Part shown: in pieces, positions 1-27,476 of the stretch
Position numbering within the stretch: position 1 is the stretch's first letter
Layout of the letters: each line of letters begins with the position of its first letter
Source of the DNA: a virus
Lineage: Duplodnaviria > Heunggongvirae > Uroviricota > Caudoviricetes
DNA length: 27,476 nucleotides
Reading direction: 5' to 3' (one strand)
IMG/VR virus record: IMGVR_UViG_3300010998_000001
Coordinates: 1-27,476 of that record
The notes under the pieces: model-generated
What the model was told of the DNA's origin: nothing
Database searches by the model: none
The model's input: only the letters and a program-made list of their open reading frames with translations
Translations under genes and position numbers: made by a program

Positions 1-60
1 GTCCACCTTCCTGGGCGCACCGTAACAGCCGGATTCAATATGCGGTAGGCGTAAGTTATA

Positions 61-273
61 ATGGAAAAGAGTTATCACATTACACTATTTCGTTTTAACA
101 TATATCATGTACTGATCGCTCTAGTTGTTATACTGGCCGCGTATTTGATTGGTAGACATCAAGAAACTCCAATATCAGAAGAGCAGAGACAGTTTATCAC
201 TCTTCCGACGCAAGAGATCATTCCAGAAGAGGACACCATACATATAGTAATTCCAGTAGATATGGGGACGTGA
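61..273 (+). CDS. Small hypothetical membrane protein
   Basis: 70 aa ORF with one hydrophobic stretch (VLIALVVILAAYLIG); its last codons overlap the 5' end of the tRNA. Confidence 0.5.
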   Translation: MEKSYHITLFRFNIYHVLIALVVILAAYLIGRHQETPISEEQRQFITLPTQEIIPEEDTIHIVIPVDMGT

Positions 274-340
274 CGCAATTGGCAGACGTGGTTGCCTCAA
301 AAGCAACATTCTATGGGTTCAAATCCCATCGTCCCCACCA
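264..340 (+). tRNA. tRNA-Leu(CAA) with short variable loop and encoded CCA
   Basis: Acceptor stem GGGGACG (264-270)/CGTCCCC (330-336), discriminator A, CCA 338-340. D loop AATTGGCAGA. Anticodon arm GTTGC-CTCAAAA-GCAAC. T arm ATGGG-TTCAAAT-CCCAT. Confidence 0.93.
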
Positions 341-361
341 AACAAGAAAACAAAATAATGC

Positions 362-390
362 TTGACAAAATGCTTTTAGTCTGTTATAAT
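362..390 (+). promoter_or_regulatory. Sigma-A/sigma70-type promoter
   Basis: TTGACA (362-367), 17-bp spacer, TGnTATAAT (-10 at 385-390), A-rich upstream element. Confidence 0.85.
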
Positions 391-464
391 AGGTGACGGT
401 TGAAGAAACCATTTATTTTGATTCAAAAGAAAAAACAAACTAAAGCATAAAGGAGAACTAAGCT

Positions 465-1229
465 ATGGCGCGAAATCATGTTCGCACAAATAATCCCTAC
501 GCAAAACAGTTCCTTAGTAAGTTTGAAAAACTTTGTTATGCGCGGAGCGGCTGGCAAGTCTGGATTGACTTTGTTTCTGCTACAGCCTGTGCATTGGCAA
601 ATTCTTTCGATAAAGAATCTCCGCATTACCAGGAGAGAGAAAAGGAATACGCGCAATGCGCTGAGAGATTGGGTGGAACAGAAAACGCGGCAGAGCTTTT
701 TTCATATGTAGTTAATGCTATGGAAGAGAATCCAGAACAGGATTTCCTTGGCGATCTGTATATGAATCTTGAGCTTAGTAATCATTGGAAGGGCCAGTTC
801 TTTACGCCGTATCATCTTTGTGAAGCTATGGCGCGAATGACGATTGGTGATGCGATTGAAGAAGTCGATTCACGCGGATGGGCCTCGGTTAATGATCCTG
901 CTTGTGGAGCTGGCGCTATTATGATTGCTGCGGCAAACCATATGAAAGCGGTAAATATTGACTATCAAAATCATGTTTTATTTGTAGGTCAAGACGTTGA
1001 TCGCGTGGCCGGATTGATGTGCTTCATTCAGCTTTCTCTTCTTGGTTGTGCCGGGTATGTAGTGATTGGCAATACGTTGACCGATCCTGTAGTTGGCAGA
1101 AGTGTTCTCTTTCCGAATGAGACGGAAGGCCAGGAGATTTGGTATCTGCCAATGTATTTCAACGATATTTGGGATGGCCGCAGGAGAGTAAATCTGATGG
1201 ATATGTTTTTGAGAGGATTAGGTAGTTAA
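465..1229 (+). CDS. N-6 DNA methylase (HsdM-like) family protein, apparently lacking the NPPY/F catalytic motif
   Basis: DFLGDLYM, GQFFTPYH, DPACGAG (SAM-binding), GQDVD and GNTL motifs; AAGGAG RBS upstream. Confidence 0.8.
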   Translation: MARNHVRTNNPYAKQFLSKFEKLCYARSGWQVWIDFVSATACALANSFDKESPHYQEREKEYAQCAERLGGTENAAELFSYVVNAMEENPEQDFLGDLYMNLELSNHWKGQFFTPYHLCEAMARMTIGDAIEEVDSRGWASVNDPACGAGAIMIAAANHMKAVNIDYQNHVLFVGQDVDRVAGLMCFIQLSLLGCAGYVVIGNTLTDPVVGRSVLFPNETEGQEIWYLPMYFNDIWDGRRRVNLMDMFLRGLGS

Positions 1230-1232
1230 TAC

Positions 1233-1427
1233 ATGAGAGACAATGACAAAATTCCGAAGTGGATTCCTTCAACAAAAGTCGATGACATTGTTTGCGAACC
1301 AGTGATACGTTATAAGATTCGATTGTTTGAACAAACACTGATTCCATGTGATGTGTGTGGTTATGCACATGAAGAATTTAATCAGCCATGTTGTTATTGT
1401 CCTGCACAGCCGATGGTGAGTGAATGA
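1233..1427 (+). CDS. Hypothetical Cys-rich protein
   Basis: CDVC and CCYC motifs; abuts neighbouring genes. Confidence 0.5.
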   Translation: MRDNDKIPKWIPSTKVDDIVCEPVIRYKIRLFEQTLIPCDVCGYAHEEFNQPCCYCPAQPMVSE

Positions 1428-1831
1428 ACGAGACAATTAATTTCGATCCAAATGTGGTGATTGATATGGGTTGGTTAAATGTATCTCATCGTAAGTGTGA
1501 TGTATGTGGCAAGGAAACGGATGTAGTAGCTTGCAGCTCTGCCTTTGGCGGCGAAACGTTTGCTTATTGTAACGAGTGTTGGAAAGCGGGAGCGGAGCCA
1601 TACGGCCACATGGTATCGTTTATTGCGGCGGCTGGGCATTTTCCAGAGGATATTAATTTGAACTATCAATATATGGTTCGCGCCATATTGAAATATCTGA
1701 ATATCAAAGAAGAGAAGTTTATTAAAGATGTAGAAAAATCCATCTCTATGCTTGACGAAGCATATGACGAATATTGTCAAGAAAATAAATCAGAGGAAGG
1801 AGATTCGGATGAAGAGAACTTGTTCGGATAG
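1424..1831 (+). CDS. Hypothetical protein with CxxC pairs
   Basis: 135 aa; CDVC and CNEC; ATGA overlap with the upstream ORF. Confidence 0.65.
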   Translation: MNETINFDPNVVIDMGWLNVSHRKCDVCGKETDVVACSSAFGGETFAYCNECWKAGAEPYGHMVSFIAAAGHFPEDINLNYQYMVRAILKYLNIKEEKFIKDVEKSISMLDEAYDEYCQENKSEEGDSDEENLFG

Positions 1832-2057
1832 CCGATTTGAAATATGGAATTCATCGTATGTGAATCTACCGAACACCAGGGAAGAACAAGATAAGTATGT
1901 TCATATTATTCAGATTGAAGCGGCTACAGACAAAGATACATATATCGTCGAGGTAGTTGATTGCCCTCTTCCTCCGGGAATGAGTAGTGTGGTAGCCGCT
2001 CCAATCATTCCATTTTTAAGTGCTGCGGCAACAAAGAGACTTAATGATACAGGATAA
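1809..2057 (+). CDS. Hypothetical protein
   Basis: Lies in the 1752..2057 ORF; ATG 1809 follows GAGGAAGGAG. Confidence 0.45.
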   Translation: MKRTCSDSRFEIWNSSYVNLPNTREEQDKYVHIIQIEAATDKDTYIVEVVDCPLPPGMSSVVAAPIIPFLSAAATKRLNDTG

Positions 2058-2240
2058 TAAAAATCTTCTACCTAGCGCCGGGGGAGTCGAGAACAGAAAT
2101 TCAAATATTGCGACAAAATTTCTTATTGTATAGATGCCAACTACTGGAAAGGCACTACTTTTGAACATTATTTGCAAAAGCATATCCGTCAGTTGGTTAT
2201 CGAATGCGAGGTAAACAGTGAAAGAAATTCAACGGAATAA
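2044..2240 (+). other. Stand-alone C5-methyltransferase target-recognition-like module 1, frameshifted at G5 (2080-2084)
   Basis: ATG 2044. Adding one G gives MIQDNKNLLPSAGGSREQKFKYCDKISYCIDANYWKGTTFEHYLQKHIRQLVIE...*. The SYCIDANYxKG...RQLV pattern resembles variable-region modules I recall from phage Dcm proteins; not database-verified. Confidence 0.65.
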
Positions 2241-2381
2241 AAAATCCGGGGGAGTTCTAAAAATCAAGTCATAATTGATGACACTTATGGCTTTGAAAAA
2301 TCGCCTAGAATATATGTCAATATAGTTCCAGCGTTGAGAAGCGCAAGGCAAGGATTGAAAGTTTTAATTGTTAAGGATTAA
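2218..2381 (+). other. Stand-alone C5-methyltransferase target-recognition-like module 2, frameshifted at G5 (2248-2252)
   Basis: GTG 2218 after a GAGGT RBS. Adding one G gives MKEIQRNKKSGGSSKNQVIIDDTYGFEKSPRIYVNIVPALRSARQGLKVLIVKD*. IDDTYGF...RIY...PALRS.R.GLKV resembles phage Dcm variable-region modules. Confidence 0.65.
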
Positions 2382-2386
2382 AGCAC

Positions 2387-2680
2387 ATGAATGAAGATAA
2401 TGAGACTGTCGTAAATATGATGCCGAATGGTAAGCCCGATTCTGGCGTAGCGAAAAAGAGATTTAATGACCGCAAAAAGAAACGGCGGCAGATCGAAAAC
2501 ACAAATTACTCTTGGAGCGCTGGCTGGTCTGTGGATGATCGTTATGTGCATCGGCGCAAAAATTCAAAATACCTTCAGTGGCTTAAACGCGAAGCCAATC
2601 GTAAAATTCGTAGGATGCCAGATGTATCAAATGGCGGAGAATACAAGAAAGCTTTTGATGTTTGGTGGTCTTACTGGTAA
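2387..2680 (+). CDS. Hypothetical basic protein
   Basis: 97 aa Lys/Arg-rich ORF in the gene train. Confidence 0.6.
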   Translation: MNEDNETVVNMMPNGKPDSGVAKKRFNDRKKKRRQIENTNYSWSAGWSVDDRYVHRRKNSKYLQWLKREANRKIRRMPDVSNGGEYKKAFDVWWSYW

Positions 2681-2705
2681 TAAAAAATGAAAAGGAATAG
2701 GTAAA

Positions 2706-3281
2706 ATGGATAATCAGATTGTAAGAGTTACATTCAAAAATGGAGAGGGATTTAAGGTCGAAGAGATTGATATGAGTGAAATTAAAACTGTTGATATGAT
2801 TACAGCAGACGCTAATTATTACGCTAAACTCAATGGCGAAGTAGTGTATGACGTAATGCCGAAGATTATTGATGTAGAGGTAATCAATGATTGCGTGGTA
2901 AATGTTTATTTTGCCGATGGCACAATGGAGAAGGCCGTCACTTGCGAGGGTGATACATTTGCCCTAGATGATGGCATTGCTATTTGCGTTGCTAAGAAGT
3001 TACTGTCTATGCGTACTGGTAATTACTCTACTGGAAGCTCTCTATTCAACAAGATTGTGCGCCATGGTGTTCGTTTTTATGAAACAAAGATGACAGAACT
3101 TGATAAGAAGGCCGAGGCAGAGGCGGCGCATACGGCAAAGATCGCAAAGCTTATGGCTAAGAAGAAGGCAAAGCGCGAGCGCCGTGAGGCCATGGAGCGT
3201 GAGCGTCAAATCGAGATTCAGAAGGAAGCGTATCTCCGCGCAATGCGAGAGTATAATGCTGGCGACGATGTTCACGGATGA
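2706..3281 (+). CDS. Hypothetical phage protein with coiled-coil C-terminus
   Basis: 191 aa; RBS upstream; charged helical tail. Confidence 0.7.
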   Translation: MDNQIVRVTFKNGEGFKVEEIDMSEIKTVDMITADANYYAKLNGEVVYDVMPKIIDVEVINDCVVNVYFADGTMEKAVTCEGDTFALDDGIAICVAKKLLSMRTGNYSTGSSLFNKIVRHGVRFYETKMTELDKKAEAEAAHTAKIAKLMAKKKAKRERREAMERERQIEIQKEAYLRAMREYNAGDDVHG

Positions 3282-3487
3282 CAAAATTACTTGTAGTAGC
3301 CATTCTGCTACTTGTCATCGGCGTGATTGTGGCCTTTATTGAAAGGCGCGAGAAAGAGGACTATGGATGCTCATTCCAATGTGATGAGTGTCCATTCCCT
3401 CCATGCAATGAAAAAGAGAAACAAAAAATTGAAGAGCAGATGGCAAAGTTAGAAGGTGATTTACATGGGAGTATGGGTAACAGGTGA
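3278..3487 (+). CDS. Small membrane-anchored Cys-rich protein
   Basis: N-terminal transmembrane segment followed by CSFQCDECPFPPC. Confidence 0.55.
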   Translation: MTKLLVVAILLLVIGVIVAFIERREKEDYGCSFQCDECPFPPCNEKEKQKIEEQMAKLEGDLHGSMGNR

Positions 3488-4229
3488 TACTCATGCGGAT
3501 TGGATGCCACGTTTTAATACAAAGAATTTTAAAGATCAGAAGGAAATGACGCGGGATGATTTTGTTATCATTTGCGGCGATTTTGGACTCTGGCACAATG
3601 ACGGAACAGAAAGAAATCATCTCAAGTGGCTGAATGACAAACCGTGGACTACAGTATGGGTAGACGGGAATCACGAGAATTACGATAGAATCTATAGTAA
3701 TGAGTTTCCTATCGTTGATTTCCATGGAGGCAAAGCGCATAAGATCAGGGACAATATCTATCATCTGATGCGCGGTTATGTGTTTGATTTCTGCGGTAAA
3801 AAGTTCTTTAGTTTTGGCGGCGCTAGTTCACATGATATTCAAGATGGTATTCTTGATCCGTGTGATTTTGAGGACAGCAAAGAATTTGCCAGGACATATG
3901 CCAAGATGTATGCAGAAGGTAAATTCTTTCGAGTGAATCATCTTTCCTGGTGGAAGGAAGAGCTGCCGAGCCAAGAGGAAATGGAACGTGGAAAGCATAT
4001 TCTCGCGCAGCATGATTATAAGGTTGACTATGTAATCACTCATTGTTTACCGCAGCAGATAGCCTCTATTGCTGGCTATCGTAATCCAGACACCGCCACG
4101 ATTTATTTCAATTCCCTGCTTGAAGATGGGATTGATTTTAAGGAGTGGTTTTGCGGCCACTATCATAGGAATGACCGCATAATGGGAAAGTATCAAATTC
4201 TGTATGAGCAGATTATAAGAATATGTTAA
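3456..4229 (+). CDS. Calcineurin-like metallophosphoesterase
   Basis: GDTH, GDFG, GNHE, TH and GHYH motifs; likely start ATG 3465. Confidence 0.9.
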   Translation: MIYMGVWVTGDTHADWMPRFNTKNFKDQKEMTRDDFVIICGDFGLWHNDGTERNHLKWLNDKPWTTVWVDGNHENYDRIYSNEFPIVDFHGGKAHKIRDNIYHLMRGYVFDFCGKKFFSFGGASSHDIQDGILDPCDFEDSKEFARTYAKMYAEGKFFRVNHLSWWKEELPSQEEMERGKHILAQHDYKVDYVITHCLPQQIASIAGYRNPDTATIYFNSLLEDGIDFKEWFCGHYHRNDRIMGKYQILYEQIIRIC

Positions 4230-4380
4230 AAGCGTTTTGTGTATTAGGAATTGTCTATTTGATTGGTGCCGGAATAGCTGGCTGTATAGGGGTACTTGCG
4301 CTAATTTTTTATGCCATTATCTTTATCATTGAACACTTTATTGAGTGGCAAGAAAATAGAGAACGGTTGAACGGGAAGAA

Positions 4381-4650
4381 ATGACTATGGCGGTTTTATA
4401 TATTTGGGGAGCAACAGCTTTGTTTTGGGCGTTGCTTTGCCGAGCAACATTTGAAATCAATAAACCAAGAATGATTGAAAATGGCTGGAAAGAAAAATCT
4501 CCAAAGATGAATTTTGTCGGTTCAGCATTGGGATGGATCGCGTTTGCGCTGTTTATGTTTATTCCTGGTTTCCGCGTTTGTGTTTGGTATTTATTGAGTG
4601 TTGCGTCGGAATACACACCAGAAGAATTTGAAAGGAAGTATAGAAGATGA
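4381..4650 (+). CDS. Hypothetical membrane protein
   Basis: Two hydrophobic segments. Confidence 0.55.
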   Translation: MTMAVLYIWGATALFWALLCRATFEINKPRMIENGWKEKSPKMNFVGSALGWIAFALFMFIPGFRVCVWYLLSVASEYTPEEFERKYRR

Positions 4651-4847
4651 ATAATAATAATACAACATCGTCCGGTATGGGATTACTTGGAGTTCTCGGA
4701 GTTGTCTTTGTGGTTCTCAAGTTGCTCCACGTAATTGAGTGGTCTTGGCTTTGGGTTCTCTGTCCGTTTTGGATTGGAACTGCAATACTTGTTGTTGTGC
4801 TAATTATTATCGCTCTAGTTTCTGCGATTGTGTCACACAGCAAGTGA
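4647..4847 (+). CDS. Small phage membrane protein
   Basis: LGVVFVVLKL..VIEWSWLWVLCPFWI pattern, common in phage membrane proteins. Confidence 0.7.
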   Translation: MNNNNTTSSGMGLLGVLGVVFVVLKLLHVIEWSWLWVLCPFWIGTAILVVVLIIIALVSAIVSHSK

Positions 4848-4859
4848 CAGGAGAGCTAT

Positions 4860-4964
4860 ATGTTTCTTAAAGGTTTATTGGTCGGCGTGTTTATTGGCGG
4901 GATTGTTGGCTTTTTCGTAGCCGCTTTGTGTGCTGCGTCTCGTCATAATGACGAAGGCTATTAA
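4860..4964 (+). CDS. Small membrane peptide (DUF3789-like)
   Basis: AGGAG RBS; MFLKGLLVGVFIGGIVGFFVAALCAASRHNDEGY*. Confidence 0.5.
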   Translation: MFLKGLLVGVFIGGIVGFFVAALCAASRHNDEGY

Positions 4965-5075
4965 GCAGTATTTTTACTGTTAAAATATTGGTTTTATTGA
5001 AAATTGACCGTGCGAAAACGCCCAATATATGGGGGTTATCGTTTTAACAAACTTTTGAAAATTGGGGGTGAGGCT

Positions 5076-5661
5076 ATGTCGGGCAGAATTTTGTACATTT
5101 CTGACCTGCATTAGTCATTTTGGACATAAAAATATACTCTCTTATGACAATCGCCCGTTCCTAAACGTGGAAGAGCATGATGAAGAGTTGATTCGCCGCT
5201 GGAATGAGGCGGTGGATTGTGATGATGACGTTTGGATTCTCGGAGATATTAGCTGGCATGGCGCTCAGAAAACCATAGAGATTTTCAATCGTTTAAATGG
5301 AGTGAAGCATCTTTGTGTTGGCAACCATGATGCAAAGTTGCTCCGCAATGAAGATGTACGAAAGCTGTTTGTAGAGATCGTTCCTTATAAGGAAATCCAG
5401 TTGAACGCTAATACAGGCATTGTGCTTTGTCATTATCCGATCCCGTGTTATAACAATCATTATTACGGCTGGTATCATTTGTACGGCCACGTTCATATTA
5501 GCTGGGAGTGGAACATGATGGAACACCTTCAGCGCGAGATGCGCGATCTCTACGGTAAGCAGAGTAATATGTACAATGTCGGTTGCATGATTCCATATAT
5601 GGATTACACACCAAAGACACTAGAACAAATTATTGAGGATAGTAAAGAGTATAGTAAATGA
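5076..5661 (+). pseudogene. Metallophosphoesterase interrupted by a 7-bp insertion in the DxH motif
   Basis: ATG 5076 after GGGGTGAGG gives MSGRILYISDLH*. Removing TAGTCAT (5112-5118) restores SDLHFGHKN, continuing to LGD, GNHD, CHYP and GHVH. Confidence 0.8.
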
Positions 5662-7349
5662 AGATGACGAAGAAGTGCATCTCCGCAGCCAACAAGATTG
5701 TTATGGCGGCAAAAAGTTATGACGCTATGTTGGCAGGAGAAATACCAGTAGATAATGGAGTTGTTCTTACTGATGGACTATCTCTAGTTTTTAGCCCTAT
5801 GTCTTTTGGATTATCAAGATGCCTTTCTGATAATTATGATTTGGTCGGGGGGAGATTAAAAACTACACTTATCAGTGCTTGCAATGTTGATAAGATATTA
5901 GTAAACACTCCATTTCAATTAAAAAAGGTTTCCAGCAAACTATATAACCTTTGTAAAGAACATCAAATTCAAAATAAATACGGACAGAAATTCTTAGATA
6001 TTGATGGTTCTGTTTTTGATACAAAACAACTTCTAAATATTTTTAGTGTTGTTGGCCGTAAAGCGTGTGGCTATCTAGGTGAAAATCCAGAATTATTTGG
6101 CGGCAATAAGTATTTAATTATTGAACCAGAAGATTGTAATTATGAGAATGATGTCTTTGGTATTTTGTTGCAATCAAGAAAATCCGGCTTGTTCCAAGAA
6201 ACCGTTCTTGGTAAAGTTGATAAAGTTCAAAAAGCGATTGAGCGTTTGAAAAACTTTGAACCACCCGAAGGCTATTATCTAGCGTTCTCTGGTGGTAAGG
6301 ATAGTCAATGTATTTATCATCTGGCGAAACTCGCAGGAGTAAAGTTTGATGCGCATTATTCTGTAACAACAGTTGATCCGCCAGAGTTAATGAGATTTAT
6401 TAAGCAAGAGTATCCTGATGTTGAATGGGAATATCATTATTATCCAGATGATCCAAAGTATAATCATCCGAGTGGCAAGCGTAGACAAATTACAATGTGG
6501 AATTTGATTGCAAACCATACAATTCCGCCAACGAGACAGGCAAGATATTGTTGCTCTGAGTTGAAGGAAACGGGTGGCGAAGGTAGACTTGTAGTTACTG
6601 GTGTTCGGTGGGCTGAAAGTGTAAGACGTAGAGATTTGCATGGCGTTGTTGATATGCGAACTACATCGAAGGTTTTGATTAACCAGGCCATGGAGAATAA
6701 TCCAGCGGCCACATTAAACAAACATGAGTCTTTGATCTTTATGGATGATAACGAAGAATCAAAACGAATGGTTGAATATTGTTATGTCCGTAAGCGTACT
6801 ACAGTCAATCCGATTATTGATTGGGAAGATGATGATGTTTGGGAATTTCTTAATGAGGTTGTCAAAGTCCAGCATTGTACATTGTATGATGAAGGATATA
6901 CAAGACTTGGATGTATTGGTTGCCCGTTGCAGGGTAGGGAGGGTATGTTAAAAGATTTTGAACGCTACCCTAGATACAAAGAATTATACATAAAAGCATT
7001 TGATAAGATGATTAAAAATCATCCTGGCGAAATAAAAGTGGCGACTGGTGAATTGGTAACTGACGATTCCTCCGGGGGGGGAGAAAAATTCTCAGAGAAT
7101 GGATTCGATGGAACGCCTGAATCCTCATCGTCCAAGCCCGGAGATCAACCGATGGATCAAGATGAAAACAGGCGTGGAAGCGTTTATGGAGTGGATCAAC
7201 CTATTCTAAGTTCTGTCGGGGGGGAGAGAATCATGCTCAGCGAATGGACAGGAGAGCAGATATTCCACCTCTGGCTATGGGCGCACAGAGCAGACAGAAC
7301 AGAGCAACCGCCATGCAAACTTGTCCCAAACGGGAGAAGAACAGCATGA
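5658..7349 (+). CDS. PAPS reductase (CysH/DndC-like, PP-loop) family protein with an N-terminal extension and a poly-G-switchable C-terminus
   Basis: AFSGGKDS, RYCCSELKE, TGVRWAES..R, NPIIDW and RLGCIGCP motifs from about aa 180; G tracts at 7074-7081 and 7218-7224. Confidence 0.88.
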   Translation: MKMTKKCISAANKIVMAAKSYDAMLAGEIPVDNGVVLTDGLSLVFSPMSFGLSRCLSDNYDLVGGRLKTTLISACNVDKILVNTPFQLKKVSSKLYNLCKEHQIQNKYGQKFLDIDGSVFDTKQLLNIFSVVGRKACGYLGENPELFGGNKYLIIEPEDCNYENDVFGILLQSRKSGLFQETVLGKVDKVQKAIERLKNFEPPEGYYLAFSGGKDSQCIYHLAKLAGVKFDAHYSVTTVDPPELMRFIKQEYPDVEWEYHYYPDDPKYNHPSGKRRQITMWNLIANHTIPPTRQARYCCSELKETGGEGRLVVTGVRWAESVRRRDLHGVVDMRTTSKVLINQAMENNPAATLNKHESLIFMDDNEESKRMVEYCYVRKRTTVNPIIDWEDDDVWEFLNEVVKVQHCTLYDEGYTRLGCIGCPLQGREGMLKDFERYPRYKELYIKAFDKMIKNHPGEIKVATGELVTDDSSGGGEKFSENGFDGTPESSSSKPGDQPMDQDENRRGSVYGVDQPILSSVGGERIMLSEWTGEQIFHLWLWAHRADRTEQPPCKLVPNGRRTA

Positions 7350-7636
7350 CGGACGAATGGTGGAAACTGACGGCGCAAGAGAATTTCGACCTTTGGATCA
7401 GCAAGTGTTAATAAACCATTCACTCTCCGGGGGGGGAGAGATGGTTCAACTGGTGGGTCAATTTCGGGAGCCGACATCCTTAACTGGTGGATGTGGATGC
7501 TCAGAGAGCCAGGAAGTCGAAAGGAGCCAAACCCGTTGCAGAGTAGGTGAGCAATATCTGATTTATTGGCTTTGGAGATGCCGTCAAAACCCGGCAGATG
7601 AAGAGCCAAAGCCAAAAATCATTATTTAATTGGTGA
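7074..7636 (+). repeat. Array of alternative C-terminal cassettes gated by G8 (7074-7081), G7 (7218-7224) and G8 (7429-7436)
   Basis: Seven complete copies and one degenerate copy of [G/A]xxx[F/L]xxW[hydrophobic], spread over all three + frames. Confidence 0.8.
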
Positions 7637-7639
7637 AAA

Positions 7640-8755
7640 ATGAGAGAAATATATTTAGATAATGCAGCAACAACGAAGCCGTTGCCAGAAGTTGTTGAAA
7701 CAATCAACGAATATTTAACAGACAAATGGTTTAATCCTTCGGCTAAGTACAAACCAGCGCAAGAAGTTAAAAGATGTTTGTATGAAGCCAGAAAAACCGT
7801 GGCCGATTTCATTGGGGCAAAGCCGGAAGAGATTTATTTCACCAGCGGCGCAAGCGAGGCAAACAATTGGGCGATCAAGGGCTATCTTGAGAAAGAACAT
7901 AGTAGGATGTTACCATTTGTCACAACGGCCATAGAGCATAAATCAATTCTGTCGATTGCCGAGTATTACGGTTGTATGACGCGGGTATTAGAGCCAGGGC
8001 GATATACTGGCGAGATAGTTTTGGATTCTGTCACAACCGCTACATTTTTGCCAAATCCGATTGTATCCGTTCAGTGGGCGAACAATGAAATTGGTGTCAT
8101 TCAAGATGTAGAGCTTATGGCTAGTGTATGCCATAATCGAGATATTGTTTTCCATACAGATGCAACACAAGCATTCCCACATATAAAGATTGATATGTCT
8201 CAGAATGAGATAGACATGATGAGTGTGAGCGGCCATAAGTTTGGAGCGCCGAAGGGGATTGGTTTCTTGTATATCAGAAACCGTTGCAAAGATAAGATTG
8301 TTCCTTTGATAAGCGGCGCACAGGAAAATGGTATGCGCGGCGGTACAGAAAATATCCCGTACATAATGGGAATGGCAAAAGCAATTTCAATGTTAAAGCC
8401 AAAAAATCAGTGCAACCTTGCTGAATATTTTGAGTTGCAGCTTGTGAATGAACTTGGTTGCCGCATTAACGGTTCGCCAAATAAACTGAAACATATTATC
8501 AGTTGTACATTCCCTGAGTATGTTGTTGGTGAATATCTGATTTATCGTTTAGCAGACTATGGTATTTATCTATCGGCGGGATCGGCGTGTAATTCATACG
8601 CGAATACACCGTCAACCGTTTTGGACGCAATTGGATTGACGCACGATGAGATTGCGCGAACGGCAAGAATCTCATTGTCGGAAGATACAACAAGAGAAGA
8701 TGTTGATTATACGATTGAAATGATGAATAAAATATGTTACCAATTTAAACTATAA
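7640..8755 (+). CDS. iscS: Cysteine desulfurase (IscS/NifS family, PLP-dependent)
   Basis: IYLDNAATT, NPS, FTSGASEANN, ANNEIG, HTDATQ, SGHKFGAPKGIG, RGGTEN and catalytic SAGSAC motifs. Confidence 0.93.
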   Translation: MREIYLDNAATTKPLPEVVETINEYLTDKWFNPSAKYKPAQEVKRCLYEARKTVADFIGAKPEEIYFTSGASEANNWAIKGYLEKEHSRMLPFVTTAIEHKSILSIAEYYGCMTRVLEPGRYTGEIVLDSVTTATFLPNPIVSVQWANNEIGVIQDVELMASVCHNRDIVFHTDATQAFPHIKIDMSQNEIDMMSVSGHKFGAPKGIGFLYIRNRCKDKIVPLISGAQENGMRGGTENIPYIMGMAKAISMLKPKNQCNLAEYFELQLVNELGCRINGSPNKLKHIISCTFPEYVVGEYLIYRLADYGIYLSAGSACNSYANTPSTVLDAIGLTHDEIARTARISLSEDTTREDVDYTIEMMNKICYQFKL

Positions 8756-8773
8756 ATAATTACGGAGAAAATA

Positions 8774-9037
8774 ATGATGGGACAATTACATGATAAGTAT
8801 TTGAGGGAACTAGAATTTGTTAAAGGGTTATTGAAATCAAATATTTCAGATGAAGAATTGCTAATTAAAATTGAGATGGCTGTTAAAGCTATTGAAAAAT
8901 ATACATGGGATAATTATGATTATAATAACCATTTGAATATTGTATATACTTTAGTTGAGGATTCTGTTTATAATGATGGGGAACGATGTAAACAAATATT
9001 AGAGGCATATTTACCAAGAAAACTAAGAGTATTATAA
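8774..9037 (+). CDS. Hypothetical protein (AT-rich)
   Basis: 87 aa; GGAG RBS. Confidence 0.55.
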   Translation: MMGQLHDKYLRELEFVKGLLKSNISDEELLIKIEMAVKAIEKYTWDNYDYNNHLNIVYTLVEDSVYNDGERCKQILEAYLPRKLRVL

Positions 9038-9053
9038 TAAGATAAATTATATT

Positions 9054-11042
9054 ATGAAGAATGAAATGCAAAAATTGATCTCTCAGCTTAACCAATATCG
9101 AAATGCTTATTACAATGAGAACAAGAGTTTGGTAAGTGATAGGGAATATGATATGCTCTTTGATCGTCTGGTCGAGCTAGAAGAAAAGACGGGGATTGTG
9201 TACGCAAATTCTCCTACTGTAACCGTTGGATATGAAACAGCCAGCGAGTTAAAGAAAGTGCGGCACAATCACCCGATGCTTTCTCTTGGTAAGACCGCAG
9301 ACATTGATGAGTTCTATGATTACTTCCGTCCGCATGATACCGTCATCATGGCAAAAATGGACGGCTTAACTTGCTCGATTTGTTATGTAGATGGGAAGCT
9401 CGTTTCCGCTGAGAGTCGCGGCAATGGTGAGATCGGAGAGGATATTACACACAATGCTCGTGTATTTTCTAATCTCCCGCACGAGATTCCGCGCAAGGGC
9501 GAGCTGATTGTAGATGGCGAGTGCATCATCACATACGATGAATTTGAGCGCATTAAGGAACGCGAGGGAACGGATTACAAGAATCCTCGTAATCTTGCGA
9601 GCGGGACGGTACGCCAACTAGATAATAAGATCACAGCTTCGCGCAATGTGAAGTTTGTTGCATGGAAGATGATTGTCGGCTCTTCTGGTAGTCTGCATAG
9701 CGATTTAGTGGACTTGCGCGATCTCGGTTTTGAAGTCGTGCCTTTTGTGTTCTTTGATTATATCGGCATGAATAAACAGAATATGGATCGTCAGATTGAG
9801 TTTATCAAAGATGTTTGCCAGAATGAGTATTACTATCCGATTGATGGTATTGTCGGCGCATTTGATGATCTCTCTTATGGCGAAGGTCTAGGCAGCACCG
9901 GGCATCATCCAAAACATTCTCTGGCCTACAAGTTCTACCAGGAAGAGAACGAGACTACTCTTCTTGATATTGAGTGGAGTACAAGCCGTACAGGAATGGT
10001 AAATCCAGTGGCCGTGTTCGAGTCTATTGAGATTGATGGAACAACGGTGAACCGCGCCACGTTAAACAATGTTAGCATTATCAAAGAGCTAGAGCTTGGC
10101 ATTGGCGACACAATCACCGTGATTAAAGCAAATGCTATTATTCCTCAGATAACGAGCAATCTAACCAGAAGCAATACATACGAAATTCCAAAAGTGTGTC
10201 CCGCTTGTGGACATCCGTTGACGATCAGAAATGACAGCGGAAGGGAAATGCTGTATTGCATCAATGAAGATTGCCCTGGTATTATCCATGATAAGATTGC
10301 AAATTTCGCCAGCCGCGAAGGAATGAACATCGTAGGAATTTCTGATGAGCGGCTGCGGACTCTCATCGATGCTGGTTTTGTGCAGGACTTTTTGAGCCTA
10401 TATTATCTTGATAGCCACAAATCAGAGATTGAAAAGTTGCCTGGATTTGGTAAATCGAGCGTTGAAAAATTACTGAAGGCGATTGAAGATAGCAAACATG
10501 CGAAACTATCCAATGTGATTGTGGCACTTGGGATTCCTGGTGTTGGCAAATCTGCCGCGAAAGCTATGGCAGCTCATTGTGTTGCGCTCAAGAACGATCT
10601 GATTAAGCATGGTGGCACGGAAGCAACCGCCCTTGGTTGTCTCTATTCCTATGCCTACTATGGCGCAGATTGGACAGAGCTTGACGGTTTTGGCAGAGTT
10701 ACGAGCGACGCGATTAATGCGTATCTGTATAAGAATCGTCAAATGATTTTGGCATTAAACCAGATTCTTGTGATAGAGGACGATGCGTCGGACGCGGCTC
10801 CAAATCTGTTTGGCGGGAAATCCTTCTGTGTTACTGGTAAGCTTAATCATTATCCTAATCGTGAGGCTCTTGTCCAGGATATAGAAAAGTATGGCGGCAA
10901 GATCGTATCGAGCGTCACGGCCAAGACTGGTTATCTGATTACAAATGATCCAGACTCAGGCAGCTCCAAAAACAAGGCGGCAGAGAAGTACGGCACTCAA
11001 ATCATTACGGAATTAGATTTCATCCGTATGATAAAAGAGTAA
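9054..11042 (+). CDS. ligA: NAD-dependent DNA ligase
   Basis: YY...SDREYD, HNHPMLSL, KMDG active site, SRGNG..GED, NPRNLASG, Zn finger CPACG...C...C, HhH repeats, C-terminal BRCT. Confidence 0.96.
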   Translation: MKNEMQKLISQLNQYRNAYYNENKSLVSDREYDMLFDRLVELEEKTGIVYANSPTVTVGYETASELKKVRHNHPMLSLGKTADIDEFYDYFRPHDTVIMAKMDGLTCSICYVDGKLVSAESRGNGEIGEDITHNARVFSNLPHEIPRKGELIVDGECIITYDEFERIKEREGTDYKNPRNLASGTVRQLDNKITASRNVKFVAWKMIVGSSGSLHSDLVDLRDLGFEVVPFVFFDYIGMNKQNMDRQIEFIKDVCQNEYYYPIDGIVGAFDDLSYGEGLGSTGHHPKHSLAYKFYQEENETTLLDIEWSTSRTGMVNPVAVFESIEIDGTTVNRATLNNVSIIKELELGIGDTITVIKANAIIPQITSNLTRSNTYEIPKVCPACGHPLTIRNDSGREMLYCINEDCPGIIHDKIANFASREGMNIVGISDERLRTLIDAGFVQDFLSLYYLDSHKSEIEKLPGFGKSSVEKLLKAIEDSKHAKLSNVIVALGIPGVGKSAAKAMAAHCVALKNDLIKHGGTEATALGCLYSYAYYGADWTELDGFGRVTSDAINAYLYKNRQMILALNQILVIEDDASDAAPNLFGGKSFCVTGKLNHYPNREALVQDIEKYGGKIVSSVTAKTGYLITNDPDSGSSKNKAAEKYGTQIITELDFIRMIKE

Positions 11043-11062
11043 AGAAGAAAACAAAATAATGC

Positions 11063-11091
11063 TTGACTTTTCCTATTTGGTATGGTATAAT
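11063..11091 (+). promoter_or_regulatory. Sigma-A/sigma70-type promoter
   Basis: TTGACT (11063-11068), 17-bp spacer, TGnTATAAT (-10 at 11086-11091). Confidence 0.85.
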
Positions 11092-11174
11092 GTACTCACA
11101 AGAGGTTAAGGGAGCGCCGTAAGACGCTCCAATCAAATGAAACATACAGAAAAACAAACTAAAGGGAGAAGTAA

Positions 11175-11402
11175 ATGCTAAAAGTAAAACGAAATAAGTG
11201 TAAGTATTGCCGATACTCATTTGTATCAGCGGTAGTAGAGGACAATAAATATCTTCCGGCTTGTATTTACATATTGATGACTGGCAAACGTAGACCTTGC
11301 GAAGCGGGAGAGAATTGTGTCGTGTTTGAGAGGCAGACAAATGTTCCTCATTTTAACAGGGTGGATGATTTTTGTGGAGGTGTAGATCGGGTATATGGCT
11401 AA
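11175..11402 (+). CDS. Hypothetical Cys-rich protein
   Basis: CKYCRY...CIYIL.TGKRRPC...C; GGGAG RBS. Confidence 0.6.
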   Translation: MLKVKRNKCKYCRYSFVSAVVEDNKYLPACIYILMTGKRRPCEAGENCVVFERQTNVPHFNRVDDFCGGVDRVYG

Positions 11403-11913
11403 GATGTATCTAATGAGTGGCATGAGCGGAAGCGGCAAAACAACATTCGCCCGCCAGTTCGCAAAAGACAATAACCTTCAGTATCTTTGCATTGATGATT
11501 TCTATACGCTGATGAATGGCGACGAGAAACGTCACGAAGATGAGCATTACGTCTGGCAAGTATTTTTTCTTGCGATCCATCTGGCAGAGGAACATGGCCG
11601 CGATATTATTATTGACACTAACGCGCCGACAAAGAGCAAGCGTATCGAGTTCATTGACTGGTTTCCGAATTTTGAGCATCATCTGATCTTCATTGATGCT
11701 AACAAGGAGCTGTGTATCAAGAACAATGCCAGTCGTAATCGCCGGATTCCCATGGGTGAAATGGATAGGATGTTCACGGAACTTGAACACCCAATGATTT
11801 CCGAGGATCGTCGCTGGGATAGTATTACAATCTATCGGAACGAGGACAATAAAGAGTTTTCTATTATGGCGCGACTTCGATATGACGCATGGGAAGGCGG
11901 CTGGTGTCTGTGA
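11395..11913 (+). CDS. P-loop kinase (AAA_33 / polynucleotide-kinase-like)
   Basis: Walker A GMSGSGKTT, IIIDTN, lid-like NNASRNR. Confidence 0.85.
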   Translation: MAKMYLMSGMSGSGKTTFARQFAKDNNLQYLCIDDFYTLMNGDEKRHEDEHYVWQVFFLAIHLAEEHGRDIIIDTNAPTKSKRIEFIDWFPNFEHHLIFIDANKELCIKNNASRNRRIPMGEMDRMFTELEHPMISEDRRWDSITIYRNEDNKEFSIMARLRYDAWEGGWCL

Positions 11914-12416
11914 AGAAATATAAACACGGTATGTATGGCGGCAAGTTCGAGCCATTTCATAAAGGCCATCTTTATTGCCTCGAAACAGCGGCCAGCGAGT
12001 GCGAAAAAGTTTCACTCATTCTCTTTGCTGGCGGAGCTGACGAAGTACGAATTGAAAGTGAAATGGAAAGATACAATCCCGTCATTCGCGCACATTTGAG
12101 TATTGATGCCAGAATAGCGAAGTGCAAAGAAATTGCGGCGAAGTTTGATAACGTCGAGTTCCATTTCCTAGATATTTCCTCTTGCCGTAATGAAGATGGT
12201 TCCGAAGATTGGGAAGCTGAGACTCCGCTTGTTCTGGATGAAGTGGGTGAGTTCGATGCCGTCTATGGCTCAGAGATTTCGTATAGCGATTATTTCAGCC
12301 GAGCTTATCCAAACGCGGAATACAGATGCCTCGATCCTGAGAGGATCAAATGCCCGATCTCCGGCACAATGATTCGTAATATGCCGATGATTAATATGAA
12401 ATATTGGGAGATTTAA
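11889..12416 (+). CDS. HxGH nucleotidyltransferase, NadR/NMN adenylyltransferase-like
   Basis: GMYGGKFEPFHKGH and C-terminal PISGTMIR; lies near pnuC; true start may be GTG 11910. Confidence 0.85.
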   Translation: MGRRLVSVKKYKHGMYGGKFEPFHKGHLYCLETAASECEKVSLILFAGGADEVRIESEMERYNPVIRAHLSIDARIAKCKEIAAKFDNVEFHFLDISSCRNEDGSEDWEAETPLVLDEVGEFDAVYGSEISYSDYFSRAYPNAEYRCLDPERIKCPISGTMIRNMPMINMKYWEI

Positions 12417-12793
12417 ATGTGAAAAAATGGGCTAGAAAGATAAAGAAAGATGCTAGATCAACAGTCGCATTAGAAACAGGTCAATTTGATTATCCTGTTT
12501 ATGTATGTCAATCATATAATGGCGATACAATTGTTTCATACATAAAACCTATACTTGATGATTGCTTAGAAGATGATTCAAAGTATTATTATAATATAGA
12601 TGATAATAAAGTAAGTGTTTGTATTGACACGGTTAAAAAGTGTGAAAATATTGGCGAGTATATAGAGACAATATTGCAATTTCATGTCGCCTTGGAAGTT
12701 ATCACATCAATTTATAATTATAATGATGGTGAAGTTTTCACGATTCGATCCAAGGAAGATATTCCAACAATCGCTTATAAAGGAGCTTATTAA
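12404..12793 (+). CDS. Hypothetical protein (AT-rich)
   Basis: 129 aa ORF between the nucleotidyltransferase and pnuC. Confidence 0.55.
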   Translation: MGDLNVKKWARKIKKDARSTVALETGQFDYPVYVCQSYNGDTIVSYIKPILDDCLEDDSKYYYNIDDNKVSVCIDTVKKCENIGEYIETILQFHVALEVITSIYNYNDGEVFTIRSKEDIPTIAYKGAY

Positions 12794-12795
12794 AA

Positions 12796-13518
12796 ATGTT
12801 TATTAAAGATATGCGCGACTCTATGAAGTCTCTCAAGTGGTACGAGTGGCTTATGGCGGCGATCCTGATTATTGTTGCCGCGTATTACATGATTGTTTCT
12901 TTCGTCAATCCGTCCGCGAATGACAATCCGGCATGGCTGGCTGTTCTGAATTTCATTTCCGCAGTTTGCGGTGCGTTCTGTATTTTCCTGTGCGCAAAAG
13001 CCGATATTAGTAACTTTGCATTTGGCATTGTGAACACGGTTGTCTACATAGTCTATCTGGCTTATTGGCGGATTTACGGTACGCTCTTGCTGGAAGTGCT
13101 GGTTTATTTCCCCGTGAACATCATTTCTTGGGTCAAATGGGCGCAGCATCGTAGCGATAAAAACCGACTTTTAACGAAGGCTAAGAAGCTGACAGTGCGC
13201 CAGAATGTCATTGTTGCGGCGGTAATTGGCCTTGCGGCGGTGGCCTATCATGCGATTCTCGTGGCGATTGGCGGCACTGTTCCCTGGCTGGATGCGTTCA
13301 CTTTGAGCATTGGTCTTGTTGCTGTATTCCTTGAGATGTTCCGCTATCGTGAGCAGTATGTTTGGTGGATCATTACTGATGTGATCGCGGTTGCTATGTA
13401 TATCGTACACTTCGATGGCGTGTATCTGACAAAAAAGATCGTGTATCTAATTATGGCTGTCATTGGCCTGGTGAATTGGGTGCGCCTTCAGAAAACAGAA
13501 AATGTAATTAACGAGTAA
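12796..13518 (+). CDS. pnuC: PnuC-family nicotinamide riboside/vitamin transporter
   Basis: About 8 hydrophobic segments; SNFAFGIVN, PWLDA and REQYVWWIITDV (W..W...D/N-type motif). Confidence 0.85.
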   Translation: MFIKDMRDSMKSLKWYEWLMAAILIIVAAYYMIVSFVNPSANDNPAWLAVLNFISAVCGAFCIFLCAKADISNFAFGIVNTVVYIVYLAYWRIYGTLLLEVLVYFPVNIISWVKWAQHRSDKNRLLTKAKKLTVRQNVIVAAVIGLAAVAYHAILVAIGGTVPWLDAFTLSIGLVAVFLEMFRYREQYVWWIITDVIAVAMYIVHFDGVYLTKKIVYLIMAVIGLVNWVRLQKTENVINE

Positions 13519-13529
13519 TTTTAATAGAT

Positions 13530-14510
13530 ATGAGTATTGAAGTTATTAAAACGCATACAGGCAAAATTTACGTTGATCGTGAGAGACAACTTGAGTTTCT
13601 TACCGTTGGCGATTATGGCAAAGAGAATAACATCAAAGCCGAATTTCTAGGTCTGACGAAAGAAATCAATGGCGTTCCTCATCATGAAGTAGATTTGCGC
13701 GATAAGTGGGTGGCGACGATCAGCACACAAAAGGGTTGCCCTATGAACTGCCAGTTCTGCGATTGCCCGAAGTTTGGTTTTCACGGCAATGCATCCTTGC
13801 AGGAACTTGAATATATGATTGAAACCATCCTCAGAAATGAGACTACAAAAGAGACTAGGCGATTTAACGTGCATTATGCGCGAATGGGTGAGCCTACCTT
13901 CAATGAAAACGTTCTTTACTTTACCGAGTATCAGTTGCGGCCACTTGTAAAGCAGTATATTAAAGCAGATACAATTCATCCCGTAGTTTCAACCATGTTA
14001 CCGAAATCAAACCATAATCTTGAACATTTTATTCTCGATTGGTGTTGGATTAAAAATCAAGAGTATCACGGTGAAGCTGGTTTGCAGTTTAGCATCAATT
14101 CAACCAATGATGAGCAGAGAGATAAACAGTTTAATGGCCGGAGCTTGCCGCTACAGATGATCTCTGATCTTGGCCGCGAACTTCCTATGCCAGTCGGTAG
14201 AAAATATACTCTGAATTTTGCCGTCACAGAAGATACGATTCTTGATGCCGACAGACTTTCTAAGCTGTTTGATCCAAGAAAGTTTATTGTGAAAATTACG
14301 CCCATTCATAAGACGAACGCGGCGATTAAGAACGGGTTTAATGTCACAACAGAATATACAGATTATGATGTGTACAAGAAATTCGAGGCTCCGTTGCTTG
14401 AGCGCGGCTGGGACGTGATTGTTTTCGTGCCGAGCGAGAAAGAGGATAGCGACAGGATTACTTGCGGAAACGCCCTGATTACATATAAGGAGAACATGGA
14501 CAATGAGTGA
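13530..14510 (+). CDS. Radical SAM protein, RlmN/Cfr-like
   Basis: ISTQKGCPMNCQFC (CxxxCxxC), MGEP, C-terminal TCG. Confidence 0.85.
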   Translation: MSIEVIKTHTGKIYVDRERQLEFLTVGDYGKENNIKAEFLGLTKEINGVPHHEVDLRDKWVATISTQKGCPMNCQFCDCPKFGFHGNASLQELEYMIETILRNETTKETRRFNVHYARMGEPTFNENVLYFTEYQLRPLVKQYIKADTIHPVVSTMLPKSNHNLEHFILDWCWIKNQEYHGEAGLQFSINSTNDEQRDKQFNGRSLPLQMISDLGRELPMPVGRKYTLNFAVTEDTILDADRLSKLFDPRKFIVKITPIHKTNAAIKNGFNVTTEYTDYDVYKKFEAPLLERGWDVIVFVPSEKEDSDRITCGNALITYKENMDNE

Positions 14511-14814
14511 CGTATTCAAATATATCTGGTATATCGGCGTTATGGTTATGGACATTTTTGCCGTATGCAGAGAATTATATGTGGGCATCTGGCAGGGTTT
14601 TAGACGGTCAACCAACAGTCGTTGAGGCGAATAAATGAAAGCTGCTCTTTTGATACTCGTAGCTATTGTTGTAGCTTGGCTTGTGTTTGGGGAAGAAGAA
14701 TTTGAAGGCGAAAAGATATTAACCGTATTTGTAGTACTAGCTTGTGTGATTATACTCACGGCATTAAAAAGCATTGTGGCTTAATAATATAGAAAATGAA
14801 AGAGAATTTTTATT

Positions 14815-15114
14815 ATGAAAAGATGTGTTAGCATTTGTCTCGTTTGCACTTTACTGTTCCTTTTATGTGCTTGCGGCACGAATTCAAACGTAAGTGCAAA
14901 GGGTTATATAGACAACTTCACTTGCGAATACTGTGGAAATGAGTTTTCTGTTACGCCAAGTGATTTGTATGAGATTAAGTGGCGTGGAGCGTTTAATCAG
15001 ATGTATGTAACAAAGGCGTTTGATTGTCCTTCATGTCAAACTACGTATACTTGGACGGATTTGTCAGGCTGGCATTTTGCAAATGTCGAATTTGAAGTGC
15101 TTGGCGGTAAATGA
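14815..15114 (+). CDS. Putative lipoprotein with Zn ribbon
   Basis: Signal peptide with LCAC lipobox; CEYC and CPSC. Confidence 0.6.
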   Translation: MKRCVSICLVCTLLFLLCACGTNSNVSAKGYIDNFTCEYCGNEFSVTPSDLYEIKWRGAFNQMYVTKAFDCPSCQTTYTWTDLSGWHFANVEFEVLGGK

Positions 15115-15129
15115 AAGTGGATTTTGATT

Positions 15130-15333
15130 ATGTTTGCATACACCATTAAAGCCGAACTTAATAACGACGGGTCATATAAGGTGACGCTATTTAATGTCGG
15201 CAGTGATGAGTGCTCAATCGAAACCGTTATTCCAAGAGCACATATAACTATTAATGCTCTGCCAGCCTCATTCCGGGACTCAATGAAACCGTTACTGGAT
15301 GTAAATGAAAAGGATTTTGGTAGTGATATATGA
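15130..15333 (+). CDS. Hypothetical protein
   Basis: Part of a tightly packed small-ORF train. Confidence 0.45.
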   Translation: MFAYTIKAELNNDGSYKVTLFNVGSDECSIETVIPRAHITINALPASFRDSMKPLLDVNEKDFGSDI

Positions 15334-15614
15334 AATTCTTAATATGGGAAATCCGAATAAATGATCACGCGCTTGCTAAAATACAATGGGCATTATATAA
15401 AACTTTCGGTATAAAGCCCAAAGAGCCGTGCGGACACTCAGAAACACGAGCTGGCCATTGGTGCAGGCAACCGCTTGATTTGAAGCATTGTTACGTTGAT
15501 AAAGATGATGATGGTTTAGGATACGTAGTTAAATGCAGATGTTGCGGGTCTGTGAAACTACTTACAAATCAGTATCTTGACCCAACAGACGATAAACTAT
15601 GGGCTAAGTGGTGA
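15330..15614 (+). CDS. Hypothetical protein
   Basis: 94 aa; ATGA overlap; Cys/His-rich. Confidence 0.55.
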   Translation: MKFLIWEIRINDHALAKIQWALYKTFGIKPKEPCGHSETRAGHWCRQPLDLKHCYVDKDDDGLGYVVKCRCCGSVKLLTNQYLDPTDDKLWAKW

Positions 15615-15633
15615 ATGTATGAAAGGGGGTTTT

Positions 15634-15780
15634 ATGAGTCAAAGTTTTAAAGATTTTCTTATCAGAGCAATAGGTTCAATTATGATCGGCGTAGGTGCGC
15701 GTATGTTGGTATCTGAGAAGTGGCGTGACCAAGCACAAGTATTTATTGCAGCGGGAGTATATTGGCTGACGTGCATATGA
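15634..15780 (+). CDS. Small membrane protein
   Basis: MSQSFKDFLIRAIGSIMIGVG... within the 15577..15780 ORF; G-rich RBS. Confidence 0.45.
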   Translation: MSQSFKDFLIRAIGSIMIGVGARMLVSEKWRDQAQVFIAAGVYWLTCI

Positions 15781-15792
15781 AAGTGAGTTTTT

Positions 15793-15996
15793 ATGAGCGA
15801 TTTGGTTAATTCTTTGCGGCTCTGTGCTGCTGGCGACTGTGATGAACGATGCCATAAGTATTATTATGGAGCTGGTTGTCGTGGCGTTCTCATGGATGAA
15901 GCTGCGGCTGCCCTCCAGGAATGGGAAAAGTACACATCATATTTGGCGGCTCATAATATGTTCCCGACAGTAGTTGAAAGTAGGATTGAATTATGA
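15793..15996 (+). CDS. Hypothetical Cys-containing phage protein
   Basis: LRLC...CDERC......C...LMDEAA. Confidence 0.55.
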   Translation: MSDLVNSLRLCAAGDCDERCHKYYYGAGCRGVLMDEAAAALQEWEKYTSYLAAHNMFPTVVESRIEL

Positions 15997-16175
15997 AAGT
16001 TGGAGATTATATTGGTGGACTTTATAAAAAGACTCTGCCAAACGGAACAGAGAAATGGGAGTTGTGCGATTGCAAGATCACAAAGATAGTACAAAACTCT
16101 CGCGGCACAAAAGTTCACAGTAAACGTTTTTATCCAATCGAGATTGAAGAAATTGAAGCCAATAATGAGATATGA
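15993..16175 (+). CDS. Hypothetical protein
   Basis: ATGA overlap; 60 aa. Confidence 0.45.
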   Translation: MKVGDYIGGLYKKTLPNGTEKWELCDCKITKIVQNSRGTKVHSKRFYPIEIEEIEANNEI

Positions 16176-16271
16176 CGTTCCAGACGAAGTTATTAGATGT
16201 GTTTTTACACCAATGGAAATACTGGAATGGATGGACAGAAGAGCGCTTTCTTATAAAGGTGGTGAAGAACA

Positions 16272-16580
16272 ATGCGGTGTTATGATTATTCAAAACTGAT
16301 TAAGGAAATTGAAAATCTTATTAACTGTGGCGATCCTGCGGCACAAACAAATAGCGAAATGCTACGCCTCTTGAAAGAAGCAGTAAAGGCTATAAATGAA
16401 CTTGTATGGTATAGTGGCATATTGCGAGATGATATTCTTACTAAGTACCGTATTATTTCTATGATCCATTCTTTGATTACTCTAAATGACAGATGCGATC
16501 ACGCCATAGCCAGTACAGATGAAAAAGATCGTATGCGGATTTTAGACGATCTGAATAAACAATACAAGATGCCAATTTAA
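16272..16580 (+). CDS. Hypothetical protein
   Basis: 102 aa; AAGGTGGTG RBS. Confidence 0.55.
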   Translation: MRCYDYSKLIKEIENLINCGDPAAQTNSEMLRLLKEAVKAINELVWYSGILRDDILTKYRIISMIHSLITLNDRCDHAIASTDEKDRMRILDDLNKQYKMPI

Positions 16581-16596
16581 GAGGTCAAAGATAAGT

Positions 16597-16992
16597 ATGA
16601 ATTTTGATGCTTTTGAACTGACTGGCGGTGATCTGTATTTCCAAACGCCAGATGGTGATTGGCAATACTTCACCACTATAAAAAGTCTTGAGTCTTCTGG
16701 TGCTGAAGGTGATTATTATGTGGCTAGTCCACGGTTGCCGACAACGTTTCCGTCCAGCATTGATATTTCCGGCGAAGTAAAAATAGTTGGATATGGCAGA
16801 TGCAAAACCAGAAAGCGGTTGGTGAAGTTGCTGATGTCGAAGGGATTCCAAAAACTTGCCGCACAAGAGATTGCTTGGGAAGTGAACAAATCTTCAATGA
16901 CATATCAAGGTTACTGGCTCCATTACGTTTTGACTGGCGACGTTGGCATTTATTTTTGGAGCAAGACAAAAAGGATCAAAGAAAAGTTTTAA
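16597..16992 (+). CDS. Hypothetical protein
   Basis: 131 aa; GAGG upstream. Confidence 0.55.
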   Translation: MNFDAFELTGGDLYFQTPDGDWQYFTTIKSLESSGAEGDYYVASPRLPTTFPSSIDISGEVKIVGYGRCKTRKRLVKLLMSKGFQKLAAQEIAWEVNKSSMTYQGYWLHYVLTGDVGIYFWSKTKRIKEKF

Positions 16993-17155
16993 CGTAATAT
17001 GAGGGAATAATTGTGGATATTCTAATCAATCCTATCCTTGAACCTGGGAGTCATATCAAAGCTGAAATATATGGTGGTAATCATGCGGCTATACGCTTTA
17101 TTTCAATCCGAAGATGTGGATTCCGTATGATGTCGTTGGCATCATTGATTAACAG

Positions 17156-17587
17156 ATGTGGGATGAAGAGAATAGCAGATATGTAGAAACCAAGAAATTA
17201 TCTAACGGTCAGACGGTAATGATGGGATTCGATCTAACAGATTGGAACGGAGATACGAATTACTGGAATATTGAGCTGTCAGTTTATAACAAGAGAAAAG
17301 ATCAGTATTCAAATATGGACAAGATTGTTGTAACTGGCGGCTCTCCGTTTGAATCTTTTGCCGCCGCTAGAGAGATGTTCCATTCATTACTATATGATGT
17401 GCTAAACGAATACGGGGGATACGACAATGTAATCTATTGTTCATGGGTCGATAATCGTAGACGTGATGCCTATTATAAGTATCTGTCTAAATATGGTTTT
17501 ACATATACAAATTTATGGGGCCAAAAATTTATCGCCAGAAAATTTAGAAAAAATTTTGATTATAGCGATTTTGTTAATGAGGTATGA
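17156..17587 (+). CDS. Hypothetical protein
   Basis: 143 aa ORF overlapping the next gene (ATGA). Confidence 0.6.
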   Translation: MWDEENSRYVETKKLSNGQTVMMGFDLTDWNGDTNYWNIELSVYNKRKDQYSNMDKIVVTGGSPFESFAAAREMFHSLLYDVLNEYGGYDNVIYCSWVDNRRRDAYYKYLSKYGFTYTNLWGQKFIARKFRKNFDYSDFVNEV

Positions 17588-17853
17588 AAATGACAAATAA
17601 TGAAGCAATTTCTTATCTAATTGAAGCTTACGCATTTTGTTCCGCAAGATATTGTCCTAATGGCGAGTCTGCTGAATGGGAAGAAAAGCTTGAGAAGTTC
17701 CGCGAAGCAATTTCTCATGTTGCAACAAATCTAAATACGAGCATTATCAATTGGCGCGATTATCCTTTGGCTAGAAATGATCCGCCTGTCACGCCGATGA
17801 CTCCTTACGTTACATATTGCAATTCATCCAGAGGTATTTCAGAGGATGAGTAA
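17584..17853 (+). CDS. Hypothetical protein
   Basis: 89 aa; GAGG RBS. Confidence 0.55.
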   Translation: MKMTNNEAISYLIEAYAFCSARYCPNGESAEWEEKLEKFREAISHVATNLNTSIINWRDYPLARNDPPVTPMTPYVTYCNSSRGISEDE

Positions 17854-18592
17854 TGGATACCAGTTGGTAAACTTTTGTGAGTTCGATAAATACGCTGAGA
17901 AAAGTTATTGCGCTGTACATGGTGTTGATCCATCTTTAAATCTTGGTGATATTACAAAGGTTGATGAAACCAATCTTGCACCATTTAATATGATTTGCGG
18001 AGGAAGTCCATGCCAAGATTTCTCCGTCGCGGGAAGTCAAAAGGGAAGTAAATGGGTTTGTAATGAGTGCGGCCATACATATAATCCTCTGACGGTTCAT
18101 TATAGCTCAAGAGATCATTGCCCCATGTGTTTTGGCACAGACATTGATAAAACGCGGAGTTCTCTGCTTGTTGAATGGCTGCGTATCATTCGCGCCAATA
18201 AACCTAACTGGTGTATCTATGAAAATGTAAAGAATCTGGTTGGCAAGAAATTCAAAGACACGTTTCAGATGTTCCTCGATGAGCTGGATGCATATGGATA
18301 CAACTGTTATTATCAGGTACTTAACGCAAAAGACTTTGGTGTGCCTCAAAACAGAGAACGTGTCTATGTGATTGCCATTAAGAAAGAATTAGATAACGGC
18401 AAATTCAAATTCCCCGTTCCATTTGATAGTGATGTAAGCTTAAAGGATATTCTGGAAGAGGATGTAAATGCAAAGTATTATATCGACAGCCCAAAAGCCA
18501 CGGAGCTTATTGAAGAGCTGAAGGAGAACGGTAAGTTAGAACAAAACGTTTCTCGGACTATCCGCTCCGGGGGCGAGCGAGTTGCGACCTGA
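17846..18592 (+). CDS. DNA (cytosine-5)-methyltransferase, catalytic part (motifs II-VIII) with Zn-ribbon insertion
   Basis: FCEFDKYA (II), GDIT (III), GGSPCQDFS (IV), ENVKNL (VI), LNAKDFGVPQNRERVY (VII/VIII); no motif I at the N-terminus. Confidence 0.92.
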   Translation: MSNGYQLVNFCEFDKYAEKSYCAVHGVDPSLNLGDITKVDETNLAPFNMICGGSPCQDFSVAGSQKGSKWVCNECGHTYNPLTVHYSSRDHCPMCFGTDIDKTRSSLLVEWLRIIRANKPNWCIYENVKNLVGKKFKDTFQMFLDELDAYGYNCYYQVLNAKDFGVPQNRERVYVIAIKKELDNGKFKFPVPFDSDVSLKDILEEDVNAKYYIDSPKATELIEELKENGKLEQNVSRTIRSGGERVAT

Positions 18593-19301
18593 ACCATTAT
18601 TGGGATTTAGTATTCAAAAAAGAAAACAACATAATGAATGATATTATACGTTTAGGAAATGTATGTCCAACGAAAACCAGAGATAACCCAAACCAAGGAA
18701 GAGTTTACGATCCTTCTGGCATAGCGCCTACGATCACTAACCTTTCGGGGGAGGCAATCTTCAACCTATGGTGGTTGTAATATATAAACATGAGAAACAA
18801 GAAAGAATACATAGTTATGGCTCTGAGAGGTAGGAGTTCGGGGGTGACGGTTATGAACAAAAACCGGAACTACAATACGAGTTCACCAATACCATCACAA
18901 CCGTTTTGAAAGATAATTACATTTTAGAGCTGGTTGATAATCAAAATGAAGAAAATTACAGACATAATTGAGCCATTTGATGAAAATTATGTAAAGATTA
19001 AGCAAGCAACCAAACAGGGATATATCTTATGTCCGTTCGGGGGTGTGCAGATTTGAGTTTTCCTGGTTCTAAACTTCGTAGAGGAAGAGTACAGGGTGGA
19101 GGTTATATCTGCCCTACATTAATGGCTGGCGAGCCAAATATTTATAAGATCGAGAAAATAGAAAATGGTTAATGGTTTGAACACTTGTGAAAATGATTAC
19201 GCCAGAACGATCAAGGCTCAGTGTGGCAAAAATAGTATTGCTAACTTTTCAAGAATTGATGGTTTTGGTGCGACGGGAGCCATTGCGGGGGTGACGAGGA
19301 T
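18542..19301 (+). other. Array of five target-recognition-like modules, each interrupted by a C-G5 tract
   Basis: G5 at 18569-73, 18747-51, 18840-44, 19039-43 and 19287-91; each reads sensibly after adding one G. Confidence 0.8.
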
Positions 19302-19676
19302 TTGGATTACAGAATAAGAAAGTTGATCCCATTGGAGTGTTGGGAGCTGATGGGGTTTAGTAAAGAAGATTTCTTTTCTGCACAGCTCGGTTCAAGAGAT
19401 AAGGCTAAAGAGCTTTTGTCTAAATATCCCGATGGTGGTTTAGAAATGCTCGATGAGGCAGAGGCTAATTGTAAGGTTTCAAATAGTCAACTGTATAAAC
19501 AAGCTGGCAACTCTATTGTTGTTGATGTTTTGTATTACATATATAAAGAACTTTATGATGCAATGCCATATTTATTTGATGATCTCCAAGTAGGAAGTTA
19601 TTTCTCTGGCATCGGCGCATTTGAAAGAGGTCTTGATTTGTTATACGAAAACGTAATACAAACTAATGAAGGATAA
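19302..19676 (+). CDS. DNA (cytosine-5)-methyltransferase C-terminal part (motifs IX, X and relocated motif I)
   Basis: RIRKLIPLECWELMGF (IX), LYKQAGNSIVVDVL (X), then VGSYFSGIGAFE (I). Confidence 0.9.
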   Translation: MDYRIRKLIPLECWELMGFSKEDFFSAQLGSRDKAKELLSKYPDGGLEMLDEAEANCKVSNSQLYKQAGNSIVVDVLYYIYKELYDAMPYLFDDLQVGSYFSGIGAFERGLDLLYENVIQTNEG

Positions 19677-19678
19677 AT

Positions 19679-19879
19679 ATGAAAGATACATATGAGAACG
19701 CGAATTTTTGCGTATGTTGCGGAGAGATCATTCCTGAAGGAAGAATGGTTTGCAAAAGCTGTGAAGATGGGTCTTATTCGGCCTACAAGAAAGACCCTGG
19801 CAAGCGTAACAAAAGAGATAAAAAAAGAGGTCGCGGCAAACGCGCAGACCTCGATCTCCTTGATGATGCTTGGTATTAA
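19679..19879 (+). CDS. Small Zn-finger hypothetical protein
   Basis: CVCCGEIIPEGRMVCKSC. Confidence 0.65.
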   Translation: MKDTYENANFCVCCGEIIPEGRMVCKSCEDGSYSAYKKDPGKRNKRDKKRGRGKRADLDLLDDAWY

Positions 19880-20487
19880 GTTTTTTCTAAGAAAAGTTTT
19901 TGCATATCATTGTCCCACATAATGTTAGACCTATTGTTTTTCCATCTGGCGTAATCATTGATCCGATTCCTGGATGCTTCGCCAGATAGCATAAATCTTC
20001 TTTGAACATCATCCGCCACATGAATGTCCATTAAAGAGAAGAACGGCATAGGTGCAAGAAGCGTGGCAGCAAAATAATCCGCCTCTTTTTCATATTCTGG
20101 ATAGCTGCTTAGATCGTTTTCGGCAAACTTCTCAATATGTGGACACAATTCAAAGTGACCGCATAGGATATGGCCGATCTCGTGAGCTAGTGTCCAGCGC
20201 CTCCGGCCAGCATTATTATCAAACACGGCCTCATTTGTCATAATGAGATAACGATTTGTTGTTCGATCATAGTATGTGCAGCCAGACGTACTTTCGCAAG
20301 CGTCGATTACTTCTTGCACTTTCTTTCTGGACATGACAGCCACACGTTGATAGGAAGTATGGCGACAATTAGGGATAATGTTAACAATAGATTTAAGATC
20401 GAGCGGGAATTTAATGTGATCCATTCCCTTGTAGATTTCATATACGATGTTTTCAATATACCTATATCTTACCATCCTAATCTCCAA
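19876..20487 (-). CDS. ImmA/IrrE-family metallopeptidase
   Basis: RRRWTLAHEIGH (HExxH) and EKEADYFAATLLAP; directly downstream of the XRE gene. Confidence 0.9.
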   Translation of the reverse strand: MEIRMVRYRYIENIVYEIYKGMDHIKFPLDLKSIVNIIPNCRHTSYQRVAVMSRKKVQEVIDACESTSGCTYYDRTTNRYLIMTNEAVFDNNAGRRRWTLAHEIGHILCGHFELCPHIEKFAENDLSSYPEYEKEADYFAATLLAPMPFFSLMDIHVADDVQRRFMLSGEASRNRINDYARWKNNRSNIMWDNDMQKLFLEKT

Positions 20488-20818
20488 AAGCGTCTTTGAA
20501 TCCGGCGCGTAATATCGCCATCATCGTCTTACGACCTGAAGGTGACGAGTTCTCTCGCGCACGTTGGAACGCAATAATATCATCGTCGCCTAATAGTTCT
20601 GATGCAGGAGCTTCGATTTCTGTTCTACCAGAAAGGAAATCGACTGAAACGTTGAAATAATTGGCAATTCTCACCACCTTATCAATGGATGGCACATTGC
20701 GCGATTTCCACTTTGAAATAGTTCCGTTCGAGATACCACATTCTTTTTCAAGCTGCTGTAGTGTGACATGATTTCTTTCGCACAGCATTTTAATACGGTC
20801 ATACAAAGTGGTTTCCAT
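20477..20818 (-). CDS. XRE-family HTH repressor
   Basis: TLQQLEKECGISNGTISKW...PSIDKVVRIANYFNVSVDFL; AGGAG RBS on the minus strand. Confidence 0.92.
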   Translation of the reverse strand: METTLYDRIKMLCERNHVTLQQLEKECGISNGTISKWKSRNVPSIDKVVRIANYFNVSVDFLSGRTEIEAPASELLGDDDIIAFQRARENSSPSGRKTMMAILRAGFKDAFGD

Positions 20819-20860
20819 GTTTTATTCTCCTTGCTATACTGCGTATATTCTAATTCGGTA

Positions 20861-20889
20861 TTGACAATTAGAAAATAGGCTGTTATAAT
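20861..20889 (+). promoter_or_regulatory. Sigma-A-type promoter (rightward)
   Basis: TTGACA 20861-66, 17-bp spacer, TGnTATAAT (-10 at 20884-89). Confidence 0.85.
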
Positions 20890-20924
20890 AAGGCTTGGTT
20901 AGAAAATAAGCCTTGCACAATTAG

Positions 20925-20953
20925 ATTATACAGCGTATTCTCTATTAAGTCAA
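20925..20953 (-). promoter_or_regulatory. Sigma-A-type promoter (leftward, for the repressor-protease operon)
   Basis: Minus strand TTGACT (20953-20948), 17-bp spacer, TATAAT (20930-20925). Confidence 0.75.
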
Positions 20954-20984
20954 GACAAATTTACATAAGATGGGAGTTTGCAAC

Positions 20985-21296
20985 ATGGAAAAGTTTTATG
21001 CGAAAGATACTGACATTCCAATGGTTGTGGCGATTTTCGCAACAGAACAGGAACGAAACGATTGGGTCAACTACAAAGACTACGAAATTCTGCACCTCCC
21101 TCCAGAAGATGAAGAGTATAAGAGCCGCGTGGCAATTACATATGAAGAAGCGTATGACATTACTAATGGGATGATCCTTGAGGAAGAGTATTTCTTACCG
21201 GATGAATTTTTCGATCATATTAAGTTTTGCTGTAGCTGGCAGATGAATTTTTGTAATGAGGCAAGTAATGGAGAGCAAAGTATTTCAGTTAATTAA
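20985..21296 (+). CDS. Hypothetical acidic protein
   Basis: Within the 20970..21296 ORF; GGGAG RBS before MEKFY. Confidence 0.6.
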   Translation: MEKFYAKDTDIPMVVAIFATEQERNDWVNYKDYEILHLPPEDEEYKSRVAITYEEAYDITNGMILEEEYFLPDEFFDHIKFCCSWQMNFCNEASNGEQSISVN

Positions 21297-22539
21297 ACAA
21301 GAGCAGGACAGACAAGATTCTACGGTAGAGTTGATTGCTAGCGAAAATTTTGTAAGTGAAAACGTCTTGCGAGCAATGGGTTCCGTGCTGACAAATAAGT
21401 ACAGCGAGGGTTATCCAGATGTTGATAGAACTGGTAATCGCGGCAGATACTATGGCGGTTGCCACGTTGTAGATAAGATCGAGCAATATTGTTGTGACAA
21501 GTGGCGTGAGGTCTTTAGAACAAATTACCATGTGAATGTGCAACCACATTCTGGCTCTAGCGCAAATCTCGCGGCTTATATGAGCGTCTTAAAGCCTGGC
21601 GATACGATCCTTGCCATGAACTTGAATAATGGCGGGCATCTGACACATGGTAGCTCTGTCAATTTTAGCGGTAAACTTTTCAATTTCGTTTTCTATGATG
21701 TTGATGAGAATGGCTTAATTGACTATGATGATTTAGAAAACAAAATTTATGAATATCGCCCCAAGATGGTTGTTGCGGGGGCCAGCGCTTATTCTAGGAT
21801 TATTAATTTTAAGCGCATTCATAATATCATCACAACTGTCTTGGATAGAATTGCGGATGAGAACATTCATGCGCAACGTTTTAATCGAGATGGCGAATGT
21901 ATCTCAGATATTCCAGAAGATTATCCAAGACCTTATTTCATGGTGGATATGTCCCATATCGCTGGACTTGTGGCCGCTGGTTGGCATCCGTCGCCATTTG
22001 GCGAGGCTGATATTATTACTACGACAACTCATAAGACATTGCGAGGGCCGAGGGGCGGAATTATCTTTTGCCGTAATGCTCTAGCGAAGAAAGTTGATAG
22101 CGCTGTGTTCCCTGGTACACAGGGAGGAGCATTGCAGAATGTCATTGCGGCGAAGGCTATCGCGGCGGAAGAAGCTTGTACATATGAGTATAAAGATTAC
22201 ATACGCAGGGTAGTTGAAAACACACGAGCTATGGCCGAAGAGTTTTCCAATCTTGGCTATAACGTCGTAACTGGCGGAACAGATAACCACTTATTCCTAA
22301 TAGATTTTTCTAAGACGCATCCTAATCTGACAGGTGCTATGATCCAGGCTGAATTAGATGCCCATGGCATCACGGTCAATAAGAACTGCGTTCCTGGTGA
22401 AAAGCGGAGTCCAAAGGAAACAAGCGGCATCCGCGTCGGGTGTGCAGCTATGACAACAAAAGGATTTAATAAAGATCATTTTGTAATTCTGGCGCACAAT
22501 ATAGACAGGATCATTAAGAAGATGGATACAGACAATTAA
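21256..22539 (+). CDS. glyA: Serine hydroxymethyltransferase
   Basis: ELIASEN, NKYSEGYP, RYYGGC, NVQPHSG, GGHLTHG, TTTTHKTLRGPRGG, GGTDNHL; likely start ATG 21268. Confidence 0.96.
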   Translation: MRQVMESKVFQLIKQEQDRQDSTVELIASENFVSENVLRAMGSVLTNKYSEGYPDVDRTGNRGRYYGGCHVVDKIEQYCCDKWREVFRTNYHVNVQPHSGSSANLAAYMSVLKPGDTILAMNLNNGGHLTHGSSVNFSGKLFNFVFYDVDENGLIDYDDLENKIYEYRPKMVVAGASAYSRIINFKRIHNIITTVLDRIADENIHAQRFNRDGECISDIPEDYPRPYFMVDMSHIAGLVAAGWHPSPFGEADIITTTTHKTLRGPRGGIIFCRNALAKKVDSAVFPGTQGGALQNVIAAKAIAAEEACTYEYKDYIRRVVENTRAMAEEFSNLGYNVVTGGTDNHLFLIDFSKTHPNLTGAMIQAELDAHGITVNKNCVPGEKRSPKETSGIRVGCAAMTTKGFNKDHFVILAHNIDRIIKKMDTDN

Positions 22540-22584
22540 ACAATAAATGAAATGCTGTCCAATAAACAGAACAACTATGGAGAA

Positions 22585-22851
22585 ATGATTATGTTTTGTT
22601 CACGTTGCCAAATTCCAATGCACATGGTAATGAGTTTTGATGGCAATAAAGCACATCAATTCTGGCGTTGTCAAAAGTGTTGGTATGAATCCAGACATAT
22701 CCCTCTATTTTTAAAAGACGAAACAGAAAAACAAACTAAAGCCAGAAAGCGAGAAAAGAAAAGTGTATTACGGGTACATAACGACAATCAAGGAATTAAG
22801 AAAACACGGAAACGCAGATCGCCTTCAGGTCGCAACCGTATTCGGAAATGA
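22585..22851 (+). CDS. Hypothetical Zn-ribbon protein
   Basis: CSRC and CQKC; GGAG RBS; tail overlaps the next gene. Confidence 0.45.
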   Translation: MIMFCSRCQIPMHMVMSFDGNKAHQFWRCQKCWYESRHIPLFLKDETEKQTKARKREKKSVLRVHNDNQGIKKTRKRRSPSGRNRIRK

Positions 22852-24076
22852 TGTCATTGTCGATCTAAGCTATGAGATTGGGAAGAGGGTTGTTTACTTT
22901 CCAGTTGATGGACAACTGAGCGAAGAGTTTTGTGAAGATAACAACCTTGTTCGCAAGAAGGATGAAGATGGTAACAACATTGGTGGCTATCTCGATCCAA
23001 ACAAGAGAAACATAATTGCGCTAAAGCTTCGCGGAGAGAAATCTGACGGTTTGGTTCTTCCTATCGAGGTTCTTGCTAAATATACCGATGTTTCCAAATT
23101 AAGCGACGGAGATAAGATCGACATTATCAACGGTCATGAGATTTGCAAGAAGTATATTCCAGTAAGAAAGACTCCGCCCACGACGAATCACCAGAAGAAT
23201 TATAAGAAAAACAAGAAAGAAGAACGGTTCAATGTTTCTTATCCGTACTTCGTAGAGCATGAAGATACTGCGCAGCTCGCATATAATCAGAGCGCTTTCA
23301 AGCCTGGCGATATTTGCTATATCACTTTGAAAATGCATGGTACGAGCGCCAGAACGATGAACGCAGTTGAAGTTACTAGAAAGATGCCAAATAAATTATC
23401 TCGTCTGTTTGGCGCAAAACCCAAAGAGCATCGTACATACAAGATCGTTAGCGGTACGCGCAGAGTAGTTCTTAGAAATTATGATGGTGGCTGGTATGGA
23501 AGTAACGCCTTCCGCGAGAAATATCATGAGTTCTTTAAGAACAGATTGCCAAAGGGCGTAGAAATTTTCTATGAAATCGTTGGTTATACGACTGGTGACA
23601 ACACCATCATGGGACGATGCTCTAATAGTAAGGTTAATGACAAAGAGTTCAAGCGCCAATATGGAGCAGAAACAGTTTTCTCTTATGGCTGTGAACCGGG
23701 GGAGAACGAGGCTTATGTGTATCGTATGACGATCACTAATGAAGATGGTTTCCGTGTAGAGCTGCCTTGGGAGCAAGTGCAGATTGAATGTGAAAAGATG
23801 GGCGTGAAATGTGTTCCCACATTTGAGAAATTCATTTTCACAACATGGGACGATCTCATGGAGAGAGTAGAGAAGTATTACGATGGCCCCGATCCTATTG
23901 GCAAGACACATATCCGCGAGGGCGTAGTTGTCCGCATTGGCAATCGAGAGAAGTTTACAGCTTACAAGCATAAAAATTTCTATTTCAAATGTATCGAAGG
24001 GCTAATCAAAGATACGTCTGATGCGCCGGATATGGAAGAAGAGCAGGAACTAATCATCGAAGAAAATATTGAATAA
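22763..24076 (+). CDS. RNA ligase (DRB0094/Rnl2-like) with N-terminal tRNA-binding OB-like domain
   Basis: HGNADRLQ N-terminus; nucleotidyltransferase motifs TLKMHGTS (I), FYEIVG (III), REGVV (IV), YKHKN (V). Confidence 0.82.
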   Translation: MYYGYITTIKELRKHGNADRLQVATVFGNDVIVDLSYEIGKRVVYFPVDGQLSEEFCEDNNLVRKKDEDGNNIGGYLDPNKRNIIALKLRGEKSDGLVLPIEVLAKYTDVSKLSDGDKIDIINGHEICKKYIPVRKTPPTTNHQKNYKKNKKEERFNVSYPYFVEHEDTAQLAYNQSAFKPGDICYITLKMHGTSARTMNAVEVTRKMPNKLSRLFGAKPKEHRTYKIVSGTRRVVLRNYDGGWYGSNAFREKYHEFFKNRLPKGVEIFYEIVGYTTGDNTIMGRCSNSKVNDKEFKRQYGAETVFSYGCEPGENEAYVYRMTITNEDGFRVELPWEQVQIECEKMGVKCVPTFEKFIFTTWDDLMERVEKYYDGPDPIGKTHIREGVVVRIGNREKFTAYKHKNFYFKCIEGLIKDTSDAPDMEEEQELIIEENIE

Positions 24077-24092
24077 TACATAAGGTGTTTAC

Positions 24093-24629
24093 ATGGCTTT
24101 GACGGCGGAACAGCAAGAATTAGTAACTAACAACCATCAACTGATTTACGGATTCTGCAATCAAAGAAATATATCGCTTGAAGAAAACTACGATCTATGC
24201 GCCATTGGGTTATGCAAAGCAGCGGAGATTTTTGATCCGAGCCGGGGGCTTTCGTTTTCCACTCTGGCGTATAGATGTATGGCTAATGAAGTTCAAATGC
24301 AAAAGCGGAAAGAAAACACAATTGCCAGAAAAGCAGATGTTTCCGCAGATTCATTAGACAGAACAATTAAAACAGATGGCGGTACAACAATTACACTCCA
24401 TGATGTTCTATCCAATACATTGGTCGCAAATCATAATCCTCTTTCTACTGTAATGTTCAAAGATTTCTATGAATCATTAACGGAACAAGAAAAGATTGTG
24501 ATTGCGTACAGAATGGCAGGATTGAAACAGCGTGAGATTGCAGAGAGAATACATAAATCGAGAGCATATGTCTGTATGATTCTATCCAGAGTAAAAGAAA
24601 AGGTAGCGAGGTACACAGAGATTATATGA
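24093..24629 (+). CDS. Sigma-70-family sigma factor
   Basis: IGLCKAAEIFDPSRGLSFSTLAYRCM (region 2); C-terminal HTH KQREIAERIHKSRAYV (region 4). Confidence 0.85.
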   Translation: MALTAEQQELVTNNHQLIYGFCNQRNISLEENYDLCAIGLCKAAEIFDPSRGLSFSTLAYRCMANEVQMQKRKENTIARKADVSADSLDRTIKTDGGTTITLHDVLSNTLVANHNPLSTVMFKDFYESLTEQEKIVIAYRMAGLKQREIAERIHKSRAYVCMILSRVKEKVARYTEII

Positions 24630-25183
24630 TTGTTCAAGACCTACATAATTTGCCGAAAACGTATGATTTGATTTATGCTGATCCGCCGTGGAAACAAAGC
24701 AAGGGCGGTAAGAAAGCTGTTAGAGCCAATAGCAGCGGAACAGAACTTGATTATCCAGTAATGAGCTTAGATGATATTAAAGAACATTTGCGGCTCGCAA
24801 CAGACAGTTCGGGGGAGAACGCGATACTTTTCTTGTGGACGATAGACAAGTATTTGTTTGAAGCGCAGCAGATAGCAGAATCTCTTGGCTGGAAACTCCA
24901 TGCAAGAATGATATGGGATAAGGTTACTGGCATCCCTGCCGCGTTTACTGTTCGATATGGGCATGAGTATTTACTTTATATGTATAAGGGGAAGTTCACT
25001 CCTGTTGCGACGGAAGAGCGCGGAAAGATACATACTGTGTTCCGCGAAAAGGTCACATCTCATAGCAAAAAGCCTAAGATTGCATACAATATCATCGAAA
25101 GACTTTATCCGACTCTTTCTAAGATCGAGCTTTATGCTCGAAATGAAAGAGAAGGGTGGGATAGTTTTGGTAACGAATTGTGA
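24626..25183 (+). CDS. MT-A70-family adenine methyltransferase
   Basis: YDLIYADPPW, LFLW, HEYLL, HSKKP and IELYAR motifs. Confidence 0.92.
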   Translation: MIVQDLHNLPKTYDLIYADPPWKQSKGGKKAVRANSSGTELDYPVMSLDDIKEHLRLATDSSGENAILFLWTIDKYLFEAQQIAESLGWKLHARMIWDKVTGIPAAFTVRYGHEYLLYMYKGKFTPVATEERGKIHTVFREKVTSHSKKPKIAYNIIERLYPTLSKIELYARNEREGWDSFGNEL

Positions 25184-25204
25184 AATTTAGAGGAAAACAA
25201 ACTA

Positions 25205-26173
25205 ATGTTTAATGATAAAAACACAATTTTATATATGACTGTTGGACTTCCTGGGAGCGGAAAGTCTACATATTGCCAGCAGTTGCGAGCCAATGGAGTA
25301 ATCATTCATTCTTCTGATGCTTTGCGAGAAGAGCTATATGGTGACGCAAATAATCAGGAACATAATCAGGATTTGTTTGTCGAGCTGCACCGCCGCATTA
25401 AAAAAGATTTGATAGACGGCCATAGCGTCGTTTATGATGCTACCAATCTTTCTAAGAAACGGCGCACAGCATTTCTCGCGGAACTGAAAAGCATAGCCTG
25501 TCAGAAGATTTGTTTGCTTTTTCTGACACCGTTTGAATTGTGCTGCGCTTTCAATCAGGCCAGAGAGGAAAGGGTTGTCCCTGGGTATGTCATGGATCGT
25601 ATGTATAAGAATTTCAATCCACCGAATTACCGTGAAGGATTCAATAAGATTGAATTGATTTATAACTATGGCGGCAAAGGCAAGGAATCTTATACATATT
25701 ACAATTATCAAGTATTCATGTTTGGCGAAAATGGTGCGATCCATTTCGATCAAGAGAATAAACATCATGAGTTGACTTTGGGACAGCATTGTATCCAAAC
25801 CATGTATAACGTGTGCCGTAATCATTCTGATAATTGGCGACTCAGGATCGCGGCGCTGATTCATGACAATGGAAAGATATATACAAAATCCCGTTTCAAT
25901 TCAAAGGGAGAGGAAGATGGCGATTGCCATTATTATCAGCATCATTGTGTTGGCGCGTATGATGCTTTCTTCTTCATGGACAGAGACAACTTTGATGTCG
26001 CTATCTCAGACGATGACAGAATTTATATTTCTAACCTCATTTATTATCACATGATGCCTTACACATCATGGAAACAGAGTGAAAAAGCCATGGCAAGAGA
26101 TAGAGTGCAAATGGGCGAAGAGATGTATCAGGATGTTATTCATTTGCACAATGCGGATAATGCCGCACACTAA
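25205..26173 (+). CDS. Polynucleotide-kinase-like P-loop domain fused to an HD phosphohydrolase
   Basis: GLPGSGKST, SSDALR, YDATN; C-terminal H...AALIHDNGK...H. Confidence 0.88.
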   Translation: MFNDKNTILYMTVGLPGSGKSTYCQQLRANGVIIHSSDALREELYGDANNQEHNQDLFVELHRRIKKDLIDGHSVVYDATNLSKKRRTAFLAELKSIACQKICLLFLTPFELCCAFNQAREERVVPGYVMDRMYKNFNPPNYREGFNKIELIYNYGGKGKESYTYYNYQVFMFGENGAIHFDQENKHHELTLGQHCIQTMYNVCRNHSDNWRLRIAALIHDNGKIYTKSRFNSKGEEDGDCHYYQHHCVGAYDAFFFMDRDNFDVAISDDDRIYISNLIYYHMMPYTSWKQSEKAMARDRVQMGEEMYQDVIHLHNADNAAH

Positions 26174-26188
26174 AGAAAGGAAATAGAT

Positions 26189-26812
26189 ATGGGTACTAGA
26201 CACTTGATTGCCGTGTATCTGGATGGCGAATATAAGATTGCTCAGTATGGACAGTGGGACGGTTATCCAGAGGGACAGGGGGTTTCTACGTTGGCGTTTG
26301 CTAGAGAGATTGCCGCTCCTACTGCACGGAGATTGTTTAAAGAAAAGCTTCGTCAATGTCGGTGGATTACAGAAAACGAAATCGAATATATTAACGAAAA
26401 GATACGAAAAGGAATCATCGAAGATTGGACTAAGATATATCCAGAACTTGATCGTGATACTGGTTCCGATATTTTGAAGATGGTGTTCAATAGCAAAGAT
26501 GGCATGGCGCTACAAAACAGTATTACATTTGCGGCGGATAGTCTATTCTGCGAATGGGCTTGGGTGATTGATCTTGATAAGAAAACCTTTGAGGGCTATA
26601 AAGGATTTAATACGACACATCCGGCCACGCAAGAAGATAGATTTTATTTTCTAAAAGACGAAGAGGAAAAGAAAGCCTCAGAACGTACAATGTCTGGCGA
26701 TTCGTATTACTGTGTCCGACTTGTGAAAAGTTACAGTCTTGATGATCTACCTTCAGATGCAACATTTCTCCATGATTTCGTGTCAGACGATGAAGAAGAG
26801 GATATTACATAA
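26189..26812 (+). CDS. Hypothetical phage protein
   Basis: 207 aa; MGTR...AQYGQWDGYPEGQG...DSLFCEWAWVIDLD; AAGGA RBS. Confidence 0.75.
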   Translation: MGTRHLIAVYLDGEYKIAQYGQWDGYPEGQGVSTLAFAREIAAPTARRLFKEKLRQCRWITENEIEYINEKIRKGIIEDWTKIYPELDRDTGSDILKMVFNSKDGMALQNSITFAADSLFCEWAWVIDLDKKTFEGYKGFNTTHPATQEDRFYFLKDEEEKKASERTMSGDSYYCVRLVKSYSLDDLPSDATFLHDFVSDDEEEDIT

Positions 26813-27294
26813 TGGAGAAATTTTATATTATCCCAAGCGATCATGAAGTGGCCGCGCAATATTGGAAGTACCAAGAATTTGAACGGGACATGATAAATCT
26901 TTTTAACGAATTTGCCAACACACATGGAATTGAAGCATCAAAATTTGCAATAAGAACAGATCGCCTACAAATTGTTCCTACGGATAATGATATGAAGAAG
27001 TTTAAGGGTGAGTTCTTATCTGGCAAAGAAGGTCAATTCAAGAAAGGTTCAGAGTTTAGCAAGGCATGGATTAAAGCTATCAAAGATAGCGGGATTGAAT
27101 ATGTAAGTAAACCATATCCTCCATTTATTTTTGGTATGCCGCTTGGTAGGTCTTGGTACAGGCTTTTCAATTTGCATGATGTCATTTATTGCACTATGGA
27201 AAATGCCAATCACTTTGATAATCCGGCTGGGTTTGAAGAAATACCAGGCAGTTATTTCTATAAGATTATGGAAGATAATCATATTCAAATTTAA
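26812..27294 (+). CDS. Hypothetical protein
   Basis: 160 aa; TAATG overlap. Confidence 0.7.
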   Translation: MEKFYIIPSDHEVAAQYWKYQEFERDMINLFNEFANTHGIEASKFAIRTDRLQIVPTDNDMKKFKGEFLSGKEGQFKKGSEFSKAWIKAIKDSGIEYVSKPYPPFIFGMPLGRSWYRLFNLHDVIYCTMENANHFDNPAGFEEIPGSYFYKIMEDNHIQI

Positions 27295-27310
27295 TATATA
27301 GGAGTGAATT

Positions 27311-27476
27311 ATGCAGAAGATTTTTATAAGCCAACCGATGTTTGGCAAGACGAAAGAAGAGATTATCGCTGCGCGAGAAGATGGTATTCAGCTACTTGAA
27401 ACAGCATTTGGCAAAGGAGCGTTTGAAGTAATTGATTCCTATTTTGATAACCACCCTAATTGTGACGCGAAGAATA
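27311..27476 (+). CDS. Partial CDS, possibly nucleoside deoxyribosyltransferase-like; runs off the window
   Basis: AGGAG RBS; MQKIFISQPMFGKTKEEI...EVIDSYF. Confidence 0.5.
   Translation, partial: MQKIFISQPMFGKTKEEIIAAREDGIQLLETAFGKGAFEVIDSYFDNHPNCDAKN

Follow-up and report, generated by a model that had tools for sequence, protein, structure and literature searches.

A complete phage genome of 155,476 bp with direct terminal repeats, recovered from an animal gut metagenome, carries two short reading frames between ordinary small genes, each broken at a run of five guanines. The locus raises the question of whether these frames are genes, what they would encode, and how a product could be made from them. 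The stretch analysed, referred to here as the window, comprises the first 27,476 nucleotides (27.5 kb) of this record. A preliminary description, made from the letters alone, had proposed two orphan modules resembling the variable region of C5-methyltransferases, far from the methylase itself. The reading favoured here, with a probability of roughly 0.5, is that the orphans are phase-variable plug-in subunits, in which slippage of the run to G6 would yield a target-recognition domain (TRD) of 54–65 aa that docks in trans on a split methylase core and adds an anti-restriction specificity.

Layout of the orphan mini-genes and of the split methylase

Two overlapping mini-genes with starts of their own were present as previously described, with an ATG at 2044 and a GTG at 2218, the latter preceded by a GAGGT (Table 1) with a duplex energy of -7.3 kcal/mol against the canonical anti-Shine–Dalgarno (SD) sequence. 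The common element CCGGGGGAGT lies at 2078 and 2246, and these are its sole two copies in the genome. Mini-gene 1 reads through 12 codons to GCC GGG GGA, after which the unshifted frame ends at a stop after 29 codons in all, whereas a shift of one base back gives 51 open codons, ending at 2240; in mini-gene 2, 10 codons lead to TCC GGG GGA, the unshifted frame has 18 codons before a stop, and reading shifted back by one base continues for 42 codons, as far as 2381. The claim that each needs one extra G also held, and this would give products of 65 and 54 aa. Both modules are therefore OFF as sequenced, and the ON state would be G6; the OFF-state ORFs of 29 and 18 codons are mini-genes overlooked by gene callers. 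The same layout of leader, run and TRD as in mini-gene 1 recurs inside the methylase array of one relative (L072).

Table 1. Features of the window referred to in the text, with positions counted from its first nucleotide
Feature	Position	Strand	Details
Perfect sigma-70/sigma-A-type promoter	362..390	+	TTGACA-17-TATAAT, TG; consensus match only; heads the gene run holding the orphans
Upstream small gene	1809..2057	+	3' end overlaps ATG of mini-gene 1
Orphan mini-gene 1	2044..2240	+	ATG, 12-codon leader, C-G5, out-of-frame TRD about 2115-2204, TAA; OFF
C-G5 switch of mini-gene 1	2079..2084	+	GCC GGG GGA; G6 would be in frame
SD-like GAGGT of mini-gene 2	2208..2212	+	Inside the tail of mini-gene 1
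Orphan mini-gene 2	2218..2381	+	GTG, 10-codon leader, C-G5 2247-2252, out-of-frame TRD about 2271-2363, TAA; OFF
Downstream small gene	2387..2680	+	Its SD lies within the last codons of mini-gene 2
PAPS-reductase-domain gene	5658..7629	+	G6, G8, G7 and G8 runs at 5847, 7074, 7218 and 7429; slippage control
N-core	17846..18592	+	Motifs II-VIII, zinc-finger-like insert; ends in TRD1 cut at C-G5 18569; PF00145 E 2.7e-49
Three TRD mini-genes	18634..19172	+	Own ATGs 18634/18790/18946; cut at C-G5 18747/18840/19039
TRD5 and C-core	19165..19676	+	TRD5, C-G5 19287, then motifs IX, X and terminal motif I; circular permutation

The orphans sit within a run of small genes downstream of the promoter consensus, and no terminator-like site was found between the two. 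Translational coupling of mini-gene 1 is likely, because the end of the upstream gene overlaps ATG 2044, whose own SD is weak (-2.9). Read-through from that gene was ruled out by three intervening stops, and a bypass start downstream of the orphan runs was ruled out because none is in frame. Contigs from two sequencing runs of one sample, one of which may be the source of the record, showed 0 differences and 0 gaps across the orphan region; a sequencing or homopolymer artefact was ruled out by the agreement of independent contigs, by unbroken ordinary genes, and by the recurrence of the split design in two bacterial assemblies. The region is a shuffled accessory one in which gene order varies among relatives. 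Distant homologues of the downstream gene were detected in 3 of 42 relatives, and neither flanking gene had a relative in viral contigs, so that assembled genomes offered no syntenic copy of the orphan locus for comparison.

All four PF00145 matches in the genome fall at 17846–19676, making this the sole C5-methyltransferase found, 15.5 kb from the orphans. The enzyme is split within its variable region into 17846–18592 and 19165/19302–19676, with PF00145 on both halves, and is permuted between motifs I and II; a CxxC...CxxC insert was noted behind the catalytic motif. Five TRDs at this locus and the two orphans make up the modules of the window, and stops and restarts separate array TRDs and orphans alike into individual ORFs. 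In relatives, too, each array module is an ORF of its own, with an SD-like sequence and a stop. Ten bases ahead of a candidate bypass start at TTG 19302, the last run of the window methylase reads GGGGGTGA, the strongest SD-like site among those tested (-14.3), so that translation of the C-core from this TTG is conceivable. The matching valine of the commonest last module in relatives is GTG in 10 of 10 distinct copies, and such a bypass start is present in only 9 of 17 split genes.

Two other arrangements were seen in related methylases. The heptamer A_AAT_TTT, in phase, ends 68 of 80 related genes (35 distinct 3' ends; L087:11326-11640, L091, L097, L076, L133 and others), and the -1 frame behind it is open for at least 40 codons in 53 genes. 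Nine of these frames, read by eye, contained further TRD modules, mostly lacking a start of their own, which makes the heptamer at the C-core end a candidate programmed -1 ribosomal frameshift that would append TRDs; the methylase of the window does not have it. At L001:2900-3135 and in L088, L271, L272 and L189, a single G-run selects between two TRDs in overlapping frames behind one mini-gene start. Module 1 is an alternative-frame product in loci of the L001 type, and the leader-gated design may have arisen in this way.

Further features of the window were recorded in passing. A tRNA-like sequence was seen by eye at 265–340, ahead of the promoter, and accessory genes include an N6-methyltransferase (465–1229), an MT-A70 methyltransferase (24626–25183), a kinase/cytidylyltransferase/NMN-transporter cluster (11395–13518) and a serine hydroxymethyltransferase (21256–22539). 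In a second metallophosphoesterase gene (5062–5115), the first motif (ATG 5076) is apparently out of frame with the rest, around TAG 5112, and a break or small insertion near this stop is possible. On the minus strand directly behind the methylase (19876–20818) lie repressor-like and metallopeptidase-like genes which we take, by eye, to be an ImmR/ImmA-like pair, in line with a temperate phage. One Clostridiaceae and one Oscillospiraceae bacterial assembly contain split methylases of the same design, and a clostridial host is therefore likely. Six-base palindromes are strongly avoided across the genome (observed versus expected: CGATCG, 0 versus 92; GGCGCC, 0 versus 81; TGATCA, 4 versus 117), a sign of long restriction pressure.

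Identity, intactness and distribution of the orphan modules

Both protein and viral-locus searches with the frames that follow the runs matched the variable region of C5-methyltransferases, as had been anticipated. For module 1, which carries the motif CIDANYWKG, both protein matches contained PF00145 and a core was found nearby in all 60 viral loci matched. Module 2 (motif IIDDTYGF) gave 34 protein matches, 23 with PF00145, 9 without any Pfam family and 2 to unrelated repeat proteins; the 9 are read as module-only or partial proteins, three of them being ORFs of 51–66 aa. The first four residues of one stand-alone 66-aa ORF containing module 2 (P0003) are also those of mini-gene 2. For module 2, a search restricted to proteins of similar length gave no match, neither post-run frame was assigned a Pfam family, and no solved structure matching module 1 was found. 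In 13 examples, module 1 forms the entire variable region of phage methylases of 261–284 aa. The predicted model of one such one-TRD enzyme (pLDDT 84.5) has a C5-methyltransferase fold, with DNMT3 among the best Foldseek matches (TM about 0.82), and puts module 1, with low confidence (pLDDT 56–63), where a TRD belongs, after motif VIII and before motif IX. The orphans were thus confirmed, on sequence grounds, as putative stand-alone DNA-recognition modules of the C5-methyltransferase type; in calling them TRDs, we presume from their position and from general knowledge of the methylase family.

The preliminary description had considered whether the orphans might be decayed remnants of a deleted dcm gene, and they appear intact instead: conserved residues are kept, with 13 of 14 conserved columns retained in orphan 1 (comparable to members of the array), and no core trace is present in the flanks. 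As no core remnant was found in the first 4.5 kb of the window, an origin as the remnant of an adjacent deleted core was ruled out. Values of pN/pS were 0.20–0.28 for orphan 1 against six split-type relatives and 0.39–0.47 against six others, and 0.31–0.71 for orphan 2 against four; because the branches concerned are saturated, these values do not tell when selection might have been lost. In a simulation of 5% neutral divergence, both orphan frames were still open in 44% of cases, and the orphan data, given this survival and the saturation, indicate an absence of decay rather than current selection. Additional evidence comes from a contig of another study (X4), which covers 2053–2152 with 5 differences, no gap and the G5 kept. 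In the next 30 bases, read by eye at the loose end of the contig, the frame continues; of its ten codons, three differ synonymously and two carry replacements. The same sequencing run also holds the neighbouring gene; the evidence is a single contig of depth 2.7.

Remote modules were surveyed with 179 module peptides, used as a library to search this genome and 14 split-type relatives, all whole or nearly whole. Modules more than 1.5 kb from any core were confined to the orphan pair and one gene of another genome (G006), that is, to 2 of 15 genomes. The latter match (E 1.5e-7) stands apart from other remote matches, which were at the level of the reversed control. It is a 67-codon ORF consisting of an ATG, ten codons, A-G5 in frame, a TRD and a stop, and lies 15 kb from the core; its homologue in G004 is found directly behind the core and is OFF at C-G5 (pS 0.71, pN 0.19). 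No remote copies were found in 38 relatives with three module queries, a set that did not include the module type of G006, or among the 80 + 80 module-1 loci examined. Two partial genomes in which no core was found (L187 and L188) contain a start-less remnant of a module-2 homologue, so that stranded modules do occur. Remote modules are therefore real but rare, and live-looking and dead-looking cases both exist.

This distribution bears on a reading in which the orphans are stranded cassettes: part of a TRD mini-gene array that a rearrangement displaced or failed to carry along, with no function where it now lies and too recent to have decayed. The rarity of remote modules, the shuffled character of the region, the start-less remnants just mentioned, and the OFF state of both orphans all agree with it, as does the occurrence of both module types as tails behind the core in relatives. 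Against such a history stand the clean fit of the orphans between their neighbours, with overlapping starts and stops, and the retention of conserved residues with no core remnant alongside. Module 1 also remains in frame, with synonymous changes, in the X4 strain, which is about 5–10% diverged, and the remote gene of G006 is an independent in-frame case. Stranding is accordingly considered unlikely, while still deserving some weight.

Length variation at the G-runs

It had been proposed that all seven modules of the window share the same break. This stood insofar as all seven sites are C-G5 and would need one more G (2080, 2248, 18569, 18747, 18840, 19039 and 19287), but the break is not the same with respect to codon phase, four sites being in phase 0 and three in phase 2. 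The automated scorer was clear for only 4 of these 7 sites, the assignment of both orphan sites and of 18840 resting on ORF layout and module matches. The module regions are enriched about 20-fold in runs of G5 or longer, with 10 in 1,700 bp where the remainder of the genome predicts 0.43. The window has 7 copies of CCGGGGG versus 0.59 by chance, and only 3 of those 7 are TRD sites.

Of 82 related methylase loci, 19 are split, their G-runs being 5–12 long and following a C, A or T, and the remaining 63 are unbroken. A tree built from 18 split and 18 unbroken N-cores, with an unsure root, separates the two types across one supported branch (98/94). Scoring of 87 run sites in 18 split loci by comparison with intact modules left 59 after filtering, with 28 discarded; the set includes close kin (L001/L002 and L074–L082). 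A G5 needs one more base at 14 of 15 confident sites, whereas G6 is in frame at 11 of 12; at the 17 confident G7 sites, removal of one base is needed in 10, no change in 4 and addition of one in 3. One run site has G9 versus G10 in two host genomes, and in other phages module 1 is gated by (GA)n repeats of differing lengths.

Variation within a single sample was seen in the PAPS-reductase-domain gene used as a slippage control: two sequencing runs of that sample gave contigs with G7 in place of the G8 at 7429, and another study gave G6. This gene has an unrelated N-terminal part, and its 3' end consists of several short Trp-rich alternative endings in different frames; in G041 and G042, G-runs likewise interrupt genes with this domain. 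At the orphan runs (2080 and 2248), no length variants were seen in contigs, which drop rare variants. The MT-A70 gene is whole at C-G5 in this phage and broken at C-G6 in G004, so that this lineage does change between G5 and G6. Outside the methylase, 28 apparent G-run breaks were counted in 15 genomes, several in Dam, MT-A70 and PAPS-reductase genes and some in Thg1, ClpP and integrase genes; many of these resemble chance gene boundaries, the same filter giving 12–20 matches for A, T and C runs. A slippage-prone run is usually counted as 6–7 bases or more, and the orphan runs, at G5, fall below this.

A fixed C-G5 signal was not borne out, as both run length (5–12) and the preceding base vary among relatives. 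The C-G5 and longer runs of this genome lie in frame inside long ordinary genes in 18 of 29 cases, and CGGGGG is over-represented genome-wide (29 versus 14 expected here, 25 versus 7 in G003, and likewise in several relatives), a lineage-wide excess that likely explains the C ahead of the runs. In G000, G003, G004, G008 and G017, this excess goes together with a scarcity of CGGGG before A, C or T (25 versus 2 in G003), and the copies are mostly in frame in ordinary genes. A role for the C as part of a signal was ruled out by the varying preceding base and by the genome-wide, mostly in-frame occurrence of CGGGGG. No stimulatory structure was found behind the orphan runs (z +1.01 and -1.19), and only one of the seven window sites scored below -2. 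A programmed -1 frameshift calls for a fixed slippery sequence in a fixed, invariant phase; the sites instead have phases 0 and 2 and lengths of 5–12.

These observations also weigh on a second alternative, that the modules do act in trans but are made constantly at a low level, through -1 ribosomal frameshifting or transcriptional slippage by +1 G at C-G5. The uniform shift needed at all window sites and at nearly all confident G5 sites in relatives would suit such a mechanism; a glycine tRNA could presumably re-pair on GGG in any phase of G5, the diverged X4 strain keeps its G5 while the frame behind it looks selected, and the methylase family apparently uses a -1 heptamer elsewhere. On the other hand, homologous sites carry 5, 6 or 7 G, those with G7 mostly needing the opposite shift, and the difference in codon phase, the many in-frame runs in ordinary genes and the lack of stimulatory structure speak against it as well. 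Constant low-level production thus appears improbable, and the variation in run length points to slipped-strand phase variation rather than to a fixed ribosomal signal at C-G5.

Proposed action of the modules and relation to known systems

If the orphans are phase-variable plug-in subunits, the N-core would be made whatever the state of its run, which it precedes, and the C-core may start at TTG 19302, with the last run serving as its ribosome-binding site. A one-base replication slip from G5 to G6, presumably reversible, would then switch on one complete TRD, from either the array or the orphans; the resulting module of 54–65 aa would bind in trans to the two core halves, whose genes lie 15 kb away, and the docked module would add one methylation specificity and so protection against host restriction. 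Such trans logic is supported by the separate ORFs of array modules in relatives, by the in-frame stand-alone gene of G006, and by the orphans themselves, which have neither a core remnant beside them nor more than chance DNA similarity to the methylase locus. Against it count the rarity of remote modules, the presence of G5 runs only, and the absence of the bypass start from nearly half of the split genes; in the available text of PMC3404938, efficient complementation of M.SssI also seemed to need an intact small domain. In its most general form, the proposal holds that freely diffusing TRD subunits of 50–65 aa could be encoded anywhere in the genome, with constitutive core halves and any of six new specificities one G-slip away, for which we would give slightly less than even odds.

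It is quite improbable that the ON mini-proteins act apart from the methylase, as DNA-binding peptides masking restriction sites or as competitors damping the core. They have no covalent link to the core, and a free TRD5 would arise in the OFF state of site 19287, both of which such action could use; the module is nevertheless poorly ordered in the one-TRD enzyme model, so that it likely needs the core to fold, and its homologues stand in or beside a methylase gene except in G006 and L187/L188. The suggestion in the preliminary description of a recombination reservoir, with silent cassettes copied into the methylase array, is very unlikely: module order and content do differ between relatives and G-runs could act as microhomology, yet no word of more than 11 nt is common to the orphans and the methylase locus (chance level, the mean for random pieces being 10), no joint between the two loci was seen in four sequencing runs, and silent donors would have no need of starts, SD sequences or switches.

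The plug-in subunits proposed here can be set beside several known systems. Temperate Bacillus phages of the SPbeta group encode multispecific C5-methyltransferases (M.SPR, M.phi3T and M.rho11s) with several TRDs, all on one polypeptide. As in the SPR and phi3T enzymes, a phage C5-methyltransferase core appears to be served by several short exchangeable TRDs, with presumed protection against restriction; unlike them, the TRDs here are G-run-gated mini-genes, two of them 15 kb away, and the core is split and permuted. By analogy, the phage system would work like such a multispecific methylase, as generally known, combined with the contingency loci considered below, and departs from the former in not being one polypeptide. 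In type I restriction-modification, HsdS is a separate, variable specificity subunit, and hsdS and mod genes are phase-variable by repeats. The likeness lies in specificity from a separate, variable subunit together with repeat-driven switching; the difference is that those systems are amino-methyltransferases with large two-TRD subunits, whereas this is a C5 enzyme. Phase-variable type I specificity systems are treated in the accessible portion of PMC12707154, and no C5-enzyme counterpart of HsdS-type specificity subunits was found in the literature searched.

Halves of C5-methyltransferases cut in the variable region can assemble, as described in the available sections of PMC3404938 for M.AquI and M.EcoHK31I and for fragments of M.BspRI, M.BsuRI, M.HhaI and M.SssI. 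The core analysed here resembles the M.AquI type in being split in the variable region into two genes; in that type, as far as these sections go, the TRD stays on a core piece and no free TRD third subunit is described, whereas here the TRDs are separate ORFs. Natural circularly permuted C5-methyltransferases such as M.BssHII are all cut in the variable region according to the part of PMC5944983 available; the permuted motif order is shared, but the present enzyme starts at motif II and has motif I at its C-terminal end. Contingency loci are known in phages from T2 agt and T4 rIIA and from the polyG tracts of Fletchervirus (bioRxiv 10.1101/2025.10.21.683753; PMC11868660). To the extent covered by the available portions of these sources, homopolymer slippage there also switches phage genes, including those for DNA modification, as a bet-hedge against host defence; whole genes are switched by runs of 6–11 bases, unlike the G5 that would here gate single specificity modules via leaders with no other apparent role. 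No description of free TRD mini-genes was found in the literature searched, a search that most subscription papers and supplements lay beyond; PMC3711429 was considered as a prior account, and its available text does not describe such modules.

The remote modules offer the cleanest natural test of the TRD as a separate C5-methyltransferase subunit, since over a distance of 15 kb neither read-through nor frameshifting can join them to the core. If the proposed action is correct, specificity in these enzymes would be a swappable peptide, and large gut phages would hedge against changing restriction one motif at a time. A plug-in, combinatorial methylome would follow, and with it a programmable methyltransferase scaffold would be on offer.

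Follow-up and report, generated by a model that had tools for sequence, protein, structure and literature searches.

A permuted, split C5 methyltransferase locus in a gut phage, with putative target-recognition modules that are likely switched by slippage

The window analyzed here covers positions 1 to 27,476 of a virus record of 155,476 bp that has direct terminal repeats and is rated complete. It holds the only PF00145 locus (17852 to 19553) found by a profile search of the whole genome. An earlier note had described this locus as a C5 methyltransferase gene with five modules resembling target recognition domains (TRDs), each disabled by a C-G5 tract that is one base short. Is such a gene decaying, misassembled, recoded, or switched? 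We favor, at a probability of about 0.55, a permuted, split phage C5 methyltransferase whose TRD-like mini-genes are likely switched by slippage, with the G5 tracts as short alleles and the modules predicted to dock in trans.

Two core halves and the modules between them

The N-terminal core half (248 aa; 17846 to 18592, plus strand; PF00145, E = 2.7e-49; phrog_116) begins at motif II and continues through motif IV (PCQ), a CxxC..CxxC insert, motif VI (ENV), and motif VIII into the first half of module 1. No motif I was found upstream of it. The C-terminal core half (124 aa; 19302 to 19676, plus strand; PF00145) begins at TTG 19302. It had been described as a motif IX-X open reading frame (ORF); both motifs are present, and they are followed by motif I at about 19590 to 19622. 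Motif I was identified from a weak match to M.HhaI 11-29 together with matches to DRM2. Between them, the two ORFs hold motifs IV (PC), VI (ENV), and VIII and the SAM-binding motif I, and of the 139 loci that have both halves, 136 likewise carry motif I toward the C-terminus. We concluded from the motif order that the enzyme is circularly permuted, the gene opening at motif II and its last ORF ending with motif I. A G-rich stretch resembling a ribosome-binding site lies upstream of TTG 19302 (19287 to 19300), and we infer that the C-terminal half is translated from this start of its own.

A structural model of the continuous relative L091 had pLDDT values of mostly 76 to 97 in the core blocks, and its top Foldseek match was M.HhaI (E = 2e-17). 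Based on this model of a continuous relative, the window's core is predicted to have an M.HhaI-like fold. AlphaFold models of the modules were uninformative (pLDDT below 50 when modules were modeled in tandem, 55 when one was modeled free), and no solved structure in the PDB aligned over the modules. The CxxC..CxxC insert, between motifs IV and V (18053 to 18135), is zinc ribbon-like and nearly invariant among relatives.

The G5 runs at 18569, 18747, 18840, 19039, and 19287 are all present as previously described, each after a C. With 49 runs of at least five G's on both strands of the 155,476 bp, 0.11 would be expected in 789 bp; the probability of at least five in that interval is 1.4e-7 (5e-5 genome-wide). 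Tract 1 (18569 to 18573) lies inside module 1. As found, the frame entering it stops at 18592, and one added base would connect the core half with module 1 and the first half of module 2. Modules 2 to 5 are mini-ORFs on the plus strand. Module 2 (18634 to 18833) starts at ATG 18634, which we add to the previously proposed starts at 18790, 18946, and 19165, all of which we confirmed; its tract (18747 to 18751) leads to a stop at 18780 as found and at 18833 if in frame. One added base moves the stop of module 3 (ATG 18790; 18790 to 18971; tract 18840 to 18844) from 18909 to 18971 and that of module 4 (ATG 18946; 18946 to 19172; tract 19039 to 19043) from 19056 to 19172. Module 5 (ATG 19165; 19165 to 19317) departs from the description of every module as disabled by its tract: it already encodes a whole peptide of 50 aa, ending at the stop at 19317, and its tract (19287 to 19291) lies in the linker behind it and sets only fusion to the C-terminal half. 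The claim that the modules stay separate mini-ORFs even after repair was correct, with stops persisting at 18833, 18971, and 19172.

One-base repair at tracts 2 to 5 gave the best match to intact relatives, with E values of 2.6e-9, 2.7e-5 (to L148), 1.3e-21 (to L059), and 5.5e-10 (to L084), respectively. The same repair proposed at tract 1 yielded no clear match among intact relatives; the tract 1 module is in frame at G6 in the split relatives L010, L011, and L016. The first half of module 2 matches 122 collected loci. Successive modules are offset by +1 at all three junctions in the window and by +1 or -1 in relatives, and the module starts in the window score weakly for ribosome binding (-1 to -3 kcal).

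Position and homology together support the assignment of the modules as putative variable-region (TRD-like) units of C5 methyltransferases. The variable region of relatives matches annotated phage cytosine methyltransferases (phage Dcm) and PHROG methyltransferase families, and the repaired modules resemble such regions, a check that the earlier note had named; by themselves, the window's module peptides have no PHROG match. The same module types occur in tandem within continuous relatives, and in alignments of intact relatives module 5 stands directly before motif IX. One module type forms 35 clusters of stand-alone proteins of 39 to 109 aa, in full and truncated forms. The 50-aa free form of module 5 is also found in two other assemblies, P0037 (74% identical) and P0038; in a weak test, its fused, longer form was not found at E ≤ 0.001 among longer proteins.

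For module windows anchored on conserved motifs, dN/dS was 0.04 to 0.16, including types seen only unfused, compared with 0.6 to 5.1 for shifted-frame controls; the pairs are non-independent, and there was no usable value for the window's module types 2 to 5. No anchored module window contained a stop. The mini-ORFs therefore appear to be under purifying selection. Many modules in relatives carry an ATG with a ribosome-binding site. In the variable regions of L161 and L248, a short ORF unlike the modules, which we take to be HicB-like, sits among them.

Split relatives and modules away from the core

We assembled a family set of 116 distinct loci; a further search extended it to 177 distinct loci, of which 81 are split, many also with a poly-C tract. 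Among the 116, runs of at least five G's occur in the variable region of 25 of 30 broken loci versus 4 of 86 continuous loci (p = 2e-16), and the continuous loci contain 198 Gly-Gly codon pairs, not one of which is spelled as six G's. A metagenome set that partly overlaps the first (80 loci, from which 11 incomplete and 7 duplicate loci were dropped) had tracts in 13 of 16 split versus 7 of 50 continuous loci. A quick tree groups the window with other split loci in a clade of 28 (SH-aLRT, 95); a poly-C clade, with 36 members (SH-aLRT, 99), stands separate from it. In a separate clade (L179-L233, L103-L108), a C7 to C11 run before module 1 selects between two overlapping-frame modules, and G tracts are present too. 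The split layout is also present in an isolate genome/prophage, L081.

We followed every frame choice at runs of G≥5 and C≥6 through 77 split loci. In none of them does a single chain extend from the N-terminal half to motif IX; allowing A6, T6, and C5 runs as well gives a single chain in 1 of 77. The median reach from the N-terminal half is 214 nt of a 615-nt region, and a possible start precedes motif IX in all 77 loci. We concluded that the enzyme is not one chain under any tract state.

Relatives also have modules placed after motif I. In 30 of 90 continuous relatives, the gene is followed by a module-bearing ORF, often overlapping the gene end in another frame and without a Met, and for this reason we regard the modules as not tied to one position. 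These downstream tails may add TRDs behind motif I by a candidate -1 ribosomal frameshift, since two translations imply a slippery heptamer. Overlap of the C-terminal end by module-bearing ORFs in another frame is seen at L023:5250-5700 and in L017, L065, L012, and others.

A library of 838 module peptides matched, besides the gene itself, a second place in the phage genome (2091 to 2204, E = 8e-15), 16 kb from the core. There, two overlapping mini-genes on the plus strand each contain a C-G5 tract that is one base short. Orphan module A (2044 to 2240; ATG 2044; tract 2080 to 2084) matches variable-region modules, and its second half is 58 to 70% identical to modules inside relatives' genes; the module of L008, at 70%, has a C-G5 at the same place. 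Orphan module B (2218 to 2381; tract 2248 to 2252) starts with GTG 2218 behind GAGGT, and its second half is 62% identical to the last module of L082 (E = 2.8e-10); compared with the collected loci, a B-like module also lies behind or inside many other methyltransferase loci. No PF00145 match was found near the orphans, and no frameshift could fuse them to the core. Such modules, with no core beside them, are the best hint for action in trans. Orphan placement of module A was seen in 0 of 47 related records, all 6 good matches being inside the gene; it is a single case so far and could be a remnant or reserve.

A reserve is what one alternative proposes for all such modules: the tracts are DNA switches, but only modules fused to the core act, and the middle and orphan modules are silent until deletion or recombination, often between tracts, fuses them. 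In its favor, L014 joins two different module halves at a G8, and 93- to 94-nt indels separate L013 from L014 and L016 from L160. Tract 1 at G7 opens, via the alternative frame, into the next module in several relatives (L001, L003, L013, and others; L160 reads further), making a three-way switch that this genome does not have. Published complementation, as far as the available text of the two reports goes, involved large fragments only (PMC3404938, PMC5944983). A silent reserve, however, would need no start, ribosome-binding site, or tract of its own, and the middle modules have these; they also show purifying selection, and the short median reach of the N-terminal half speaks against it as well. 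We consider this explanation unlikely, though worth keeping in view.

Tract lengths and the G5 state

At homologous module positions, the tracts range from 5 to 12 G's and occur in all three frames, in agreement with the expectation that their length varies among relatives. The tract homologous to tract 1 is G5, G6, G7, or G8 across 16 loci (states assigned by motif typing, with L133 untyped). We typed 91 tracts: a shift of +1 would be needed in 46 and of -1 in 22, and the other 23 are in frame; only 1 of 29 G5 tracts is in frame, compared with 14 of 17 G6 tracts. We then compared 23 non-overlapping near-identical pairs drawn from 82 split regions, most of them from the long-tract poly-C clade. 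There were 34 length changes in 67 tracts and 10 other indels in 19,956 nt outside the tracts. Near-identical members of the clade thus carry frame-setting repeats of variable length, as is characteristic of SSR contingency loci.

Eight of the near-identical pairs have a G5 tract, and in 4 of them it was unchanged. No G5/G6 mixture was found at seven G5 runs in the contigs of the sample, and at the five runs of the locus the contigs of three sequencing runs show no indel. This sample is from animal gut and consists of assembled contigs from three sequencing runs, perhaps the record's own source, in which rare alleles are dropped. When viral contigs were searched with the exact flanks of tract 4, there were 0 matches; near-identical records possibly lie outside that collection. 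G5 looks like a slow-switching floor state and not a hot switch. The G5 tracts cluster by locus (permutation p < 1e-4). A preceding C, found at all five tracts here as the earlier note had said, proved not to be universal among relatives (30 of 82 tracts): it is present at 21 of 29 G5 tracts versus 9 of 53 longer ones. Within this genome, C precedes 29 of 49 runs of at least five G's versus 317 of 1,282 runs of three or four; by length, the C-preceded share is 22 to 28% for G1 to G4, 24/44 for G5, and 5/5 for G6 and longer.

Because random slippage does not explain the clustering of G5 or the preference for C, we kept alive a second alternative, in which C-G5 is a recoding signal (RNA polymerase slippage or a -1 ribosomal shift) that yields a constant low share of every module without any change in DNA. 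All 7 module tracts in this genome are C-G5 and need +1, tract 5 has the same G5 frame in P0037 and P0038, and the module ORF behind the gene in continuous relatives resembles ribosomal frameshifting, the heptamer being deduced from translations. The five tracts do not share one codon phase, however (0, 2, 2, 0, 2), and relatives need -1 as well as +1, with tracts of up to G12. Recoding at the tracts would yield no single chain either. In-frame C-G5 is common in intact genes of this genome; we confirmed that the runs at 21777, 23698, 24244, and 24811 lie in long frames, as does the G6 at 5847. These considerations make recoding a distinctly unlikely account of the tracts.

The genes with in-frame C-G5 include an MT-A70 methyltransferase (24811), a likely N4/N6 methyltransferase (29915), a sigma factor, glyA, and an RNA ligase-like gene, and their runs are possibly ON alleles. 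The G6 at 5847 is in frame in a gene with a PAPS reductase domain (5658 to 7629, plus strand), whose tail consists of short Trp-rich segments in alternating frames that hold G8, G7, and G8 tracts at 7074, 7218, and 7429. For the tract at 7429, two of the three sequencing runs gave contigs with G7 and one gave G8, at a depth under 5. This likely DNA modification gene thus has the look of another cassette switched by tracts.

A further possibility is that the clade is phase variable and this copy is locked off, its tracts having shrunk to a stable G5 in a gene heading for loss. No module tract is in frame in this genome, 7 of 19 typed loci have none in frame, and the window's core has a long terminal branch (0.36). 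In addition, GGWCC (GGACC/GGTCC) is absent from the genome (0 versus 47.6 expected per orientation), and CCGG and GGCC occur at 0.58 and 0.69 of expectation; this depletion likely reflects avoidance of host restriction sites, on which the phage may rely. Against decay, no stop and no further indel interrupts any of the catalytic motifs or the seven module halves, module 5 is already whole, and close variants retain the same frames. We consider decay improbable.

Sequencing or assembly error that cut G6 to G5 is barely credible even though the data are assembled contigs from one sample, since the stops between modules persist after repair, runs of G6 to G8 after C survive in the same genome, tract 5 has the same frame in two other assemblies of diverged sequence, and the isolate L081 has the split layout.

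A proposed mechanism and its precedents

We concluded that the locus is likely a conserved, phase-variable, multi-piece, multispecific C5 methyltransferase and that this phage carries it in an all-short state. In the proposed mechanism, the two core halves would assemble as in M.AquI, and modules would dock on the assembled core in trans, one at a time. Replication slippage at the poly-G tracts would set which modules are whole; each in-frame module would add one specificity, with G6 presumably the usual ON allele. In this all-short genome, module 5 would be the only whole module, made as a peptide of its own, and translation of the C-terminal half would begin separately at TTG 19302, so that the phage would use module 5 alone or nothing. 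The likely purpose would be bet-hedging between host restriction enzymes that 5mC blocks and those that cleave DNA carrying 5mC. The broadest form of this proposal, to which we give slightly less than even odds, is that TRD peptides of 45 to 65 residues, made from slippage-switched mini-genes anywhere in the genome, dock on a two-piece core and allow at most 2^6 methylation patterns.

The Bacillus phage multispecific enzymes M.SPRI, M.Phi3TI, M.Rho11sI, M.H2I, and M.PhiBssHII resemble this locus in being phage encoded and in placing several module-like units between motifs VIII and IX of a C5 core. They are single polypeptides with canonical motif order and are not known to carry repeat switches; M.PhiBssHII reportedly has modules at a second place in the chain also, as in the family described here. 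None of the five was among the best 40 of 113 matches listed. The present locus, in contrast, is permuted and in pieces, and it does not encode one polypeptide with motifs in the order I to X. Judged from its sequence, the system would work like a multispecific phage methyltransferase yet is not a member of that group, being neither one chain nor in canonical order.

Two-polypeptide C5 enzymes provide a second comparison. According to the available text of PMC3404938, the core of M.AquI and of M.EcoHK31I is split in or near the variable region, and here too the split lies within the variable region and gives separately started ORFs (with the start at 19302 put forward as above). Those enzymes have two chains, one specificity, canonical order, and no tracts, whereas this locus has two halves and several free modules. 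Natural permuted C5 methyltransferases of type H/J (M.BssHII, M.Alw26I, M2.Eco31I, M.Esp3I, and M2.BsaI) have motif X before motif I, as here. All 27 found in REBASE are cut in the variable region, in the portion of the 2018 survey available (PMC5944983), and a natural permutation with motif I last is absent from that portion; the present family, unlike those 27, opens at motif II and has motif I last, placing the site between I and II. The same text reports that engineered permuted C5 enzymes and fragments can be active and that split ones complement (PMC5944983).

The nearest case of a G run that changes specificity is NgoAV, in which a poly-G homopolymer in hsdS alters the frame and the recognition motif (available text of PMC6789123). 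NgoAV is a bacterial Type I adenine system with a single tract, whereas the enzyme here is an orphan C5 methyltransferase of a phage, and each module has a tract. Phage contingency loci switched by homopolymer slippage are described for T2 agt and T4 rIIA, agt being a DNA modification gene that hedges between restriction systems (available text of bioRxiv 10.1101/2025.10.21.683753, in which the term "methyltransferase" is absent). These loci turn one gene on or off through repeats of at least 6 bases, whereas switching here would be combinatorial, with tracts of 5 bases. A search of the open-access literature found no description of the system presented here.

If the proposed reading is true, gut phages would have combinatorial, heritable methylome variation against host restriction, and the locus would unite three features so far known separately, namely phage enzymes with several specificities, split enzymes, and phase variation driven by repeats. 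If modules of 50 residues act in trans, for which the odds seem to us a little short of even, C5 specificity would be a plug-in and the enzyme architecture would be new. Such plug-in modules would bear on the exchange of TRDs at a single active site in multispecific enzymes and could serve as a library for building methyltransferases. Annotation pipelines take loci of this kind for pseudogenes or unrelated small ORFs.

Promoter and terminator scans of the locus gave matches at chance level, and an invertible cassette was rejected because long direct or inverted repeats are absent at 17400 to 19900. Close relatives of the gene come from large phage contigs and from genomes of Clostridia, including a Ruminococcus isolate, and the host is therefore probably a gut clostridium. 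The window also contains further DNA methyltransferases, with N6_Mtase (465 to 1229) and MT-A70 (24626 to 25183) matches. Directly behind the methyltransferase locus, on the minus strand, is an IrrE/ImmA-like peptidase with an HTH repressor (19876 to 20818), which suggests that the phage is temperate.
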